In this document: positions 1-64,000 of the stretch, one piece after another
Layout of the letters: each line of letters opens with the position of its first letter
Position numbering within the stretch: position 1 is the stretch's first letter
Source: an uncultured Flavobacteriaceae bacterium
Lineage (GTDB): Bacteria; Bacteroidota; Bacteroidia; Flavobacteriales; Flavobacteriaceae
Direction: 5' to 3'
Length of the DNA: 64,000 nucleotides
NCBI GenBank assembly: GCA_964350765.1
Contig: CAYGMB010000002.1
Coordinates: forward strand, 22,774 to 86,773
Made by a program: the position numbers and the translations under genes
Notes under the pieces: model-generated
Seen by the model: the letters and a program-made list of their open reading frames with translations, nothing else
Told to the model about the DNA's origin: nothing
The model's database searches: none

Positions 1-194
1 TCGGTTTTAATCTTCTCTTTCACACCTTCTGCGGTTTCATACCCATCTTCAATGGGAGCATGAAATCTGTTTAGTGTGTCTAATGCTACTGCGATAGTAG
101 CAGAGTCCTTTAAGGAAAAAGCTCCTTTTCTTTGTGCTATTTCCAATGCTTGATTGATTGTGTTTAATGCTTGTTGTGCTTCTGAATTTCTCAT
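1..194 (-). CDS. hypothetical protein, N-terminal part only (gene runs off the left edge)
   Basis: Minus-strand frame is open from position 1 to an ATG at 192-194 (MRNSEAQQALNTINQALEIAQRKGAFSLKD...). It is missing from the ORF track only because no stop lies inside the window. Confidence 0.4.
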   Translation of the reverse strand, partial: MRNSEAQQALNTINQALEIAQRKGAFSLKDSATIAVALDTLNRFHAPIEDGYETAEGVKEKIKT

Positions 195-240
195 TTTGTT
201 GTTTTTATTTGTACTTAGTTTTTTCGAGGTGTCGTTGTGA

Positions 241-1803
241 TTAGTTATTATCTTCTTTTAGTGTTATTATAATTGCAGTGTTTAATAATAATTTTGCCAC
301 TGACATTGCGTTTTCCAATGCGGTTCTGATTGATTTAGTACTATCAATGATATTATCTTCTATGAGGTTTGCCCTTTGGTCTGTAAAGGCATTATAACCC
401 CTCCCATAAATCTTTTGAGGGCCTCTGAGATATTTTCTATAATCTCTGTTAGCATTTGTACAAACTTGTTTAAAAGGGGCCTCTAATGCGCTTAAAACAA
501 TATTATAGCCAAATTGTGTTTCCTCTGAGCCGATTTTTTTACCTCTCATAAGTTCTGCTATATAGACTAATGCAGAACCACCTCCCGATATCCATCCCTC
601 CTCTTGAGCAGACTCCACTGACCTCACTGAATCATCCACCCTATCAAATTTTTCTTTGATTTCAGATTCTGATATACCGCCAACCAATATAGTGGCAGAG
701 ACACCTTCGAGGTTTTGGATTCTTCTTTTTATAAAATCCTTATCGGTCACTTCTTCTAATTGACCTCTAAGTTCTTCTACTTTAGCTTTAGACTCTTCTG
801 TAGGTGTATTTTTAATGAAACTACAAGAGTTCTCTGTTACAATAACTTTATCGGCTACTCCTGCAACTATTTTTTTATCTTCACCTCCTTGTAAGAACAC
901 CTCTCCTCCTGTAAAGACAGCAACATCTTCTAATAATGCCTTCCTCTTAACATCATATTCGGGACACTGTACTAAAGTGATATTAAGTATGCCTCTTTGA
1001 TGGAGGTCGGTTATTTTTATAACCGTGTCTTCGTGGAACCTCTCTGCAATAATTACAATAGGTCTATTAGGAGAATCATTTCTCACTTGTTGTAAGAAGT
1101 TCTGAACAACTTCATCTCCACCTAAATAACCTTCATATATTACCACTACTGCATCATCACCTTCGAATTTTGCATTTTTTTGATTGTTGATTAGAAAAGG
1201 ATTTTCCCAACCATTTGATAATCGCATTCCCTTGGATATATCTAAATCTGAAAAAGAACTATTATGATTTTCTTGTACATCTATAATACCACCCTTACCA
1301 ACAGCTTTATAAGCTCTAAAAACTAAATCTCCTATTTCAGAATTATTATTAGACGATACTGTGGCAATTTTTTTAATGGCATCGTCATCTACTTCTCTTG
1401 AGAGCATTTTCATATAAGAACAAAAGTCGTCATAAGCCATTTCCATTCCTTGCTCCACCCTCTTGTTGTAAAAGTAAGCTGATTTAAGGCCAAACCATTT
1501 TTTCTTTTTACTATTTTCAACAAGAGCTTTTGCAAAAACTAAAGATGTTGTAGTGGCATCTCCTGCAGTGACTAAAGTTTTAGCCGCAATTTGTTTTGCC
1601 AAATTGGCACCTATGTTTTTTTCAGGATGGTCGAAGAATATTTTTTTGGCTGTTGATATCCCGTCTTTTGTTACCTTCGGATTCCCAAGTATTTCATTCT
1701 CCATGATTGCCAATTTACCTTGGGCACCCATTGTTTGACTAACCGCCTCACATACTGTGAAAAATCCTTCTAATAATTTTTTATTGTCATTAATCGATAT
1801 CAT
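241..1803 (-). CDS. groEL: group I chaperonin, GroEL/Cpn60 family (phage-encoded)
   Basis: 520 aa. Cpn60 signatures read by eye: PKVTKDGISTAKKI, the AGDATTTS nucleotide-binding loop (GroEL AGDGTTTA) and SGGGSALVY (GroEL GGGVAL). There is no C-terminal GGM repeat. Confidence 0.9.
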   Translation of the reverse strand: MISINDNKKLLEGFFTVCEAVSQTMGAQGKLAIMENEILGNPKVTKDGISTAKKIFFDHPEKNIGANLAKQIAAKTLVTAGDATTTSLVFAKALVENSKKKKWFGLKSAYFYNKRVEQGMEMAYDDFCSYMKMLSREVDDDAIKKIATVSSNNNSEIGDLVFRAYKAVGKGGIIDVQENHNSSFSDLDISKGMRLSNGWENPFLINNQKNAKFEGDDAVVVIYEGYLGGDEVVQNFLQQVRNDSPNRPIVIIAERFHEDTVIKITDLHQRGILNITLVQCPEYDVKRKALLEDVAVFTGGEVFLQGGEDKKIVAGVADKVIVTENSCSFIKNTPTEESKAKVEELRGQLEEVTDKDFIKRRIQNLEGVSATILVGGISESEIKEKFDRVDDSVRSVESAQEEGWISGGGSALVYIAELMRGKKIGSEETQFGYNIVLSALEAPFKQVCTNANRDYRKYLRGPQKIYGRGYNAFTDQRANLIEDNIIDSTKSIRTALENAMSVAKLLLNTAIIITLKEDNN

Positions 1804-1972
1804 CTATGTCGTCTAAATCTATATTTGTTAAGCTTAATAATTCTTCTAATTCTGTTTGTTCTTTTATGAATCTTTTTTTATCTTTTTCCCACTCACCTTT
1901 CATCAGTGGAAAAACCTCTTGTAGTTCTCCCGACTCAAGCATAGATTCATATAGTTTTTTAAATCTGCTCAT
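1790..1972 (-). CDS. hypothetical protein (60 aa, acidic C-terminus DLDDIDDID)
   Basis: ORF track. Its 3' end overlaps the chaperonin start by 14 nt on the same strand. Confidence 0.5.
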   Translation of the reverse strand: MSRFKKLYESMLESGELQEVFPLMKGEWEKDKKRFIKEQTELEELLSLTNIDLDDIDDID

Positions 1973-2198
1973 TGTAATGTTGTTTTACGAGATTATTGAA
2001 TTCTTGATATCGTTCGGGAGTCATATCAAAAGGTGTGCCTGTAAGTTGAAAACGTTGTTCTTTACCATCTTTGATACTTCTCACAAAGTATCCTTTTGAA
2101 TTTGTCACATAACACATATTTGAGGCACCAACGGATTTTCTAATTTTCTCTAACCAACTTGTGTGAAATTTTGGTATATTAGCTAAGTTTAACCCCAT
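1959..2198 (-). CDS. hypothetical protein (79 aa)
   Basis: ORF track. It overlaps both neighbours on the same strand (operon-like packing). Confidence 0.5.
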   Translation of the reverse strand: MGLNLANIPKFHTSWLEKIRKSVGASNMCYVTNSKGYFVRSIKDGKEQRFQLTGTPFDMTPERYQEFNNLVKQHYNEQI

Positions 2199-2607
2199 CG
2201 TCTTCTACTTTTTTCATTGTACCTATTTTCTTTGCCTTCCCACTTCTGATATTTTCCAAGTGCTTTTGTTGCAATAGCATTAATAAATCTAACGCCATAA
2301 CACCCAACATACTTTTTGTCTCTTGTGGTTTTTGTGAAAAATATGAATTGGCCGTTGGGTACATCTCCCATTCCACTTCAACAGATTCCACTACATCTTT
2401 CTTTTTGTTTACTTTTTGTTTTGTTGGATATGCTGAAATAAAGCCTTGATTTGTTTCATTTTGCTCTACTTGACGGAGGATTTGTATAAGTCCTTCCATA
2501 AGTCGGCCAGGGACTTCCACCGTATCACCATCATCATAAATATATTCAAGAAGGTTGATTTCTTCGTCTTTTAACTCTTCAATTGGTTTTTCTTGTGTTT
2601 CGCTCAT
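2179..2607 (-). CDS. hypothetical acidic protein (142 aa)
   Basis: ORF track; overlapping junctions with same-strand neighbours. Confidence 0.55.
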   Translation of the reverse strand: MSETQEKPIEELKDEEINLLEYIYDDGDTVEVPGRLMEGLIQILRQVEQNETNQGFISAYPTKQKVNKKKDVVESVEVEWEMYPTANSYFSQKPQETKSMLGVMALDLLMLLQQKHLENIRSGKAKKIGTMKKVEDDGVKLS

Positions 2608-2927
2608 TATAGTTTATTTTCTGCGTTTAAAAATTCTGTTAAATCTCCTTGTAATTGTTTGTACTCATCGTACTCATTTGATAACTTGGCATTTTCCTTT
2701 GCAGCGTTCATTATCATATCTGCTCTTGATTCTTCTCCAAATACTTTTTCACACCTCAAATCGTAATTTAACGTGTAACTACCATTCGAATCTCCTTCAT
2801 ATATTATTTGAGTTGTAGCTGTTTTTTGTTTTTTAGGTATATTTTGAAAAATTGCATTAGAACTTCTCTCAAATTTAATAGACAGCTCTAAATACCGTCT
2901 AAATTTTTTTAATAGTTTTTTGTTCAT
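2607..2927 (-). CDS. hypothetical protein (106 aa)
   Basis: ORF track. ATG at 2925-2927; shares 1 nt (2607) with the start codon of the downstream ORF. Confidence 0.55.
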   Translation of the reverse strand: MNKKLLKKFRRYLELSIKFERSSNAIFQNIPKKQKTATTQIIYEGDSNGSYTLNYDLRCEKVFGEESRADMIMNAAKENAKLSNEYDEYKQLQGDLTEFLNAENKL

Positions 2928-2944
2928 TTTATTTTGTGTTAAAT

Positions 2945-3052
2945 AATCCTGTGTGTTAGAGGGCGAAAATCACCTTGACGAATTTTCACACTCTACAAAA
3001 GCCAATTCTTACTTGTAACCTCTGCAGTGGTGTCAGCTAACGCCACAGGATT
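2945..3052 (-). other. GC-enriched multi-helix RNA structure between the SSB-like gene and the next cistron
   Basis: Closing helix AATCCTGTG (2945-2953) / CACAGGATT (3044-3052), extended by GTTAG (2955-2959) / CTAAC (3037-3041). Inner hairpin GAAAAT (2965-2970) / ATTTTC (2982-2987), flanked by AGAG (2958-2961) / CTCT (2991-2994). No ORF and no T-run. Confidence 0.4.
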
Positions 3053-3084
3053 TATTAATTGTTAAGTTGTTGATAATCAATTAT

Positions 3085-3810
3085 TTAGAAGGGCAAATCA
3101 TCGTAGTCATCTTCATTCAAATCACTAACAGGTTCGAATGCTTCTTGTGGTGTAACTGTAGGCACCTTATTACTTGGTTTAGGAGATGATTTAGGTTTTG
3201 CTGTTGTAGCGGTTCCTGATAATCTCGCCACTTCTTTTTGTAGAGTTTCATAAAGAAAAACTAATTTGGTTTCTTTAGATACTGCAGTGGGTCTATTTTT
3301 TCCTGCCACTTCTTTCCACTCTAATTTTGGAATATCTCCTTTAGGATTATTGTCCGTCACATAAGAAAGTGCATATCCAACCTTCTCACCGTCTTTTTTA
3401 ATTGTAACACCTGAGTTTGTGTATTTTACAACCTCATTATTAATAACATCACCTTTGTTTAGTCTCCAATTGTTGATATTAATGTTATCCCCTTTTTGGA
3501 TGTTCGGTAATTGTCTGATAATTGCTTCTACAAAATCATCTACTTCATCTCCGTTGTTGTTTAATACAGGAAAATCTACCATATAAGTTTCTCCTACATT
3601 ATCTAATTCAAAACGAAGTTCTTCTCTGTTGTTAAGATATTCGTTTTTACGAAGAGAAATATTTTTTAATACTCCTTCTACACCTGTGTTATAATATTTT
3701 CTGTAGCTTACTTTGTCTTTTGAATTTGTGTGTTTCACATATCCTTCTTTCTCATCTGAAGAATATTGAAATAATTGGCCATCAAAATAGCTCTGAATGT
3801 AATTTGTCAT
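3085..3810 (-). CDS. putative single-stranded DNA-binding protein (non-canonical; acidic C-terminal tail ending DDLPF)
   Basis: 241 aa. A Pro/Ser/Thr/Lys-rich linker is followed by DLNEDDYDDLPF, resembling the bacterial SSB tip DDDIPF and the acidic Phe-terminated tail of T7 gp2.5-type proteins. It sits in the recombination/replication arm with RecA. No OB-fold motif was verified. Confidence 0.5.
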   Translation of the reverse strand: MTNYIQSYFDGQLFQYSSDEKEGYVKHTNSKDKVSYRKYYNTGVEGVLKNISLRKNEYLNNREELRFELDNVGETYMVDFPVLNNNGDEVDDFVEAIIRQLPNIQKGDNININNWRLNKGDVINNEVVKYTNSGVTIKKDGEKVGYALSYVTDNNPKGDIPKLEWKEVAGKNRPTAVSKETKLVFLYETLQKEVARLSGTATTAKPKSSPKPSNKVPTVTPQEAFEPVSDLNEDDYDDLPF

Positions 3811-3826
3811 CTGTAATTGTTTTTTG

Positions 3827-4234
3827 TTATTTAAATAATTGTTTTAATTTTTGCCAAAATGTTAATTTTGTTAGTTCTTCTATTTGTAAGTAAACATCTA
3901 TCTCATCATCTATAGCTTTTATTGTATCTCCATTTTTTAGGACTACCTCACAGCCTTCATCAAAATCTCCTGCAATATAAGAAACTTCATCTAAAGGTAT
4001 AAAAGCACTTACTATTTTAAAATCAAAAAATTCATCTGTAATTGGTAGAATATTTGTAGCTGATTTTTGCTTCAAATCATCAGGAATAGGTAAATTCATA
4101 TCCTCGTACCAACTTGCAGATTTTCCATTTTCATCTACAGGCTCTTCTACGGAGTCTTCAAACATATCTCTTATCTTACCTTCATGTTCTTCTTTTAACT
4201 GAGCTCTTCTAATACTTACTTCTAATAGTTTCAT
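3827..4234 (-). CDS. hypothetical, strongly acidic protein (135 aa)
   Basis: ORF track frame, started at the ATG 4232-4234 (MKLLEVSIRR...). The TTG at 4253-4255 used by the track lies inside a -7 promoter box. Confidence 0.6.
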   Translation of the reverse strand: MKLLEVSIRRAQLKEEHEGKIRDMFEDSVEEPVDENGKSASWYEDMNLPIPDDLKQKSATNILPITDEFFDFKIVSAFIPLDEVSYIAGDFDEGCEVVLKNGDTIKAIDDEIDVYLQIEELTKLTFWQKLKQLFK

Positions 4235-4252
4235 ATATTTATTTTGATAAAA

Positions 4253-4284
4253 CAAAGATAAGATTGTTGTTTCTACCTACCAAG
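4253..4284 (-). promoter_or_regulatory. Bacteroidetes-type promoter (imperfect -33)
   Basis: Minus strand: -7 box TATCTTTG (4253-4260), 20-nt spacer, -33 CTTG (4281-4284) instead of TTTG. The box ends 18 nt upstream of the ATG at 4234. Confidence 0.4.
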
Positions 4285-4617
4285 TTTTTAACAATACTTT
4301 AACATCGATTATGTATTGAAGGTCGGTTTTACTTTTTTATCCTTTTTAATCAAGGTGTTTTTGATATTACCTGAACTTACCTATCAGTCATTTTCAAGAT
4401 TGTCAGGTTATATTTTAGCTAAAGAGGGTTTTAATATTCCAACATTACCTACCTTAAGTCAAATAACATTGACTCTCTAAAACCTTCTCACGTAAATAAG
4501 ATAAGTCTAACATACAACGGTGAAAGATTTCATCCAATTACAGGTTACTTAAATAGGTTTTTAGTAGATGATATTCATTTAGCTATCGAAGCTGATTTTG
4601 AAAAACATAAATCCTTT

Positions 4618-4833
4618 ATGATTGAAACAGTACGTTCTTTTTTTAAAGATTACGATTCAAGTAATAAGTCAAACGAATCTTTTAGTCAACTTGAAATGCA
4701 CACAACTGCCTTTTTAAAATACTATGGTTTTAATAGTAACATAGTTTATCCACTATATTTAGGCAATTCAGAATTTAAAGTTTATTTAGAGGACTTGGAT
4801 AAATCTATTAAAAAAGGATTAGCCGAGTCTTGA
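4618..4833 (+). CDS. hypothetical protein (71 aa from first ATG; the frame stays open upstream to 4435)
   Basis: ORF track. The same frame has no stop back to 4435 and no ATG, GTG or TTG in that stretch. See the finding on a split ORF. Confidence 0.5.
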   Translation: MIETVRSFFKDYDSSNKSNESFSQLEMHTTAFLKYYGFNSNIVYPLYLGNSEFKVYLEDLDKSIKKGLAES

Positions 4834-5019
4834 TTTTTCTTCTTCGGTTAGTTCTATTGTATTTATAAATACATTCATATTATCAGCGTAAACTATTCCT
4901 TTTTCAGGATGATTTACATAAACTAATCTACCTTCTGCGAGGGTATAAAAATCTCTTTGATTAGGATTTAGTTTTACTAAATTCTCAAATTTAATTTCTT
5001 CTTTTTCTTCTGTGTTCAT
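4819..5019 (-). CDS. hypothetical protein (66 aa)
   Basis: ORF track. ATG at 5017-5019 directly abuts repeat element E1. It converges on and overlaps 4618-4833 by 15 nt. Confidence 0.55.
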   Translation of the reverse strand: MNTEEKEEIKFENLVKLNPNQRDFYTLAEGRLVYVNHPEKGIVYADNMNVFINTIELTEEEKSRLG

Positions 5020-5210
5020 ACGCTTTGTTTAGCTTACGTACAACGAGTTTGTATATGAAAAGTAGCGTGTAAAAATTCGTTAATTTTCGAGTTTACGTTG
5101 TGTTTTTTAGTGCGCCAAAATTTTAGGCTTGGCACTTACCTAATTATTTTTTATATACAGTGTTGGCAAATCGGTTTTTAATTCCGTAATTTACTAAATC
5201 TGTTTACTAT
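5020..5210. repeat. intergenic repeat element E1 (paralogue of E2/E3)
   Basis: Shares ordered blocks with E2: GTACAACGAGTTTGTATATGAAAAGTA (5038-5064), ATTCGTTAATTTTCGAGTTTA, hairpin GTGCgCCAA/TTGGCAC (5110-5135) plus a T-rich run, TATATACAGTGTTGGCAAA (5152-5170), and GGTTTTTAATTCCGTAATTTACTAAAT. Confidence 0.65.
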
Positions 5211-5471
5211 TTAATAGAAATCTTTAAAATGTTCTTTAAGTGCTCTAACTCTGTTTAAAGTCTCATCTACTTCCACATTTATTTCCTTTTCTATTTGTTC
5301 AATAGGTTTTCCTTCTAATACTGCAAGTAATTCTTTTTCTATTTTTTCAACAGATTCTCCTTTTTCCAATCTCTGACGTAATAAATTACATTTCTTGGCT
5401 TTATTTAAGTCAACTCTTTTTCTGTTAATTACCCAATTTCCTATAAAAGGGATTGATATTCCTGTCAACAT
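5211..5471 (-). CDS. hypothetical protein (86 aa)
   Basis: ORF track. ATG at 5469-5471 lies 15 nt from the TTTGCCAAC block of E2. Confidence 0.55.
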   Translation of the reverse strand: MLTGISIPFIGNWVINRKRVDLNKAKKCNLLRQRLEKGESVEKIEKELLAVLEGKPIEQIEKEINVEVDETLNRVRALKEHFKDFY

Positions 5472-5705
5472 AGTTTCTTTTAACTGTTTGCCAACGGTTT
5501 AGTATATGAAAAGTAAAGGGGTTTCATTCTTTATTTTTCGGTTTTAAACTGTTGTTTGTTGATTAGTACTTACTTTTGGCGAAGTACTTTAGCCTTTATT
5601 TTTTATATACGTTGTTGTAAAACGTTTTTATTTTTCCGTAACGGTTGTTAGTCCAACGTAATTTAGTAAATTGGTCGGAAATATTAATAATTTAAAATTT
5701 TAACT
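5472..5705. repeat. intergenic repeat element E2
   Basis: TTTGCCAACGGTTTAGTATATGAAAAGTA (5487-5515), hairpin AGTACTT/AAGTACT (5565-5588) followed by TTAGCCTTTATTTTTT, then TATATACGTTGTTGTAAAA (5604-5622) and GTTTTTATTTTTCCGTAA...GTAATTTAGTAAAT. Colinear with E1. Confidence 0.65.
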
Positions 5706-5891
5706 ATGTCTGATTACTATTACGATAATAAAAAAGCTCATTTTAAAGCTAACTTCGGAAAAGCTGCTGACGATAACTTGTCAGAATTTTTAAAATATGT
5801 ATCTATCGAAATAAACAGAGAAATGTTGGATTCTTTGTCCGATTTAAAGGGGTCTATTGAAAGTCTAACAGAATCAAACTATAAAGAGTAG
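5706..5891 (+). CDS. hypothetical protein (61 aa)
   Basis: ORF track. One of two rightward genes embedded in the leftward arm, downstream of E2. Confidence 0.5.
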   Translation: MSDYYYDNKKAHFKANFGKAADDNLSEFLKYVSIEINREMLDSLSDLKGSIESLTESNYKE

Positions 5892-5892
5892 A

Positions 5893-6063
5893 TTATTTTA
5901 TTCCACTTATTTCCAATTCAAATTCCTCTGTATTATTTAATGTAGAGGCTTTCTTGATATTATACAAGCTTTGTTTAAGAATGTAGTCCGCATCTGCTGT
6001 ATTAAGGTTTTTTAACAGTCCTAAAACTTCTTTTATTTTTGATGTTAATTCAGTTGTGTTCAT
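5893..6063 (-). CDS. hypothetical protein (56 aa from ATG 6061-6063)
   Basis: ORF track frame. I prefer the ATG at 6061-6063 (MNTTELTSK...), which sits 14 nt from TTTGCCAAC exactly as in E2. The GTG at 6130-6132 used by the track would make the gene cover conserved E3 blocks. Confidence 0.5.
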   Translation of the reverse strand: MNTTELTSKIKEVLGLLKNLNTADADYILKQSLYNIKKASTLNNTEEFELEISGIK

Positions 6064-6234
6064 TGTATTTTTAAATGTTTGCCAACAAAGGTATATGGTG
6101 TCGTTTGAGGAACGAAAATGCACTATATACACTGTTGCGTTTTTATTAACTTACTTTAGGTGAAGTATTTAACCTTTTATTTCTTACTCAAAGCTATAAC
6201 TTATATTTCGCATAATCAAATGTTTAACATTATT
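6064..6234. repeat. intergenic repeat element E3 (rearranged copy)
   Basis: TTTGCCAACAAAGGTATATGG (6078-6098), TATATACACTGTTGCG (6124-6139), and AACTTACTTTAGGTGAAGTATTTAACCTTTT (6148-6178), which resembles the E2 hairpin block. Block order differs from E1 and E2. Confidence 0.55.
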
Positions 6235-6696
6235 TTATCTTTTAAAAGTAGGTTTTCCAATTATTCTAACACTCACTCCATCATTAAAACAATTTTCATC
6301 AAATAGCGCATTGTTGCAAATTATCTCTTTTGATTCTTTATATTTTAATTCTGTTTCGTTATAAGCATAATCTAAAATCTCTTTTCTCATATTGAGATTT
6401 TGAATACCTTCTTTTTTTATTAATTCATTGAGTGTTTTATTAGAGCCTGTGTAGGATTGCCACGGCATTTCCCGCACATCCCAACGCCATTTCTTAAGAC
6501 GTTTATTTTTCATTTGGGCTATTTCTTTTTTGCCAAATTTCTTTTTACGTTTAGAGAACAATTTTTTCTTTCCATAATAAACTTTAGTTTGACCTTCATA
6601 TTCTATAGTTATTCTGTACACAAAACCATATACATTTTTTGGCATTTGGTCTACTGATGTTATAGTTCTAATACCATACTTCCAATTTATCTCCAT
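6235..6696 (-). CDS. GIY-YIG family (Seg-like) endonuclease candidate, catalytic domain only
   Basis: 153 aa. VYGFVYRITIEYEGQTKVYYGKKK matches the GIY...YIG spacing. It is followed by YTGSNKTLNELIKKEGIQNLNMRKEILDYAYNETELKYKESKEII, the Y-GS-x-L-x-I-x-G-x-F-x-EIL-x-EL-x-E pattern of free-standing phage GIY-YIG nucleases. Confidence 0.55.
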   Translation of the reverse strand: MEINWKYGIRTITSVDQMPKNVYGFVYRITIEYEGQTKVYYGKKKLFSKRKKKFGKKEIAQMKNKRLKKWRWDVREMPWQSYTGSNKTLNELIKKEGIQNLNMRKEILDYAYNETELKYKESKEIICNNALFDENCFNDGVSVRIIGKPTFKR

Positions 6697-6698
6697 AA

Positions 6699-6896
6699 CT
6701 ATCTCTCTAAATATTCTTGTAGTAAATCATCGTGGCACCAAAAAAACAAATAACCATCTTCTTCAACTGTATCATCTTCAGTATATATAAGACAAACTAA
6801 ATCTGTATGTATCTTACCTAAATACTTTCCTATTTCGTTTATGACAATCCAATAGTCTTTAGATTGTTCTTCAAATCTAACTAACCTCTTTTTCAC
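6699..6896 (-). CDS. hypothetical protein (65 aa)
   Basis: ORF track. It overlaps the recA 3' end by 20 nt on the same strand. Confidence 0.5.
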   Translation of the reverse strand: MKKRLVRFEEQSKDYWIVINEIGKYLGKIHTDLVCLIYTEDDTVEEDGYLFFWCHDDLLQEYLER

Positions 6897-7854
6897 TTAA
6901 TTTGCTTTTAATCTCCTCAAACAGTTCAGGATTATCCATTAATATCTCTTTCACGGAGCCTATACCTTGTCCTAACTTAGTATCGGCATAGGAAAACCAA
7001 GAACCACTTTTATTAACTATACCTGCTTCTACAGCCAAATCTATAAGTTCAAGTTCTTTATCTATACCTTGTCCATAAATAATAGATGTCTCTACTACAG
7101 AGTCTTTAATACCATAATTGGCTTTTATAAGTTTAAACTTATGTTTTGACGATATACCTTCTTCACCTTTTAGTGGTGTACACTTAATCCTTGTCCTTGC
7201 ATAATAAGCCCAAGCCTTACCTCCTGTTGTGACATTAGGGTCTCCATAACCACCTATTTGACTTCTTAATTGATTTATAACAAAAAAAGTAGTTCTATTT
7301 TTTGATAGATGTGGCATAATCTTCCTAAGACCTTTAGAGTTCATTCTTGCTGCCAAGGCCATATTAGCGTCTCCAACCGAACCCTCGTCTTCTTTTTCAG
7401 GTAATAACAAAGCTACTGAATCTAATACTACAAGACCTCCTTTTACGTTTCTGCAGAACTCAATTATTATATCCCAAGCTTGTTCTCCCGTATCGGGTTT
7501 TACTAATATAAAATTATCGGTTATATTTAAACCTATAGCTTCATTATATTCAGGGTCATAGACATCTTCTAAATCCACCCATAAAATTGGTTCGTTAGGG
7601 TATGTTTTTTGAAACTCTGTTGCTCCGTGTAAACAGCTTGTTGTTTTTCCTCCACCAGGGTCTCCTGAAAACTCAACAACCTTCCCTTTAGGATAACCGC
7701 CTTTTAATGCAATATCCATTTTAGGGGAACCTGTTGGAAATTTCTCTATTACCCTTTCAGCTAAATCTTTTACTATAATTCCACTGTTTTTTCCAAACAT
7801 TTTGTGAATAGTATCCTTAAATGATTGTAATTCGGTTGTATTTTCTTTTGCCAT
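6877..7854 (-). CDS. recA: RecA-family recombinase
   Basis: 325 aa. Walker A GGYPKGKVVEFSGDPGGGKTTSCLH, Walker B LVVLDSVALL, FFVINQLRSQIGGYGDPNVTTGGKAWAYYARTRI (RecA L2/FINQ region), and a RecA-like C-terminal domain ELIDLAVEAGIVNKSGSWFSY...LGQG. Confidence 0.92.
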   Translation of the reverse strand: MAKENTTELQSFKDTIHKMFGKNSGIIVKDLAERVIEKFPTGSPKMDIALKGGYPKGKVVEFSGDPGGGKTTSCLHGATEFQKTYPNEPILWVDLEDVYDPEYNEAIGLNITDNFILVKPDTGEQAWDIIIEFCRNVKGGLVVLDSVALLLPEKEDEGSVGDANMALAARMNSKGLRKIMPHLSKNRTTFFVINQLRSQIGGYGDPNVTTGGKAWAYYARTRIKCTPLKGEEGISSKHKFKLIKANYGIKDSVVETSIIYGQGIDKELELIDLAVEAGIVNKSGSWFSYADTKLGQGIGSVKEILMDNPELFEEIKSKLSEKEVS

Positions 7855-8223
7855 TTATAATCTTTTTAATCTGAATAATTGTAGTCCTAAAAATTTTGGG
7901 AGTCTGATTTCTCTTCTTTCCTCTTTTTCTTTTTTATACTCTTCGTACATTTTATTAATTTGCATATTTTTCTCTTTCATAAACTCGTATGTTTTTTCAT
8001 ACGACTCTTTTAATTCTTGAATAACATCTTGTTCATTTTCAGTAATTATCTTTGGAAAATTTCTTATACCAAAAAAGTTATTAATTGTATCTGCTTGTAA
8101 TTTATCAATAACTACTATTTTTTTATTTGTTTTATGTATACTCTCTATAAAATCTTCTAATTTTTTAATTTTATTTAAAAGTTCGTCATATTCATTATCG
8201 AATAGGGTTACTGTCTTTTTCAT
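7855..8223 (-). CDS. hypothetical protein (122 aa, Lys/Glu-rich)
   Basis: ORF track. The stop abuts the recA start, and there is a 4-nt ATGA-type overlap with the upstream ORF. Confidence 0.6.
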   Translation of the reverse strand: MKKTVTLFDNEYDELLNKIKKLEDFIESIHKTNKKIVVIDKLQADTINNFFGIRNFPKIITENEQDVIQELKESYEKTYEFMKEKNMQINKMYEEYKKEKEERREIRLPKFLGLQLFRLKRL

Positions 8224-8405
8224 ATTAATTTTTTTCGTTTTAAATATTTTATAAAATGTTCTGTTTCTTCTTTATCTTCTATTCCTCCCGCACAAAGTGT
8301 TGGTATTCCTTCTATTAATTTATAATGTTTGTAGTTTACAAACCAATTTTGAGAACCATCACGGAATTGTTTAACTATTATTTTGTTTTCTTTTCTGATA
8401 AGCAA
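8220..8405 (-). CDS. hypothetical protein (61 aa, TTG start)
   Basis: ORF track. It is translationally coupled (ATGA overlap) to 7855-8223. The only available start is a TTG that coincides with a -7-like box, so the start is uncertain. Confidence 0.45.
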   Translation of the reverse strand: MLIRKENKIIVKQFRDGSQNWFVNYKHYKLIEGIPTLCAGGIEDKEETEHFIKYLKRKKLI

Positions 8406-8470
8406 ATATAATTAAAAGCTAACTACCATAAAAATATTTAACAATGTTTTAACTTTTTAAGGTATTTATA

Positions 8471-8672
8471 AAGGAACCCCTATACCCATGCATATATTTA
8501 ATTAAAGCAAACCAAAATTTTTAGTTAATACTTAATATAATATATAATGAATATAATAGAGAATACTCTCTATGTTAGCTCTTGTTTATCCTTCCCATGA
8601 TAAGGTGTTAATTATCCAAAAACCTAAATAAGGCTTATACATGCATGTGGGGACGTGAGTTGACGGTTCCTT
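8471..8672. other. long-range inverted repeat enclosing a very AT-rich 150-bp core (candidate origin or structured leader)
   Basis: AAGGAACC (8471-8478) pairs perfectly with GGTTCCTT (8665-8672). CCCATGCAT (8485-8493) pairs with ATGCATGtGG (8641-8650). The core holds AATATAAT twice (8534-8541, 8550-8557) plus TATATAAT (8541-8548). Confidence 0.35.
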
Positions 8673-8837
8673 GGCGAATATCTCTAGGTACAATTTTTAT
8701 TGTACATAGGTGTATAATATTGGCAATCATTGCTCACTTTCATTAACTTCAAGAACTGTATTTAAGAACATGATTACCTAATCAATACTTCGGTTCAAGT
8801 CTTAATGTTGTTTGAGTAGGTCAAACCAAATAAACAC

Positions 8838-8885
8838 CAAATAAAAACGGATAAACCTCGTCTCGAAAGACGACCATTTATCCGT
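8838..8885 (-). terminator. strong intrinsic terminator (minus strand)
   Basis: Minus-strand ACGGATAAA-TGG-TCGTC-TTTCGA-GACGA-GG-TTTATCCGT (8847-8885; 9 bp plus 5 bp stem), followed by TTTTTATTTGG. Confidence 0.7.
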
Positions 8886-8966
8886 AAATTTATTTATATT
8901 TCATATACAAAAAAACTCCTTTTAAAAAAATTAAGTGCGGGGACAATTAATAAATCTTAAGGAGTT

Positions 8967-8998
8967 TTTGTATATTTATAGATTTACTAATATATTTG
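8967..8998 (+). promoter_or_regulatory. Bacteroidetes-type promoter, rightward
   Basis: TTTG (8967-8970), 20-nt spacer, TATATTTG (8991-8998). Confidence 0.55.
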
Positions 8999-9012
8999 TC
9001 CCACACAAGATG

Positions 9013-9044
9013 CAAACATATAACATCTTTTTGGAATTACCAAA
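9013..9044 (-). promoter_or_regulatory. Bacteroidetes-type promoter, leftward
   Basis: Minus strand: TTTG (9041-9044), 20-nt spacer, TATGTTTG (9013-9020). Confidence 0.6.
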
Positions 9045-9136
9045 TATATTAAGAAAATTTTAATACTTTATTTTTTAGAATCACAAATTTGGATATCTAA
9101 AAATCATTTTGTAAGTTAGTGTTTTGTTTAACATTA

Positions 9137-9180
9137 AAACCCTCAATCATCGGTGTTCAAAGGTTGGGGGTTTCTTTTAT
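9137..9180 (+). terminator. possible terminator or attenuator hairpin
   Basis: AAACCCTCAA (9137-9146) / TTGGGGGTTT (9164-9173): 10 bp with one A-G mismatch and a 17-nt loop, followed by CTTTTAT. Confidence 0.3.
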
Positions 9181-9199
9181 CAAATAGGCTTTTATACTT

Positions 9200-9230
9200 T
9201 TTGTAGTTTAAAGGTCTTTACGTATATTTG
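9200..9230 (+). promoter_or_regulatory. Bacteroidetes-type promoter
   Basis: TTTG (9200-9203), 19-nt spacer, TATATTTG (9223-9230), 28 nt upstream of the ATG at 9259. Confidence 0.6.
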
Positions 9231-9258
9231 CTTGATTAATCTTAAAAACAACATTATA

Positions 9259-9468
9259 ATGTTAAAATCAATTTTTGAAAAAGCAAGAGATTGGTGGACT
9301 AAAGCAGGATTTGAAAGCGTCGGTTTCTTAGGAGGCTTTTTATTATTAAAAGCTTTTGGGTACTCCACATTTGCAACAGCAGCACTTACTATATTCATAT
9401 ATGTAAATGCAAAGGTAATTTGGTCTTGGATTGTAAAAGGAGCAAAAGCTCTTTGGACAAAAGATTAA
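9259..9468 (+). CDS. small membrane protein (69 aa, two hydrophobic helices)
   Basis: ORF track frame, started at ATG 9259 (MLKSIFEKARDWW...). The TTG at 9124 would place the promoter 9200-9230 inside the gene. Hydrophobic stretches: VGFLGGFLLLKAF and FATAALTIFIYV. It has its own promoter and terminator. Confidence 0.65.
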   Translation: MLKSIFEKARDWWTKAGFESVGFLGGFLLLKAFGYSTFATAALTIFIYVNAKVIWSWIVKGAKALWTKD

Positions 9469-9492
9469 CTATTACCACCTAACAAAACATTG

Positions 9493-9514
9493 AGCCCCTA
9501 CATAGGGGCTTTTT
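9493..9514. terminator. bidirectional terminator hairpin between convergent genes
   Basis: AGCCCC-TACATA-GGGGCT (9493-9510) followed by TTTT. It lies between the stop of 9259-9468 (+) and the stop of 9513-9776 (-). Confidence 0.65.
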
Positions 9515-9776
9515 AGTTTAAATCCAAAACATCTTCAGGCAACTCCTGAGAAGGCTTAAACTTAATATTACAATCAAAGAAGAGTTCTAAATACTTAGCT
9601 TGTTTTCTTATTGAAATCTCTTCAGAGCTAAAGTAATACTCCTCGAACATCTTAAAAATAAGATTATCCCAAAAATCTTGATTTTCTTTTATATACCGTC
9701 TATTTATTACTACCTTACTTAAATTATCTAATAGAACTTCTTCATATTCTATTTGACCTAACTTTTGTTCTTGCAT
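9513..9776 (-). CDS. hypothetical protein (87 aa from ATG 9774-9776)
   Basis: ORF track frame. The TTG at 9792-9794 used by the track is part of the -7 box, so I start at the in-frame ATG (MQEQKLGQIEYEE...). Confidence 0.6.
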   Translation of the reverse strand: MQEQKLGQIEYEEVLLDNLSKVVINRRYIKENQDFWDNLIFKMFEEYYFSSEEISIRKQAKYLELFFDCNIKFKPSQELPEDVLDLN

Positions 9777-9791
9777 CTTTTTTGGTTTTTG

Positions 9792-9823
9792 CAAATATAT
9801 ATTTTAATATACATATCTGCAAA
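9792..9823 (-). promoter_or_regulatory. Bacteroidetes-type promoter, leftward
   Basis: Minus strand: TTTG (9820-9823), 20-nt spacer, TATATTTG (9792-9799), 15 nt upstream of the ATG at 9776. Confidence 0.65.
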
Positions 9824-9868
9824 TATATAAATGTTATTTTAATGTACAAGTTAATTATATGTTAAATT

Positions 9869-9900
9869 TTTGGTAAATTCAAATATTTAACATATTTTTG
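9869..9900 (+). promoter_or_regulatory. Bacteroidetes-type promoter, rightward
   Basis: TTTG (9869-9872), 20-nt spacer, TATTTTTG (9893-9900), 13 nt upstream of the ATG at 9914. Confidence 0.65.
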
Positions 9901-9913
9901 TTTGAAAATAAAT

Positions 9914-10207
9914 ATGAGACAAAGGTTTTACAGATTTTTTGTTGTGAACATTGTCAATTTTTTATACTTAGAAGGTCATGAAGTGTTACATGATAATAGT
10001 TATGGCATTACAATGGATTGTAATGTAGAGCAAATTGTAATACCAAGATTTAATATAGGTTTTGTACAAGTGTATTTTGTAAGGGATAATAGAATAGTTG
10101 ATAGATTTATGACCACAACAAAGTACAGAAAAAATGCAGAAAAAAAGTTCAAAAAGTTTTACAAAAAAAGAATGATGGCTACGTTAGCCGAAGTAGATAA
10201 TTTATGA
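9914..10207 (+). CDS. hypothetical protein (97 aa)
   Basis: ORF track frame, started at ATG 9914 (MRQRFYRFF...). The TTG at 9902 lies immediately after the -7 box. Confidence 0.55.
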   Translation: MRQRFYRFFVVNIVNFLYLEGHEVLHDNSYGITMDCNVEQIVIPRFNIGFVQVYFVRDNRIVDRFMTTTKYRKNAEKKFKKFYKKRMMATLAEVDNL

Positions 10208-10452
10208 AGCAACCAAAAGTATTTAGGAAAGATATTATAGTTACAATGCCACCTCAGATAAAATTATCAGATGAAGATACATCTGCAGAGGTAGAGGCTA
10301 TAGTGGCATTTAAAGGAGCAGACGTAGAAGATTTTGAAATAGGAGATAAGGTGCTTATCAATAAAAACAAAGCTACCGAAATAAAATATTTTGACAAAGA
10401 ATATTGGAAAACCTATGAAAGTTATATTATCTGCGGTATAGAAGAAAAATAG
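10204..10452 (+). CDS. possible GroES/Cpn10-like co-chaperonin (82 aa)
   Basis: By-eye pattern match to Cpn10: FRKDIIV (GroES LHDRVIV), AEVEAIVAFKG (GEVLAVGNG), FEIGDKVLINKN (VKVGDIVIFNDG), YESYIICGIEE (ESDILAIVEA). The mobile-loop region looks shortened. Not verified by any profile. Confidence 0.35.
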   Translation: MKQPKVFRKDIIVTMPPQIKLSDEDTSAEVEAIVAFKGADVEDFEIGDKVLINKNKATEIKYFDKEYWKTYESYIICGIEEK

Positions 10453-10458
10453 GATATT

Positions 10459-10824
10459 GTGGCAATAGCATATAAAGTAGATTTTAAATATAAAAACGAT
10501 GTAGACCTATTAGAGGTTGTTATGTCAATATTTTCAAGTACAGTCTTAAAAGAAGAACTTTCCAATAAAGAGAGAACAGTATTAAGAGAATATATTGTAA
10601 ACGGCTATTCCAAACAAACTAAAAACTCTATAAAACTTTCTTTAGGAATGAAAGATGCTAATTTAAACACACTAAATTACCATCTGCAGAAAAAAGGTTT
10701 TTTAAAACCCCACCCTAAAAATCAAAGATTGAAACTTCTAAATGAAGAGCTTATAGAGCTAAGAGATACTTTCTTAGAAGGTAAGGGTAAAAAAATGTAC
10801 ATAATAAATTTTGTAAGTGAGTAA
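10459..10824 (+). CDS. putative winged-helix DNA-binding protein (121 aa, GTG start)
   Basis: LSNKERTVLREYIVNGYS... and SIKLSLGMKDANLNTLNYHLQKKGFL resemble an HTH recognition unit followed by a K-G-hydrophobic wing start. Confidence 0.35.
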   Translation: MAIAYKVDFKYKNDVDLLEVVMSIFSSTVLKEELSNKERTVLREYIVNGYSKQTKNSIKLSLGMKDANLNTLNYHLQKKGFLKPHPKNQRLKLLNEELIELRDTFLEGKGKKMYIINFVSE

Positions 10825-11188
10825 CGTATTTTCAAATAGAGAGGATATAGCAAAAGCGTATTCTGAGAAGAGAAAAAATCTTCCCCAAGAAGAAGCTGAG
10901 GATTTATTAAATTGCATGTTAGGTTATCTGAAACAAGTGACTTCTGATAAAGAGACATATGCAGTTAGGTTAGGTACATTAGGATTTATGTACAGAAAAT
11001 TTGCACCTGAAAGAAAAAAAAGTAGAGGGCTGTCAGTAACAAGTAATCATGAGTTGATAGATAAAATGATTGTGGAGTTATCCCTAAACAACGATAATAG
11101 ATTAAACCCTCTAATAAGAAAAAGTTTTTTGGATAAAGAATATAAAGGGTTGTCAATAGAAGAAATACAAGATATTCAAAATGCTTAA
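10817..11188 (+). CDS. hypothetical protein (123 aa, GTG start)
   Basis: ORF track; overlapping junctions with same-strand neighbours. Confidence 0.5.
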   Translation: MSNVFSNREDIAKAYSEKRKNLPQEEAEDLLNCMLGYLKQVTSDKETYAVRLGTLGFMYRKFAPERKKSRGLSVTSNHELIDKMIVELSLNNDNRLNPLIRKSFLDKEYKGLSIEEIQDIQNA

Positions 11189-11483
11189 GAAAATTAGAAC
11201 AATTGTCCTTTCGAGATTTAAAAAAGAAAACCAAGAAGAGTGGGTGGAAGTCAGAAGAAGCATATGTAAATCATGTGTATTCAACAGCAAAAACCAAGAA
11301 AAAATAAAACTAAACAAGCGTGTGTTAATTTTATTATCTGACTTCTACTCTTTTATAACGGGAAATAAGAAAAAAGATAATTTAGGAAATTGTACAGCAT
11401 GTGATTCTTGTTCAATTTATTACAAAACTTTAGAGCCCTATGAATCATGCCCTAAAGGTAAATGGGATTATATAATAGATTAA
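11181..11483 (+). CDS. hypothetical Cys-rich (zinc-ribbon-like) protein (100 aa)
   Basis: CKSC ... CTACDSC ... CPKGKW cysteine pairs; same-strand packing. Confidence 0.5.
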   Translation: MLKKIRTIVLSRFKKENQEEWVEVRRSICKSCVFNSKNQEKIKLNKRVLILLSDFYSFITGNKKKDNLGNCTACDSCSIYYKTLEPYESCPKGKWDYIID

Positions 11484-11484
11484 T

Positions 11485-11643
11485 ATGATATTACAAGAAA
11501 TAGATAGTAATGGCTACGATAGTTTTTATAATTACAAAATAATAAATACTCATAATGGTAATTATAAATTATTAAACTTATTAAAAACATCCATTTATGG
11601 AGAAAACACTAACATATATAGAGAATTTTTAAAATTATGTTAA
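11485..11643 (+). CDS. hypothetical small protein (52 aa)
   Basis: Translated by hand (below the ORF-track cut-off): MILQEIDSNGYDSFYNYKIINTHNGNYKLLNLLKTSIYGENTNIYREFLKLC. The ATG lies 1 nt after the preceding stop. Confidence 0.4.
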   Translation: MILQEIDSNGYDSFYNYKIINTHNGNYKLLNLLKTSIYGENTNIYREFLKLC

Positions 11644-11646
11644 ATC

Positions 11647-11790
11647 ATGAACACACCATTTTACATTTATGAGGAGCCTAAAAACCCTTTCCTAAAATAT
11701 GAGTATGTAGAAGGGCAATTATTTAACGACCCAACTGACCTTAAAAATAACACATACACAATATGGAAGAATAAGTATAAAAGATTATAA
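11647..11790 (+). CDS. hypothetical small protein (47 aa)
   Basis: Translated by hand: MNTPFYIYEEPKNPFLKYEYVEGQLFNDPTDLKNNTYTIWKNKYKRL. The ATG lies 3 nt after the preceding stop. Confidence 0.4.
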   Translation: MNTPFYIYEEPKNPFLKYEYVEGQLFNDPTDLKNNTYTIWKNKYKRL

Positions 11791-11847
11791 AAAACAATTC
11801 GATTCTTACGAAGAGAAATCTAAGTGGAGGAGAAAAAACAATAGCTT

Positions 11848-12045
11848 ATGATATTTACAAAGAAAAAAGACATTTTAGTTATAGATTTAGCCCATTTACC
11901 TGCAGAAGTTCAAGATGAAAGTTTAGATGATTTAAGACTTAAATACGAAAAAGAATTAGATGCTAAAATTATATTTATTGATGCTTCTAGGATAAATGCA
12001 TATACAGTAAATGGGCAAGTAAGACCACCAATATATAAGTTATGA
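11848..12045 (+). CDS. hypothetical protein (65 aa)
   Basis: ORF track; ATGA overlap with the next ORF. Confidence 0.5.
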   Translation: MIFTKKKDILVIDLAHLPAEVQDESLDDLRLKYEKELDAKIIFIDASRINAYTVNGQVRPPIYKL

Positions 12046-12323
12046 AATTACAATTAAATTACGACACAAAAACAATAACATTAGCTGAAAAAGTAGAATT
12101 ACACAAGCTAATAGAATGGTGTGAAAAACACATAGACGATATTGAAGATTGGACGTTGGATACAAACACCACAGTGACTTGGACAAACCCAATAGTAATA
12201 AGAGACTATACCTATCCAAGAACATATACACCTTGGTGGGAGTATGTACCAACAACCTCACCATATTATACAACAGATATAAATACGATTTCAGGAACCT
12301 ATAACGTTGAAATAAATGCTTAA
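12042..12323 (+). CDS. hypothetical protein (93 aa, Thr/Tyr/Trp-rich)
   Basis: ORF track; coupled junctions on both sides. Confidence 0.55.
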   Translation: MKLQLNYDTKTITLAEKVELHKLIEWCEKHIDDIEDWTLDTNTTVTWTNPIVIRDYTYPRTYTPWWEYVPTTSPYYTTDINTISGTYNVEINA

Positions 12324-12645
12324 GTTTTATACAAACACACAAGGAATAACACATACACCAAGTACATCAACAGAAACTTTTGATTTTGGAACGGTGAAAA
12401 AAAACCACAACACCACTTTAAAAGTATATATAGAAGGAAATAATTTAAGTGAATTAGTTACAAAAAGTACTTGTGGATGTACAGTAGCTGACCCGCAAAG
12501 AGAAAACAACAATCTCTATTCTATAGACATAACATACAAAGACTCTCACATAACAAAACCATTTGGTAAAACAATAACTGTAGATGTAAAAGAAAATGGT
12601 GTGGTAAAAAGAAAAACAATCAAAATCAAAGGTATAATAAAATAA
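12316..12645 (+). CDS. DUF1573-like (Ig-like beta-sandwich) protein
   Basis: FDFGTVKKNHNTTLKVYIEGNN...LVTKSTCGCTVADP reproduces the FDFG-x-VK ... CGCT signature of the Bacteroidetes-typical DUF1573 family. Confidence 0.6.
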   Translation: MLKFYTNTQGITHTPSTSTETFDFGTVKKNHNTTLKVYIEGNNLSELVTKSTCGCTVADPQRENNNLYSIDITYKDSHITKPFGKTITVDVKENGVVKRKTIKIKGIIK

Positions 12646-12651
12646 CAGAAT

Positions 12652-12912
12652 ATGTCCATAAACTACAAAGGAAATTTCATAAACCAACTTTATAAAGCTA
12701 TAGAGAAAAATCCTGATTTAACATTAGGAGAACTCCTTTTTAGTTTTTTAAGAGAACCAAGATTAAGAAAACACTATTTCTACGCAAACGACGAAGAAAT
12801 ATATAACTCCTTGGAAAAATTAAATAAAGAACCAAAAGACACTGAAGATGAACCTATGGATATACAGGCTTTTGATTTTTGGGTAGAACAAATAACAATC
12901 ATAAAAAAATAA
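12652..12912 (+). CDS. hypothetical protein (86 aa)
   Basis: ORF track; same-strand packing. Confidence 0.5.
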   Translation: MSINYKGNFINQLYKAIEKNPDLTLGELLFSFLREPRLRKHYFYANDEEIYNSLEKLNKEPKDTEDEPMDIQAFDFWVEQITIIKK

Positions 12913-13365
12913 ATGGAAAACATAGATATTATCAAAGAGATATTTGAAACAACATATGTTGAATTCAAGGAGTACGAATCTTATTTACAAGCAGAAGCTA
13001 AAAAATTAGAAAAGGATAGAACTAATTTTGCAAAGTTCGCATTGGAAAATAAAAACGACATGAACTTGATTATTGAAAGGATGTTTGAAGTTAACGAAAA
13101 ACCCGCTCTTCAAAAAAACGACTTGGTAAAACTACAGAACCGTCTTATAAATATGTATGACATTATAAAAGATGTAGTAGATATACCAAAAGAAGTGAGA
13201 GAGGAAATTAATTCATTACCTAGACCAAGAATGTCTTATAAAATCGAAGAAGGCAAGGCAGTGGAAATCAACAAGGACATGAATAACGAAATTAGAAAAT
13301 TTGTCAAGGATAACAATATGGCTTTTGTAAAAGGTATTATAGAAGCCCAATCAAAAAAAGGATAA
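12913..13365 (+). CDS. hypothetical coiled-coil protein (150 aa; small-terminase position, unproven)
   Basis: It lies immediately upstream of TerL. No motif-level support for a TerS role. Confidence 0.5.
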   Translation: MENIDIIKEIFETTYVEFKEYESYLQAEAKKLEKDRTNFAKFALENKNDMNLIIERMFEVNEKPALQKNDLVKLQNRLINMYDIIKDVVDIPKEVREEINSLPRPRMSYKIEEGKAVEINKDMNNEIRKFVKDNNMAFVKGIIEAQSKKG

Positions 13366-13366
13366 T

Positions 13367-16126
13367 TTGAGCCAATATGTAGATAACTTTATTAACCAAC
13401 ATAAAGAGTATTTTAAAAGGAATAAAGTTGTCATTGAAAATAACGAATGGAATCTATCTGAGAAAAACGCACAAGAAGACTTAGACCAACTGTTTTACGA
13501 GATAGGAATTTTACAAAAGGAAAAAGAAACTCCGAAAGTAAAAAAACTCCTTAAGGAAAAACAAGAGCAGATTTTTAATGTAAAAGAATCCGCAAAAAAA
13601 AGAAAAACAGCATTATTCTCAGAAGAAAATAAGCTTACCGAATCAATACTTGGTAGGCTTTCTGCGTTTATAGAAGAAACAGAAAAAAACGGAGAGAGAC
13701 GTAAAAATAAAAAGGTACAAAAATTTATAGAAAGTACTGTTGAAATAGTATATACTCATTTGAATAAATGTGATGAGTATTTAAATTACTCTTTAGATAT
13801 ACTGACAGAAACTGCAGAAGATGAAGATGACATACATTTTAGGTCTGAAGAGATAAAATTTCAGGATACTATATTTAATAAAAAAATATCTATTCAAGAT
13901 AAATTGTCTAAGTTAAATATAAACAATAGTTTAGATAATATGAGTATAGAGTTTTTTAAAAACGAAAAAGCCTCTATACCAATGATGGATGTATTACCCT
14001 ACCTTAATAATGATATAAAGGAACTAACCGAACAACTAAAACTTCCGAAAGAGGTGGGGGATATTACATTCCACATTCACAGAAAAAAAGGAGAATACCC
14101 CGAATGGGAAGAAAAAAAACATTATTGGGAACAAACCCCCGAAGCATTAAATTATTGGTACAATGAATGGCTTAAAATAAAAAATGGATTTTGGGTAGAT
14201 GGTTTCTTTTTTCACCCTTGGCTTTATTATCATCTTAATTTTTATCAAACACCAATTCCTGACCCAAAAGGAGGAGAGGTAATAAGACAACCTGATTTAA
14301 GAGATAATGAATGGTTTATAGCAGAACAGTTAAAAGCAGTAACATCTGAAGATGGATATTATACCACTGAAATGCTTCTTATATATGGAACACGTCGCTT
14401 TGGTAAGAGCGTGTCTTGCTCATCCATATGTGAATGGAGAGCTATGGTAGTGTCAAACATTTCCACAGCTATTACATCGGGTTCTGAAGGAGATTTATCA
14501 GAATTGACACATAAAATAAAAACAGCCCACAAAGTATGTCCTCCCGCATTCTTCATACCAATGTATAAACAAGAGTGGGCAGGAGGAACCGTAGAAATAG
14601 GTTTAAAGAAAGACCAATCAACACTTTTAGAGCATTCAAGACACACCATAAAAAATATGGCAGGTGGTTCTAAATCGGCATCTCAAAAAGGTGCGGGTGG
14701 AGCTCCTTCTGTATATTTAATTGAAGAGATTGCGAAGTTTGCCTTTGAGAAAGGACTATTGGCAGCCAAGCCCTCTTTTGAAACATCCTATGGATATAAA
14801 ACAATAGTAATAGGTATTGGCACGAGTGGTGAAAGTAGTTTGTCAGGAGATGCCTTAAAAGCCGTATCTAACCCAAAGACCTTTAAGTTCAGAGAAATGG
14901 ATTGGGATTTATTTGAAAGTAAAATACCACCTCAATTTATAACTTGGAAGAGAAGAACCTTCGCCACATTTATCCCTGGTCAAATGGGGTATAAAACAGG
15001 TTTTAAAAGAATAAAAAAAGGATTTGGGGATTTTTTAGGTATAAAATCAGAATACTTAAATAAAATAGAAATACAAGTAACAGATTGGGAACACAATACA
15101 AATGTAATAAAACAAGAAAGAAAACTTGTTGAAAACGACCCAATTAAACTACAACAAGAAACAGTACAATATCCAATAGACCCTGAAGAATGTTTTATAT
15201 CAAAAGAGAAAAATATTTTTCCATTCAAAGAAGCAAGAAGAAAACGACAAATGCTTGAGAAATCAGGTGAATGGGACAGAAGAAGAAGTCTTTATAGAGG
15301 TTTTGATGGTAAAATAATAGCAGAAATAAGTACAGACCCTTTAGCACAATATCCTCATAATGGAGATACTATAGACGCACCATTTTTAATATTTGAGGAT
15401 ATTCCACAAATAAAACCACCAAAATATGTGTATGTTGCAGGAGGTGATTTTTATAAACAAGAGTCCTCAGATACAGACTCTGTAGGTACAATTTATATAT
15501 GGAAGTATGATTTATTTGCAGACCCATTCTCAAGAAAACTCGTAGCATCTTATTCAGCAAGACCGAGTACATTTTCTAAATTTTATGAAAATTGTTTATT
15601 ATTGTTAGAGGCATATAATGCTGTAATCTTCCCTGAAAATGAAGATTTAGGTGGCTTCCAAACATTCTTAGAGAGAAAAAGAATGGCAGACTATTATATA
15701 ATGCCACACATAGATTTTAACTCCACACTACAACATAGCGAGAATGGGAAAAGAAAATATGGTTGGACGGCAAAACAATCTAAAAAGAAACTACTAAATC
15801 TTTTTGCAGATTACCTAAATAGACCGATGGTAATACAAAACGAACAAGGAGAAGAAGTAGAGATAAAAACAGTGGAGTCTATAGATGATATTTATTTGTT
15901 AGAAGAATTAGAGAAATTCAACCCCGAAGACAACTTTGATAGGATTACAGCGTGTATAGGAGCAACAGGATATTTACACTACTTAGATAAAAATTTTATA
16001 TTTCCAAGGGGTTATAAAGGAAACAGACCACAACAGGAAGAAAAACCAAAAAAATCTAAAAAAAGTAAAAGAGGATTTTACTCACCACCAAGTAAAAGAG
16101 CAGGTTTTTATAGAACTCGAAAATAG
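13367..16126 (+). CDS. terL: terminase large subunit with about 330-aa N-terminal extension (TTG start)
   Basis: Walker A-like LLIYGTRRFGKS, Walker B-like SVYLIEE, nuclease-type acidic strand VYVAGGDFY..SSDTDS. It is followed by a portal-sized ORF. There is no in-frame ATG before about residue 190. Confidence 0.8.
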   Translation: MSQYVDNFINQHKEYFKRNKVVIENNEWNLSEKNAQEDLDQLFYEIGILQKEKETPKVKKLLKEKQEQIFNVKESAKKRKTALFSEENKLTESILGRLSAFIEETEKNGERRKNKKVQKFIESTVEIVYTHLNKCDEYLNYSLDILTETAEDEDDIHFRSEEIKFQDTIFNKKISIQDKLSKLNINNSLDNMSIEFFKNEKASIPMMDVLPYLNNDIKELTEQLKLPKEVGDITFHIHRKKGEYPEWEEKKHYWEQTPEALNYWYNEWLKIKNGFWVDGFFFHPWLYYHLNFYQTPIPDPKGGEVIRQPDLRDNEWFIAEQLKAVTSEDGYYTTEMLLIYGTRRFGKSVSCSSICEWRAMVVSNISTAITSGSEGDLSELTHKIKTAHKVCPPAFFIPMYKQEWAGGTVEIGLKKDQSTLLEHSRHTIKNMAGGSKSASQKGAGGAPSVYLIEEIAKFAFEKGLLAAKPSFETSYGYKTIVIGIGTSGESSLSGDALKAVSNPKTFKFREMDWDLFESKIPPQFITWKRRTFATFIPGQMGYKTGFKRIKKGFGDFLGIKSEYLNKIEIQVTDWEHNTNVIKQERKLVENDPIKLQQETVQYPIDPEECFISKEKNIFPFKEARRKRQMLEKSGEWDRRRSLYRGFDGKIIAEISTDPLAQYPHNGDTIDAPFLIFEDIPQIKPPKYVYVAGGDFYKQESSDTDSVGTIYIWKYDLFADPFSRKLVASYSARPSTFSKFYENCLLLLEAYNAVIFPENEDLGGFQTFLERKRMADYYIMPHIDFNSTLQHSENGKRKYGWTAKQSKKKLLNLFADYLNRPMVIQNEQGEEVEIKTVESIDDIYLLEELEKFNPEDNFDRITACIGATGYLHYLDKNFIFPRGYKGNRPQQEEKPKKSKKSKRGFYSPPSKRAGFYRTRK

Positions 16127-16153
16127 TGTTCTATTAACATACGTTTTATGTTT

Positions 16154-16184
16154 TTTGATAAAACAATGAATAAAAGTATATTTG
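16154..16184 (+). promoter_or_regulatory. Bacteroidetes-type promoter
   Basis: TTTG (16154-16157), 19-nt spacer, TATATTTG (16177-16184), 24 nt upstream of the ATG at 16209. Confidence 0.6.
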
Positions 16185-16208
16185 TAAATTGCAAAGTAAT
16201 ATACATAA

Positions 16209-19043
16209 ATGAGTAAAGATAATTCACAATATGCTTTATTTGATGGCGCATTTAATAATGAGTCTTCGAGTCTCAGCACGCTCCCTATCCAAACCTTAGG
16301 GGATTCTCAAAAAACAAAAGCTTGGAAAAAAGCAACAGTTGATGCAATAGAATCAAGAGGTCTTAGACAAGTACACGATAATCTCATATTTAGAGAGTGG
16401 AAGGCAATGGCCGAAGGAAGGTTCACCTACTTAGGTACAGGTATATCTGATTTTCAAGAACTACCTTGGTTCGATAAAGAAGTTAGAAAGTTAAGAGGCA
16501 ATAAAGGTATTGACACTTATGTAAAGCATTTTGATTTTATAGGAATCACTGTAAATGCAATGGCAAGTGTGTATAGTGATTTAAATGATAAATACACTAT
16601 AGATAGTATTGATGAGTATTCTACAAACGAGTATATTCGACAAAAAACCGAAATGCTTCATCAGTATGCCAAACAAACCTTTGTTCAAGAAATGAACAAA
16701 CTTCTAATGATGAAAGGTTATGACCCTTTCAAAGAAGACTTTGAATCAGAAGAAGAAGCACAAGCATATCAACAAGAATTACAACAGCAAACCAAAGCAC
16801 TTACACCACAGGAAATAGAATCTTCCTTAAGTAAAAACTTTAAAGTATTAGCAACAGAATGGGCTCAAAATGTACTAACAGCAGATAAAAAAAGATTTTA
16901 TTTAGCAGATAAAGATAAAGAAGATTTTATAAGTTTTCTATTAACAGGAAGATATTTTAGACACTATAGAATAGGGTATGATTCATATGAAATTGAAACT
17001 TGGGATGTAGAAGAAACATTCTTTTCTGAAGATAAAAATTTAAGATTCCCACAAAAAGCAGAATTTGTAGGAAATATAACATATATTAATGTTGCAGATA
17101 TCCTAAATAAATACGGACATCTGATGACATACAACCAACAAAAGAAAGTTGGTAACTATTGGAACCAATCTAAGAATGATTGGCAAAACGCACAAGGAGG
17201 AGCTCAAGTGGAAAGAGATAAAATTTCCGCAGAAAAAATGGCGTTTCCTGAACCTACATCAGTACCTTTTCATAATTACTTCGACCATAAAATTAATGTA
17301 CAGTTAGAAGATGCATTAGGAGTACCATTAGCTGAGACAACTATTATAGACGACGATGGAAACGAAGAATCCTTCAGTAGTTGGATTCCAAGAATGGATG
17401 GAGAAACTGCAGGATATGGTAGAAACTTTACAGAATATCTAAGAGACGATATTAATATAAGAAGAGATACAGTAAGAGTAACAGAAGGGTATTGGAGAAG
17501 TCAAAAAAAATGGTCTTTGATTATATTCAGAAATGAATTAGGCTCTCTGTCAGTTGAATTAGTAGATGACAACTTACTAAAAGAATTTGAAGAAGTTTTT
17601 GAAATAGAAAAAGCAAGAAACTTAACTCTAAATGACCTTAAAAAAGCATTACAAGATGGGGATTTAGAAGAGTATGAAAATACAAAAATAGAATTCTTCC
17701 TTCCTGAATATTGGAGATTTGTAAAAATAAGAGGAAATGGAAGTACTATCAAAGAAGATATGTATTTAGATGTAAGACCTCTTGACTTCCAAATAAAAGG
17801 AGACTCTAATTATTATGATGTAATGGCACCTGTGTCGGGAATAATAGATACAGGAATAACACCTAAATTAGAGCCTTATCAACAGCTTCATAATATCTGC
17901 ATGAATCAAATAACAGAGATGTTAGAAAAAGAGTTAGGCGTGTTTTTTACATTCGATATAAATGGTCTTTCTGAAGAATATCAAGATGAAGATACAGAAG
18001 AAGCAATTCTTAGAATGCGAGATAATATAAAAGACACATCTCTTTTAGGATTAGATTTATCAAGACAAAATGTAGGGCCGAATCAACCAAAATTATTTGA
18101 AAGACAAGAAGTAGTATTTGCAACACAAGTACAATGTAGACAACAATTAGCAGAATACTACAAACAACAAGGTTTTGCACAAGTAGGTTTAACACCTCAA
18201 ATATTAGGAGCACCAACCACGTATGAAACCGCAGAAGGTGTAAAACAAGGAGCACAAGCATCATATGCATTACTTAACACTTGGTTTGATAAATTCAATA
18301 TGTCAAAAGCCAAAGGAATGGAAGTACATTTAGCTGTAGCACAGTTCTGCGAAGCAAATGGGAAATCTGCTCATATAATGACAAGAAAAGGGGATGGAGA
18401 ACTCAAGTTTTTAGATATTATAAAAGAAGACGGAGATATATTTCCAATGAGAGCTTTATCGGTACACCCTGAAACAAACTCCACAGACAGAAAAACAGTA
18501 GAGCAAATACGTCAATATATTCTTAATAATAATACAATAGAGGCAGAGTTTGATGATATTATTACAATACTTAAAAATCCTGTTCTTCAAGAAATACAGC
18601 ATGAAGCTAAGGAAATATTAAAAAGAAAACAACAAAGAATACAAGAAGATAGACAATTCCAACAACAACTTCAACAAAAGCAAATAGAATCTAATAAAGA
18701 ATTAGAGGTGTCGAGACATGAGAGGGAGAAGGAAATAGAACATATTAAAGGTCAATATAAACTTAGTGAAGAAAAAATTTCTGCTTTAGGTAGAGCTGCC
18801 GATAAAAAATCAGATTCCTATGGAATAGAACAGATAATAAAAGCAGAGGCAGAAGAACAAGCACAAGCAAACAAGGAAAAAGAGTTTGGATTAAAAGAAA
18901 ATGAACAGCAAAGAAAATTGAATTCTGATAAAGAGTCTAAAAAATTAGAATTACAAAAATTAGCTTTAAAATCAGAAGAATTGCGTCTTAAGAACAAAGC
19001 CTTAGATGTTCAAAGGGAAGGCAACATTATAAATAAAAATTAA
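16209..19043 (+). CDS. portal protein candidate (944 aa)
   Basis: Position directly after TerL and its size. The C-terminal about 150 aa form a Gln/Glu/Lys-rich coiled coil. No diagnostic motif was read. Confidence 0.6.
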   Translation: MSKDNSQYALFDGAFNNESSSLSTLPIQTLGDSQKTKAWKKATVDAIESRGLRQVHDNLIFREWKAMAEGRFTYLGTGISDFQELPWFDKEVRKLRGNKGIDTYVKHFDFIGITVNAMASVYSDLNDKYTIDSIDEYSTNEYIRQKTEMLHQYAKQTFVQEMNKLLMMKGYDPFKEDFESEEEAQAYQQELQQQTKALTPQEIESSLSKNFKVLATEWAQNVLTADKKRFYLADKDKEDFISFLLTGRYFRHYRIGYDSYEIETWDVEETFFSEDKNLRFPQKAEFVGNITYINVADILNKYGHLMTYNQQKKVGNYWNQSKNDWQNAQGGAQVERDKISAEKMAFPEPTSVPFHNYFDHKINVQLEDALGVPLAETTIIDDDGNEESFSSWIPRMDGETAGYGRNFTEYLRDDINIRRDTVRVTEGYWRSQKKWSLIIFRNELGSLSVELVDDNLLKEFEEVFEIEKARNLTLNDLKKALQDGDLEEYENTKIEFFLPEYWRFVKIRGNGSTIKEDMYLDVRPLDFQIKGDSNYYDVMAPVSGIIDTGITPKLEPYQQLHNICMNQITEMLEKELGVFFTFDINGLSEEYQDEDTEEAILRMRDNIKDTSLLGLDLSRQNVGPNQPKLFERQEVVFATQVQCRQQLAEYYKQQGFAQVGLTPQILGAPTTYETAEGVKQGAQASYALLNTWFDKFNMSKAKGMEVHLAVAQFCEANGKSAHIMTRKGDGELKFLDIIKEDGDIFPMRALSVHPETNSTDRKTVEQIRQYILNNNTIEAEFDDIITILKNPVLQEIQHEAKEILKRKQQRIQEDRQFQQQLQQKQIESNKELEVSRHEREKEIEHIKGQYKLSEEKISALGRAADKKSDSYGIEQIIKAEAEEQAQANKEKEFGLKENEQQRKLNSDKESKKLELQKLALKSEELRLKNKALDVQREGNIINKN

Positions 19044-19092
19044 ATTAATCAATTAAAAAATAATTAATATATATTAAAACGGTTTAACGATT

Positions 19093-19123
19093 TTTGTAAT
19101 CTTAAACCTTCAACTTAAATTTG
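19093..19123 (+). promoter_or_regulatory. Bacteroidetes-type promoter
   Basis: TTTG (19093-19096), 19-nt spacer, TAAATTTG (19116-19123), 11 nt upstream of the ATG at 19135. Confidence 0.65.
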
Positions 19124-19134
19124 TACGCAACAAG

Positions 19135-20238
19135 ATGAAAGAAAACCAAAAAAACGAAACATCTGTACTTACGGGTAATTCACTAGAAGCCTTTTTTACA
19201 GAAGAGTCACCTGAAAAGAACAGTGAGCAAGTTTCAACAGAAGAAACCGCAGGATTAGATGATATTTTCAATGTTAAAAAACAAACAGAAAATCCTCCTG
19301 AAAAGCCTCCTGTACAAGAAGAAACCATAACACCACAATCAAATTCCTATTATTACGATAATGTAATAAGTGATTTCTTAGAAGAAGGAGAGTGGGAGGA
19401 TATGGTGATAGAGACGGAAGTAGATGGAGAAGTTGTAGAAACACCACTATCCGAATTAAAAAACGTTGATAAAGAAACGTTTCAAGAAATAAAGAAACAC
19501 TTTAAACAGCTTAAAGATGAGGAGTTTAAAGAAAAGTATATAAGTGTTGAAGGTCTTGATGAAACCACTAAAAGAATGGTGGAACTTAAGAAAAAGGGTG
19601 GAGATATAAGTTCATTGATTCAAGCTGAAGCACAACATGTACACCCATTAAAAGGAGTGGACTTAGAAGATGAACGTGTACAAGAAGCCATAGTAAGGCA
19701 AAAATTATCTGCATCGGGGCAATTATCTCAAGCAACTATAGAAAATGAGATTAAAACTTTAAAAGCAAATCTTGAGTTAGATAAAAAATCAAATGAAATT
19801 GTAGAAGAAATAAACACCAATTTCAACAGATTTGTAGAGGCCGAGGCAAAAAGGCAAGAATCAGAAATTGAAGCTCAAAAACAACAACAGAAAGAATTTA
19901 GAAAAACACTTTCTGAAACTATAAAAAACTTAGACATAAAAGAAGAGAAAGTAGTAAAATCTCTTTTAGATGCATCTACAAAATATGATTCAAACGGATT
20001 ATCTGATGTAGATAAAGCATTTTTTGAAGCAAAACAAAACCCTGAACTTTTCACTAAAATAGCTTTCTTATTAACAAACGAAGAATTATTTGATAAACAC
20101 ATGGGAGTTAAGATAAAGAACAAAGCCACTTTAGGAGAAGTGAAAAAAATCTTAAATCTCAGAAAGAAAAGTTCAACAGAACAAACACAAATAAAGAAAA
20201 AAGAGAAAGGATTAGAATCCTTCTTTAATGATAATTAA
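19135..20238 (+). CDS. scaffolding protein candidate (367 aa)
   Basis: Acidic, helical, coiled-coil-type composition. Located between the portal and capsid candidates. Confidence 0.5.
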   Translation: MKENQKNETSVLTGNSLEAFFTEESPEKNSEQVSTEETAGLDDIFNVKKQTENPPEKPPVQEETITPQSNSYYYDNVISDFLEEGEWEDMVIETEVDGEVVETPLSELKNVDKETFQEIKKHFKQLKDEEFKEKYISVEGLDETTKRMVELKKKGGDISSLIQAEAQHVHPLKGVDLEDERVQEAIVRQKLSASGQLSQATIENEIKTLKANLELDKKSNEIVEEINTNFNRFVEAEAKRQESEIEAQKQQQKEFRKTLSETIKNLDIKEEKVVKSLLDASTKYDSNGLSDVDKAFFEAKQNPELFTKIAFLLTNEELFDKHMGVKIKNKATLGEVKKILNLRKKSSTEQTQIKKKEKGLESFFNDN

Positions 20239-20266
20239 CAATAAATAAAATTAACACACGCAAATT

Positions 20267-21946
20267 ATGAGTTTTTATACTAACACTCCATTAACAAGGA
20301 ACGGAAATGCGATGATAGACGTAAAGCCTATTACAAGAACTTCCTTAGTTAATCAACAAGGGTGGCAAGATGCTTCTACTATGTATACATGGTACCAAGA
20401 TGACCCTTTAAAAAATCATCTTAAACTACAATCTTGGTTTGGACAACAAGAAATGCAAAAAGTACCATTATTCCAAGATGTACTTGACCACGATGCTGTA
20501 TTAGAAGTAAACGGATGGGATGGAAAATTCTCATATGATTATCCTGTTGAAACAGATAATAGAGTAAAAACAGCAGATGATTATTCTTTCCAAAAGTACG
20601 CAGGTGTAGACGGAACAACTTTCAAAATTGTGCTTAATAGAGAATTCGGAGTTGGAACTACATTAACTTGTGATGGTTTAGATGGAGAGGAAATTGCTGT
20701 ATCAGATGCGGAACCTGTTAAGGACTTAGGACATGGTTTTGAACACACAGTGGTTCTTAACACAAATGACCCTGATAAAGAATACCCATCAGAATTACTT
20801 CAAAAAGACATTGAGTACTTTGAAACAGGTCACGGTATTGCAGAATGGGGAGAAAAATTAGGTACTGTTCATATGCCTTCTCCAACAAGCTATATGACCA
20901 ACGAATTCCAATTAGGTAGTCCTATGGGGTACGAAACATTCTTCTCAGGTAAAGCTGATTCAGTTGATTTGAGAGAAGGTACTGCAAGTTCTATGGAATT
21001 TATAGATATGTTAGAGAAGTTTTATGCTAAAGGACAAGAGATGGTTCTTGTTAAAGATAAATCACCTAACGCAACACACAAATACTCTGTAGGAACAATC
21101 TTAGAGATGTTGACAATAAACAAGTTCAACAGAACTATGTCAACAAAATTAATGTTCCAAAAAGGAGGTACAATCAAAACACAAAAAGGTACCGTAAGAT
21201 ACAACGAAGGTCTATGGCACCAAATGCAAAGAGGATTTAAAATCCAATATGGTAAACGTGGAGGAATCACTCGTGAGCACATTAAAAGAGCTCGTGACTA
21301 TGTATTCAAAGCAAATCCATTTAAAGATACAGTATCATCTCGTTTACGTTTTAAATGTGGTTCGGGAGCTTTCGACAATGTATTGGAAATCTTCAAGGAC
21401 GAAGTAAATCACCAACTTGGAAACTTATCAGCTTTATTAGGAGCAGATAGATTATTACCTGAAAACCCTGTATCGGGAGACCTTTATAACTTAGAGTTAA
21501 AACCTGTAAGATTTACTAAGGTTAACTTACCTGGAATTGGAATGGTTGAGATTGAAGAAGATATGTCTTTAAACTTTGCAAATGTAACAGACAGAAACTT
21601 AGGTGGTATGAACCGTCACGGAGCAGATTACACAACTTACAGTATGTTCATTTGGGACGCTGCTGACCAATCTTACAGTAATAACCAAAGCCTTCCAAAA
21701 GGAACTAAGTTAGTAGGTAACAACAATGAAGCAAACATCTACATGGTGACACCAAAAGGAGATAAAATCTATTGGGGTCGTGAAAATGGTAGATATGATA
21801 TGTCAAGAGCTACTGATATTGTAGCTGCATCTAAAACAATGCACAGTTCGTTCTTTATCTACGGATTCGGAGCACTTTGGATGAAAGACCCAAGTAAGAT
21901 AGTAATAGTAGAGCTTAAAAAAGAAGCACGAAAAGGCTACAATTAA
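20267..21946 (+). CDS. major capsid protein candidate (559 aa)
   Basis: Gene order (portal, scaffold, this ORF). A GC-rich hairpin follows directly. Confidence 0.55.
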   Translation: MSFYTNTPLTRNGNAMIDVKPITRTSLVNQQGWQDASTMYTWYQDDPLKNHLKLQSWFGQQEMQKVPLFQDVLDHDAVLEVNGWDGKFSYDYPVETDNRVKTADDYSFQKYAGVDGTTFKIVLNREFGVGTTLTCDGLDGEEIAVSDAEPVKDLGHGFEHTVVLNTNDPDKEYPSELLQKDIEYFETGHGIAEWGEKLGTVHMPSPTSYMTNEFQLGSPMGYETFFSGKADSVDLREGTASSMEFIDMLEKFYAKGQEMVLVKDKSPNATHKYSVGTILEMLTINKFNRTMSTKLMFQKGGTIKTQKGTVRYNEGLWHQMQRGFKIQYGKRGGITREHIKRARDYVFKANPFKDTVSSRLRFKCGSGAFDNVLEIFKDEVNHQLGNLSALLGADRLLPENPVSGDLYNLELKPVRFTKVNLPGIGMVEIEEDMSLNFANVTDRNLGGMNRHGADYTTYSMFIWDAADQSYSNNQSLPKGTKLVGNNNEANIYMVTPKGDKIYWGRENGRYDMSRATDIVAASKTMHSSFFIYGFGALWMKDPSKIVIVELKKEARKGYN

Positions 21947-21961
21947 TAAAAAAGTTAGTAA

Positions 21962-21985
21962 GGCTACGGTGAAATATCCGTAGCC
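21962..21985 (+). terminator. hairpin after the capsid-candidate gene (no T-run)
   Basis: GGCTACGG (21962-21969) - TGAAATAT - CCGTAGCC (21978-21985). Confidence 0.35.
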
Positions 21986-22034
21986 AAGGCTAACAACCAA
22001 GAAAAGAACAAAAAACCAAAACCAATAAAAAACA

Positions 22035-22997
22035 ATGACACGACCAAAAAATAGTGTTAAGCTTAAAATAGCTAGTACGGAATTTGAATTAGGAGATGTA
22101 TTAGAAATTACACCAAAATTAGATTTAGATGCTCCTTCGGGGTTTCAACAACACGGAACTTCAAAGTTGTTGATGGCAGGAATAGCAGAAAATTTCTCAA
22201 TTAGTTTCGATGAAGATTTGCAAATGTGGGATACGGGATTTGATGAAATTCATTCCATAAATAATAATTTGCCTAAAGGAGAAAAAAAAGCAATAGTAGA
22301 TTCTTATGTAAAACACATAAAAGAACCTTACGAGAGGAGATTCAATAAAAGTTTAAGTTCTACAGAAGATAATGATTTTTGGCCTACTTATATTGTAGAG
22401 GTATATAAAGGAAGAAAATTCGACACAAACAACATTAAGGATTTATTAGATTTATATTTGATACTCAGAAATGGAATGGCGTGCGAAGAAAAAGAAACAA
22501 ACTTCCACCTTAAGAAAGCAAACTACAATATTACCAACGTAAAACAGGTAAGAAGTATTCAAGAGAAAAAACAAGACACTATATTCTCTGCTATGGGTAC
22601 CTTAAAAGTAATGTTAGATTCATTCGACCCTAAAAAAGACGATACAATCTACACAGTGTTAGAATGGATAAATATACCTAACGTAAGAGGAGCCGATAAA
22701 GAAACTGTAAAAAACGTAGTGTTAAAACAGTTCAGTAACGAAAAAACAGGCTATGACACTTGCAGAAGATTCTTAAACGCCTATGAAATGACAGAGGATA
22801 AAACCAAAAAAGAAATAATGGAAAACTTCTCTGTACTTAATAAACTTTCTCAAAAGAGAGTCATAGAATTTAGAAAAAGACAATATTATATAAACGGTGA
22901 ATTATTAGGTAACAACTTAAAAGAAGCTGCAGAAAATATCAAAAACGATAAAGATTTATATTCTTTAGTAGAAGAAGCCTACAGTAAAATACAGTAA
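22035..22997 (+). CDS. hypothetical structural-module protein (320 aa)
   Basis: ORF track; position in the head module. Confidence 0.55.
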   Translation: MTRPKNSVKLKIASTEFELGDVLEITPKLDLDAPSGFQQHGTSKLLMAGIAENFSISFDEDLQMWDTGFDEIHSINNNLPKGEKKAIVDSYVKHIKEPYERRFNKSLSSTEDNDFWPTYIVEVYKGRKFDTNNIKDLLDLYLILRNGMACEEKETNFHLKKANYNITNVKQVRSIQEKKQDTIFSAMGTLKVMLDSFDPKKDDTIYTVLEWINIPNVRGADKETVKNVVLKQFSNEKTGYDTCRRFLNAYEMTEDKTKKEIMENFSVLNKLSQKRVIEFRKRQYYINGELLGNNLKEAAENIKNDKDLYSLVEEAYSKIQ

Positions 22998-23005
22998 TAA
23001 ATTAA

Positions 23006-23674
23006 ATGAGCACAATTGAAGAAGCTTATATCAAATACAAAGCCAAAGTAGAGAAAAACATCAAGAATGATGACATCTCAACTGACAGAGGTAGATTTGT
23101 ATTAGTATTCAACGAAGCTCAAAATAAGTTCACTGAAATACATCTTCAAAATAGGGGTACCGACGATATAAGATACATAGAGCATCTGTTGGTACCCGAT
23201 AAGAAGATAGAAGAAAACACTTCAAAATATGATAGACAGGATTTTCCACAACCTAAAGACTATTTAGACCTGTCAAATCTTAGAGTTTTTGCCTCGAAAG
23301 GTAAGTGCAAACAAGAAGAAATAAAATTCTTACATGAACCTCCAAGAGAAAATTTACAAGAACTATTACATGATGAAAATAATAGACCTTCTTTTAAATG
23401 GAGAGAAGCAATTTTCAACATAAACTCCAACAACATATCTATATATAACGACAATGACTTCAAAGTAGATTATATCCTATTAAGTTATTATAGATATCCA
23501 AATCAAATCTCCTTAATAGACCCTGAAAATCCTGAGTCTAAGTTTAATGAGAACATCCAAATACAATGGGATGACAAAGCATTAGACAGAATAATATCAC
23601 TTGCCGCAGGAGAAATAGATATCAATACACTCAATCCGAGATACCAATTACAACAAATTAGGTCACAAAAATAA
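23006..23674 (+). CDS. hypothetical structural-module protein (222 aa)
   Basis: ORF track; position in the head module. Confidence 0.55.
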   Translation: MSTIEEAYIKYKAKVEKNIKNDDISTDRGRFVLVFNEAQNKFTEIHLQNRGTDDIRYIEHLLVPDKKIEENTSKYDRQDFPQPKDYLDLSNLRVFASKGKCKQEEIKFLHEPPRENLQELLHDENNRPSFKWREAIFNINSNNISIYNDNDFKVDYILLSYYRYPNQISLIDPENPESKFNENIQIQWDDKALDRIISLAAGEIDINTLNPRYQLQQIRSQK

Positions 23675-23707
23675 ATAACAATTAATAACTAAAAACACAG
23701 ACAAATT

Positions 23708-25936
23708 ATGCCTGGAATTCATTCATCAATGTCACGCCATATGTTCACACTTAACGGAAACGTTTTAACAAGTGGTGGTGCCAAAAATTTAGCAAAAGGT
23801 CAGTTCGCTATCGTTAAAAGCGCAAGCGCAACTGCAAACGGAGCAGAAGTAGTAAGCAATTTTGCGGGACTACCTAAAAACACAGTATTTGAGATGCGTT
23901 TAGGAAAACATAAAATTCCTAAGACAAGAACAGCTCAAAACTCTGTAGCTTACAAATCAGAGACATTTAAACTATCAGACGTAGTTGGAGTAAAAGCCAA
24001 TTTCCCTAAATTCACAAAACAAACTTTTGATGAATTATTAATAGGATATGATGGTATCAATGCTGATACAGCAATCACTTTAGAAGAAGGACAAACTACA
24101 GTGCTTGATATTAAATTATCAGGAGATTATGTAGGCTTCATAACAGGAGATTGTAGCTATTCTTTCAAAATGAATTTTGGAAGAGAAGTAGGAGAAACTA
24201 ATCAAGAAGCAATCCTTAGATTAGTAGAGAGAATTAAAGAACAGGAGTTTCCACAAGGAGTATCTATATTAGATGCTGTTGAGATAACACCTATTGATAG
24301 TTCAAGAGGAGGATTACAAGGAACTTCATGGGTATTCAGTAACTTAATGGTTGTGGATAGCGGAGATTCAAATGCCCTTGGAGAAGTTCAAGCACAATAC
24401 CCTGCTCACAATGTAGTAAGAACAGACAGAAGTAATGGTGTATCTACTTATACTATTTTACACCCATCAACAGTATCTTTATCAGATTTTTCACAAACAG
24501 TAGCAAAATACTTAAAAGATTGTGAAGATTGTGCTAAGGAATATGATGCTGTGTCACAAGACGGTATTGTATATGTTGTAACATTAGAAGACGACGGTAC
24601 AGACCAAACATCTTTAGTAGACGACTTGCCTGGATTTGTAGCAAACACTGTAGTTAAAAAAGGAAACAAAGGTGGTGTAGGAACTTACACTGTAATTGTA
24701 GACGACGAACTTACATCAGCAGAGATTGCTTCTTATGTAGCAACAGCAGGTATTAAATCTACAGCAACTATTGAAAAATTAGGCACTGTAAGAGAAGTAT
24801 GTTATGATGATACAGAAACAACTATAGCTTGGACAACAGGAGAATCTTGTTATGCAAATGCAGATACTTACACAATCCAATTAAAAGATGACGATTGTGA
24901 TGGAAGTGTATTAGCTGAATTACAAGCTGCATTCCCTAACTTAGTTATTGAAGAAGGAGAGGCATCAGGAAGTGCATCACAAACAATTACAATAGCGGGT
25001 ACAACAGGAACTGCTATGGTAAATATAAGTGGTGTGGGTTACTTAGCAACGTTCAATGCAGATTTAGACACCACAGCGTCTGACTTTGTTGCTTCACATG
25101 CAGCAGCTATCTTAGCAGCTACAGGTCTTGTAGTAACAGCAGGTACAGCATCTATAATCTTAACAGGAGATGCATCAGATTTCCCTGCAGGAGCAGAAGT
25201 ACTCACTGCGTCAGGAGATTTAGCAGGTACAGTTGCAGCTATTGATTATGAAGTGGAAGCTTCAGAAGGAGGTTGCCAAAGAGTGTACTCTACACAAGTT
25301 GTTACAGATGTAGTGTGTGCAGAATGTGACCCAATTTTCTTAGAAAACTTCACATCAGAAGCCCCTGAATCATTTAATTTCACAGAGTGGAAATTATTAG
25401 AACCTACTTTTGATGAAAATGCATTAATGGGTATTAGATTAAAAGGAAAACCATTTATCATGGTACCTACAGAAGCAACAAGAGACCAAATACCTTTCTA
25501 CGAAACTTCAACAAGAATTGAAGCAGCAGGTGGGTATGTAGAAGAAACTTCAAACTCATTTGAACCTATCTTCAGCGATATCTTTAGTGTTAAAAGATTA
25601 TCAAGAGCACAAGACAGAGATAATTTAGGAGCACATTTAATGGACACTGAAGATGCATCAAGATATTACTTTGATGGGGAAGTAAGACACAAAGACAATT
25701 TGTTTGCAAAAGCAGTGTTAGGCGAAGAATCTGTATTGGAATTCCAAAAACAATATGTTTCATACGAAGTTGAAATATTGGATAACAAACGTTCTCAAGG
25801 TGTAGGTAGAAGCTCAGATATGGGCACAAGCTACATAATTTGGGCCGAATTTGGAAGACACGAAGCTTTAGAAGATTACGTGAATAGTTTAGCAGTGGCT
25901 TCAGGAAATTCTCCTGTACAAATCTCTGCTGAATAA
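23708..25936 (+). CDS. Ala/Thr/Gly-rich virion structural protein, role unresolved (742 aa)
   Basis: ORF track. It is followed by the strongest terminator in the window. Long low-complexity A/T/G/S stretches (TIAGTTGTAMVNISGVGYLATF...AAAILAATGLVVTAGTASIILTGDAS). Confidence 0.6.
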   Translation: MPGIHSSMSRHMFTLNGNVLTSGGAKNLAKGQFAIVKSASATANGAEVVSNFAGLPKNTVFEMRLGKHKIPKTRTAQNSVAYKSETFKLSDVVGVKANFPKFTKQTFDELLIGYDGINADTAITLEEGQTTVLDIKLSGDYVGFITGDCSYSFKMNFGREVGETNQEAILRLVERIKEQEFPQGVSILDAVEITPIDSSRGGLQGTSWVFSNLMVVDSGDSNALGEVQAQYPAHNVVRTDRSNGVSTYTILHPSTVSLSDFSQTVAKYLKDCEDCAKEYDAVSQDGIVYVVTLEDDGTDQTSLVDDLPGFVANTVVKKGNKGGVGTYTVIVDDELTSAEIASYVATAGIKSTATIEKLGTVREVCYDDTETTIAWTTGESCYANADTYTIQLKDDDCDGSVLAELQAAFPNLVIEEGEASGSASQTITIAGTTGTAMVNISGVGYLATFNADLDTTASDFVASHAAAILAATGLVVTAGTASIILTGDASDFPAGAEVLTASGDLAGTVAAIDYEVEASEGGCQRVYSTQVVTDVVCAECDPIFLENFTSEAPESFNFTEWKLLEPTFDENALMGIRLKGKPFIMVPTEATRDQIPFYETSTRIEAAGGYVEETSNSFEPIFSDIFSVKRLSRAQDRDNLGAHLMDTEDASRYYFDGEVRHKDNLFAKAVLGEESVLEFQKQYVSYEVEILDNKRSQGVGRSSDMGTSYIIWAEFGRHEALEDYVNSLAVASGNSPVQISAE

Positions 25937-25961
25937 GACAAAACAATTAATTAACCTTAAT

Positions 25962-25992
25962 AAAGGGGAGGGAAAATCCTCCCCTTTTTTTA
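25962..25992 (+). terminator. strong intrinsic terminator
   Basis: AAAGGGGAGG (25962-25971) - GAAAAT - CCTCCCCTTT (25978-25987), running into a T7 tract. Confidence 0.85.
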
Positions 25993-26013
25993 TATAAATT
26001 TTGACTAAATGAT

Positions 26014-26045
26014 TTTGCTCATTTAAATCAAAAAACGTAATTTTG
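26014..26045 (+). promoter_or_regulatory. Bacteroidetes-type promoter of the lysis cassette
   Basis: TTTG (26014-26017), 20-nt spacer, TAATTTTG (26038-26045), only 7 nt upstream of the ATG at 26053. Confidence 0.6.
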
Positions 26046-26052
26046 AATTATT

Positions 26053-26640
26053 ATGCACAGAGTATTTGATAAATTTATAAATCACACAGATTTATATAAA
26101 CTTTCTATATGTACAGGAACTATTTTTACATCCCTATACACATTTTTATCTGATTTCACAGAGAAAGATTTTTTAGGGACAAGTTTAGTATTGTGGCTAC
26201 TTTTATTTATAATAAATGTTATAGATATCCATACAGGAATAAAAGCCGACACGAAAAGGAAAAAAGAAGTAGGGTCTAAATTCACGTTTGAGAGTGGAAA
26301 AGGATGGAGAGCAGTAGAAAAAATATTTGTTTTTACTGTAGTTATAGGGTTTTTGTATATTTTTGAAAAAGAGTCTTTAAAATTATCATTACCATTAGTA
26401 ATAACAACTTCTTTTACATATTGCAAATTATTGGTGTTTTTCTATGCTTTTTTAATAGAATTACAATCAATAGGTGAAAACGAAGAAGCGAGATTTGGAA
26501 AAAAAGGAAAAATGTTTGTTATGTTGGATAATATAATAGACGTGACAAACGAAGGAATACTTAAAAAAATAAAAAGCTTTTTCTCAACTGCACCTGACAA
26601 TAACAATAATGAGCCTCCAATAGAAGAAACAGAACAATAA
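26053..26640 (+). CDS. holin candidate (four hydrophobic helices; Phage_holin_4_1-like D-x-x-TG motif)
   Basis: 195 aa. Helices at about LSICTGTIFTSLYTFL, SLVLWLLLFIINVI, IFVFTVVIGFLYIF and LLVFFYAFLIEL. IDIHTGIKAD resembles the conserved D-x-x-TG-x-x-A of that holin family. It lies directly upstream of the endolysin. Confidence 0.6.
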   Translation: MHRVFDKFINHTDLYKLSICTGTIFTSLYTFLSDFTEKDFLGTSLVLWLLLFIINVIDIHTGIKADTKRKKEVGSKFTFESGKGWRAVEKIFVFTVVIGFLYIFEKESLKLSLPLVITTSFTYCKLLVFFYAFLIELQSIGENEEARFGKKGKMFVMLDNIIDVTNEGILKKIKSFFSTAPDNNNNEPPIEETEQ

Positions 26641-26642
26641 AA

Positions 26643-27182
26643 ATGGCAGCAGATAAAATAACATTGGACAGAATAAAAACACTACACCCTAAAATAAGAA
26701 AAGAAGTTTTAGATGCATATTTATACATAAATAACAAATTGTTAGGAAAAGGTGTTAGATTAAGATTTTCACACACAACAAGAACATTTAAAGAACAAGA
26801 TGATTTATATGCTTTAGGTAGAACTAAAAAAGGTAAAAAAATTACAAATGCAAAAGCAGGGCAATCTTACCATAATTATTCCTTAGCTCTTGATATAGTT
26901 TTATTATATGATAAAGATAAGAATGGCACATTTGAAACAGCTTCTTGGGATACATTATTCGATGGAGATGGTGACGGAGTGTCAGATTGGTTAGAGGTTA
27001 CAAGGTATTTAGAAAGCAGGGGGTTTCAAAATGGATTTTTACGTAACGGGAAAAAATGGGACTTACCACATTTTCAAAAAACATTCGGATACAGTTGGAA
27101 ACAATTGAAAAGTAAAATAGAACGAGGAGATTATACCGAAGAGATTATAAATGGGAAGAAGTATAAATACGCAAATTTATGA
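26643..27182 (+). CDS. endolysin, LAS-type zinc peptidase (Peptidase M15 / VanY-like)
   Basis: 179 aa. FSHTTRTFKEQDDLYALGR, H-x6-D in SYHNYSLALDIV, and the distal His in WDLPHFQ: the metal-ligand arrangement of M15 cell-wall peptidases. Confidence 0.8.
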   Translation: MAADKITLDRIKTLHPKIRKEVLDAYLYINNKLLGKGVRLRFSHTTRTFKEQDDLYALGRTKKGKKITNAKAGQSYHNYSLALDIVLLYDKDKNGTFETASWDTLFDGDGDGVSDWLEVTRYLESRGFQNGFLRNGKKWDLPHFQKTFGYSWKQLKSKIERGDYTEEIINGKKYKYANL

Positions 27183-27517
27183 AAGTAAAATGGTATTGGA
27201 TTGTCATAATAGTTATTGTTTTAGGAGTTGTTGTTGATAAATATTTTCAGAATAAACAAGAAGATAAGTTTAAAGAGAAGATAGAGACATTAGAAAAAGA
27301 GAGAGATAGTATTAAAAAACAAAGACTCTTGTACCATTTAGAAATAGATTCTATAAATAATATCATAAAATCGAAAAATAAAAAAATAGAGTCTTTAACT
27401 ATAAAAGTAGATTCACTATCTAAAAAAAGACATGAAGCACTTAATAATGTTTATAACTATGATGATGCTAAACTTGACAGCATTCTCACAAATTACAGGC
27501 ATCCCAAGAGAAACTAA
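27179..27517 (+). CDS. i-spanin-like protein (N-terminal TM helix plus coiled coil)
   Basis: 112 aa. WYWIVIIVIVLGVVV, then heptad-like KFKEKIETLEKERDSIKKQ... ATGA overlap with the endolysin stop. Its 3' end overlaps the next gene by 86 nt. Confidence 0.5.
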   Translation: MKVKWYWIVIIVIVLGVVVDKYFQNKQEDKFKEKIETLEKERDSIKKQRLLYHLEIDSINNIIKSKNKKIESLTIKVDSLSKKRHEALNNVYNYDDAKLDSILTNYRHPKRN

Positions 27518-27896
27518 ACAAGAGATAGTTTATACTTTGATGGCATATCCAATTGCATTAGAAGAAATAAATACTTTATCAGAGCTTAATAGAGAGTTTG
27601 TGGAACTACTAAAAAAAGAACAAGAAAAAAACTCCATTTACGAAGAATTATTCATAAATCAACAAAATGAAATAGACAACCTTTTAAAACAAAAAAAGGA
27701 GTATAAAAAACAATTAGAAAAAGCAAATAGTTACGGTTTTATATATGGTCAGGTAAATTTAAATGGGTTAGATTATTATGCCATAGGAATTGATTATATA
27801 GTTAAAGGAAAAATTATTGTAGGAGGGAACATTTCATATGATAATTTTTATAAAAATGTAAATACGAACTTAAAAATAGGATTTAAAACATTTTAA
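27432..27896 (+). CDS. secreted coiled-coil protein with C-terminal OMP-type beta-signal (outer-membrane spanin analogue?)
   Basis: 154 aa. Signal-peptide-like MKHLIMFITMMMLNLTAFSQ, a coiled-coil middle, and a beta-rich end ...NVNTNLKIGFKTF with alternating hydrophobics and a terminal Phe. No lipobox Cys. It starts inside 27179-27517 in another frame. Confidence 0.5.
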   Translation: MKHLIMFITMMMLNLTAFSQITGIPRETKQEIVYTLMAYPIALEEINTLSELNREFVELLKKEQEKNSIYEELFINQQNEIDNLLKQKKEYKKQLEKANSYGFIYGQVNLNGLDYYAIGIDYIVKGKIIVGGNISYDNFYKNVNTNLKIGFKTF

Positions 27897-27898
27897 AT

Positions 27899-28144
27899 AT
27901 GAAATACAAATATTTTAATCTAATCAACGACTTAAAAAATACATTGGTTGTTGAAGAGTTAGAATCTTCAGTAAACACTGCACTTTATAATCAAACAGTA
28001 AATAATCTTAGTTGGTATGGGCTACCAAGAGATATAAAAAAACTTATTGATTTAATTAATCATTCTTCTATTATAATAGAAAACAAGGTTAGTTGGTATA
28101 ATGTTAGAGAAAAAGCTGAAGAAATCTATAATAACTTTAATTAA
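27899..28144 (+). CDS. hypothetical protein (81 aa)
   Basis: ORF track; tight packing. Confidence 0.5.
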   Translation: MKYKYFNLINDLKNTLVVEELESSVNTALYNQTVNNLSWYGLPRDIKKLIDLINHSSIIIENKVSWYNVREKAEEIYNNFN

Positions 28145-28146
28145 TT

Positions 28147-29550
28147 ATGGCACAAGAAAAAACACTTACCGAACTTATAGATTCATACACTTGGTATGAT
28201 AAAAAGAATAAGGCACAAGAGATATTTAGGAGACTGCAAGCAGGATTAGGAGGGCAAATAACTACTCAAGAAGATGGTGTAAATGTAAACGAAAATACTA
28301 CACTACTTAACTTCACAGGAGGAGGTGTAAACCTAACAGACTTAGGAGAAGGGAGTGTTGAAATAAATATTGAAAGCAGTGGAAGTTCACCTCAAAACTT
28401 ACAATCTGTTACAGATGTAGGAAACACAACTACCAATTCTATTATTTTACAAAGTACACTTTATGATGGTACATATAATAACAGTTTTATAAATTTCACT
28501 CAAAAACTATCTCAAGGAGGTGGAACAATAATATCTCCTTTAATTTTAACTAGAGATTTAAATTCAAATGTATATTCTTTACAAAGAAAACAAGAAGCAA
28601 ATACTACACAAGGATTTGGATTCGGTAGTGGTACGAATTGGGATTTTTATATTAACAGATTAACAGGCTCAGTAGAGTTTAATAAATACGGACTAGGAAA
28701 TATTACAGGAACTCCTGTTTATAATTTAGGAATAGATGCAAACGGAAAAGTTGTAGAAACACCTTTAATTGAATCAGGGGATTTTATACCACTATCAGGA
28801 ACAGAAGTAGGAAGCCCTGTTATTGGAGATATTGAGATAATAGATTCAAATATATTAATTAAAAACCCTGCTTCTACATTTTCTTCCACTTTTGCTTTTG
28901 ATGAAATATTATTTAGTAATTCAAACGGAATTAGTATTGCAAAAGATATAAGTTTAAGTAGAAAAAATGTAGGGCAATCTTATTTAGAATTAGACATAAC
29001 AGAATCTAATCCAGAGGGAATAAGAGGTTCTGCATATTACGGAGCAAACTACACAGATAACACCTATGTACAAAAAAAATATGTAGATGATAGTTTAACT
29101 AACCTATCACCAATAGAAACAGCAAATACAGGTACAGTTATATCTTTAACTACAAGCGGTGGTAATCTTTGTAATTTTGGTTCTGCTAATGCAAATACTA
29201 CTTATACAACAACAGGAACAGTATTAAATGCTTATGCTAAAGTATTAATTAACACTACAAGTGAACCTATAGTATTATCAGGAACAGTTGAAACAGCAGG
29301 AAGTTTTGTGATAGGGGAAACTTATCAAATCACAACTGTAGGAACAACAGATTATACATTAATAGGTGCATCAGCAAATACAGTTGGAGTAAACTTTACA
29401 GCCACAGGAGTTGGTGCAGGAACAGGGACAGCTACTTTAGCAAAGAAAAAAATAGCAGGAGCTACTTGGGTGACAGGTACAGATATGTACATGGTAGTTA
29501 ATTACACAGGTGCAGCAAGAGGAGTAGAATACTATTTCTTAGAAATATAA
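28147..29550 (+). CDS. tail fibre-like protein (467 aa) with shared C-terminal module
   Basis: Gly/Thr/Asn-rich beta-type composition. Residues 385-429 (nt 29299-29433) GSFVIGETYQITTVGTTDYTLIGASANTVGVNFTATGVGAGTGTA recur in 35398-37467. Confidence 0.55.
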   Translation: MAQEKTLTELIDSYTWYDKKNKAQEIFRRLQAGLGGQITTQEDGVNVNENTTLLNFTGGGVNLTDLGEGSVEINIESSGSSPQNLQSVTDVGNTTTNSIILQSTLYDGTYNNSFINFTQKLSQGGGTIISPLILTRDLNSNVYSLQRKQEANTTQGFGFGSGTNWDFYINRLTGSVEFNKYGLGNITGTPVYNLGIDANGKVVETPLIESGDFIPLSGTEVGSPVIGDIEIIDSNILIKNPASTFSSTFAFDEILFSNSNGISIAKDISLSRKNVGQSYLELDITESNPEGIRGSAYYGANYTDNTYVQKKYVDDSLTNLSPIETANTGTVISLTTSGGNLCNFGSANANTTYTTTGTVLNAYAKVLINTTSEPIVLSGTVETAGSFVIGETYQITTVGTTDYTLIGASANTVGVNFTATGVGAGTGTATLAKKKIAGATWVTGTDMYMVVNYTGAARGVEYYFLEI

Positions 29551-29563
29551 AATTTATAAAATA

Positions 29564-30973
29564 ATGGGACTATTTAGTAAATTATTTGGAAATACTTCTA
29601 ATGTAGAAGAAGAGATAAAAAGATTCTTTGAAAAATATTATGAAGAGTATTTTTATAAATATTTTGAAAAGTATTTTAAAAAGTATTCTGAAGAACTTAG
29701 AAAAAATATAAGTAAAAATACTATTAAAATCAATGAATTAGAAAAAACTCAAAAGGATATGTTAAAAGAATTAGAAAAATTAAGACAATTTCATGCTGAA
29801 ACCCCTCCATCAAGCTTAATATACCCTCCAGATGAACCTACAAATGATTTATCTACTTGGGAAACATATGCTCCTCCTGCTACTACTAATCCTACTTATT
29901 TAGTACCTTTTACAAATGATGTAGGATTGAAAACTACAAGAGTAACAGATTATACGGTACAAGGAACAGGTAAAGAATTAAGACACCATTATTCTAAAGA
30001 CCAACCTTGGAATAGCGATGGTACATTAATTAAAATGGCTATTAGTGGAACTACAGGTATTTTAGATGGTAATAATTATTCTGTAGTAGGAACTGAAGCT
30101 TTACCTTCTGATGCTACTTGGAGTTATACTAATCCTAAACTTTTATATGGTCTTTCTGGAAATAGTTTTGTTAGTTATAATGTAGATACAAACACTCAAA
30201 CTATCATTAAAACTTTTACAGGTTATACTAATATGACTTATGGAGATAATGAAGGCAATATGTCTATTGATGATAGATATATTGGACTACAAGCAGAACA
30301 AGGAGGGGATAATTACCTTATAGTATATGATAGAATAAATGATATAACATATACTGAAAATCTAGGTGCTATAAGACCTAATTGGTTTAGTGTTTGTCAA
30401 AGTGGTTTATATGCTGTGGCTCTATATGCTACAGATGGTTCAGCTGCTAACCAAGGTATAAAGGTTTATGATATAGATTTAACAAATTATCGTCATTTAT
30501 CTGATGATAGAGGACATTCTGATTTGGGCATAGATGTAGATGGAAATGATGTTTTAGTAATGTTCGCTAAAAACAATCCTGAAGATTATTGGATAAGAAT
30601 GATTAGGCTTTCTGACGGACTTGTTACACCTTTAGCTTATTTCAGTGTAGGTAATCATATCTTATATGGAGGACATATTAGTTGTAGAAATTATAACAGA
30701 CCTGGTTGGGCTTATATTACTGAAACTAATGGAAGTCAATATAGCACAAATGAAGTGGTAGCAGTTAAACTTGATGGAAACAATAATATTGTAGAAAGAT
30801 TTGGAAGACATCATGCTTCAGACCAAGTTTATGCAAGGCAGCCAATGGCTTGCCCTAATCCTGATGGAACCAAGGTATTTTTTACCTCTGATTGGAATAA
30901 CTATTATAATACAGGAACAGGTTATACAGAAGAATATAGACCTTCTTTTGTAATAGAAGTTGAACAAGATTAA
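29564..30973 (+). CDS. fibre or receptor-binding candidate with beta-propeller-like C-terminal region (469 aa)
   Basis: N-terminal Tyr/Lys/Glu repeat KYYEEYFYKYFEKYFKKY and a coiled coil. The C-terminal part has TolB/WD40-like strands (DGTKVFFTSDWNNY, GLYAVALYATDG). Confidence 0.45.
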   Translation: MGLFSKLFGNTSNVEEEIKRFFEKYYEEYFYKYFEKYFKKYSEELRKNISKNTIKINELEKTQKDMLKELEKLRQFHAETPPSSLIYPPDEPTNDLSTWETYAPPATTNPTYLVPFTNDVGLKTTRVTDYTVQGTGKELRHHYSKDQPWNSDGTLIKMAISGTTGILDGNNYSVVGTEALPSDATWSYTNPKLLYGLSGNSFVSYNVDTNTQTIIKTFTGYTNMTYGDNEGNMSIDDRYIGLQAEQGGDNYLIVYDRINDITYTENLGAIRPNWFSVCQSGLYAVALYATDGSAANQGIKVYDIDLTNYRHLSDDRGHSDLGIDVDGNDVLVMFAKNNPEDYWIRMIRLSDGLVTPLAYFSVGNHILYGGHISCRNYNRPGWAYITETNGSQYSTNEVVAVKLDGNNNIVERFGRHHASDQVYARQPMACPNPDGTKVFFTSDWNNYYNTGTGYTEEYRPSFVIEVEQD

Positions 30974-30977
30974 CAAT

Positions 30978-31517
30978 ATGAACAAAACAATAAAAATAGA
31001 TTTTCAGGTATTAGAGACACATGACCCAAAATTTTTATTAGTTGGAGATACAAGTGTATGGGAGTATGCAATTAAAAAACCTGCATATATATTGATAACT
31101 CTGCCTGGTTCATCAAAACCCTATCAATTTACATTTGATAAGAATAGTATGAATATTTTTAACAGCCATAATTTAGGATTAAGCTGTTTTACAGATGATT
31201 GTCAAGATGAAAACTATGTAGATTTACCTGATGGAGTATACACAATTTGCGTAAAAAGCTTTTATGAGGGTATAGAAAAAATAAAATACTACCTAAAAAC
31301 AGATAGATTTGAGGTAGAACTTAAAAAGACCATCATTAAAAACGGGTTAGAGTACGATGAGAAAGACAGAGAGTTTAGAGATATCATATACCAAGTTAAA
31401 TGGTTCTTAGACACAGCAAAAAGTTGGGCTTCAGAGGGGGATTTTGTTAAGTCAAGCAGATTTTTTAACAAAGCAAAAAAGATGTTAACACAATACAGAG
31501 ACTGTCAAGACTGTTAA
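30978..31517 (+). CDS. hypothetical protein (179 aa)
   Basis: ORF track frame, started at ATG 30978, 4 nt after the preceding stop, rather than at the overlapping TTG at 30960. Confidence 0.5.
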   Translation: MNKTIKIDFQVLETHDPKFLLVGDTSVWEYAIKKPAYILITLPGSSKPYQFTFDKNSMNIFNSHNLGLSCFTDDCQDENYVDLPDGVYTICVKSFYEGIEKIKYYLKTDRFEVELKKTIIKNGLEYDEKDREFRDIIYQVKWFLDTAKSWASEGDFVKSSRFFNKAKKMLTQYRDCQDC

Positions 31518-31518
31518 A

Positions 31519-31857
31519 ATGGGACAACAAAGCTTAAATATTAAAAATAGAATTTCAGTATTAGATAAAGTTCAAAAAGGGCTGTTAAAAGACGCTGATA
31601 ATAAATACATGAAAGACCATTTTTTAGTAGGAGAAAAGGTTAATATGGATAAAGTAAGACACAACCTACTAATAGGGTATGCACTCTGCACACCTAATTG
31701 TGAAGTTATTGATTGGGTGTGGTATAAAATTAATGGAGCCTTGCCTAATGAAAAAAAACAAACATTCGATATGACACCTGAAAAGGCAAATATAAATATT
31801 TATAATATAACAAAATATGTGAAAGAGGAGTCTACTTGGGATTCTGTACAGTGGTAA
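31519..31857 (+). CDS. hypothetical protein (112 aa)
   Basis: ORF track; TAATG junction with the next gene. Confidence 0.5.
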   Translation: MGQQSLNIKNRISVLDKVQKGLLKDADNKYMKDHFLVGEKVNMDKVRHNLLIGYALCTPNCEVIDWVWYKINGALPNEKKQTFDMTPEKANINIYNITKYVKEESTWDSVQW

Positions 31858-34481
31858 TGAACAAAGAAATAAAATCATATAAATTATTAGACACTAACTT
31901 TCCTCCCAACCCTCCAATAAAGGATGCCAAACTATATGTTTTGAATCAATCTACTCAAAAAGTAGAGACGTACATAACAGATATGTTTGGAACGCCAAAA
32001 TCATTGAAAGACGACACAGGGGGAGGAACATATACATTTTATAGTTCTGACAATAGTATTACAATATCAGGAACTAATAATATAAATTTAATTTTAGAAA
32101 GTTCTTTGAAAGCACTAATAAATAGTGCACTACAGTCGGGAGACAATATATCTGAGTTGAATAATGATGTTGGATACATATCTTCTGTAACAGGAGATTG
32201 GACAGGAACATTTGATGGACAGGAAGGAAGTTATTATTTAGACTACAATAATTTTACAAATACTCCTACGATACCTTCTCAGTTATCTGATTTATCTGAT
32301 GTAAATACTTCCATACCTACAAATAGAAATGTTCTTGTAGCAGATGGTGTTGATTGGGAGAGCAGAGCTTTAACAGAAGCTGATATATCAGACCTACAAA
32401 CATATCTGACAACAGAGGTAAACGATTTAACTGCTGCTGTAGTGTGGACTAATGTACCTGATGCAAATATAACAGAATCTTCTGTAACACAACATGAAGC
32501 TGCATTAACAATCACAGAATCACAAATAAGTGATTTATCTCATTTTATACCAACAGATTTACCAACAGACTATGGTATTACATTAGGGACTGTAGCAACA
32601 TCAAATGATTATAATGATTTAGATAATTTACCAGTAGGTATTGTAGTAGTTAACACTTATGAAGATATACCTTTAGAAGAAGGTTGGTATTCTTGCCCTG
32701 TTCCCTCAAATATATATGCAGAAGTTTATGAATACGAAACAAATTCAAATGAAAATTTTCCTTTAAGTGAATATACTTTAAACAGTATAATAGTTGAAAG
32801 AGTTAAATTTACTAGGCCTATACCTCCATTTCCAGTAGTAGATGCTTATCAAGATAAAATATATTCGTTCAACAAAACATTAATTGGAACAATATATAAA
32901 GGCGTTAGTCCTTATAATGGAACAGAATTTATTTTAGATGAAAAATTTATAGAAACTACAATAGCAGAAAAAGGGTATAATTCAAATTTTTATATCAAAA
33001 GAATTTCTAATGGGTCTTTTGAAGCCTCTGCTCTTTTTAAAGGTGTTATGACGTTTAAATTAGCAGATGTATTTGATGGAGATAGGAATGTAGTAATCCC
33101 TTATGATATTATTGCTGAGATAATCAGTTCAGAAATATATGTTAATAAATTAAAACTATCTAATTACAAAATAGGATTAAATTCATCATTTGATTTTGTT
33201 AATAGATTAGTTATAATTGATGAGTCTGGTGTTTTTCAAAATTGTATTGGAAGTGAAGAAATAAAAATTTATATTGATTATAATCAACATAATAAAAGTT
33301 TTTTATATAAAGGTAAAATTACAAATGATTATTCTAATGTAGTTAATTTAGAGTATGGATTGCAAATTCATTCTCAATATATGAAACAAACTTTTACAGA
33401 AGCCTACTCTGCTTTTCCTGGAGTTGTTTACTGGAAAGATTCTCCTGAAATATCTGAGTTTTTAAATGACAAAAGATTACCTAAGGCTGTAAACGATTAT
33501 AATGTGGATTTGTTTTTTTCAGCTGAAACAGCACGTATGGCTCAGATTAAAAAGATGACAAATGTAAAATCATTTGGAATTATACCACATAATGATAATG
33601 TACTTGAAAGAATTGATTTAACAGATGCTATTGACAAATTCCCACCAAACTACATAGCTGTAACATCAAGAGCTGAAACAGACAACGACGGAACAGACCC
33701 ACTTGGAACATCTTACGGTTTTGGAGTGGAATTTAACGAGCCTACACTTAGCGCAGATTTAACAGGACAAGGCCTTACAGATTGGCCAGGGAGTACCGAG
33801 CACCAACAAAGCCCTGCCACGGCCATTGTAGCAGCAAAACTAAAGAAAATTAGAAACGAATCAGGAGCTCCTTGGGATATTGTTAGGCTTGCAGCCAGAC
33901 AAACAGCAAGTAACGCAGGTTCCTATAACATTTACAGAGGTTTTGGAGTAATTAATGTTACAGCTGCCATAGCTGCAATTCCATCTATGCTGGATGCCAG
34001 AAGCCTTGAATTAGCAGAGTATTTTGAAGCTACAAGTAAGTTTCCAAAAGAACTTAAATACGAGGACAAACTTAATAACACACCTGTAGTTAAGAGAGAT
34101 ATTGAAAACTACGAAGATTTTTTAAGGTTATCAATACCTTACACATCTCCACCACAAATTTTAAAAGGGAGTGTAATTTTTGAAAATTTAGCAAGATTTA
34201 CTTTTGGCTCATCATTTCAATTATGGTCAAATGGAAGTGAAGGTAGGGTGACATTATTAAATCATGATTTAAAAATCAATAATGGTAGCACGAACAGATT
34301 TACATTTGAAAGAACCACAGGAACTTTTAAAGCTAATAAATTTCATTTAAACGACCTTAACACAGCACCTTTAAATTCTACTGCAACAGGAGTAAAAGGA
34401 GAAATAAGAATTACAGCAGACTATATTTATGTTTGTGTGGCAACAAATACATGGAAAAGAACAGCTTTAAGTACATGGTAA
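31857..34481 (+). CDS. tail fibre-like protein with subtilisin (S8)-like domain (874 aa)
   Basis: Started at the TAATG-coupled ATG 31857. nt 33567-33990 encode YIAVTSRAE..., TSYGFGVEFNEP, STEHQQSPATAIVAAKLKKI and YRGFGVINVTAAI, colinear with the C-terminal half of S8 proteases. The C-terminal end is ...YIYVCVATNTWKRTALSTW. Confidence 0.5.
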   Translation: MNKEIKSYKLLDTNFPPNPPIKDAKLYVLNQSTQKVETYITDMFGTPKSLKDDTGGGTYTFYSSDNSITISGTNNINLILESSLKALINSALQSGDNISELNNDVGYISSVTGDWTGTFDGQEGSYYLDYNNFTNTPTIPSQLSDLSDVNTSIPTNRNVLVADGVDWESRALTEADISDLQTYLTTEVNDLTAAVVWTNVPDANITESSVTQHEAALTITESQISDLSHFIPTDLPTDYGITLGTVATSNDYNDLDNLPVGIVVVNTYEDIPLEEGWYSCPVPSNIYAEVYEYETNSNENFPLSEYTLNSIIVERVKFTRPIPPFPVVDAYQDKIYSFNKTLIGTIYKGVSPYNGTEFILDEKFIETTIAEKGYNSNFYIKRISNGSFEASALFKGVMTFKLADVFDGDRNVVIPYDIIAEIISSEIYVNKLKLSNYKIGLNSSFDFVNRLVIIDESGVFQNCIGSEEIKIYIDYNQHNKSFLYKGKITNDYSNVVNLEYGLQIHSQYMKQTFTEAYSAFPGVVYWKDSPEISEFLNDKRLPKAVNDYNVDLFFSAETARMAQIKKMTNVKSFGIIPHNDNVLERIDLTDAIDKFPPNYIAVTSRAETDNDGTDPLGTSYGFGVEFNEPTLSADLTGQGLTDWPGSTEHQQSPATAIVAAKLKKIRNESGAPWDIVRLAARQTASNAGSYNIYRGFGVINVTAAIAAIPSMLDARSLELAEYFEATSKFPKELKYEDKLNNTPVVKRDIENYEDFLRLSIPYTSPPQILKGSVIFENLARFTFGSSFQLWSNGSEGRVTLLNHDLKINNGSTNRFTFERTTGTFKANKFHLNDLNTAPLNSTATGVKGEIRITADYIYVCVATNTWKRTALSTW

Positions 34482-34579
34482 ATTATGGTCGCTTAATTAA
34501 ATATAAAAAAATGTATTAATAACTTAAAAACTATTAATCTAAGCCGAAGCAGCCTATTTTAAAATATAAAAAATAAAAT

Positions 34580-35020
34580 ATGAAAAATTGCAATAAAAAA
34601 ATAACAAACACATGTGGTGGGACAAAAAATTATGCACCATGTGTATATTATGAATTAGACTTACCCGACTTCTCTACAATAGAAGAAGACTGTGTAACAT
34701 TAGAAGATACTACCTTTGAGGTATACAACCTAATAAAAGACATAAGAGAACAATTAGACCTATCTGATTTAGGAGATGATTGTTTAACCTACACATTAGA
34801 TTCTGAAAATAGAATAGTAGTAAAAAACGCACTATTAAAAATAGAAGAAAAATATTGTGAATTAGAAGAAAAAGTAACTACATTAGAAAATAGAAATATT
34901 TGTGACATGCCTATCAATGATTGTATAGATTTAGGCACATTAGTAGACCAATGTGATGTAGCTCCAACTACATGGGGTGAGCTGATTCAATTGTTAGTAG
35001 ACCAACACCAAACACCTTAA
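34580..35020 (+). CDS. hypothetical Cys-rich protein (146 aa)
   Basis: ORF track. The N-terminal CGGT-x5-C-x4-ELDLP motif is shared with the next ORF. Confidence 0.5.
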   Translation: MKNCNKKITNTCGGTKNYAPCVYYELDLPDFSTIEEDCVTLEDTTFEVYNLIKDIREQLDLSDLGDDCLTYTLDSENRIVVKNALLKIEEKYCELEEKVTTLENRNICDMPINDCIDLGTLVDQCDVAPTTWGELIQLLVDQHQTP

Positions 35021-35026
35021 TAAAAA

Positions 35027-35383
35027 ATGAGCTGTAAACAAACAACAAATACACCAATAAATCAAGAGGAAGACCCATGTGGAGGTACACATGTATCTAC
35101 AGAATGTATAGTAGAACCTTCGGCATTACCTGAATTAGACTTACCTGCAAATAGTACGCAACAAGAAGTAAATTTAGCACTACAAACAGGATTATATACA
35201 GTACTAAATCAAGATTATAGATTATTAGGGTACACTGTAGCCACCCTCCCTGCTTACCCAAGTACAGGTACTATGGCGTATGTAACCGATGCAGATTCTC
35301 CTTCTTATTTAGCAAATGTAATAGGAGGTGGAAGCATTTTTTGCCCAGTGATATATAACGGTACAAATTGGATTTGCCATTAA
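35027..35383 (+). CDS. hypothetical Cys-containing protein (118 aa)
   Basis: ORF track. DPCGGTHVSTECIVEPSALPELDLP motif. Confidence 0.5.
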   Translation: MSCKQTTNTPINQEEDPCGGTHVSTECIVEPSALPELDLPANSTQQEVNLALQTGLYTVLNQDYRLLGYTVATLPAYPSTGTMAYVTDADSPSYLANVIGGGSIFCPVIYNGTNWICH

Positions 35384-35397
35384 AAATAAAATAGAAT

Positions 35398-37467
35398 ATG
35401 AGTTGTAATAATTGTAATAAAATAGTAGATTGTGGATGTAATACAAAAGAAAATTGCGTTCAACAAGATTGTTCGTGCCCAATAAAAGACTTCCCAACAG
35501 ACTGCATAAAGTATACAGGCCCTGATTTAGAATGTTCAGGAATAGAGTCTGATATAATATTAACAGACTTAATCCAACAGTTGGATGAATTTATATGTGA
35601 AAAATTTGATTTTGCCACAAATTATTTTCAATTAATTAATGTAGGAGGAGGAGCTGAAGTCTATAAAGGAGTAAATCTATCAGGAGCAAAAGAAATAAGA
35701 AGTATTACCAAAACAGGGGATTTAATAGTTGTTAGTCAAAACACAAACGATATAAATATAACTATCGATGAAGACGAATTAGTCAATTTTGTAGGAGGTA
35801 ATGAAAGTCTTTATGATGTAAATAATTTATCTGATGGAGCCGAAGTATATAAAGATAGTGTTACAGTAGGAAACACCACTACATTTAATTTAAGGTCTTT
35901 AAAATCCGACACTTTAGTAATAACTGAAAATGAAGACGACATAACTATAGAGACTAATGTAGTTGAACTACAAGATTTCATAGTGGACACAAGATTTTCA
36001 GGAGAAGTCTATGAAGAGAAAGGTACTTATGCAAAACCTTATAAAAATTTAGATAATGCCATTTTAGCATATATAGGCACAGGGACAAGATTGCAACCTG
36101 AATTTGAAGGAGCAAGGATATTGTGTATAGGAGGACAATCGCACACTTTTACAGAAAACTTAAGTATAAACAATCTTATATTAGAAATAGAAGATGGAAC
36201 CACAATAAGATATGTAGGGACAGATTTATACCCAATAGATTTCAGAACACTACAGACAACAACAGGTGGGTATGGAAACCAAAATAGGAACATAAAAATT
36301 ACACTGAAAGGGAAAGGTACTTTTATAACTGAAAAACTTCTTGCATACATAGTACATTCAGGAAGCTTGGTAACTGATAGCCCAAGATATTCAAACACAC
36401 TTATTATAGAAAATTTACAGGCACTGTCTATTTACAAGTTAGATGAGTTTAATGAAAACATAACAAAATCAGATTTGAGCCCTTGGATTAGCAACAGTCA
36501 ACCATGTACTTTTTATTTTGGAACAGTCAACGAACCAATGATAGTAGCAGAAGGACAAGATGTGTCAGACCCTATAGCAGATAATTTTTTAATGACCTCC
36601 TTGGAAATTACAGGCAGTATCATAACATGTATTTCACAACAGGTCATTAAAAACACCTCTTCTTATATTAGGTGTAAAAACACCACACTAAAACACAATC
36701 ATTCTTCGTCAGGTTTTACATATATAACAGCAGACGATACGGCATTAACAGGAACCGTATTAACAGAAAACCCTTTATTATCCAATACACTACCAAACTA
36801 CAAAGAAGATTTCTGTTTAATGTTTTTAGAAGGCTCTGCACGAACAGATATTCTGAACAGTACAATAAATACAAATTTTGATATCACCAAAGAAGAGGCA
36901 TATTATATAATAAACAATGATAATTGTAAAATAAACATACAGGACAGTGGAACGGAAATAGGGAGAGGAGGGTTAAATGCAGAGTATTTTATAAATGCAA
37001 GGACTTTTAATCCGAACATATTTATGAAAAATGTAACGTTAAACAGAAGCTTAAACCCATCGGGCAAATTTATAAATACCACCATAAACCCTTACTTAAA
37101 AGCAGATATTAAAGATTGCAATATAATAGAAATATTACCTAACAATATAGATTTAACAAGAGGTAATAATGTATCTACTGTAAATATTTTCAATAATAGA
37201 ATAATAGAAAGCCTTCAAAAGTTTAACAGCAGGGGAAGTGCCATTTCAGGGGGACTTTCTACAGGAAACATATTCATAAACAGAAAAACAATAACAACAG
37301 GAAATTTTGTAGTAGGAGAAGAATATGTAATAGCCAACGTAGGGGACACAGACTTCACTTTAATAGGAGCAACTGCAAATACTATAGGAACACATTTTAC
37401 AGCAACAGGAGTTGGAGGAGGTACAACAGGTACCGCTTATATTTATAAAAGAGATATAATACTTTAA
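35398..37467 (+). CDS. tail spike or fibre candidate (689 aa), Cys-rich N-terminus, shared C-terminal module
   Basis: N-terminal MSCNNCNKIVDCGCNTKENCVQQDCSC. Repetitive Asn/Thr/Ile-rich middle compatible with a beta-helix. Residues 635-680 (nt 37300-37437) GNFVVGEEYVIANVGDTDFTLIGATANTIGTHFTATGVGGGTTGTA. Confidence 0.5.
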   Translation: MSCNNCNKIVDCGCNTKENCVQQDCSCPIKDFPTDCIKYTGPDLECSGIESDIILTDLIQQLDEFICEKFDFATNYFQLINVGGGAEVYKGVNLSGAKEIRSITKTGDLIVVSQNTNDINITIDEDELVNFVGGNESLYDVNNLSDGAEVYKDSVTVGNTTTFNLRSLKSDTLVITENEDDITIETNVVELQDFIVDTRFSGEVYEEKGTYAKPYKNLDNAILAYIGTGTRLQPEFEGARILCIGGQSHTFTENLSINNLILEIEDGTTIRYVGTDLYPIDFRTLQTTTGGYGNQNRNIKITLKGKGTFITEKLLAYIVHSGSLVTDSPRYSNTLIIENLQALSIYKLDEFNENITKSDLSPWISNSQPCTFYFGTVNEPMIVAEGQDVSDPIADNFLMTSLEITGSIITCISQQVIKNTSSYIRCKNTTLKHNHSSSGFTYITADDTALTGTVLTENPLLSNTLPNYKEDFCLMFLEGSARTDILNSTINTNFDITKEEAYYIINNDNCKINIQDSGTEIGRGGLNAEYFINARTFNPNIFMKNVTLNRSLNPSGKFINTTINPYLKADIKDCNIIEILPNNIDLTRGNNVSTVNIFNNRIIESLQKFNSRGSAISGGLSTGNIFINRKTITTGNFVVGEEYVIANVGDTDFTLIGATANTIGTHFTATGVGGGTTGTAYIYKRDIIL

Positions 37468-37470
37468 AAC

Positions 37471-37529
37471 AAGGGTTTTTGGTTTTACCCTTTTCTTGGG
37501 AGGGCGATTGGAAACAGTCGCTCTTTTTG
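37471..37529 (+). terminator. tandem hairpins, the second with a T-run
   Basis: AAGGGT (37471-37476) / ACCCTT (37487-37492). Then GAGgGCGAtTG (37500-37510) - GAAA - CAgTCGCTC (37515-37523), followed by TTTTTG. Confidence 0.55.
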
Positions 37530-37564
37530 TATTAATTAATATTATTAAAATAGACTTAACAAAT

Positions 37565-37595
37565 TTTGATTAAAACAATACTTTAACTACATTTG
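37565..37595 (+). promoter_or_regulatory. Bacteroidetes-type promoter
   Basis: TTTG (37565-37568), 19-nt spacer, TACATTTG (37588-37595), 6 nt upstream of the ATG at 37602. Confidence 0.65.
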
Positions 37596-37601
37596 TAAAT
37601 T

Positions 37602-38270
37602 ATGACAAATATAGAATTCGTTTCACAGGTATTAGGAAGTTCAAATAATTTGAACAAAGATGAACATAGGTCAAGAAGACATGTGCTAAGTGTAGGTAGA
37701 GTCTACGCTAAAACACTTATATCTCAAAAGTTGTTAGATAGAACAATATTAAAAGATTTAAATTTATACACATCTTTGAAATGTGTAGAGTTTGAAGAAG
37801 AAGATGTTGTTAGGTGCCCATTAATAGAATTTAGAAGATGTAAAACATTGATGAAATCTAAAAAACCAATACCCGAACCTATTTTTAGCAGGTTAGGCTC
37901 TTCTATAATAAATATTGAAAATGTAGATGGAAGTATTCTATTAACAGAAATAGATAAAAAAAGGTATCAAAATAATAAGAACAGGAGATTTAAAGTGAGT
38001 GATGAAGTATATGTTTATTTAGGGACAGACAATCATTTATATATACCTGACCATGAAATATATTCGTTGAACTTAGACGTAATTACATTAAAAAATGATG
38101 AAGTAGATTGCTCTGAGTGTGAAAAAAATGATTGTAAAAGCGGATGGGAATATACATTTATATGTCCTGATAAGTTACTTGGTACTGTTATAGATATGAC
38201 ACAACAAAATATTTTTGGTAGCAGACAATTAGTTGAAGACCAAAACCCTACGGGCATAGAAAGACAATAA
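37602..38270 (+). CDS. hypothetical virion-module protein (222 aa)
   Basis: ORF track. First gene after promoter 37565-37595; TAATG junction downstream. Confidence 0.55.
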   Translation: MTNIEFVSQVLGSSNNLNKDEHRSRRHVLSVGRVYAKTLISQKLLDRTILKDLNLYTSLKCVEFEEEDVVRCPLIEFRRCKTLMKSKKPIPEPIFSRLGSSIINIENVDGSILLTEIDKKRYQNNKNRRFKVSDEVYVYLGTDNHLYIPDHEIYSLNLDVITLKNDEVDCSECEKNDCKSGWEYTFICPDKLLGTVIDMTQQNIFGSRQLVEDQNPTGIERQ

Positions 38271-38776
38271 TGTTTTTAGACTATAAAGATTTATCTTCAA
38301 GAGAGGCGTATGAGTACTACAAGGAAAATAGAAAATATGTTTCCAAGACAATAGACCAATATAACTATTTTAAAAAAGCTGTTGAAGGCATACTCAGATT
38401 GATAGCAAAACAGTTTTTAGATAATGAGGAAGGGGTTTGCATAAGAGATTTAGGTTATTTAGGAATGGTTCGAACAAAAGAGAAAGTAAAAACAAAGAAT
38501 CCATCAAAAGTAAGCCTCTTAAAAAAACACAATAAAAGATATAAATATAAACCTATACTTTTTACTGACATAATGTATGAAAATTGGCACATGGAATTTA
38601 CATTTTCACCTATTGTATATGAAAAATTAAACAAGAGCAAAGGGAAAAAGTATAAATTACATAAAACTCTTTGTGACAGTATAATAGTATCAGAAGATTT
38701 TATAAAAAAAGCCGAAGAGGTGAATAAAAAAAATCCTCAAAGAAACAAAAATTATAAAAAAGAAGCCCGAAAATAA
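38270..38776 (+). CDS. hypothetical basic protein (168 aa)
   Basis: ORF track; TAATG junctions on both sides. Confidence 0.55.
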   Translation: MFLDYKDLSSREAYEYYKENRKYVSKTIDQYNYFKKAVEGILRLIAKQFLDNEEGVCIRDLGYLGMVRTKEKVKTKNPSKVSLLKKHNKRYKYKPILFTDIMYENWHMEFTFSPIVYEKLNKSKGKKYKLHKTLCDSIIVSEDFIKKAEEVNKKNPQRNKNYKKEARK

Positions 38777-39645
38777 TGATTACATTATCAGAATTTACAG
38801 CAGAAATAATTGCACAGTTCCCTACATATGAAAAGGACATAGACAAAGTATCTATAAAAACAGATGTTATTGATAGGCTTAGAAAATTTGGCAATAATAT
38901 AGCACACTTAAATGAGTCCATAGAAGAGGTTGTAAACTCTAAACTAACACTTCCCGAAGACTTTAAATCTCTTAAGTTGGCCTTAAAAGTAAATCCCGTT
39001 GGTTATAATGTAGAAGGAGATAAGAAAAACATAACAGACTCTTATATTTATAAACAACGAATAGAAAACCCTGCATATTTTGATGAAATAAATCAAGAGT
39101 ATATAACAACTTGTGATTCTAAAATAATAACAGAAAAAATAACTATAAATAATTCTAATTTAAATTATTATTATACCCCTACATGGCTTTCTGTTACAAA
39201 AGGTTTTAATAAATCAGGATTTGGAGCAAATTGCCTAAATTTACATCCATCTATAAGAAACAGTTATCCGCACGAAATAAATATCAACGGTAGAACTTTA
39301 AATACTAACTTTTCAACAGGGCAAATATATATTCAATATTATGCTTTACCTACAGATGAAAATGGAGAGATAATTATACCTGAATATACTACAGGGGATA
39401 TTTATAACTATATCGAAACTTATGTTAAGTCAAGAATTGCTGAAAACCTTATTGCCAATAACTTAAACCCACAAGGTATAGTACAATTATACCCAACTTG
39501 GAAACAAGAGTTAAGGGAGTTAAAAGCTGCAGCACTAAAAGAATCTAAATTTAAAGGCGCAGGAAAGCAATGGCAAGAAAAACTTAAAAGAAGAAATAGA
39601 CAAGAGATAAGAAAATTTGAACTTCCTTTACTAAATTATAGATAA
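38776..39645 (+). CDS. hypothetical virion-module protein (289 aa)
   Basis: ORF track; coupled junctions. Confidence 0.55.
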   Translation: MITLSEFTAEIIAQFPTYEKDIDKVSIKTDVIDRLRKFGNNIAHLNESIEEVVNSKLTLPEDFKSLKLALKVNPVGYNVEGDKKNITDSYIYKQRIENPAYFDEINQEYITTCDSKIITEKITINNSNLNYYYTPTWLSVTKGFNKSGFGANCLNLHPSIRNSYPHEININGRTLNTNFSTGQIYIQYYALPTDENGEIIIPEYTTGDIYNYIETYVKSRIAENLIANNLNPQGIVQLYPTWKQELRELKAAALKESKFKGAGKQWQEKLKRRNRQEIRKFELPLLNYR

Positions 39646-39646
39646 T

Positions 39647-42600
39647 TTGAAAGAAAATAGAAACGGCTCTCTACCTAAAAGAGGTATGAAGAGAGACTTA
39701 CATATAAATCAATTACAGGAGACAGATTACTCTTTTGCACTAAATACAAATACAGAGCAAGAGACAGGAGAAGGTTTAAATTTAACAAACGAACCTTCAA
39801 ATTATCTTGCTGTGAACTTTCCCGAAGGCTACAAAGTTATTGGTAAAAGAAAGTATCTTCAAGGGAACAAAACTTTTTACATACTAACAAACCCTGAGAC
39901 TAAAAAGTCATCTATAGGATATGTAGATGATACATTAATAGAGTCTTTTAATGAAGACGAATATGTGAATTGTAGTGATTGCGAAGGAAAAAATATACTA
40001 TCAACTCCATTAGAAGAAACAACACAAACACCTACACGTACATATATAGAGCTTATAAACGATGAATGTCATGAAGTAGGAGAAGGGTTGAACTTAGATA
40101 TTAATTTTCCAATAAAATTTTTAAATATAAAAGTTGAAAAAGGGCAAGTAAATTTATATTGGAATGACTATAGAAATCCTCCAAGATGGCTAAATACAAC
40201 AAATGTAGGGTACTTATATACGGAGGTAATTCCTTGTGAAGAGGATGTGTCTACAGATTGCATTATAATAGATAAACTGTTACAGTTTCCAAAATATGGA
40301 AGCTTTAAAATAAACCCTGAGAAATTAGAGATAGGAGGTAATTTAAAAATGGGGTTATATGAATTTTATGGCGCATATTGTGATTTATACGGAAATAACA
40401 TATCTGAGTATTTTACACCCACCCAACCTATAAAAATATTCGATGAAAACAATAACATCCTATCACAAACAGAGTTAGATTCCTACACCAATTTTGCAAT
40501 CAAATTAAAAATAGAAGGTTTAAATATAAAACACCCTTATTACAAAATAGTTTGTGTTGAAAGAAACAATGTTTCAGGGACACAATCAGCATTTTTAGAA
40601 GGTATTCACCCAACAACAGATGACACTGTTCTATACACTTCTTCGGGAAGCTTAGATGACGATTTATATATTTCTTCAGGTAATAAAAGGTTAAAAAAAA
40701 GGATAGATTTATCAGAACTATATCAAATTAAAACAAAATATGAAAAGGCAAAAGGAACTACAGCAATAAATGGGCAACAATTTATGTGGGGGATGTACAA
40801 AAAACCAGAATTAAATCTACAGCCCGTAGTGAACTTGTTTGGGTCTTTACTCAAATGGCAAACAAGTGTAGCAAAAGAAGATTTATACAAAAGTGCTATT
40901 GCTACTTCTAAATATGTAGGATATATGAGAGATGAAGTACAACCTTTCTCATTTAGATTTTGGTTTAAAGATGGAGGGTATACATCTACATTCCCTATAA
41001 TAGGAAGACCCGCTTTCGAAGGAGATAAAGACACAATAAATGAAAACAACCCCATTAGAAAATCTTTAGAAGAAAATACCCCTAAGTGCACTTCTACAGA
41101 AAGAATAGAAAAATGGCAATTCTTAAACACAGCAACTCAATTAGGTATATGCGAAGCATCTGATGAAGTAGAGACCCAAACAATAACAGAAATTATAACA
41201 AGGAGTTGTACAATACCCGATGTGGCTACAATACCTCAAGGAACCACTGTACTTCAAATAAATGGAGATTATATTGATTTTCAAACTTACGTAAATGAAA
41301 ATTTAGAAGAAATAACAGACCCTGGTAGCGACTACTATATTCCCGAAATAGCAGATTACCTTACAGATGATTATCCTGAAATCCATTGTACTCCAAACTT
41401 CCAAGGGAGTTGTGGGGAACACTCTTTGATAGAGACGAAGATTACCATAGATTCTGTAGAAAATGAAACTTCGGAAACTATAAAAAAATGTCCTACAGAT
41501 TATATAAAGACTGTACCTGCATTACAATGCTACCCTTATAAAATAGACAGCTCTACAGGAGAGCCTGAAGTAGATTTAGAGTTTTCCGTTGGGTTCATGG
41601 GATGTGTAGATGCAGATAACTGTATAGATGTAGACCCATATCCTAAAGTATTTAAAAGAGAAAACACTTTCTATAATGATGATTGTAATTATGCTGCCGA
41701 TGTTATAAATAACAATAATCCACAACAAGCAGGTATAGGGTATTTTCATAAATATTACGGGGAAGAGCTTTTAGCAGACTTACTAACAACAAAAGATGTA
41801 ATATACTCCGATTCTGATTTTCAAAACAAACTTCATGTAGGAGCTATGTTTTGGAGAATAGAAAAAAACAACAGAGATTCTATCATTTTTGAAGTAACTA
41901 AAAGTACAACATGTGAAGAAGAAGATGTATTGGCAATAGGGACAACGTTGAGATATAATTTTTACAGTAATTGTAATTCTGACGACCCACTACCCATAAG
42001 TATTGTAACCCCAACAGACCCTGAAGATGAAACGTATTGCGAAGAATATGAAGTTCCTACGGCAGGGATATTTGATACCACAGAAGGACTTTTAATAGAA
42101 TTAGATACAACCAATTACCCCGATGTGTTTTATGTAGCCATAGACACACCTATAACTTCTGAAAATGTTTCTTCAAATCGTTCTTGTACAGAGGGAAATC
42201 CTTGGGATTGTACAGCAGGAGTTACTGTTAAATATAGAACCGCACCTACATGTGGATGTTTTAGTATATTCACAAGAGATATTGAATATTCTTTTGCAAA
42301 TGTTTCTTGGGATTCTATTATATTAAACAAATATGAAAAGTATGAGTCTAATTGTACTTTTGAAATACCATTAGTAGGGGATTGTGACCCCATACCTTCA
42401 TCTTATGGAGAGTTTGCATTCTATCAAAGTATAGAGGAATACCCCGACAACCCATATTTATTCGACAGTTCAAAACTCATAATCAAAGAAGAAGACCTCT
42501 TAGGCTTATCAGAAGAAGATAAACAAAGATTTGAATCTTTTTATACAGATAGTTTGGTTAATGAAACATATGTACTAAAAGAGGAAACCAATTTTACATG

Positions 42601-45600
42601 TCAACCTATAAGACACCCAAAATTTCCTGACAACACATTAGTCCCTTTTATGTCTGAAAATACATCCGCATCCTTTTCAGACAGCCTTATATATCCTTTA
42701 GGTATAAGTATAGATTCTTCTGTAATAACAACTATGTTAAGAGTAGCTGTAAACAATGGATTTATAACTCAGAAAGATTTTGATAACATAGAAAGTTTTG
42801 AAATACTGAAAGGGGATAATTCAGTTAGTAAAAGTATTTTAGCAAATGGGTTGGGGTACGATATGTACAAATACAATAAAAAAGGGAATACGTACCTATA
42901 CCCTAACTTCCCATTTAATGATTTAGGAAGAGATAAACTACATTTTTCATCAGAAAATAGAAATCAGCTCATAAAACACCCATTTGATTCAGAAAAAAAC
43001 AATAGGTTTTCATTTATATCCCCTGATATATTTTTAACAAAACCCCCACTACCTTCTGAATTAAAATTGACAGGATATCAATTAGGGAATTGTTCAGGCA
43101 GATTTGTTGATGTAGAAGACCACCCTAAATGGACTATATTAGGAGACAAAGGGAGAAGCACTGCTGAAAAATTGGCGTTTGCAGAAAGTGCTATTGAATT
43201 TGCAATAAAATCCGCAGAATTTATAACTCAAGGGGGGTTAGGACACTCATGGTTTATGGTTGGTTTTGCAGGGGGGACAAATGTAGCAGGTATGATTGCA
43301 TCGATAATAGCTGCTGCTGCTGCTATAACAGCCATGACTTTAAATAATTTTGTAAACTATGGTAAGTATAGATATCAGTGGTTACAAATATTCAGGGATT
43401 TAGGAACCACATATAATTTTGGGGGCTACAATGTGGCACATGGATATTATAACAGGTTTTTAATCAATGATAAAGTATATGATGAAACCAATATAACAGG
43501 AGAGAGTGAATATTTAAGAGGACTGTCACTCAAAAAGTACATGAAAGATGGAAGATATAGTTATAGAGATAAAACTGTTTCAGATACTAAACTGTTTGTA
43601 AACAATTGGAGTAGAGAAGAATCGGCTTTTCTTTCTGTGGGAGACTACCCATTACATTATAATGATACATACATTACACATGACAATGGAGACTTATCTT
43701 CAGAACAAGGGAGTAGGACAATACTTTCTGAAAATGATTGTGAAATAGATTTAGACTATGAAAGAAATGTGGGGAGTCCCTATTTCACACTTAAAAATTT
43801 CGTACCCGACCAATTTGGTAAGATAGACAGTATAAAATGGTTAACAACAAATTACAAGTTTAATATAAATGAAAATACCAATTGTAGAACAATATTCGGT
43901 GGTACTGTATATATAAGTAGGTTTACGTGGAAAAGAAAAATATCCCTATTCACCACAACGGCTATGGGGGAACCTGATAAATTGGCTTTTAATTATAGAC
44001 AGTATAAGAACATAGGGGAACCTAGATTTTTCTGTGACTACGAAGCAGATAGCACAAAAGATATTAGTGGAGTACCTTTTCCTGATATAAGTAGTAATTT
44101 TGAATTTGATTGTGTAACAAATAGAACAGGATTTTACTTAAGACCCCCTTCAAAAATATATTTATATTATTATGGTATTTCTGATTTTTTAGTAGAATCA
44201 GAGATAAATTGTAATTATAGGTATGGAAAAAAAGAACTAAAAGATAATTTTTACCCTTCTATAGGAGATATAGTTGGGTGGACACAACAAAAAAATATAT
44301 CCATAACGGAACCGAATACATTTTATTATAACAATATATATTCTTTACCTGTTTCCAATACACCTTATAAAACATTGGATGGAACTTATGACGTAAACCG
44401 ACAAAAAATAATTTCAAACCAAGAAAATGCACTTATATGGTCTGAAAAGGATAGTGATGAAAATTCTCCTGTAGACCCTTGGTTGATATTCAAGCCATTA
44501 AATTGGTATGAATTTAAGGCTGATAACGGAAAGCTAATAGAATTGAAGCAAATAGAAGGGGGGCAAGTCTTGGCTCGTTTTGAAGACAAACAATTAATAC
44601 TCAATGCCGTTGATAATTTAGCGGATAAAATAATACCCCAAACACAAGAATTGGGTACAGGGGGGATATTTTCAACAAGACCTGTTGAATCAAACACCTC
44701 TGATTTGGGATACATGGGCTCTCAACATCATCAAACTTTAAGCACACCTTATGGCCATGTAACTGTAGATGCAAAAAGAGGAAAAATACACATAACTTCA
44801 GGTAACAACTCTGAAACTATATCTGAATCAGTAGGAGGGCAACCAACCTATATGAAGAATTGGTTTAGAGAACACCTTCCTTTTAAAATACTAAGGCATT
44901 TTCCTGAAGTAGATGTAGACAACAATTATAAAGGGTTGGGTATAACAATGGGATGGGATGCAAGACACGATAGAGTATTTATAACCAAAAAAGATTACCT
45001 CCCAAAAAACAAAGAATGTTTAAAATACAGAGAAGATATAGGTTTTTACGCTGATTGCGAAGAAGTGTGCACAGAAGGATTAGATTTAGTATTTGTAATA
45101 GATGCAACAGCGTCGCAACAGAGAGCAATAGACAACATAAAAAATGCAATAACAAACGAAATACTTCCTGCTATTATAAATGAGTTTGGAGGAGACTATA
45201 GATTAGGATTATTAACCGTTTTAGATAGAAGAGGAGAAGGACTCCCCTTATTTAAGATACTAACAGAAATGACTCCTCAAAATATAAATGTTTTTGAAGC
45301 ACAATTAAACACAGTTACAGCAGGAGGAGGATTAGGATTACCTGAACCAACAGATAAAGCATTAGAGGCTGTTCTTAATAATACACAAGAGATTGATTAC
45401 AATGGAGATGTAATACCTTCATCCACAACTGTAGGGGCATTTAGAACAGGTGCTGCAAAAGCAGTGATATTGGTGACAGATGTGGTTCCATCGGGGTTAG
45501 ACGATACATATCAATATAATGATTGGTTGAATGTAAAAAGTATAACTGAAAACTACGCTCTAAATGGTATACAAATATTTCCTTTTTTAACAAGTGAAAT

Positions 45601-46522
45601 AGAACCTGCACCAATACCACCCGACGAGATAAACTTTATAGTTCCAAATGTATCTTATGTGATGCAATATTATGCAACTGAAACAGACGGAGCTTATACT
45701 TTTTCATCTTTAGGTTCAGACATATCAGATGGTATAGTTGCTGTTATAGAAGACAATATAACATGTGCACCAACAGGAGAGGAAGTCCCTATAGATTTTG
45801 ATAACACAGAGTTTTTTGAAGATGTGTCGTGGACTGTAGCATTTAAAATAGGAGAAGGGTGGATAAGTTATTATTCTTTCAAACCTGATTATTATAGCTT
45901 CCATAACGACTTTTTCCAAGTAGGGTATAATTATGGAGATTTTGCAGAAACTTTATGGAGCCACACACTTAATAATACAAGCACACAAGTGTTTCAAGGA
46001 GTTAAATATCCTTGGATAGTAGAAGTACCACTTAAAAATCAAAATGCAAATAAGATATTAAAAACAGCAGAGATAAATATAGAAGCTAAGAGATATCAAA
46101 ATCAATGGGATTATAGCGAACACAAAGATGTAGGTTTTAATAAAATGGTTATTTATAACAAAACCAACAACAGCGGAAACTTAAATCTTGTACAACAAAA
46201 ATCTTACAAAGACACAAATAAGTACCCTATCACAAATGGAGACAGAACACAAGATGTCCTATATACAGCCGAAAATGGAAAACACTATGTAAATTATTTT
46301 TACAACAGAGTTAAAAATCAAGACAGAAATATCCCAAATTGGTTATGGGACGCTAATATGATAAATAAAACTGTAAACCCACAAGCAGTGTCGTTTAGAG
46401 GAAAAGCTTTGTTAGAAAGACTTAAAGGGCAACAGTTTATTATGAGGTTAATACAAGATAAAGAATCAAGATATAGTATTACATTAAAAGATGTACAAAC
46501 TAAAGAGATAATAACCGAGTAA
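39647..46522 (+). CDS. giant virion protein (2291 aa) with internal hydrophobic segment and C-terminal vWA domain (TTG start)
   Basis: Hydrophobic stretch GHSWFMVGFAGGTNVAGMIASIIAAAAAITAMTL (about nt 43234-43350). vWA/MIDAS-like LDLVFVIDATASQQ ... LPEPTDKALE ... AVILVTDVVPSG (about nt 45077-45560). Confidence 0.7.
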   Translation: MKENRNGSLPKRGMKRDLHINQLQETDYSFALNTNTEQETGEGLNLTNEPSNYLAVNFPEGYKVIGKRKYLQGNKTFYILTNPETKKSSIGYVDDTLIESFNEDEYVNCSDCEGKNILSTPLEETTQTPTRTYIELINDECHEVGEGLNLDINFPIKFLNIKVEKGQVNLYWNDYRNPPRWLNTTNVGYLYTEVIPCEEDVSTDCIIIDKLLQFPKYGSFKINPEKLEIGGNLKMGLYEFYGAYCDLYGNNISEYFTPTQPIKIFDENNNILSQTELDSYTNFAIKLKIEGLNIKHPYYKIVCVERNNVSGTQSAFLEGIHPTTDDTVLYTSSGSLDDDLYISSGNKRLKKRIDLSELYQIKTKYEKAKGTTAINGQQFMWGMYKKPELNLQPVVNLFGSLLKWQTSVAKEDLYKSAIATSKYVGYMRDEVQPFSFRFWFKDGGYTSTFPIIGRPAFEGDKDTINENNPIRKSLEENTPKCTSTERIEKWQFLNTATQLGICEASDEVETQTITEIITRSCTIPDVATIPQGTTVLQINGDYIDFQTYVNENLEEITDPGSDYYIPEIADYLTDDYPEIHCTPNFQGSCGEHSLIETKITIDSVENETSETIKKCPTDYIKTVPALQCYPYKIDSSTGEPEVDLEFSVGFMGCVDADNCIDVDPYPKVFKRENTFYNDDCNYAADVINNNNPQQAGIGYFHKYYGEELLADLLTTKDVIYSDSDFQNKLHVGAMFWRIEKNNRDSIIFEVTKSTTCEEEDVLAIGTTLRYNFYSNCNSDDPLPISIVTPTDPEDETYCEEYEVPTAGIFDTTEGLLIELDTTNYPDVFYVAIDTPITSENVSSNRSCTEGNPWDCTAGVTVKYRTAPTCGCFSIFTRDIEYSFANVSWDSIILNKYEKYESNCTFEIPLVGDCDPIPSSYGEFAFYQSIEEYPDNPYLFDSSKLIIKEEDLLGLSEEDKQRFESFYTDSLVNETYVLKEETNFTCQPIRHPKFPDNTLVPFMSENTSASFSDSLIYPLGISIDSSVITTMLRVAVNNGFITQKDFDNIESFEILKGDNSVSKSILANGLGYDMYKYNKKGNTYLYPNFPFNDLGRDKLHFSSENRNQLIKHPFDSEKNNRFSFISPDIFLTKPPLPSELKLTGYQLGNCSGRFVDVEDHPKWTILGDKGRSTAEKLAFAESAIEFAIKSAEFITQGGLGHSWFMVGFAGGTNVAGMIASIIAAAAAITAMTLNNFVNYGKYRYQWLQIFRDLGTTYNFGGYNVAHGYYNRFLINDKVYDETNITGESEYLRGLSLKKYMKDGRYSYRDKTVSDTKLFVNNWSREESAFLSVGDYPLHYNDTYITHDNGDLSSEQGSRTILSENDCEIDLDYERNVGSPYFTLKNFVPDQFGKIDSIKWLTTNYKFNINENTNCRTIFGGTVYISRFTWKRKISLFTTTAMGEPDKLAFNYRQYKNIGEPRFFCDYEADSTKDISGVPFPDISSNFEFDCVTNRTGFYLRPPSKIYLYYYGISDFLVESEINCNYRYGKKELKDNFYPSIGDIVGWTQQKNISITEPNTFYYNNIYSLPVSNTPYKTLDGTYDVNRQKIISNQENALIWSEKDSDENSPVDPWLIFKPLNWYEFKADNGKLIELKQIEGGQVLARFEDKQLILNAVDNLADKIIPQTQELGTGGIFSTRPVESNTSDLGYMGSQHHQTLSTPYGHVTVDAKRGKIHITSGNNSETISESVGGQPTYMKNWFREHLPFKILRHFPEVDVDNNYKGLGITMGWDARHDRVFITKKDYLPKNKECLKYREDIGFYADCEEVCTEGLDLVFVIDATASQQRAIDNIKNAITNEILPAIINEFGGDYRLGLLTVLDRRGEGLPLFKILTEMTPQNINVFEAQLNTVTAGGGLGLPEPTDKALEAVLNNTQEIDYNGDVIPSSTTVGAFRTGAAKAVILVTDVVPSGLDDTYQYNDWLNVKSITENYALNGIQIFPFLTSEIEPAPIPPDEINFIVPNVSYVMQYYATETDGAYTFSSLGSDISDGIVAVIEDNITCAPTGEEVPIDFDNTEFFEDVSWTVAFKIGEGWISYYSFKPDYYSFHNDFFQVGYNYGDFAETLWSHTLNNTSTQVFQGVKYPWIVEVPLKNQNANKILKTAEINIEAKRYQNQWDYSEHKDVGFNKMVIYNKTNNSGNLNLVQQKSYKDTNKYPITNGDRTQDVLYTAENGKHYVNYFYNRVKNQDRNIPNWLWDANMINKTVNPQAVSFRGKALLERLKGQQFIMRLIQDKESRYSITLKDVQTKEIITE

Positions 46523-49500
46523 TGGCTACAGTTAAAACATATCAAGAAGGAGACGACAAGAGAAAAAAAGCTTATAATTATTTTATAAGTAAAGGATACT
46601 CTCCACAAGTTGCTGCGGGAATAGTGGGTAATTTAGTTCATGAAAGCGGATTAAATACAACAATAGAAGGAGATATAGGTTATAAAGGAGGTTCAAGTTT
46701 TGGTGCAGCTCAATGGAGAGGAGAAAGACTTCAAAGACTAAAAAAAAGGTATGGAGAGAGTTGGACAGACTTTAACAATCAGTTAGAGTTTGTAGATTGG
46801 GAGCTTAGAAACACACACAAAAATGCAGGAGAAAAATTATTAGGTGCAAAAGATATTCATGAAGCAGGACAAATATTTTCTGATTTATACGAGATACCTA
46901 AGAAAAAGTATTATGAAAATGAAGCACGTAGATTAGCAGTAGAGCGTGTAGGTAAAGATTTTTTAGGACAACAATACACAGAAAACATAAATTCTGAACC
47001 AACTAATTTTGCAGAAACTAATGATTTTAGTATTTTTGGATATCAACAAACACCTCATACAAGAATAGGAGCAGGATTACCAACAATAGAAGAAGATATT
47101 GAAGAGAAAAACACATCCAAAAAAGAAGAAAATACCTCAAAAGAAAAAGAAGCGTTGCTACAAAGACAAAGAGAGTATCAATTTTTACAGGACTTATCCC
47201 AAGGAATAGTACAACAAGAAGCAAGACAACAAGAACAAATACAAAGACCCGAAGTACCACAATTTGACCCAATGCAAGAATATGAAGAAATAAGTGCTTT
47301 TGTAGAGAATCCAATAATGCAACAAGGGGGGTTAAATTTAAATAAGCTAAATAAATCTATAGAACAAAGAAAAAAAATCACACAAGAAGAATTACAACTT
47401 ATAAACCAATATTTAGGCCAATATACAGACAAAGGTAATAAATATAATAAAGAATATGAACCACAAGATTCTTTTTATAGTAATAATGTAAAACCTATAT
47501 TAAGAAAACTAATAGGCAGAGGTGGTACAGATAAAGATACCATAATAAACATGCCTCCGAATAAAATGAAATTTTTTACATCAGGGGAGGTACCTATAGA
47601 CAGTAAAATAATCATAGGGGGAGACTATGTAGAGAAAACCCCTACAGCTTATCCTAAAAAAATGTACCCAAAAGAAATGTATACAACCAAAGGTGAAAAA
47701 TCACCAATAGATTTTAAAACACAACTTTTCTATGGGGTTAAAGATGGAAATATAACTATAGACAATTTTAAAAATTTCGAGGATTCAGATATTATTGTAC
47801 CATTAAGAGATGGGTTTGGAGGAGAGTATAACATAAAAAAACAAAAACGCATCCCAAAGGATTTAATAGATAAAGCGAAATTAGTAAGAAGAAAAGCAAA
47901 AGATTTATTAGGTATAGCTAATTTTAACTTCTCCAGTGAAGAATTTAAAAAATATAGAGAATCTAATGATGTGATAAAAGTACAAAAAGAGTTAGAAAAA
48001 TATATCGGGGCAAAAAGTAAATACCTTTTATACGAGGACGATTTGACAGAAAAATTAAATGATAATGTTGTTTTAAATAATCAAGAAAAAATAATAAATT
48101 CTTTTGGGAGTAAAATATTAGTTTTCTCCCCTAAAACAAATAATCATAGGTTTATATCAAAAAAAAACGAAGAAGAAAGAAATAAAGCACTTATAGAATT
48201 TAAAGAGGAATACCCTGATGCAAATTACATTATCTTAGATAATGGTAGGTATCAAAATTATTTAGTTAGTGAAGAAGGTATAACTGAGGAAGATGTAGAT
48301 GATTATATGCAAAACTCTTTCAAAACAAAAAAAGGAACAGGGTACAATTTTGCATATCAACAAGGAGGTAAAATACCAACAGAAAAAGAGGGCGTGTTTG
48401 CAACAAACGGAAAGCCTGTAATAGTACCTTCACCAAACATAGATATGAAAGGTGTGGATTATCCAATATTAGGAATAAGTGAACAAACAGGAGAAGAGAA
48501 AATAATGCTACCAAATATGCAATATTTCTTTAACAACACAAAAAACGTATTAGAAATACCAATGATGCAAGAAGGTCAATATAATCCCAAAACTACAGAT
48601 TATGCTAATGGTGGTACTGTGAATGGATGTGGAGGCCTTGGGCAACCACCTTGTCCTGAAAAAGAAAGTTATGGTATTAAAGAGTTTGCAGAAGATGCTT
48701 ATCAAGCATGGTTTAATCCTAAAAATTGGGGAGTTACCGATTATACAAATGAAAAGGATTTTAATTCTGCATATACATCGGCAAGAAGAAACGGAGAAAA
48801 AGAATTTATGTATAGAAATAGAAGGTATTCTAGTAATTATAATGGAACACCTGAACAACAATTAAAGGAGACAGGTATAACAGATGAAAGGTTAGGTCTA
48901 CAAAGTAAGATAGGAAACAGAGCATATAATACAATTAAACCCAGTATATATCATACTGATAAAGATGTTAAGACACATATAAACAACTTTATAGCAGGTA
49001 GAAGTAGGTTTGATAATGATGAATACGAAAAAATATCTAAAGAGTTAAAAAAAGTTAATGAAGAAGAACCCGATAATATCAAAAAATTGAAAAATCTTTA
49101 TGAGAAATTAAATAATTACAATAACGATTTCATGGGTTTTGATGACCCTTACTCAGAAGATGGTTGGAATATATATCTTGGCAGACCTCAAATAAATAAC
49201 ACTTTCAGTATTAGTAAATACCAACCTTCAAAAGCTAAAGATAAAAATATCCAATATTATTCTTTACCCAATACATTTAAAGAAGAACTATTAAAAAGAT
49301 ATAATCAAGGTTATGTAAAAGAAGGAGTAAACGATGAAATAATTTTTGACCATGTTTTTGGTGAAGGAGCATCCCAAGGTAGGGTTTTAGGACAGTTTAC
49401 AGTATCTAAGGGAAAAGATGATAAAGGAGAATATATTAGTTATTATGATAAATATGATTTATCACCCAATATACCTATAATTGGTAATACAAAATTAGAC

Positions 49501-49566
49501 AAAATAGTAGGTAAACCATTTGAAATATATGATAGAATTTATTTAAATAATAAAAAATCAAAATAA
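46522..49566 (+). CDS. virion-associated peptidoglycan hydrolase (1014 aa; N-terminal phage tail lysozyme-type domain)
   Basis: N-terminus YFISKGYSPQVAAGIVGNLVHESGLNTT...SSFGAAQWRGERLQRLKKRYG matches the G-x-x-GN-x-x-x-ES-G ... G-x-x-QW signature of the phage tail lysozyme family. The rest is uncharacterised. Confidence 0.7.
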   Translation: MATVKTYQEGDDKRKKAYNYFISKGYSPQVAAGIVGNLVHESGLNTTIEGDIGYKGGSSFGAAQWRGERLQRLKKRYGESWTDFNNQLEFVDWELRNTHKNAGEKLLGAKDIHEAGQIFSDLYEIPKKKYYENEARRLAVERVGKDFLGQQYTENINSEPTNFAETNDFSIFGYQQTPHTRIGAGLPTIEEDIEEKNTSKKEENTSKEKEALLQRQREYQFLQDLSQGIVQQEARQQEQIQRPEVPQFDPMQEYEEISAFVENPIMQQGGLNLNKLNKSIEQRKKITQEELQLINQYLGQYTDKGNKYNKEYEPQDSFYSNNVKPILRKLIGRGGTDKDTIINMPPNKMKFFTSGEVPIDSKIIIGGDYVEKTPTAYPKKMYPKEMYTTKGEKSPIDFKTQLFYGVKDGNITIDNFKNFEDSDIIVPLRDGFGGEYNIKKQKRIPKDLIDKAKLVRRKAKDLLGIANFNFSSEEFKKYRESNDVIKVQKELEKYIGAKSKYLLYEDDLTEKLNDNVVLNNQEKIINSFGSKILVFSPKTNNHRFISKKNEEERNKALIEFKEEYPDANYIILDNGRYQNYLVSEEGITEEDVDDYMQNSFKTKKGTGYNFAYQQGGKIPTEKEGVFATNGKPVIVPSPNIDMKGVDYPILGISEQTGEEKIMLPNMQYFFNNTKNVLEIPMMQEGQYNPKTTDYANGGTVNGCGGLGQPPCPEKESYGIKEFAEDAYQAWFNPKNWGVTDYTNEKDFNSAYTSARRNGEKEFMYRNRRYSSNYNGTPEQQLKETGITDERLGLQSKIGNRAYNTIKPSIYHTDKDVKTHINNFIAGRSRFDNDEYEKISKELKKVNEEEPDNIKKLKNLYEKLNNYNNDFMGFDDPYSEDGWNIYLGRPQINNTFSISKYQPSKAKDKNIQYYSLPNTFKEELLKRYNQGYVKEGVNDEIIFDHVFGEGASQGRVLGQFTVSKGKDDKGEYISYYDKYDLSPNIPIIGNTKLDKIVGKPFEIYDRIYLNNKKSK

Positions 49567-49640
49567 ATAATAAAGACATTAAAAAAATAAATATTTTTTT
49601 CATAATACAAATATAAAAATTTTATAGATAAAAAAATAAA

Positions 49641-52553
49641 ATGAATAAAAATAAACAACAGTGGATATCTGATAAGATTAAAAAGCTTAAAAAAGAAGGG
49701 AAGTCTCAAGAGCAAAGTGTTGCGATTGCGTATGCCTCATATAATAATATGTTAAAAGGAGGTACATATAAAAATGATGCACCAAAATATCAAGAAGCAG
49801 GGTATGTGCAAAGCAAGTATAATTTACCATTTTCACCTAATCCTAATTTAATGTGGCATGCTAATTTAGGTAAATATACAACACCCCAAGGGAATATAAA
49901 TCAATCTGAGCAAGGAATCCCTTTTGATTCCTCAATCCAACAAGAGATGCAGAACGTTTCTAATTCTCAAGTAGACCCTTATTTACAAAACATAACACCA
50001 GACCAAGTAGTAAACCCTTACACAAGACAAATTCAAACACCAGTGTCAAATTTAAATATGATAGGGGCAAAAGAAATAGAAAATATAAATTACAAAAAAA
50101 ATGCAGATGGAACCTTCTCTTCTGAGAAACTCCAAACAGCAGAGGAGATGGCAAAAAACTCTTTGGAAGCAATGGGAGAAAAAAGAAGAGCACAAGTTAA
50201 ACCTGAAAAAGAACAAATGTTCAACCCATTTGGAGAAATAGGTATAGACCAAGCATTAGCTTATTCAGGTCAATCATTTGGTTCAGGAAATGTATTAGGT
50301 GGGATAGGAGGTTTAGGGCTCGCAGGACTTAAAGGAGCAAGAGGGTTTTTATCAAATTTTGCAAGAGCAAAAGAAGACAAACGACAAGATGAAGAGTACA
50401 AAAGAAGAATGCAAGAAGAGCCTCAATACATTATGGGACAACAAGGAGGGCAAATAGGCACAAAAGATTTAGCCACTATAAGACAAGAGACAGGGGTAGC
50501 ATTTAATGAAGAAGGAGCAAACGCATTATTTCAAAAAAAGCCTAAATTTAACCCGTATGAAGAACAAAATATAAATTTAGGAAGGTACTCAAATATAAAG
50601 GATTATTACAATGTAGATAAAAATGGACAAAACTTCATAGTAAGGGCAGGAGTTAGGAATCCAAAAAACGCAGACCAATATAAAGAAGATTTGTTATATC
50701 TACAACAACTAAACCCTGAAATAGTTATCGAAGGAATAGAAAACACGAAATATTATCAACCTTTAGCACAACGAATGCAACAAGGAGGAGTAACAAATGC
50801 AGATTTACTTACAGGAGACTATTTAGTTGAAAACCCAAACCAACAACCGACAGCGGAATTAGAGGACGGAGAATATGTAGAGAATGTAGAGACAGGAAAT
50901 ATTCAAGAAGTTGTAGGAGAAAAGCACGATAACGGAGGAGTAAAAACTGATTTACCTAACGGCTCAAAAGTTATCTCTGATTATACAAAAATAGGGGGAG
51001 ACAATGCTAAAAAATTCAAAGAAGAGTTTGATGTTAAAGTAAGAGCAACGGATACCTTTGCTACTGTATTAGACAAAGTGAATAAAAGTATTGGTCTTGA
51101 TGCTTTATTAGAAGAAGAAAAAGAAATCTACGAAAAAATAGAAGAACAAGAATCTAACAAAGATTTGAAGGGAAATGTCAAAAGCTTAAATTTGACAGCA
51201 TTACAGAAAAAACTTCAAAATATAACAGAACAAAAAGAAGCTTTAAAAGAAGAACAAAAAAGTGCCTTCGATAAAATATTTGAAGAACAAGAGAAAATAC
51301 CTAAGAAAAAAGGCAACAATGTAATGCGAGAAGGAGGTGTCCATAAAGACATAGATTATTTATCTAAGAAATATAAAATAGATAAAGACAGGTTGTCCGA
51401 ATTAATGATGGAACAAGGTTTAGATATGATGCAGGAAGGAGGAGCCAAAAAAGTAACCAAAGAAAAGGCTGAGGAAATGGTGAAGAAAGGTATTTGGGAA
51501 GATTTAGGTAATGGACGATATAGAAAAAAAGGGACCGAAGCTATTGAGTTTACAACTGTAGATGTAGCAGATAGTGAAGGAAACTCTTCTTATACAGTTA
51601 CAGGAGGAGAAAGCGATGTATCCATAAACGACATACTAAATAATCCTAAAAAATACAAAACTTTCCACGAAAGAACTAAAGGTCTTTCCGAAGAAGATAA
51701 AAAATTAGCTGCAGAAAATCTATTTTATAAAGGAGTAATGCCTTCTACTAAAGGAGGTACCGAAATAGTAGAAAACACAGAAACAATAGAAGGCACTCCT
51801 GATGAATTTTATTATACAGAAGAAGAAAAAGCTTTAGTAGACAAAGGAAAAACTTCTAAACAACAAGAACAAAATATAAACAGCAATGGTTTACCAAACA
51901 TACCAATAATTCCACAGGATTTTATTTTACCTCCAAGTGCAAGACAACCTGTATACAAACAAAGTATTCAATTAGGCAGAATAGACCCTATAAAACAATC
52001 AGCAGAGCCAAGTTTAGTTGAAATAGAACGTCAAAGACAAGCTATTGATGAGGCAACAAGATTTTTACCTCCTGCACAAAGAGCAGCAATGTTAGCTAAT
52101 ATATTAGGACAAACACAAACAGCTTCTAACCAAGCTATAGCTCAAGTAGAAGGAGCAAATGCACAAGGACAATATAATGCAGATTTATATAATCTACAGG
52201 CACAAGCAAAAGAAGATTTATTAAATTCTCGTTTTGAGCAGGACTATGAAACCAAAACAATGGCTGCAATAGGAAACCAAGAGCTTGATGTAAGACAATA
52301 CTTCAACGACCTTAATAACCAACAACGATATAACTTTGAGTATATAGACAGAAGAAATTTACTTAACCAAGCATTCCCTAATTACAATGTAAGCGGTTCT
52401 TCAAATATAGGTTTTACAGGAGGTTCAGATTTTCAAGATGTAACTAAATATTTTACACCGCCTCAAAAACCTTTATCACAAATGACTGATGAAGAATTTG
52501 AAGAGTACAGAAAAACTTCAATGGATTTAATGGAGCAACAAAGAAAACGTTAA
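49641..52553 (+). CDS. large virion (internal or ejected?) protein (970 aa), Gln/Glu/Lys-rich
   Basis: ORF track. Carries four M-x-[QE]-GG motifs and one MLKGG variant. No enzymatic motif recognised. Confidence 0.6.
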   Translation: MNKNKQQWISDKIKKLKKEGKSQEQSVAIAYASYNNMLKGGTYKNDAPKYQEAGYVQSKYNLPFSPNPNLMWHANLGKYTTPQGNINQSEQGIPFDSSIQQEMQNVSNSQVDPYLQNITPDQVVNPYTRQIQTPVSNLNMIGAKEIENINYKKNADGTFSSEKLQTAEEMAKNSLEAMGEKRRAQVKPEKEQMFNPFGEIGIDQALAYSGQSFGSGNVLGGIGGLGLAGLKGARGFLSNFARAKEDKRQDEEYKRRMQEEPQYIMGQQGGQIGTKDLATIRQETGVAFNEEGANALFQKKPKFNPYEEQNINLGRYSNIKDYYNVDKNGQNFIVRAGVRNPKNADQYKEDLLYLQQLNPEIVIEGIENTKYYQPLAQRMQQGGVTNADLLTGDYLVENPNQQPTAELEDGEYVENVETGNIQEVVGEKHDNGGVKTDLPNGSKVISDYTKIGGDNAKKFKEEFDVKVRATDTFATVLDKVNKSIGLDALLEEEKEIYEKIEEQESNKDLKGNVKSLNLTALQKKLQNITEQKEALKEEQKSAFDKIFEEQEKIPKKKGNNVMREGGVHKDIDYLSKKYKIDKDRLSELMMEQGLDMMQEGGAKKVTKEKAEEMVKKGIWEDLGNGRYRKKGTEAIEFTTVDVADSEGNSSYTVTGGESDVSINDILNNPKKYKTFHERTKGLSEEDKKLAAENLFYKGVMPSTKGGTEIVENTETIEGTPDEFYYTEEEKALVDKGKTSKQQEQNINSNGLPNIPIIPQDFILPPSARQPVYKQSIQLGRIDPIKQSAEPSLVEIERQRQAIDEATRFLPPAQRAAMLANILGQTQTASNQAIAQVEGANAQGQYNADLYNLQAQAKEDLLNSRFEQDYETKTMAAIGNQELDVRQYFNDLNNQQRYNFEYIDRRNLLNQAFPNYNVSGSSNIGFTGGSDFQDVTKYFTPPQKPLSQMTDEEFEEYRKTSMDLMEQQRKR

Positions 52554-52568
52554 ATAATACTTAATCAA

Positions 52569-52600
52569 TTTGTAAACTTCGGCAGAATTTCATATTTTTG
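52569..52600 (+). promoter_or_regulatory. Bacteroidetes-type promoter
   Basis: TTTG (52569-52572), 20-nt spacer, TATTTTTG (52593-52600), 18 nt upstream of the ATG at 52619. The spacer can also fold (TTCGGCA 52578-52584 / TGCCGAA 52599-52605). Confidence 0.6.
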
Positions 52601-52618
52601 CCGAACTTTAATTATACT

Positions 52619-55501
52619 ATGGCTACATTCTTACAGAGAACCTATATTCCACAAGAGAAAAGACAGGACACCAACTTCCCTTTATTAGCACAAGTGATGC
52701 AAATGAAGCAAGGTACCTATGATGCGAATAGAGCAAAAATACAACAGACTTTAGATGCCTTTGGAATACAAGCACAACAAGTGTTAAGGGACGAAGATAA
52801 AGAGTATATGGCGGCGAAACTGTCTAGCATAACCTCTCAAATCAATGACTACGGCAACAAAGATTTATCCCAATCAAGTGTAACAGAAGATTTAATGGGG
52901 AATATTAGAGCTGCAGCATCTGACCCAATCATCCAAAATGCAATCCAAACAACACAAAAGTTTAATAATTTCCAAACAGAAGTAGCCAAACTAAAAGAAG
53001 AAAATCCTGAATTATATAGTGATATAAACTATCAATATGCTTTAGAAAGTGCAGGATTGAAGGATTATATGGACGGTAAGACTAATACAATTGGTGATTT
53101 GAATTATACACCTTATAATGATTATAATAAAACTATCAATGATAATATCATAGACCTATTGGGCAAAAAAGGAAAACGAACTATACAACAAAGAGTTTTA
53201 GATAGTAACGGCAATCCTACAGGAGAAATTCAAGAAACAGAGATAGATGGATTATCTCCCGACCAATTAAGAGTTGTAGCAGAATCTATGTTAACAGCTC
53301 AAGATATGAAGCAAATAGAAATAGATGGTTGGTATAATAATGGAGGATTTGATAACCCAAATATTTTAAGCAGTGTTCAAGCCCCTCTTAATAAAAGAAT
53401 GAGAGATATTGATGAACAAGTAACTAAATATAGAATAAAAGCAGACCAATTATCTGCAGGTAGCCCTAAAAGAAAACAATATTTAAGTGATATTACTAAA
53501 TTAGAGCAAGAGAAAATAAATATTGAAAAGAATATAGATGTTTTTACGAAAGACCCAAAAGCAGCATCCACTTTCTTAGAGAGAGAAAAAGTAATAAATG
53601 GGATTACAGCAAGATTTGCAGGACTATATTCAGAAACACCTCGTATAGTTAAAGATGAAGCTTATTGGGCAAAAATGAATTATAATCTTGCTTTAGCTAA
53701 AGAACAAAGACTATCAAGAGAAGCCCAAAGTAAATTAGCAGAAGATAGAGGAAGTTTTTCTCAAGCACCTTTACCAACTAATTTAGAAGGAACAGAGTTA
53801 GAGGCTATAGAGACAGAAATACAAAACCAAATAGATACAACGTCCACAGAACTTGACACAACTTTCAGACAGATTAGAACAGTATTAGAAAGAGAAGCTT
53901 TAAGCGGAAATTCACAAGCAATAAAACAGTGGGAGTCATTAAACCAAAAATTACAAAACAAAGAGAAAGGTCAATCAGACGTTTCTATAATACAAGAATT
54001 TGTTTTATCTAATAACTCCAATGTAGATGCCCTTGTTTTAACCAATGAAAATGGAGAAAACTTAAAAGCAAAAGTTAGAAGTTTAGTAGAAAGACAAAAA
54101 ATAGAGTTAAGTGGATTAGAAGCAGAAAAGAAATTAGCAAGAGACCGACATGTTGATGTTACTATTAATACAGACCAAACATTTAAAGCCTTCCATAAAA
54201 ACCCAAACATAACAATGTTATGGAGAGGGAAGGCAACACCTGTACATCAAATATTAAAAGCAGAAGGATTGATGGATGAAAATGGTAATAAAACAGGAGA
54301 CCTAAAAAACAATCCTAAATTATTACAAGAACTTCAAAAATCTTACTACGCCTCTGATATTTTAAACGATTTAACAAGACTCACAACAACAACAGATAAG
54401 TTTGATGCTGAACAATCGCTAAAAGAATTATCCCTATTTTTTGGAGAAAAATCTTCAGATGTTTTAAAAGAGCAATATACAGGCTCTACTATAGTAGGAG
54501 ATTTTTATTTTAAACAAATAAATCCAAACACTAAAACAGGGCAATACTTATTACAAGCACAAGCTAATGGTGTTTATGATACTTTTGGATTCCAAGATAA
54601 TTCTTTAGTAGGTGACGATTCTGATATAGGACAATTTATAAAGAAAGATTATAGACAAGACCCGTTATACAAACAAGGTTTAGAACGCTTTAGAACAAAA
54701 TTAGGAAGCCAACAAATGTTAGGGTTTTCTTTTGCTGAAAATGAAAAAGATTTTAATGAACTAATGAGAACAGCACAAACTGTAAATTCAAATTTCAATC
54801 AAAATAAAAACTCTGTTATTAGAATAAGACAAAACGGGCAAAATATAATAATAGAAAATAAGAATAAAGATACAGGAGGAGAAGACCAAGGAGTAAGTCA
54901 AGTCGAAGTAGATATAAATACATTTCAGAGAAATCATCCTGAACTTTCGCAACAATTAGATTTTGCTTCAGATTCGGCTATATATACTTACGAAAGAATA
55001 GGCAAAGAACCTCTTCCATCAGAAGAGATAAAATATATACAAAGTAAAAGTAATGATTTATATGATTGGGTGACAGAGGAAATTCTTACAGGAGCTAAAC
55101 AAAAATACGTTCCTTTTTTAACAGAGCAGGATACGAGAACACATTTACTAAAAAATTATCCTGATTTAAAGGAAACACTTCCTCAATTTACACAAGTTAT
55201 TGATGCCCTTTTAACAAACTCTACTAATTATGCAGTGCATTTGCAATTTTCAGGCAGTCAATCTAAACCAAAATTAAATTTAAAACTAATACATGTAAAA
55301 AGTGAAGACGAAATACATTCTTTGACAATACCTAATATGGCAGAGGCAGATGATTTCCACGAAATATTAAAAGAAGCCCCACAAGTATATTTTGGACTAT
55401 TATTAGACAATCTACTTACAAAACAAAGATTCGACTACAACCAAACAGGAGAGGCATCTCCCGAATATATAAAACTAATAAAATCTCTCAATAATAAATA
55501 A
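52619..55501 (+). CDS. large virion protein (960 aa from ATG 52619)
   Basis: ORF track frame. The TTG at 52598 is part of the -7 box, so I start at MATFLQRTY. TAATG junction with the next gene. Confidence 0.6.
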   Translation: MATFLQRTYIPQEKRQDTNFPLLAQVMQMKQGTYDANRAKIQQTLDAFGIQAQQVLRDEDKEYMAAKLSSITSQINDYGNKDLSQSSVTEDLMGNIRAAASDPIIQNAIQTTQKFNNFQTEVAKLKEENPELYSDINYQYALESAGLKDYMDGKTNTIGDLNYTPYNDYNKTINDNIIDLLGKKGKRTIQQRVLDSNGNPTGEIQETEIDGLSPDQLRVVAESMLTAQDMKQIEIDGWYNNGGFDNPNILSSVQAPLNKRMRDIDEQVTKYRIKADQLSAGSPKRKQYLSDITKLEQEKINIEKNIDVFTKDPKAASTFLEREKVINGITARFAGLYSETPRIVKDEAYWAKMNYNLALAKEQRLSREAQSKLAEDRGSFSQAPLPTNLEGTELEAIETEIQNQIDTTSTELDTTFRQIRTVLEREALSGNSQAIKQWESLNQKLQNKEKGQSDVSIIQEFVLSNNSNVDALVLTNENGENLKAKVRSLVERQKIELSGLEAEKKLARDRHVDVTINTDQTFKAFHKNPNITMLWRGKATPVHQILKAEGLMDENGNKTGDLKNNPKLLQELQKSYYASDILNDLTRLTTTTDKFDAEQSLKELSLFFGEKSSDVLKEQYTGSTIVGDFYFKQINPNTKTGQYLLQAQANGVYDTFGFQDNSLVGDDSDIGQFIKKDYRQDPLYKQGLERFRTKLGSQQMLGFSFAENEKDFNELMRTAQTVNSNFNQNKNSVIRIRQNGQNIIIENKNKDTGGEDQGVSQVEVDINTFQRNHPELSQQLDFASDSAIYTYERIGKEPLPSEEIKYIQSKSNDLYDWVTEEILTGAKQKYVPFLTEQDTRTHLLKNYPDLKETLPQFTQVIDALLTNSTNYAVHLQFSGSQSKPKLNLKLIHVKSEDEIHSLTIPNMAEADDFHEILKEAPQVYFGLLLDNLLTKQRFDYNQTGEASPEYIKLIKSLNNK

Positions 55502-58500
55502 TGGCTTTAAACCAAAAATTCGATTATAATCCATTAAAGGATGTTACTACTGAAAAGCTTCCTATCTTAACAAGTACAGAGAAGCCTGAAATAGTTGCAT
55601 CGAATAAGATGATGGGCTTTGTTGATAGCGACGTTAAAAGTAAAGCAAAAGTAGAGTTAAAAAATACAGATTTATTTAATGACTATTTGTTTGAAAAAAC
55701 AACGCCAAACCCATTATTAGATTTTACTGATAACAGGACAAAATTAACTGAGTACAATATAAATGCTACAGATGCCTATACAGAATTAAATAGTGGTAAA
55801 TTAACACCCTTATACAAAGATTTTTTACCAAATACAGATAACGAAGACCGTTTAGCAAGACAACAAACCACAGGAGAAAAATGGGCAAATGGTTGGGCTA
55901 AATTTGGTACAGGAACACTAAACACAATAGCAGGAGCTACAGTAGGAGCAGTGTACGGGATAGGTAGTTGGATAAGCGAAGGAAACTTCCAAGCAATGTA
56001 TGATAACGACTTTACCAAATATTTAGATGACCTGAATACTAAAATGCGTTATAAACTTCCTAACTATTACACAGAACAGGAACGCAATACAAGTTTTGAT
56101 GTAACATCAGCTAATTTTTGGGCAGATAAAGTATTAGGAGCTGCAGCCTTTACAGTTGGTGCCATTGTATCAGAAGGTATTTGGGCAGCAGCAACAGGAG
56201 GAGCTTCATTAACCACTACGGCAGCAAGATGGGCAGGAAGAATGGGAAAAGCGGGAAAATGGTCTAAAGCTATATTAGGAGAAAAAGCTGTAAAAGCTGC
56301 TTCAGGCTCTTATAAAAGTTGGCTTAAAGCACCACTGTTTAATGCCTATAAAAAAACAGGAATGCTCAACAAAGACGCTGCAATAAGAGCTGCAAAAACA
56401 GCAGAAGCTCTAAACACAACAAGATTTTTAGCAACCTCTTCAGGTTATGAAGCAGGAGTAGAGGCATTGCATTACAAAAAAGAAGCAGAAGAAAACTTCT
56501 ACAGAAATTTCTATGAACTAAATGGAAGACAACCAAATGGACAGGAAATAGCAGATTTTACTGAAGACTTAGAAAATTCAGCAAATGTTGTTTTTGGAGG
56601 GAACATGGCACTACTATCTGTGTCAAACGCAGTAATGTTCGGAAGCCTCTTTAATATAAAAAACCCATTTAGACAAACTACTAAAGGGATAAACAGAAAA
56701 CTATTTGGAATAGGAATAGAAGAAACTGCAGAAAAGGGAGTATTTAAAGCAATTACACCAACCAAAGGACAAAAACTATTTACATCTGCATATGGAATAA
56801 CAAAACCATTAGCAACAGAAGGTCTTTTTGAAGAAGGAGGACAAGGAGCCTTATCAGGAGCAGCAGGGTATTGGACAGAAAGCGGGTACAATCCAAAATA
56901 TAATGGACACAGTGTATCTATGATGGATGCTATGGCTCATGGAATGGCAGAGCAATATGGTACAAAAGAGGGTTGGGAAGAGATAGGCATTGGATTTATT
57001 ATTGGTGGTGGTGCATCTATTATTCAAGGTAAAGGAAAACCTTTAGATATAAAACAGATACAAGAGGCTCGTAAAAATCAAGAGAATATCGTTAAGGGGT
57101 TAAATACATTTGGGCAAGATGTGTTGGTGAAACGAATGATAATGAGCAACAAAATTCAAAGTGCCGTAGATAAAGAGCTAAAAGCAACAAAGCAAGGTAA
57201 TTACGTAGAATCCGAAATAGCAAACCAAGACAAACTCTTAACTGAAATAGAGTTTATGCACGGCATAGGAGAAGATGTAGACCAACTCCCTGAAAAATAT
57301 AGAATTGCAATGTCAAATATGACAGAAGACCAATTCAAAGAAGCGGGAATAGAAAACCCACAAGAATATATTGAAACCGTAATCAATGCATACAGTAATG
57401 TTGTAAAAAGATATAAAAAGAACATTAGATATGCTGAGGCAATGTATGGTGTTGACGTGCAAAAAGACAACCATGATTTAGCAATCCAAGCACAGGCGTT
57501 AGCTTACACTATAACCACAGGAGAAACAGCTTCCACTATAATGGAAGAAACACTTGATGAAATAGGCTCTGAAATAGGCTCTGAAAATCAACGTGTACTG
57601 ACATTAGAATCTGAACTACAGAGACTAACAGAAGACCAACTAAGTGAAATATCAATAAACGTAACAAAACTAAAAGCACAAAAAGAAAAACAAGCTAAGT
57701 TAGTTCAAAAAATACAAGAGGTACAAAACGCACCTAAAGAAATAGAGGGTGACAGACAAGCAGGAGCCGAACTTGCAAAACTAAATAAAGCTCTTTTAGA
57801 AACCAACAATGAAATATCTACTTTAGAATCTGAAGTTAATAGATTTAAAGAAGAATTGTCTCAAGAGAGAACAAGAAGACAAGGAATGGAAACTAATTCC
57901 AATTTTGAGAATGCAGAGTCTAAAACCTTATCTCAATTAGAACTTATATCATTAGAGGATTTACTAAATATAGATGAAAAATTAAATAACATAAATGATT
58001 TAATAAACTCATATGAAGGGTATAACCCACAATTATACAGTAAGTTAACAGCTTTAGCAGAAAGGTATAACCAAGCAAAAGAAAGCTTTGTGCGATATAA
58101 TGCTATGGGAGTAGCTTTATCAAGTGGTAAGGTTAATGTAAGACCTAAAAAAGTAGGAGGTTTGTTAGGAAAAGTGTTTGATAAGAAAAAATACACACAA
58201 GATGAATTTACACAAGCATTTTTAGGAGACACCTTAAATCAATATGTTAATAACAGAGTAAGTCAATTTAATAATGAAGAAGTAACAGAAGAAGTAGAAT
58301 TAGATGAACTTTACATACCTATTACAGAAGAGCGTTCTACATTAATAGCAGAAAAATTAAGAACAAACAAACCTCTTTCTAAAAGAGAACAAAGGCTTTA
58401 TGAAGCTAACCAAGAAGATATAGATAAGAAAATATCTGAAATCAACAAGGAAAAAGGAGACAACCCAAGACAACAAAAGATTAAAGTTGATACCCAATCT

Positions 58501-60927
58501 CAAATAGATGAAATAAATAAAAGAAGAGAAATAGCTTTTAGAGGTACAGATGAAAATGGTAAAAATCCTTTAGGGGAATATGCAAATAGTAATAGAATAT
58601 ATAAAATTAATAAAAACAATGATAATGTAGAATTAAGTAAAGAAGAGTATGAAAGTTTAAATGCTTTACTTGATAAACTCATTAAACAAGGAATGTCTGC
58701 TAAAAATATTACTAGAGCTATATTAGCAGGTAAAACTACACATGTAGGTTCTACTTCTACAACAGTTCAAGCATTTATTGAACATAAAATAAAGGGTTTA
58801 AATAACGCTAAATTAGGGGAACATTTATTTAATTCAATAAACGCTAAATACGATGCTGAAATAGAAGCAGTAAAAAAACAAAAAACAACTTCTGCAACAC
58901 AATCACCTCAAAACGAAGTAGACCAATTAAAAGAAAGATTAGAAACAACATTAAAAGAGGATTATTATCCACTCCAATATGTTGGAGAAGATTATGACGA
59001 ACTCGTAAAAAATAAACCTTCTGATAAAGATATAGAAAGATATAGAGAACTTTTAAATAAAGACCGCCTTGCAGAAGAAGAGTTTGAGTTTGAAGAGTTA
59101 CAACAAAAGCTAAGCAATTGGAGAGTGTTAGATTCAGCCGTGTCAGAAACACAATCATTAGCTGATATAATCAATCTAATACAACAATTAGAAACTCAAG
59201 TAGAACAAAACGAAACAGTAACGGAAATTACCGAAGAGTTTGATACACAAATTATAGATGATAATTTAGGTAGTGGTACTATGGTAGTATATGAGCTTAC
59301 CCAAAACACCACAGGAAACGCTACAGCTAAAATTTTAAAAAACAACAGAATAAAACTTAGTCATATAAAAATAGATACTATTTTAGAAAGATTAGGTGGC
59401 ACTAACGAAAAGAAAACAAGTAAAGGAACAACCGTTTACAATATAACACCTGAAAATACAGAAGGTAGTATAGAAATTACTGTAACGCCTAATGGAGCTA
59501 TAGAGATGAATTTAGATGACTTTTTAAGTCTACAACAATCTTTAAATCTGTATGTAGTAGATAGTGGTCAAATTAATTGGACTTACAAGGATATATATGA
59601 AGTAGTAGGAGACGAGTTTGTAGAAAAACCTTCTGACTTTATTGATGATGATATTTCAGGAAATATTTATGAATTACAGAAGGAAGATGAGGTAGAATTC
59701 TATTATGATAGTGAAGATGCATGGAACCAAGAGTTATACAAAAAATACAAAAAAGGTAAAATAACCAAAGAAGAGTTTAGGAATCAAGTTAAAATATATA
59801 TAAGAAAAGACGGTAAAAATTATGGCACCTTAAAATCGATGCGAGAGGAATCTTTAGATGAAAGTATGGCCTCTATAAGAGATAATACAGCAGAAGTGGC
59901 TTTGAATGAACAAAGCGCATTAGTTGGAAAAACAACGGTATCTCAAATTATGTTAGGTTCTCCTAAATTTACACTAAACGAAAACAACCAACCAACCGAA
60001 TTAGAAATAACAGACAGAGGTATAGAAGAAGTAGTGACAACAGGATATATTTTAGACAATGAATTTACATTATCAGATAAGACATTGGAAGAAAAAACAG
60101 ACCAAAGTTTTGTAGGAAAAATATCCAAAAACCAAGAAGGTAAAAAAATACCTGTAGTAGTGGTTAAAAAAGGAAAACACTTTATTGCATACCCTATTTC
60201 TGTTATTAAAAAAGGAAATTCACAAGCAAGTAGATTTGAAGCTATAATTAACAATGAGTTTTCTGATGACAATGGAAAGGTAAGAAAAATAAATGAATTA
60301 TTAATATCACTAGGAATTGCACCTAGCACATATAACCTTATAGATTTATCTGAGCAGGAAAAACTAAACAGAATTCAAGAAGATTTAAGTAATTACAAAG
60401 TATATACAACTGCAGATGATTTTGCAAATAAATATGATAAAAAACTACTTAAGTATGATGCAACTATAAAAATTGATTTAGAAGACCTGAATAGAAGTAT
60501 TTCATCTCCTAAAGTAAGAATAGATTTAAATAATATCACCATATATCAAACTTCTGAACTTAAGTACGAAAGTATGACAGAATTAGAAGATATTTTAAGT
60601 GATTTGTCCTTAGAAGTTGATAGAATAATAATGAATGATTATGTAGATAATAAAGGGGACGCTATTGAAAATAAATTTACAGACGTATATGCAGATGATT
60701 CAGTTATCAAAAATCCTGAAAATCAATTGGACAAAATGCACAACGTAAGGATGTTGATGAAAGGCTACCCTTTAATGTCAAATAAATTTAAACAACTATT
60801 AGGCCAAGATAAAGTAAAAACAATCGAAAAGGCAATTAAAAAAATAGAATTCCTAAGAAAACAAATAGACACCAAAGCAAACACCGAAGTTCAAAAAAAG
60901 AAAAACGAATTAAAAAACGAATGCTAA
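55501..60927 (+). CDS. giant virion protein (1808 aa) with N-terminal Gly/Ala-rich hydrophobic segments and long coiled coils
   Basis: Hydrophobic stretches GTGTLNTIAGATVGAVYGIGSWI, VLGAAAFTVGAIVSEGIWAAATGG, GGNMALLSVSNAVMFGSLF and IGIGFIIGGGASII, then about 1200 aa of charged helical sequence. The composition resembles tape-measure or ejection proteins, but this is unproven. Confidence 0.6.
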   Translation: MALNQKFDYNPLKDVTTEKLPILTSTEKPEIVASNKMMGFVDSDVKSKAKVELKNTDLFNDYLFEKTTPNPLLDFTDNRTKLTEYNINATDAYTELNSGKLTPLYKDFLPNTDNEDRLARQQTTGEKWANGWAKFGTGTLNTIAGATVGAVYGIGSWISEGNFQAMYDNDFTKYLDDLNTKMRYKLPNYYTEQERNTSFDVTSANFWADKVLGAAAFTVGAIVSEGIWAAATGGASLTTTAARWAGRMGKAGKWSKAILGEKAVKAASGSYKSWLKAPLFNAYKKTGMLNKDAAIRAAKTAEALNTTRFLATSSGYEAGVEALHYKKEAEENFYRNFYELNGRQPNGQEIADFTEDLENSANVVFGGNMALLSVSNAVMFGSLFNIKNPFRQTTKGINRKLFGIGIEETAEKGVFKAITPTKGQKLFTSAYGITKPLATEGLFEEGGQGALSGAAGYWTESGYNPKYNGHSVSMMDAMAHGMAEQYGTKEGWEEIGIGFIIGGGASIIQGKGKPLDIKQIQEARKNQENIVKGLNTFGQDVLVKRMIMSNKIQSAVDKELKATKQGNYVESEIANQDKLLTEIEFMHGIGEDVDQLPEKYRIAMSNMTEDQFKEAGIENPQEYIETVINAYSNVVKRYKKNIRYAEAMYGVDVQKDNHDLAIQAQALAYTITTGETASTIMEETLDEIGSEIGSENQRVLTLESELQRLTEDQLSEISINVTKLKAQKEKQAKLVQKIQEVQNAPKEIEGDRQAGAELAKLNKALLETNNEISTLESEVNRFKEELSQERTRRQGMETNSNFENAESKTLSQLELISLEDLLNIDEKLNNINDLINSYEGYNPQLYSKLTALAERYNQAKESFVRYNAMGVALSSGKVNVRPKKVGGLLGKVFDKKKYTQDEFTQAFLGDTLNQYVNNRVSQFNNEEVTEEVELDELYIPITEERSTLIAEKLRTNKPLSKREQRLYEANQEDIDKKISEINKEKGDNPRQQKIKVDTQSQIDEINKRREIAFRGTDENGKNPLGEYANSNRIYKINKNNDNVELSKEEYESLNALLDKLIKQGMSAKNITRAILAGKTTHVGSTSTTVQAFIEHKIKGLNNAKLGEHLFNSINAKYDAEIEAVKKQKTTSATQSPQNEVDQLKERLETTLKEDYYPLQYVGEDYDELVKNKPSDKDIERYRELLNKDRLAEEEFEFEELQQKLSNWRVLDSAVSETQSLADIINLIQQLETQVEQNETVTEITEEFDTQIIDDNLGSGTMVVYELTQNTTGNATAKILKNNRIKLSHIKIDTILERLGGTNEKKTSKGTTVYNITPENTEGSIEITVTPNGAIEMNLDDFLSLQQSLNLYVVDSGQINWTYKDIYEVVGDEFVEKPSDFIDDDISGNIYELQKEDEVEFYYDSEDAWNQELYKKYKKGKITKEEFRNQVKIYIRKDGKNYGTLKSMREESLDESMASIRDNTAEVALNEQSALVGKTTVSQIMLGSPKFTLNENNQPTELEITDRGIEEVVTTGYILDNEFTLSDKTLEEKTDQSFVGKISKNQEGKKIPVVVVKKGKHFIAYPISVIKKGNSQASRFEAIINNEFSDDNGKVRKINELLISLGIAPSTYNLIDLSEQEKLNRIQEDLSNYKVYTTADDFANKYDKKLLKYDATIKIDLEDLNRSISSPKVRIDLNNITIYQTSELKYESMTELEDILSDLSLEVDRIIMNDYVDNKGDAIENKFTDVYADDSVIKNPENQLDKMHNVRMLMKGYPLMSNKFKQLLGQDKVKTIEKAIKKIEFLRKQIDTKANTEVQKKKNELKNEC

Positions 60928-61103
60928 GAAATCTCCAAATAAAACAAATGAAAGATATGGGTTATGATACCTATAGCAAAACCTATGAAGAATTGGTAGA
61001 AGAAATGATTGGAGAAGTAATGGAATTAAGAAGAATGGTAGTTGAAAAGGAATACCACCGTTTTGAAAGGGAATTAGAAAGAGTGCAAAAACCAACAAAT
61101 TAA
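60921..61103 (+). CDS. hypothetical protein (60 aa)
   Basis: ORF track. It overlaps the 3' end of the preceding gene by 7 nt. Confidence 0.45.
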   Translation: MLRNLQIKQMKDMGYDTYSKTYEELVEEMIGEVMELRRMVVEKEYHRFERELERVQKPTN

Positions 61104-61113
61104 ACATAATATT

Positions 61114-63201
61114 TTGAGTTGTAGAATAACATTGAATGGAGTGTTCGCTGAAAATGGTGAACCTTCTATCCTTTATAAAGATTTAGAACGTGTAACAGCA
61201 AATGAGGTTGACGCACAAAATCTTTATGCCTTATCAGAAACTAACAGTTTTGTAAATAACGTCACGAGACCACTTAGAAATTCAAATCCAAAAGAGTTCG
61301 ATAAGAATGGAGAGATAAAACACACTTATGTAATTAATTATGCAAAAGAGTTAAATACAACCACAGAGAAATTATCTACACAAGAAATAATAGATACTCA
61401 AAATATTCTTCTTCAAAATGAAAATTTTCAAGACAGCTCAGAGTTATTATTAGCCCTTGAGAGAGCTTTTTATGATAAAGACGGATTGTTTAACCCAAGC
61501 GTATCGTCCTTAACAGAGAATGGCTTATATAGCGTATATGAGGCTCAAAACATACTAAATAATATAGACCTTCAGGAAAATATTAAAACCACCATAGAAA
61601 AGTTAGGAAATTCTGAAATTATTGAGAGTAATTTAAGCAATGTTAAAACAGAGTTTGCCGACAAGGAAAACACAATAAACTCCTTTGGCAAACTAAATGT
61701 AAAAAACCCATACGAACAAGAGAAACAGATAATTCAAGATTATGGAGGAAAAGACGATGTAGATTTAGACACTATAGAAAATACAAGACTACAAAAGCAC
61801 TTACAAAACGAACAGAACAGAACAGAGTTAGAAAACGAATTGGCTTTATATAAAAGACTCCCTCACCTAACACAAAACCTAACACCATACACTCAACCTA
61901 TACTGAACACCAATGCAATAAAACTAACCCAAGATACACAACTCATATCAGACCTTCAAGTATTAAAAGAAACACCGACAGAGTTATTACAATCAGACGA
62001 AGCGTTAAACTACGTAAGGAAGTTAGAAAAAGACCTTGCAAGCATAGGGATAGACTTAATGGGACTGAGCGAGAAAGGAAACTATATAGAGGTGGTAGAA
62101 CCATTACAACAATTTCTTTTAAATCCAAACGAAGCAAATACAGCTAATTTAGAGGCTGTGATGATAGATGTGATGGGAATTGAAAGAACACCACAAGAAG
62201 TTGTTTTAAAAATGGACAGTGACCAATCCTTACATTATATAGAAACAGAGAAGAGTGAAGAAGAGATGTTCGATAATGGGTATATAAGAACGGGAAGAAA
62301 AAACATATATCAGAAAATAGAAAAAATACCCTTCGCACAATTACAGTCTATTTTATTAGAAGATATGACTCAAAAAGAGCTCTCTGATTTATTGGAAACA
62401 GAGTCTCGTAAGATGAAGACCGTCAAAGATAATGAGAAGGCAAAAGAGATAGTGGCATACAAAACAGTTTTTAATCAACCGCTAACAACACCAACAGAAA
62501 AAACAAACTTCAAGGAAATAGAAGAAAGACAACAACTGTTTAATGGTAACGAAGAGTACCTAAAAGGGGATTTTGTAGCTGATTTTAATGCAACTATAAT
62601 AGAGGAGAAAAGAAAGAATAGTGATAACTACAGAAACTTCTATAGTAAATTTGGAATTAATGAGAAGGGAATTTATATAAAATCTGCAGACCCATTGACC
62701 ATATCAAACCTAAAAACTTGGTTGGAATCGGGCGAGATAAAAAACACAGAGGACATTATAAACTACAGCCTATTATCTAAAAATATACCGTCGTTATCTT
62801 CTGTAGAAGCACCCATTACATTCACCAATAAAGAAACGTTGAGAGTGGTGTACTCAAACAACCCACAATCCTTAAAAATAACAGACGAAGGCTACAGTAT
62901 GATGAACGATAACTTCATCACAATAGAAAATGGAACACAGCCATTTGTGAGAACACCCGAAGGTGTATTTGAACTTATAGAAACCAAGGGAAGCACAAGT
63001 CTTTATACAAAATTACCATTAAGCGAAGATACAAACTACTACAACCTATCCAATATTGACCTTATGGATAATCGAAGTATAGAACAGGCAAGTAGTTTTG
63101 TAACGCAGAAACTAAAAGAAGGTGGGTTTGTAAAACAGAAAAACATCCTTACAAAACAAGAAAAAGAAAAAATAAACCAAGAAAATTTTGATTGTATTTA
63201 A
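61114..63201 (+). CDS. large hypothetical virion-module protein (695 aa, TTG start)
   Basis: ORF track. No in-frame ATG near the 5' end. No recognisable motif. Confidence 0.55.
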   Translation: MSCRITLNGVFAENGEPSILYKDLERVTANEVDAQNLYALSETNSFVNNVTRPLRNSNPKEFDKNGEIKHTYVINYAKELNTTTEKLSTQEIIDTQNILLQNENFQDSSELLLALERAFYDKDGLFNPSVSSLTENGLYSVYEAQNILNNIDLQENIKTTIEKLGNSEIIESNLSNVKTEFADKENTINSFGKLNVKNPYEQEKQIIQDYGGKDDVDLDTIENTRLQKHLQNEQNRTELENELALYKRLPHLTQNLTPYTQPILNTNAIKLTQDTQLISDLQVLKETPTELLQSDEALNYVRKLEKDLASIGIDLMGLSEKGNYIEVVEPLQQFLLNPNEANTANLEAVMIDVMGIERTPQEVVLKMDSDQSLHYIETEKSEEEMFDNGYIRTGRKNIYQKIEKIPFAQLQSILLEDMTQKELSDLLETESRKMKTVKDNEKAKEIVAYKTVFNQPLTTPTEKTNFKEIEERQQLFNGNEEYLKGDFVADFNATIIEEKRKNSDNYRNFYSKFGINEKGIYIKSADPLTISNLKTWLESGEIKNTEDIINYSLLSKNIPSLSSVEAPITFTNKETLRVVYSNNPQSLKITDEGYSMMNDNFITIENGTQPFVRTPEGVFELIETKGSTSLYTKLPLSEDTNYYNLSNIDLMDNRSIEQASSFVTQKLKEGGFVKQKNILTKQEKEKINQENFDCI

Positions 63202-63217
63202 TAATCAACTATATTTG
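63187..63217 (+). promoter_or_regulatory. Bacteroidetes-type promoter of the endonuclease gene
   Basis: TTTG (63187-63190, inside the end of the previous CDS), 19-nt spacer, TATATTTG (63210-63217), 15 nt upstream of the TTG at 63233. Confidence 0.6.
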
Positions 63218-63232
63218 CAAAAAAGAACTAAT

Positions 63233-64000
63233 TTGAGAAAACTAAGTCAAAAAGAATTTTTAAAGAGGGCAGAAAAAGTACATGGAGATACTTATGACTA
63301 TTCTAAAACAAAATATGAAGCTATAAATAACAGAGTGATTATTATATGTAAAAAGCATGGAGATTTTACACAAACCCCTTCAAAACACCTTATGGGTAGA
63401 GGATGTTTTGAATGTGGAATAAAAAATACAAGAAGGCCTAAAAAGTGGACAATAGGAGATTTCAAAAAAGAAGCTCAAAGCATCCACCCTAATTTAATTT
63501 TTGATAAAACTATTTATAAAAATCCAAAGACAAAAGTAATATATGAATGTAGAATTCACGGAGTTCTTGAAAAATATCCATATAGTCTTTTAAAGGGGTG
63601 TGGTTGTAAGAGATGTTCTGCTACAGGAGCTAAAATAAATAAAAAAGATTGGATAGACAATTTCAATAAAATTCATAATAATAAATATGACTATTCGAAC
63701 ATAAAGGACGATATATTGTCAAGGGTAAAAATAACAATAAAATGCCCTTTTCATGGAATTTTTAAACAATTACCCTCACACCATAAAAATGGAGTTGGTT
63801 GTCCAAAATGTGCTAATGAAAAAACTTTTAACTTTTCTAATAGTATATGGAAAGATAATTCTAAAGAGTCTAAAAATTTTAATTCATTTAAGTTATATGT
63901 TATAAGGTGTTGGAATGATGAAGAGGAATTTTATAAAATTGGCAGAACTTTTCAAACTTTAAAAAATAGATTTAAAACAAAGTTTTATATGCCCTATGAT
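63233..64000 (+). CDS. homing-endonuclease-like protein: three zinc-ribbon repeats plus the start of a GIY-YIG-type domain (partial, runs off the right edge)
   Basis: Hand-translated open frame to the window end. Three repeats of [aromatic]-x3-A/F-x2-[IV]H-x3-YDYS ... C-x2-HG-x-F ... G-x-GC-x-x-C: VHGDTYDYS..CKKHGDFTQ..GRGCFECG, IHPNLIFD..CRIHGVLEK..GCGCKRCS, IHNNKYDYS..CPFHGIFKQ..GVGCPKCA. Then LYVIRCWNDEEEFYKIGRTFQTLKNRF. Confidence 0.6.
   Translation, partial: MRKLSQKEFLKRAEKVHGDTYDYSKTKYEAINNRVIIICKKHGDFTQTPSKHLMGRGCFECGIKNTRRPKKWTIGDFKKEAQSIHPNLIFDKTIYKNPKTKVIYECRIHGVLEKYPYSLLKGCGCKRCSATGAKINKKDWIDNFNKIHNNKYDYSNIKDDILSRVKITIKCPFHGIFKQLPSHHKNGVGCPKCANEKTFNFSNSIWKDNSKESKNFNSFKLYVIRCWNDEEEFYKIGRTFQTLKNRFKTKFYMPYD

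Follow-up and report, generated by a model that had tools for sequence, protein, structure and literature searches.

A candidate lineage-specific leader RNA with crossing helices, apparently orphaned by gene replacement, in Bacteroidota-type phages

The minus strand of the 64-kb stretch of phage DNA analysed here (hereafter the window) carries, in this order, a promoter (9044-9013), two crossing helices named A and B, and a terminator-like hairpin (8885-8847) followed by a U-run. No credible ORF was found between promoter and terminator. The locus raises the question of what such a transcription unit is for: a small RNA acting on its own, or a leader that controls what lies downstream. An earlier note on this DNA had left the choice between these two readings open, and the sequence features that it listed are all present (positions of minus-strand features are given here in the direction of transcription). 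The promoter, of Bacteroidota type, is composed of TTTG (9044-9041; −33) and TATGTTTG (9020-9013; −7) separated by a 20-nt spacer. This predicted promoter, described earlier as full-consensus, is a full match to the Bacteroidota σA criterion (−33 TTTG and −7 TAnnTTTG, 19-21 nt apart, facing a transcription unit). The pattern TTTG-N19-21-TAnnTTTG is found 15 times in the window, mostly in intergenic regions and oriented toward the next gene, against 2.7 ± 1.6 matches in shuffled sequences. Transcription is predicted to start at about 9009-9005. No tRNA or tmRNA was found.

The predicted intrinsic terminator (8885-8836) has a 10 + 6 bp stem (8885-8847; −19.4 kcal/mol, z = −4.2) with a UUCG loop, that is, a stable G+C-containing hairpin with a U-tract, the tail UUUUAUUUGG, immediately 3′. 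It was known from the earlier note as the best terminator of the minus strand and comes out of a crude window-wide scan as the strongest terminator-like hairpin of either strand. The four-codon mini-ORF upstream of it (8904-8890; ATG AAA TAT AAA TAA) does not begin with the only ATG of the unit, as had been thought: a second ATG (8877-8875) begins an ORF of 18 codons, which continues across the terminator. The lack of a credible ORF nevertheless stands. The assignment of promoter 9044-9013 as the sole promoter of the recA operon had to be abandoned. A near-consensus promoter, TTTT-N20-TATATTTG (8434-8403, minus strand), preceded by the direct repeat GTTAAA-N5-GTTAAA (8453-8437), is located upstream of a 61-aa gene and the recA genes, which consequently do not depend on promoter 9044-9013 alone.

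Like the transcription start and the function of the terminator, the structures described below are predictions. The extreme 5′ end of the predicted transcript provides the 5′ strand of helix A, GUGUGGGACAA (9006-8996), which pairs with UUGUCCCCGCAC (8946-8935) over 10-11 bp, among them a single G.U pair, and leaves a single C bulged. Helix B associates AUAUACAAAAACUCCUU (8975-8959) with AAGGAGUUUUUUUGUAU (8921-8905), the latter including a U7 run (8915-8909). Both helices had been described as 11 bp long; they do exist, but B extends over 16-17 bp. Their strand order A5′-B5′-A3′-B3′ defines a crossing, pseudoknot-type topology, as correctly recognised before. The best crossing pair sums to −24.6 kcal/mol, a value reached by none of 200 dinucleotide shuffles (−5.3 ± 3.5 kcal/mol), and its region heads the ranking of all 3,364 natural 114-nt windows drawn from the two strands of the 64-kb stretch. 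Loop L2 (8957-8946) is a strand shared by two competing partners. Pairing with positions 8991-8980 of loop L1 forms helix A′, which continues helix A; together they make up a 5′ hairpin (−21.2 kcal/mol) that holds B5′ in its apical loop. Pairing with loop L3 (8934-8922), which carries the 3′ strand of an inner helix C (UUAAU and others), contributes to the 3′ (B/C) hairpin of −19.0 kcal/mol (z = −5.4), whose apical loop contains A3′. The two hairpins are thus near-isoenergetic in the window, with z < −5.3 for each, and the pseudoknot, at a rough energy estimate of −24.8 kcal/mol, comes out slightly ahead of the two nested states. Part of the U-run pairs with an A-run upstream. The plus strand of the same 170 nt folds well too (z = −6.0), so that the fold z-score alone cannot identify the strand.

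Related loci were found in metagenomic phages. The order A5′-B5′-A3′-B3′-U-run recurs, with unrelated helix sequences, in 11 leaders (the one of the window included) that represent about nine lineages. GenBank phages gave no DNA-similarity match, the best RecA match being 42.6% identical and found in a Chryseobacterium phage, and a scan of GTDB genomes detected no relative. Searches of IMG/VR with RecA, with the helix A pattern and with a conserved promoter-proximal pattern yielded nothing; a RecA-profile search of the same database retrieved 80 loci, none of which encodes the winged-helix protein described below. A search of IMG/VR for that winged-helix family recovered a truncated locus (L019) in which B, the U-run and the ATG alone are visible. 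The sole match of a pattern scan of JGI metagenomes (L010) was discarded as a chance match on inspection of its sequence.

In eight of the leaders a gene coding for a winged-helix protein of 294-317 aa starts 0-19 nt after the U-run (289 aa in the gene call for L001). Between the end of the B/C hairpin (−13 to −28 kcal/mol), which has A3′ in its apical region, and this start codon there are 0-19 nt. A terminator-type hairpin with a U-run directly upstream of an ORF, one of the traits of terminator/antiterminator attenuators, is therefore found in the eight gene-bearing leaders; in the window the ORF behind the hairpin and U-run is absent, and the four-codon mini-ORF, which is not kept in the relative L006, occupies the position of the gene start. 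Between the two readings of the earlier note, a leader is thus the better one, because the same architecture lies directly before the start codon in eight relatives. Thirty-six members of the winged-helix family were retrieved. The winged-helix protein has no sequence match in Pfam, PHROG, NCBIfam or the PDB. In the PDB, winged-helix domains are the sole matches of its predicted structure (E about 0.05-0.3), and in BFVD the structure has good matches to uncharacterised viral proteins and weak ones to annotated replication proteins. It is putatively a DNA-binding, replication-organiser-like protein. Bacteroidota ribosomes ignore Shine-Dalgarno sequences and it is mRNA structure that tunes initiation. 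An SD-like core is present in none of 30 genes of the window, whose leaders are A-rich. A U-run just before the ATG was likewise seen, by inspection, in none of these 30 genes, which makes the U-run of the leader distinctive.

The promoter is kept in all relatives. The similarity of the window to L001, L002, L004 and L005 ends at 9011-9007, which corresponds to the predicted transcription start. The RecA of L001 is 99% identical. The locus has a mosaic make-up, HNH, GIY-YIG and RNase H genes being present in some phages and missing from others, with breaks in similarity located at the transcription start and the former start codon. L011 has an HNH gene between promoter and module; the module lies about 500 nt from the promoter and stays at the gene start. 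In L002 and L004 a terminator-like hairpin is found upstream of the module.

The helices were picked at each locus by optimisation, a procedure for which the shuffles control. The crossing pair beats 200 of 200 shuffles in eight leaders, is reached by one of 200 shuffles in L005 and by three of 200 in L004, and all 11 show the H-type order and helix stability. Helix length is 8-19 bp. Loop L2 measures 9-12 nt in 10 of the 11 leaders, L3 7-20 nt and L1 17-53 nt, dimensions that allow A and B to coexist. In 9/11 leaders the sense strand folds more stably than its antisense counterpart (25 of 259 pairs are G.U), and a run of at least five U directly follows the G/C core of B3′ in 9/11. According to a rough estimate, nested hairpins that use L2 are as stable as, or more stable than, the pseudoknot in most leaders; the 3′ state prevails in L005, L011, L014 and L021, whereas L022 favours the 5′ state. 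L2 pairs with L1 (A′) or L3 (C) in the window, L006, L001, L002, L020 and L022. In L004 and L021 this overlap is weak or missing, and B5′ is sequestered in none of the leaders. The stabilities of the hairpins differ so widely between lineages that a uniform bistable switch is at most a possibility.

In the AU-rich loops an alignment is possible between the leaders of L002, L004, L005, the window and L006, whereas each has a wholly different helix A, a combination that on sequence comparison indicates compensatory replacement. A MAFFT alignment of seven leaders has 14 invariant columns, of which 13 are A or T, and is not in structural register. Per-locus shuffle tests were for this reason preferred to a multi-lineage covariation statistic, and any cross-lineage "covariation" depends on a structure-guided correspondence. 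Conservation of the helices in relatives had been suggested as a check, and it is borne out by the comparison of the window with L006. In a structure-blind alignment of these two leaders, pairing is kept in 98.6% of 74 pair cells, with changes on both sides in two pairs, compatible one-sided changes in four, and one broken cell. Both double compensatory changes fall in helix A′ (L1:L2), and both substitutions of L006 in helix A retain pairing. Identity is about 86-88% for the leader (counted from the alignment) and 89% for the whole block including flanking upstream DNA.

The segment that follows the module in the window (8835-8455) occupies the slot of the winged-helix gene of the relatives. 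It is an ORF-less "cargo" without similarity to that gene or to the cargos of L006 and L014, which are also ORF-less; the three cargos have no similarity to each other. A pseudogene was rejected, as tblastn of the proteins of four relatives against the window and L006 found nothing, and so was a recoded gene, since every one of the six frames contains all three stop codons, in the window as in L006 and L014. A large structured RNA is unsupported: fold z-scores range from −1.5 to −3.1 (−3.1 and −2.8 for the two strands of 8835-8455), the strands are alike and no Rfam match was obtained. Terminator 8885-8847 is specific to the window and is missing both from L006, the closest relative that shares the module, and from L014. 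The proposal that it is the regulated element is therefore not retained; the conserved terminator-like element is helix B/C with its U-run.

Taking these observations together, we favour with moderate confidence the view that the region is a lineage-specific cis-acting 5′ leader RNA whose gene was replaced in the window, leaving an orphan transcript. The leader would be the first-gene gate of the leftward early (replication/recombination) operon of ~130-kb Bacteroidota-type phages. The element appears to be undescribed and could be either a two-state switch or a pseudoknot. In the gene-bearing phages the B/C hairpin and its U-run would bury the translation initiation region, attenuate transcription, or do both. 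A3′ in the apical loop and L2 in the upper 5′ strand of this 3′ hairpin are complementary to A5′ and L1 at the 5′ end of the transcript, so that the 5′ hairpin (A + A′) would compete with the upper part of the 3′ hairpin; alternatively, L2 might stay unpaired and A and B coexist as an H-type pseudoknot. The 5′ hairpin, being transcribed first, would form first and might delay or block closure of the 3′ hairpin, allowing nascent transcripts to express the downstream gene. Refolding, or a factor titrating A5′/L1, could then switch expression off. No conserved leader peptide, aptamer-like core or antisense partner was found that could act as the trigger. In the window, unrelated ORF-less DNA with a strong terminator at its beginning would have taken the place of the regulated gene; the promoter would now yield only an orphan RNA of about 100-170 nt while the recA genes use their own promoter. 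As the regulated gene is absent, the element may lack a present function here.

Four other explanations deserve consideration. One holds that A and B form together as a static H-type pseudoknot, a translational operator recognised by a protein or by the ribosome. It could serve autoregulatory binding by the winged-helix or another phage protein, the T4 gene 32 operator being an example of protein-bound autoregulation, or it could be needed to activate initiation, as is the repZ/repA pseudoknot of the IncIα/IncB plasmids. We judge this unlikely, in spite of the presence of both helices in all 11 leaders, of loop lengths that permit A and B together and of the rough estimate for the window, which places the knot slightly ahead of both nested states. 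The putative replication-organiser-like, DNA-binding protein encoded downstream also speaks for it, initiator genes of the IncIα and IncB plasmids being controlled likewise according to the passage of PMC8053102 on these plasmids. However, a protein would find no conserved sequence to recognise, the nested folds are far more stable than the estimated knot in several lineages, and the compensatory changes between the window and L006 lie in A′, which is part of the 5′ hairpin and not of the A+B knot. Moreover, unlike in the plasmid systems, neither a leader peptide nor an overlapping antisense RNA is present. Another explanation sees in the orphan unit a stand-alone small RNA of about 165 nt, which in this phage would target phage or host RNAs in trans or serve as a decoy for a leader-binding factor. 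The complete consensus promoter, the strongest terminator of the window, the lack of a credible ORF and the separate promoter of the downstream genes (8434-8403) all fit, and the compensatory changes between the window and L006, both ORF-less, suggest ongoing selection on the fold. The unit as such is not conserved, though: L006 has the module without the terminator, L014 a different module, again without terminator, and other relatives have an ORF instead, which argues against a stand-alone trans-acting sRNA gene. A search of the 64-kb window for further complements of the helix A strand gave none. We regard this explanation as improbable.

The locus could also contain a decaying relic, a leader that outlasted the replacement of the winged-helix gene in a region rich in homing endonucleases and is now devoid of function. 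Its mosaic organisation, with breaks at the transcription start and the former start codon, fits such a history, and the leaders of the window and L006 are no more identical to each other than the flanking upstream DNA. We strongly doubt it all the same, given that nearly all substitutions at paired positions between these two leaders keep pairing, the two double changes included, and that three independent ORF-less lineages (window, L006, L014) retain an intact module. The chance that the element acts at the DNA level, as part of a replication origin or as inverted-repeat sites for the winged-helix protein, seems close to negligible. The cumulative GC-skew minimum and the switch to divergent transcription at ~9000-10000 would suit an origin, as would the weak resemblance of the neighbouring gene of the relatives to replication organiser/initiator proteins, and the plus strand folds well too. 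Against this stand interleaved repeat arms 40-90 nt apart, which are atypical of protein-binding sites, G.U pairs that favour sense over antisense stability in 9/11 leaders, and a position that is always on the transcribed strand and between a promoter and a start codon. No iterons or tandem repeats were found, and the helices persist without the protein gene. The favoured orphaned leader has, finally, a bolder version: the module would be a new class of cargo-independent RNA gate of Bacteroidota phages, made of two hairpins threaded through each other and working at the head of the early operon as a switch, either self-timing or controlled by a factor, that is kept when the cargo is swapped for non-coding DNA, so that the unit of the window would be functional and no relic. 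This we consider quite unlikely; if true, the non-coding cargo could serve as transcription-primed origin sequences or as non-coding RNAs.

The element can be compared with several known systems. Rfam 15 gave no match at gathering thresholds for the whole window and eight related loci, and only noise at E ≤ 5 (window 8200-9950; L014 1-800), in line with the earlier statement that the RNA resembles no described family. The suggestion of a riboswitch-like device was not upheld as far as a ligand sensor is concerned: a metabolite riboswitch is unlikely, as no helix nucleotide is conserved between lineages and no Rfam riboswitch matched. One likeness is with the trp, pyr and T-box attenuators, which also have a leader between promoter and first gene, a hairpin with U-run just before the ORF, and a rival upstream hairpin that shares a strand (here L2) with the upper terminator stem. 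In contrast to these, no leader peptide, tRNA specifier, ligand core or protein site was found in the leaders studied here. A search for an attenuator sensor revealed no conserved small ORF or helix sequence, and likeness in the AU-rich loops is limited to some lineages. Furthermore, the alternative hairpin leaves the lower 5′ terminator strand (B5′) free, unlike in classical attenuators, the apical loop of each hairpin holds a strand of the other, which makes a pseudoknot also possible, and the U-run is partly paired with the A-run upstream.

Fold-back control offers another parallel. In the MS2 maturation gene leader and in hok mRNA an upstream complement pairs with the initiation region or a neighbouring structure, and only nascent or not-yet-refolded transcripts are translated, resulting in low, transient expression. 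The likeness is in the upstream pairing; there is no sequence or structural homology, and the kinetics proposed here are inferred. The T4 gene 32 operator, a 5′ pseudoknot followed by an unstructured AU-rich tract, is likewise a phage leader that precedes a gene, of about 300 aa, of the replication or recombination module and combines AU-rich loops with a pseudoknot-type fold at the 5′ end. Its pseudoknot is compact and lies upstream of the unstructured operator, whereas the 3′ helix itself adjoins the start codon here, and the downstream protein is a winged-helix protein with no match to gp32. The putL and putR sites of HK022, cis-acting RNAs of processive antitermination, are also two-helix RNAs located right after an early phage promoter, with a strong terminator downstream as in the window; the module, however, tracks the start codon and not the promoter or the terminator (L002, L004, L011), and in the window a separate promoter follows the terminator.

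A leader pseudoknot controls the initiator genes of IncIα (ColIb-P9 repZ) and IncB (pMU720 repA) plasmids (PMC8053102, in a passage citing Asano & Mizobuchi 1998 and Praszkier & Pittard 2002). The common point, as far as this passage describes those systems, is a long-range pairing of a hairpin loop with a distant strand in the leader of a (here putative) replication gene, close to the initiation region. In the plasmids the loop is upstream and its partner lies beside the ribosome-binding site, whereas the loop is the start-proximal element here. The plasmid pseudoknot comprises a few base pairs as opposed to the helices of 8-19 bp in the phage leaders, whose host is Shine-Dalgarno-blind. The plasmid systems also depend on a leader peptide, whose translation is coupled to that of rep, and on a countertranscript directed at the loop. 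The phage leaders have no conserved leader ORF, and an antisense-strand promoter is found in the module of the window and L006 only, with a transcript that would miss the loop; a system of the IncIα/IncB Rep type was therefore rejected.

To our knowledge, very little is known about the cis-regulatory RNAs of Bacteroidota and their phages. The leader helices described here were kept across about nine phage lineages despite complete replacement of their sequences. Preceding a putative replication-organiser-like gene at the strand switch, the leader is a concrete candidate for the dosing or timing of an early protein, and few known attenuators share its layout, in which the loop of each hairpin holds a strand of the other. 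The copy of the window regulates no visible gene, and the proposed mechanism is a prediction. This copy would illustrate how replacement of a gene cassette can orphan a regulatory leader and turn it into an sRNA-like transcript, which may be one plausible route to new small RNAs.

The unit studied here, a leftward promoter-to-terminator segment at 8838–9007 (promoter 9044–9013), lies in a window of 31% G+C whose genes occupy the minus strand from 1 to 8405 and the plus strand from about 9900, with the cumulative GC-skew minimum at about 9000–10,000. To its left, among small-protein genes, are genes for RecA (6877–7854, minus strand) and a SegE-like GIY-YIG endonuclease (6235–6696, minus strand). 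A sequence search found no DNA similarity of the region to GenBank phages; the best phage RecA match is from a Chryseobacterium phage (42.6% identity). The promoter pattern TTTG-N19-21-TAnnTTTG has 15 matches in the window versus 2.7 ± 1.6 in shuffles. No Shine-Dalgarno (SD)-like core was found in the 30 window genes examined, whose leaders are A-rich. Ribosomes of Bacteroidia ignore SD sequences, and mRNA structure tunes initiation (PMC7797042, PMC6847099). From the promoter type, the SD-less A-rich leaders and this style of translation we infer a Bacteroidota host. A bidirectional terminator (GAGCCCCUACAUAGGGGCUU, 9492–9511) separates convergent small genes at 9513–9794 (minus strand) and about 9238–9468 (plus strand), and the ORF at 10204–10452 (plus strand) has weak GroES-like PHROG matches.

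All sequence elements listed in an earlier note on this DNA were found in the window. Helix A (9006–8996 with 8946–8935) is 10–11 bp long; helix B (8975–8959 with 8921–8905) exists but had been measured too short at 11 bp, its real length being 16–17 bp (repeat I21). The crossing order of the helices is borne out: the best crossing pair sums to −24.6 kcal/mol, a value reached by none of 200 dinucleotide shuffles (−5.3 ± 3.5), and when 3,364 natural 114-nt windows were taken from the two strands of the 64-kb sequence, this region came out on top. As to the strand, the opposite one also folds well. The terminator at 8885–8847 (−19.4 kcal/mol, UUCG loop, U-rich tail) is indeed the strongest predicted terminator-like hairpin of the window, and the Rfam scan gave no match, in agreement with the statement that no known RNA family is resembled. 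Two claims of uniqueness had to be dropped. The ATG said to be the only one between promoter and terminator is accompanied by a second (8877–8875) starting an 18-codon ORF inside the terminator, and the promoter is not the only one available to the recA operon, as a near-consensus promoter (TTTT-N20-TATATTTG, 8434–8403, minus strand) precedes the 61-aa gene and the recA genes. A direct repeat GTTAAA-N5-GTTAAA lies before the latter promoter (element 8403–8453, minus strand), with a second copy at 4303–4287 (minus strand). This roughly 70-nt repeat/promoter block turns up again between cistrons in relatives and may represent a regulated middle-type promoter class. On the plus strand, a full promoter consensus (TTTG-N20-TATATTTG, 8967–8998) is found inside the leader, conserved in relative L006 despite substitutions and absent from the other relatives. 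About 170 nt further along the same strand comes a terminator-like hairpin (9135–9172, −13.7 kcal/mol plus UCUUUUAU); this pair might constitute another unit without an ORF, lying antisense to the leftward promoter.

Relatives were chosen through RecA homologues in a large protein collection, which grade in identity from 99% down to 58% and whose contigs were fetched as L001–L018; more were added through the winged-helix protein family described below, so that the comparison covers about nine lineages. According to blastn, every close relative keeps the 250 bp upstream of the unit, promoter included. For L001, L002, L004 and L005, similarity ends at 9011–9007, the predicted transcription start, and returns only at about 8454–8384, just upstream of the 61-aa gene. 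L006–L009 match 9261–8891 at 89% identity, which covers the promoter and both helices and does not reach the terminator. At the slot where the window has no ORF (8835–8455), L001, L002, L004, L005 and L011 carry a gene called as 289–311 aa. No ORF was found in this slot in the window, L006–L009 or L014 under any stop-codon reassignment, and the DNA occupying it in the three ORF-less lineages is related neither to one another nor to the slot gene. In the more distant L016 (RecA 58% identical; also L017 and L018), an ORF-less stretch of 770 nt (1497–2270), parts of it visibly richer in G+C, follows a consensus promoter (1535) and lies upstream of the Cpn60 gene; Rfam gave no match. The leader sits in a mosaic hot spot where GIY-YIG (SegE-like), HNH and RNase H genes come and go around it in different relatives (window 6235–6696, minus strand; L005 1391–1771; L011 4222–4707; L002 5116–5577), consistent with cassette exchange by homing endonucleases. 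A Cpn60/GroEL homologue is found a few kb downstream of recA in the relatives of about 130 kb (L002, L004, L006, L011), and by synteny the 520-aa ORF at 241–1803 (minus strand) is probably its counterpart.

The slot gene of the relatives encodes the winged-helix protein, whose family has 36 members in the protein collection, none annotated. Searches of Pfam, PHROG, NCBIfam and PDB gave it no sequence match. With 30 sequences as input, AlphaFold2 produced a confident model (pLDDT 88.5). Its PDB structure matches are winged-helix domains only (E about 0.05–0.3); in a viral structure library the best matches are uncharacterised proteins (E as low as 7e-9), with weak ones to proteins whose annotation reads replication protein O, replication initiator or replisome organiser. 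These model-based matches hint, weakly, at a replication-organiser-like DNA-binding protein.

In each lineage examined, direct reading of the leaders showed the promoter followed by A5′, B5′, A3′, B3′ and U-run in that order, with unrelated helix sequences; helix correspondence between lineages is structure-guided. Given as 5′/3′ strands, L001 has A UCGCUAAACUA/UAGUUUAGCGA and B ACCCCCCU/AGGGGGU, L002 has A GUCGGAAACCAA/UUGGUUUCCGAC and B ACAAACUCC/GGAGUUUUUUGU, L014 has A GUGAGGAC/GUCCUCAC and B GAAAACCUUC/GAAGGUUUUU, and L020 has A UUGGCAAACGGU/GCUGUUUGCCAA and B AUAAACCCUCGU/ACGGGGGUUUGU; in L022 the helices are of 17 bp (A) and 19 bp (B). In 8 of 11 leaders none of 200 shuffles reaches the crossing pair; 1/200 does so in L005 and 3/200 in L004. 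AU-rich loops can be aligned among the L002, L004, L005, window and L006 leaders while helix A is wholly different in each, which, judged from sequence, is compensatory replacement within homologous sequence. When the window and L006 are aligned without regard to structure, 98.6% of 74 pair cells can pair: two pairs differ on both sides (both in A′, described below), four differ on one side but stay compatible, and a single cell is broken. Since helices are more stable on the sense than on the antisense strand in 9 of 11 leaders and G·U accounts for 25 of 259 pairs, an RNA from the window minus strand is favoured. Between the conserved transcription start and the A/B module, L002 (about 4030–4065) and L004 (about 3805–3835) have an additional terminator-like hairpin with U-run, followed by a possible second −7 box directly upstream of A5′. 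In most lineages the helix B 3′ strand is SD-like (AAGGAG, GGAG, GAGG, AGGGGG) and the 5′ strand anti-SD-like (CUCCUU) (window 8905–8921 and 8959–8975, minus strand; equivalents in L002, L004, L005, L001 and L014). This may reflect a mere need for G-C pairs, or may be tied to Bacteroidia ribosomes without bS21, which can read SD sequences (PMC9976891).

Folded alone, the B5′-to-B3′ segment forms a long hairpin of helix B and an inner helix C, which pairs loops L2 (window 8957–8946) and L3 (window 8934–8922), at −13 to −28 kcal/mol with A3′ in the apical loop. It ends 0–19 nt before the start codon in the eight gene-bearing leaders, and in 9 of 11 leaders the G/C core of B3′ is followed by five or more consecutive U; inspection of the 30-gene table found no such run before the ATG of the window's other genes. 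The A5′-to-A3′ segment folds into an alternative hairpin of A and A′ (L1, 8991–8980, with L2) with B5′ in its loop, so L2 has two pairing partners. The window hairpins are nearly isoenergetic (5′, −21.2; 3′, −19.0 kcal/mol; each z below −5.3), and the A+B pseudoknot is roughly estimated at −24.8 kcal/mol; elsewhere the 5′ or the 3′ state dominates depending on the lineage. In L011 an HNH gene separates promoter and module, and the module stays beside the start codon; in ORF-less lineages it stays beside the promoter.

The conserved element is best read as a leader acting in cis. Nearest to it in logic are terminator/antiterminator attenuators and the control of initiator translation by long-range pairing, as in the IncI-alpha/IncB plasmid repZ/repA pseudoknot (as outlined in PMC8053102) and the MS2 maturation-gene leader; of their hallmarks, a leader peptide, a countertranscript, a sensor and an antiterminator sequestering the lower terminator strand were sought in the leaders and none was found. 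The leaders lack conserved core nucleotides, which rules out a metabolite riboswitch. A processive antiterminator of the put type is a poor fit, since the module's position follows the start codon, not the promoter or a terminator. In the window, the regulated gene is replaced by unrelated DNA opening with a strong terminator, and the promoter is therefore predicted to make an orphan RNA of about 100–170 nt. That L006 differs from the window by compensatory changes, and that three ORF-less lineages keep the module intact, weighs against pure decay; neither observation reveals a function.

We therefore regard the element as an undescribed structured leader family, of which the window copy is an orphan. 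In the leader mechanism we propose, the 5′ hairpin, or helix A alone, would compete with the B/C hairpin or lock onto it. As the 5′ hairpin is transcribed first, nascent transcripts would be permissive, and expression could be shut off by refolding or by a factor titrating A5′/L1. The B/C hairpin could additionally terminate transcription. The start-proximal B/C hairpin and U-run appear placed to occlude the initiation region, which would matter in a host whose initiation depends on unstructured leaders.

Follow-up and report, generated by a model that had tools for sequence, protein, structure and literature searches.

A candidate two-component spanin with a putatively β-strand-anchored outer-membrane subunit in a Flavobacteriaceae lysis block

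Two overlapping genes of a phage with Flavobacteria-type hosts, located in the window (the whole stretch of 64,000 nucleotides that was analysed, from contig CAYGMB010000002.1 of an uncultured Flavobacteriaceae bacterium), probably encode a spanin that is not a lipoprotein. In the explanation adopted here, which is held with slightly better than even confidence, the two products would assemble into an envelope-spanning complex of the spanin kind that performs the final lysis step, its outer-membrane (OM) subunit being anchored by β-strands and no lipoprotein being involved. This explanation is strengthened by the lysis context, natural fusions of the two proteins, two more architectures located by hydrolase genes, the prediction of a four-strand module, weak OM similarities, and the absence of a lipoprotein; counting against a β-anchored spanin are the non-canonical C-terminus, the sub-threshold level of the OM matches, the existence of helix-tailed relatives, the absence of Cys, and weak PHROG support. 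A sequence-only reading of the same DNA had proposed a spanin pair with a β-anchored outer partner, and the proposal gains from the fusions, the architectures, and the four-strand model, while the classical β-signal that was part of it is not supported, and neither is membership in the YadA_anchor family.

To our knowledge, all spanins described so far depend on a lipoprotein anchor to reach the OM, and the tools for finding them rest on the lipobox; it is for this reason that a share of the phages of Gram-negative hosts is counted as "spanin-less". This share amounts to approximately 13%, with Croceibacter and Bacteroides phages among its members, and Kongari et al. (2018) remarked that "an OMP could act as an o-spanin", a case beyond the reach of their criteria (PMC6139136). 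No description of a β-strand-anchored, lipid-free o-spanin, as proposed in 2018, was found in the literature. If the present explanation is true, OM disruption would be able to use the BAM pathway in place of the Lol pathway, the last lysis step of the ecologically important marine Bacteroidota phages would receive a new annotation signature, and a possible homo-oligomeric mini-barrel would be added to the known OM folds; furthermore, a natural series (two genes, fusion, linker form, and helix-tailed form) would become available for probing the minimal needs of a spanin. The idea is directly testable, because cultured phage–host pairs exist (Flavobacterium sp. BAL314, elemoviruses).

Layout of the lysis block

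The holin gene is followed by those for the M15 endolysin and the Rz-like protein and then by the 154-aa ORF (hereafter ORF4), with the features listed here.

25962..25987 (+): strong intrinsic terminator (11-bp stem with 6 GC pairs, then a T run)
26053..26640 (+): holin candidate, 195 aa, with several hydrophobic segments (Pfam PF05105, PHROG phrog_14595)
26643..27182 (+): endolysin of the M15 peptidase type, L-alanoyl-D-glutamate peptidase/VanY (Pfam, PHROG, DNA similarity)
27179..27517 (+): Rz-like inner-membrane subunit, i-spanin candidate, 112 aa (hydropathy, phrog_739, motif conservation)
27432..27896 (+): ORF4, 154 aa, in the +1 frame relative to the Rz-like gene
27432..27517 (+): dual-coding overlap of 86 nt, comprising the 3' end of the Rz-like gene and the signal peptide and first mature residues of ORF4
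27899..28144 (+): conserved 81-aa ORF, downstream of the pair or fusion in every syntenic locus

The terminator closes the preceding 742-aa structural gene and forms the upstream border of the lysis block. The holin candidate matches PF05105 (Phage_holin_4_1) at E = 1.5e-4 with 22.3 bits (cut-off 22.2), and the endolysin exceeds the Pfam cut-off for both PF02557 and PF13539, matches the endolysin family phrog_2649 at E = 1.8e-19, and resembles in its DNA the lysins of Riemerella, Cellulophaga, and Flavobacterium phages. A search of all frames, in the lysis region and in the whole window, revealed no ORF with a lipobox and no hidden Rz1-like lipoprotein. The 81-aa ORF, in which neither a signal peptide nor a membrane helix was detected and which matches no Pfam or PHROG family, may lie outside the lysis function.

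Fibre-like genes come after the 81-aa ORF, and the lysis pair sits between head and fibre genes, an arrangement that would also suit a virion, tail-fibre assembly, or chaperone module belonging to the downstream fibre genes. A parallel is offered by the single-chain relatives described below (class c), where the M15_3 gene comes after a very large tape-measure-like gene and could for that reason be a tail lysin. A virion or fibre role is nevertheless highly improbable, as the predicted cleavable Sec signal peptide and membrane anchor clash with virion assembly in the cytoplasm, and as a related pair (L012) lies at a prophage end beside the integrase, downstream of an Amidase_2 gene and away from fibre genes.

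The two overlapping genes

The first subunit, i.e., the Rz-like protein, has the make-up predicted for an i-spanin, namely that of a type II protein with an N-terminal transmembrane (TM) helix and a periplasmic coiled coil. Its N-terminus is hydrophobic (WYWIVIIVIVLGVVV; hydropathy of 2.2 over 19 residues), with a signal-anchor helix at approximately residues 5–19 in a presumed N-in orientation, and the remainder, which is charged and helical, continues as the coiled coil. The protein contains no Cys, and its C-terminal motif LDSILTNYRHPKRN is conserved, the DSI part being invariant. The match to phrog_739 ("Rz-like spanin") is weak for the window protein (E = 5e-4), and 4 of the 11 Rz-like family members match this PHROG, the best at E = 1.9e-5. 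An Rz-like protein with an N-terminal TM helix and a coiled coil had been placed at 27179–27517 in the sequence-only reading, with which coordinates, hydropathy, and phrog_739 agree.

The second subunit, ORF4, begins with MKHLIMFITMMMLNLTAFSQ, ends with ...NVNTNLKIGFKTF, and is likewise free of Cys; it can be divided into the following parts.

27432..27491 (+): predicted signal peptide, MKHLIMFITMMMLNLTAFS followed by Q, with a cleavage site of the signal peptidase I type (A-x-S, then Gln)
27492..27566 (+): conserved N-terminal domain of mature ORF4 (QITGIPRETKQEIVYTLMAYPIALE; family conservation, fusion junction)
27567..27719 (+): variable coiled-coil rod (AlphaFold2 model)
27729..27893 (+): 55-aa four-strand β module (SYGFIYGQVNLNG...NLKIGFKTF), the proposed OM anchor (AlphaFold2, strand pattern, weak matches)

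The coordinates and sequences previously given for both ORFs, together with their 86-nt overlap, were all confirmed. An overlap of the same 86 nt occurs in loci L001, L002, and L004, whereas in L012 and L013 it is longer, at 101 and 128 nt, respectively, and the arrangement as a pair is kept in L001–L004, L012, and L013. Because homologues with 29–67% identity retain the overlap and the features of the protein, ORF4 is, by the evidence of its sequence conservation, a real gene and no chance ORF. An upstream MK[HY] start with a hydrophobic stretch is kept in 4/4 syntenic loci, and gene callers place the start in the ORF4 family 9–10 codons late, with the consequence that the signal peptide is lost from the called proteins; fully called relatives have canonical signal peptides. 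The cleavage motif [TI][AV]xSQ is conserved across the ORF4 family, and a "Bacteroidetes Q-rule" for signal peptides has been described (PMC10367356). ORF4 would be exported by Sec, with cleavage predicted between AFS and Q, and the signal-peptide-like N-terminus without a lipobox Cys that had been pointed out earlier is borne out by the A-F-S site before Gln, the lack of Cys, and conservation throughout the family.

In the conserved N-terminal domain of mature ORF4, residues K29, E31, V33, Y39, and P40 are nearly invariant across the family, and this domain would be the docking site for the C-terminus of the Rz-like protein. The AlphaFold2 monomer model of ORF4, built from a 32-sequence alignment, has a mean pLDDT of 88.7 and shows a helix at residues 2–17, which is the signal peptide, and a single helix at residues 26–96, in which the N-terminal domain and the rod are joined over a predicted length of ~105 Å. 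Searches with ORF4 returned zero matches by tblastn against 50,697 GenBank phage records, zero relatives by pattern scans of IMG/VR and of GTDB species genomes with the ORF4 alignment, and nothing other than coiled-coil noise against Pfam, PHROGs, and NCBIfam.

The pair resembles known two-component spanins, which are embedded, overlapped, or adjacent genes by the holin and endolysin, in several respects. As in lambda Rz/Rz1 and T4 PseT.3/PseT.2, the genes lie downstream of holin and endolysin; the first subunit is predicted to be a type II protein whose coiled coil lies in the periplasm, the start of the second gene falls within the 3' end of the first, in the +1 frame ("overlapped", PMC6139136), and the combined length suffices for the periplasm. 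In contrast to Rz1, ORF4 bears a predicted signal peptidase I signal and a proposed C-terminal anchor, lacks the lipobox and +1 Cys of an o-spanin lipoprotein as well as any other Cys, and is itself a long helix, whereas the second subunit of the Rz1 type is a short proline-rich peptide. The subunits of the window pair would meet head-to-tail, the C-terminus of the first with the N-terminus of the second, whereas Rz and Rz1 meet C-terminus to C-terminus; therefore, natural single-chain fusions are possible for the former and impossible for the latter. Periplasmic Cys, through which intermolecular disulfides are formed, occurs in ~96% of known spanin pairs, unlike in the window pair. Disruptin (gp28 of phage phiKT; bioRxiv 10.1101/515445), a short peptide, cationic and amphipathic, that lacks a partner, a signal peptide, and anchors, is also unlike the window pair.

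The C-terminal four-strand module

The module is predicted by AlphaFold2 with a pLDDT of ~90 and comprises strands at residues 101–108, 115–124, 128–137, and 142–151 of ORF4, linked by connections of 6, 3, and 4 residues. One face is hydrophobic and aromatic and the other is polar (G/N/K/D); dyad alternation is accompanied by conserved Gly, by Y105, Y122, Y136, F103, and F151, and by K-x-K in a short, putatively periplasmic turn. The predicted strands thereby display the even strand number, short turns, and aromatic ends of OM barrels, and ORF4 also carries, as judged from its sequence, the N-terminal signal peptidase I signal of a BAM substrate. The strand chemistry, read from the residue pattern, is of the OM-protein type.

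Of 138 module-bearing proteins, 96% end in F, L, W, or Y, and the last strand alternates perfectly, with hydrophobic residues at positions -2, -4, -6, and -8, K/R at -3, and G at -5, giving the C-terminal consensus N-h-K-h-G-[FI]-[KR]-[IL]-[FL]. The consensus of the E. coli β-signal is GxxPhixPhi (PMC13067283), from which the module departs in having G at -5, not -6, so that its register is off by one residue. Of the "classical BAM β-signal" seen at first in this C-terminus, the aromatic or hydrophobic end and the alternating last strand are retained, but not the canonical GxxPhixPhi. TonB-dependent receptors of the same class end in ...LKLRYFLK; therefore, the β-signal rule of the phylum itself may differ.

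Similarity to OM barrel hairpins and to phage YadA-like anchors is weak but recurrent, and in all cases it falls below the usual significance thresholds. The best PDB match of the module profile, at a weak E = 0.018, is chain F ("Outer membrane protein") of 9HJM, the structure of the P. gingivalis BAM complex (PMC12578637). Weak matches to the profile occur in 28 of 300 same-class genomes, against ~3 expected, and the top 10 include three TonB-dependent receptor barrels, one PorP/SprF, and three DUF5916 proteins. Foldseek against viral models (BFVD) places phage YadA-like anchors or agglutinating adhesins at 6 of the top 32 positions, with E from 8e-3 to 0.12, and against the PDB it finds nothing at E ≤ 0.001 for the ORF4 model. 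An EspP barrel fragment at rank 10 of the PDB search (E = 0.36) was discounted as evidence, as were NCBIfam matches to OmpW (E = 0.015–0.06), which are too weak alone; a 127-aa match (L020) in a host-class genome is no credible protein, and the best match of the representative search (P0006), a plant kinase repeat protein, was dismissed as a false positive.

In the model, ORF4 shares with the YadA_anchor domain (PF03895; Hia, YadA) a coiled-coil helix, a 4-residue connection, exactly four C-terminal strands, and an aromatic end. The PF03895 HMM matches none of the 32 family members (32/32 negative at E ≤ 0.1) and none of 201 host-class genomes (0/201), the E. coli control being positive. The earlier comparison with a trimeric-autotransporter anchor gains from the helix followed by four strands, as modelled by AlphaFold2, and from the weak YadA-like Foldseek matches, but does not extend to membership in PF03895. 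Moreover, the ORF4 helix would be unable to thread the pore to the cell surface, because contact with the Rz-like protein would require it to remain in the periplasm.

Four strands alone cannot close, and copies of the module would have to oligomerise to give a barrel. TolC-type factors contribute four strands per protomer to a shared barrel and send helices ~100 Å into the periplasm, where they dock with a coiled-coil partner of the inner membrane. The β-anchored spanin could be laid out in a TolC-like manner, or as a trimeric-autotransporter anchor inverted, with two or three module copies forming an 8- or 12-stranded barrel from which the 70-residue helix would extend into the periplasmic space. 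Compared with TolC, ORF4 is far smaller and has one helix per protomer, a channel function is not expected, and no similarity was detected.

For the working of such a complex, it is envisaged that the four-strand module enters the OM, probably via BAM, and that the Rz-like protein is bound head-to-tail, through the conserved LDSI..N.RH motif at its C-terminus, by the N-terminal domain of mature ORF4, for which the natural fusions speak; the resulting bridge would measure roughly 200–240 Å. By analogy with Rz/Rz1, the rods would fold into a helical hairpin once the endolysin has cleared the peptidoglycan, and their collapse would draw the two anchors together, thereby disrupting or fusing the OM.

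Fused, single-chain, and helix-tailed relatives

In five proteins of 228–241 aa (P0011, P0012, P0014, P0037, and P0045), the Rz-like protein is joined to the ORF4 core and the β module in one chain from which the signal peptide is absent. At the junction, the Rz-like ...DSII..PK[KR] runs straight into E.V.T[IL]..YPL, and P0011, found on three contigs from related phages, occupies the identical slot (742-aa gene, holin, M15 endolysin, fusion, and 81-aa gene). As sequence arrangements, these natural head-to-tail fusions argue for physical and functional coupling of the Rz-like protein and ORF4. The AlphaFold2 model of the fusion (pLDDT 91, pTM 0.68) has the four strands of the ORF4 model together with two long helices, and its Foldseek search returned generic antiparallel coiled-coil hairpins and nothing else; the hairpin in the model may come from the tendency of AlphaFold to pack helices in a monomer. 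NCBIfam matches to "BamJ" in the fusions were discounted, because they are confined to the N-terminal TM-plus-coil part and are uninformative on the barrel.

At least 199 single-chain proteins also end in this β module; they begin with a membrane helix, which is followed by a juxtamembrane Cys and a β-rich linker. Their genes either immediately follow a Peptidase_M15_3 gene or sit one gene away from it. The cultured Flavobacterium phage elemo encodes its homologue three genes downstream of an M15 peptidase gene, and the class c gene of a Flavobacterium elemovirus is gp32 (YP_010108981.1). The first class c contig offered a sigma-factor-like neighbour alone and was uninformative, the context being supplied by longer contigs. 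A pattern scan of IMG/VR with the class c alignment found zero relatives. The juxtamembrane Cys stands in the context [KR][QS]C in 100 of 108 class c proteins, and a lipobox reading of the conserved "QC" was rejected, position -2 being K/R and position -1 mostly Q. Fused and linker-type relatives are similar to T1 gp11 in being single chains with a membrane element at each end, encoded beside a peptidoglycan hydrolase gene, and in the linker type the periplasmic segment is β-rich as well. However, T1 gp11 has an N-terminal lipoprotein signal (OM) and a C-terminal TM helix, whereas the relatives have the reverse order of N-terminal helix and C-terminal β module, and no sequence similarity exists between them. 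The window complex also differs from a unimolecular spanin in having two chains, and its fused relatives in having the opposite polarity and no lipobox.

The module or the pair adjoins three unrelated families of peptidoglycan hydrolases (M15_4/VanY, Amidase_2, and M15_3) in different phage backbones. Small OM proteins are encoded by phages, and the 154-aa protein, with its signal peptide and OMP-like C-terminus, might be one with a non-lysis role (superinfection exclusion or receptor masking, in the class of lambda Lom and T5 Llp) that simply lies beside the lysis genes, the more so as the lysis block appears to be co-transcribed with the fibre genes, no terminator being found downstream of it before 28700. 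Such a role is improbable: the proximity to the three hydrolase families in different backbones, the translational overlap and natural fusion with an Rz-like coiled-coil protein, and the 70-residue periplasmic rod would all be left unexplained.

A broader form of the spanin explanation, to which somewhat less than an even chance is given, takes the 55-aa module as the mark of a spanin superfamily, lipid-free and dependent on BAM, among phages of Flavobacteriia and their relatives, with a homo-oligomeric 2x4 or 3x4 mini-barrel as the anchor. Its three architectures, namely the two overlapping genes of the window, the head-to-tail fusion, and the single chain with a β-rich linker, would be interconvertible. 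If true, the superfamily would represent the "OMP as o-spanin" of Kongari et al. (2018) and explain many "spanin-less" Bacteroidota phages, and helix-tailed relatives would be a further variant with a fusion-peptide-like segment instead of the barrel.

These helix-tailed forms number at least 40 close relatives, which retain the signal peptide and N-terminal domain along with the Rz-like partner but carry, in place of the β module, one Gly-rich hydrophobic helix that matches no glycine-zipper family in Pfam. In a tree of the shared core, β-module and helix-tailed types interleave, the tree (81 columns) being poorly resolved and the swaps not reliably countable. Under standard Sec rules, the C-terminal helix should stay in the inner membrane, and such relatives clash with a pre-anchored OM subunit, because a helix of this kind would normally stop there. 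They lend weight to an alternative that is rather unlikely overall, in which a lysis-associated envelope complex has a second subunit without OM pre-anchoring, and the C-terminal element (the four-strand module here and the Gly-rich helix in the relatives) serves for membrane-active, fusion-peptide-like insertion or for oligomerisation, or the complex regulates the holin or endolysin. Before lysis, the element would be associated with the inner membrane, either embedded in it or at its surface, or else be kept shielded within the periplasm; the OM would be attacked only once the wall has been broken down. The interchange of β module and hydrophobic helix among close relatives with the same partner fits this alternative, as do the non-canonical C-terminus of the module as a β-signal, the lack of a significant structural match, and the AlphaFold2 fusion model, in which the hairpin brings both ends together. 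However, integral OM barrels typically show such a strand pattern, conserved Gly and Tyr, a short turn like K-x-K, and a last residue that is aromatic or hydrophobic, and it is on OM barrels that the weak matches of the module profile land. The β-anchored spanin is further favoured by the fused and linker-type chains, which are already anchored in the inner membrane by a helix at the opposite end, and for which a second inner-membrane anchor would therefore be pointless.

Lysis block and export of ORF4

The coordinates, gene order and overlap that the sequence-only reading had given for the region all stood when the sequence was read again, and the lysis block is composed as follows.

Lysis block of the window, in order
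25962-25987: strong terminator, upstream edge of the block, 5' of the 195-aa gene
After the terminator: 195-aa multi-pass membrane protein, holin candidate, narrowly passing the Pfam holin family PF05105
After the 195-aa gene: 179-aa M15 peptidase endolysin (PF02557/PF13539; phrog_2649, E 1.8e-19)
27179-27517: 112-aa Rz-like protein with a single N-terminal hydrophobic helix, the remainder charged and helical
27432-27896: 154-aa ORF4; its start, in the +1 frame, precedes the Rz-like stop codon by 86 nt

Upstream of this block, a 742-aa protein (23708-25936) matches phrog_32037 (E 3e-93), a phrog of unknown function; its length is kept in related phages, and its gene runs up to the region's strongest terminator. 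An 81-aa ORF (27899-28144), for which no signal peptide, membrane helix or family match was found, follows the pair, or its fused equivalent, in every syntenic locus, and may belong with either the lysis or the fibre genes. Because the window sits in a 136.5-kb contig of a fragmented 2.8-Mb metagenome bin, and relatives occur on contigs of up to about 129 kb, it is probably part of a large phage genome. Flavobacteriia are indicated as hosts by the resemblance of the endolysin DNA to lysins of Riemerella, Cellulophaga and Flavobacterium phages, by the source names of two relatives (Mesoflavibacter and Psychroserpens bins), and by the type IX secretion tails that neighbouring phage proteins of related loci carry. 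Two of these loci (L007 6671-7424 and L012 1717-2247) encode proteins with such a sorting tail (PF18962, Por_Secre_tail), in one case joined to a GSDH domain, which suggests that these phages may use the T9SS of the host.

Homologues of ORF4 with 49-67% identity occupy the same position in four metagenomic contigs, and in all four the reading frame extends upstream beyond the called start, beginning with MK[HY] followed by a hydrophobic stretch up to [TI]A[FY]S-Q. Automatic calls place the starts of ORF4 and its close homologues (P0001-P0005) on an internal Met or Leu, late by 9-10 codons, apparently in order to avoid gene overlap, and the signal peptide is thereby cut off from the annotated proteins.

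Positions of the late start calls that remove the signal peptide
Window: 27432-27458
Locus L001: 5971-6000
Locus L002: 1243-1272
Locus L004: 589-621

The same annotation artefact has been described for overlapped spanin genes by Kongari et al. (PMC6139136). Distant relatives with correctly called starts carry textbook signal peptides ending in A-x-S|Q, and a signal peptidase I site followed by Gln is typical of Bacteroidota (the "Q-rule"; cited in PMC10367356). The proposed signal-peptide-like N-terminus is confirmed as a pattern kept across relatives, and on this sequence evidence ORF4 is a genuine protein that is exported. It had also been said to lack a lipobox Cys, and in fact contains no Cys at all. 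A six-frame scan of the window revealed no ORF start with a canonical lipobox, and in the forward frames from the endolysin to the end of the 81-aa ORF all Cys codons fall in open segments of at most 31 residues without signal-like sequence, so that an Rz1-type partner is absent rather than overlooked.

Predicted structure and possible outer-membrane character of the C-terminal module

The AlphaFold2 model of ORF4, built on a 32-sequence alignment (mean pLDDT 88.7), consists of a signal-peptide helix, an uninterrupted helix at residues 26-96 (about 105 Å), a four-residue connection, and strands at 101-108, 115-124, 128-137 and 142-151, these four strands forming the C-terminal 55-aa beta module. 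Dyad alternation runs through every strand family-wide: I, L, V, F and Y line one face, and the opposite face holds G, N, S and Q together with D121, K125, K148 and K152, charged residues that are conserved. The inter-strand connections comprise 6, 3 and 4 residues, and the short middle one, K-x-K, would correspond to a periplasmic turn. Since four strands alone can neither bury a hydrophobic face nor close a barrel, the module has to form oligomers or lie in a membrane.

Curated families (Pfam, PHROGs, NCBIfam) gave no match to the module, nor did Foldseek find a significant match of the ORF4 model in the PDB. Three weak signals, none convincing alone, agree with one another and, taken with the strand chemistry, support an outer-membrane beta-hairpin character. 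First, the best PDB match of the module profile (alignment A6, the module alone) is weak (E 0.018) and falls on a hairpin in 9HJM chain F, "Outer membrane protein", of the P. gingivalis BAM complex (PMC12578637); this 434-aa chain is probably the integral FadL-like subunit BamG. Second, in a six-frame search at E <= 0.01 the profile matches 28 of 300 host-class genomes, where about 3 would be expected; of the ten best loci, three fall within TonB-dependent receptor barrels, three within DUF5916 proteins and one within a PorP/SprF barrel, and one was discarded as not a credible protein. Third, among predicted viral structures, six of the top 32 Foldseek matches of the ORF4 model are phage proteins whose names denote YadA-like membrane anchors or agglutinating adhesins, with weak E values of 8e-3 to 0.12. 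The best viral match, a protein of 181 aa with 28% identity along the module, may by its size be the elemovirus gp32 homologue.

The module had been likened to the anchor of trimeric autotransporters, but it does not belong to the YadA_anchor family: none of the 32 members tested matches PF03895, which is found in none of 201 host-class genomes with a positive E. coli control. The claim of a classical beta-signal holds for the alternation and for the terminal residue (F 71%, L 20%, W 4%, K 4% and Y 1% in 138 module-bearing proteins), but not for the register, as the C-terminal consensus N-h-K-h-G-[FI]-[KR]-[IL]-[FL] is one residue out relative to GxxPhixPhi (PMC13067283). The rule of the phylum may be looser than this motif, because TonB-dependent receptors of the same class end in ...NLKLRYFLK.

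Fusions and linker-type single chains

HMMER, run exhaustively over 1.84 billion representative proteins, yielded 40 clusters, which contain three forms besides the two-gene type of the window: fusions, linker-type single chains and helix-tailed relatives. The fusions (228-241 aa) begin with a membrane helix and an Rz-like region up to the invariant DSI motif and PK[KR], and then continue directly with the ORF4 core from E.V.T[IL]..YPL and the four-strand module, without the signal peptide and the first mature residues of ORF4. One of them, P0011, occupies the exact slot of the pair in three contigs of related phages, in the order 742-aa gene, holin, M15 endolysin, fusion, 81-aa gene and fibre genes. 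By the classical argument from natural fusions, the two proteins of the window would act as one unit, and the head-to-tail joining indicates that the Rz-like C-terminus probably meets the ORF4 N-terminus.

An N-terminal membrane helix and a conserved juxtamembrane Cys open the linker-type chains (at least 199 proteins of about 185-200 aa, mostly marine and annotated only as hypothetical); a beta-type linker rich in Thr, Ile and Lys connects them to the same C-terminal module. The genes directly follow a Peptidase_M15_3 gene in loci L028 and L029 and lie one gene away in L026 and L027; among cultured Flavobacterium phages, 68 records from the genus Elemovirus carry the homologue as gp32, annotated as hypothetical, three genes after a "D-alanyl-D-alanine carboxypeptidase" gene.

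Examples of linker-type chains
L026: 5001-5573
L028: 5001-5567
L030: 3995-4540 (Flavobacterium phage elemoF gp32, YP_010108981.1)

A lipobox role of the juxtamembrane Cys is ruled out by [KR] at -2 and mostly Q at -1; its context fits a periplasmic Cys adjoining a signal-anchor helix, and is reminiscent of the intermolecular disulfides that known spanins form (PMC6139136). Counting pairs and their single-chain equivalents together, the linkage extends to three unrelated families of peptidoglycan hydrolases, in different phage backbones.

A proposed strand-anchored spanin and the helix-tailed relatives

The most economical reading is a spanin whose outer subunit is anchored by beta-strands. The inner membrane would hold the Rz-like protein, and ORF4 would be exported and cleaved, its module entering the outer membrane as a homo-oligomeric barrel of 8 strands from two copies or 12 from three. 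BAM-built oligomeric barrels with four strands per protomer occur in trimeric autotransporters and TolC. The ORF4 helix would hang into the periplasm, with the conserved N-terminal domain docking on the C-terminal motif of the Rz-like protein, and the combined rods would reach roughly 200-240 Å, as would the fusion with its about 155 helical residues. As modelled by AlphaFold2 (pLDDT 91, pTM 0.68), the fusion has two long helices, and Foldseek matches it best to antiparallel coiled-coil hairpins, among them colicin E3, CT398 and EmrA; with the caveat that helices are readily packed together in monomer predictions, this points to a folded-back form with membrane helix and beta module at the same end, the geometry that has been proposed for the collapsed, fusogenic state of spanins.

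The main problem for the strand-anchored reading is posed by the helix-tailed relatives (class b). These proteins, at least 40 in number, share the signal peptide, conserved N-terminal domain and coiled coil with ORF4, and end in one Gly-rich hydrophobic helix of 14-20 residues instead of the beta module; an Rz-like gene upstream again overlaps theirs and encodes the same motif at its C-terminus, LDSI[LI].N[HY]RH.

Helix-tailed pairs
L012: 4676-5336, behind an Amidase_2 endolysin at a prophage end
L013: 4766-5372

On a protein exported by Sec, a hydrophobic helix at the C-terminus should not leave the inner membrane, so that both subunits would share one membrane. On the weakly resolved tree of the shared core, beta-module and helix tails are intermixed, with about seven changes needed, and one mixed-anchor clade (93% SH-aLRT) has a common -INI- motif; because of this intermixing, evolution seems to treat both anchor types as equivalent. 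Either the helix is fusion-peptide-like and ends in the outer membrane, or the family functions without need for a pre-formed outer-membrane anchor. Because of the helix-tailed proteins, the strand-anchored spanin as a whole is rated only slightly more likely than not; the narrower claim of a single lysis-linked envelope unit made up of the two proteins is considerably more probable.

Kongari et al. (2018) defined o-spanins and u-spanins by the lipobox, stated that their own criteria ignore other anchors and that "an OMP could act as an o-spanin", and listed Croceibacter and Bacteroides phages among the 13% of phages that are spanin-less (PMC6139136). Full-text searches on spanins with barrel or non-lipoprotein anchors, or in Bacteroidetes/Flavobacterium, yielded no description of such a system. 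The core of the sequence-only interpretation, a probable spanin variant, has strong comparative evidence behind it, with its beta-signal and its autotransporter-anchor family membership corrected; cultured phage-host pairs exist, which opens the idea to testing.

Two further proteins were observed in the helix-tailed loci. Between the holin-like and Rz-like genes of the L012 prophage lysis block, a 103-aa ORF (4368-4679) has a signal peptide ending in SVSA|Q (Q-rule), and could be a third envelope component of helix-tailed systems. At the expected endolysin position of L013, a 195-aa protein (4027-4614) that matches phrog_3000 (function unknown) and no Pfam family may be an unrecognised peptidoglycan hydrolase.
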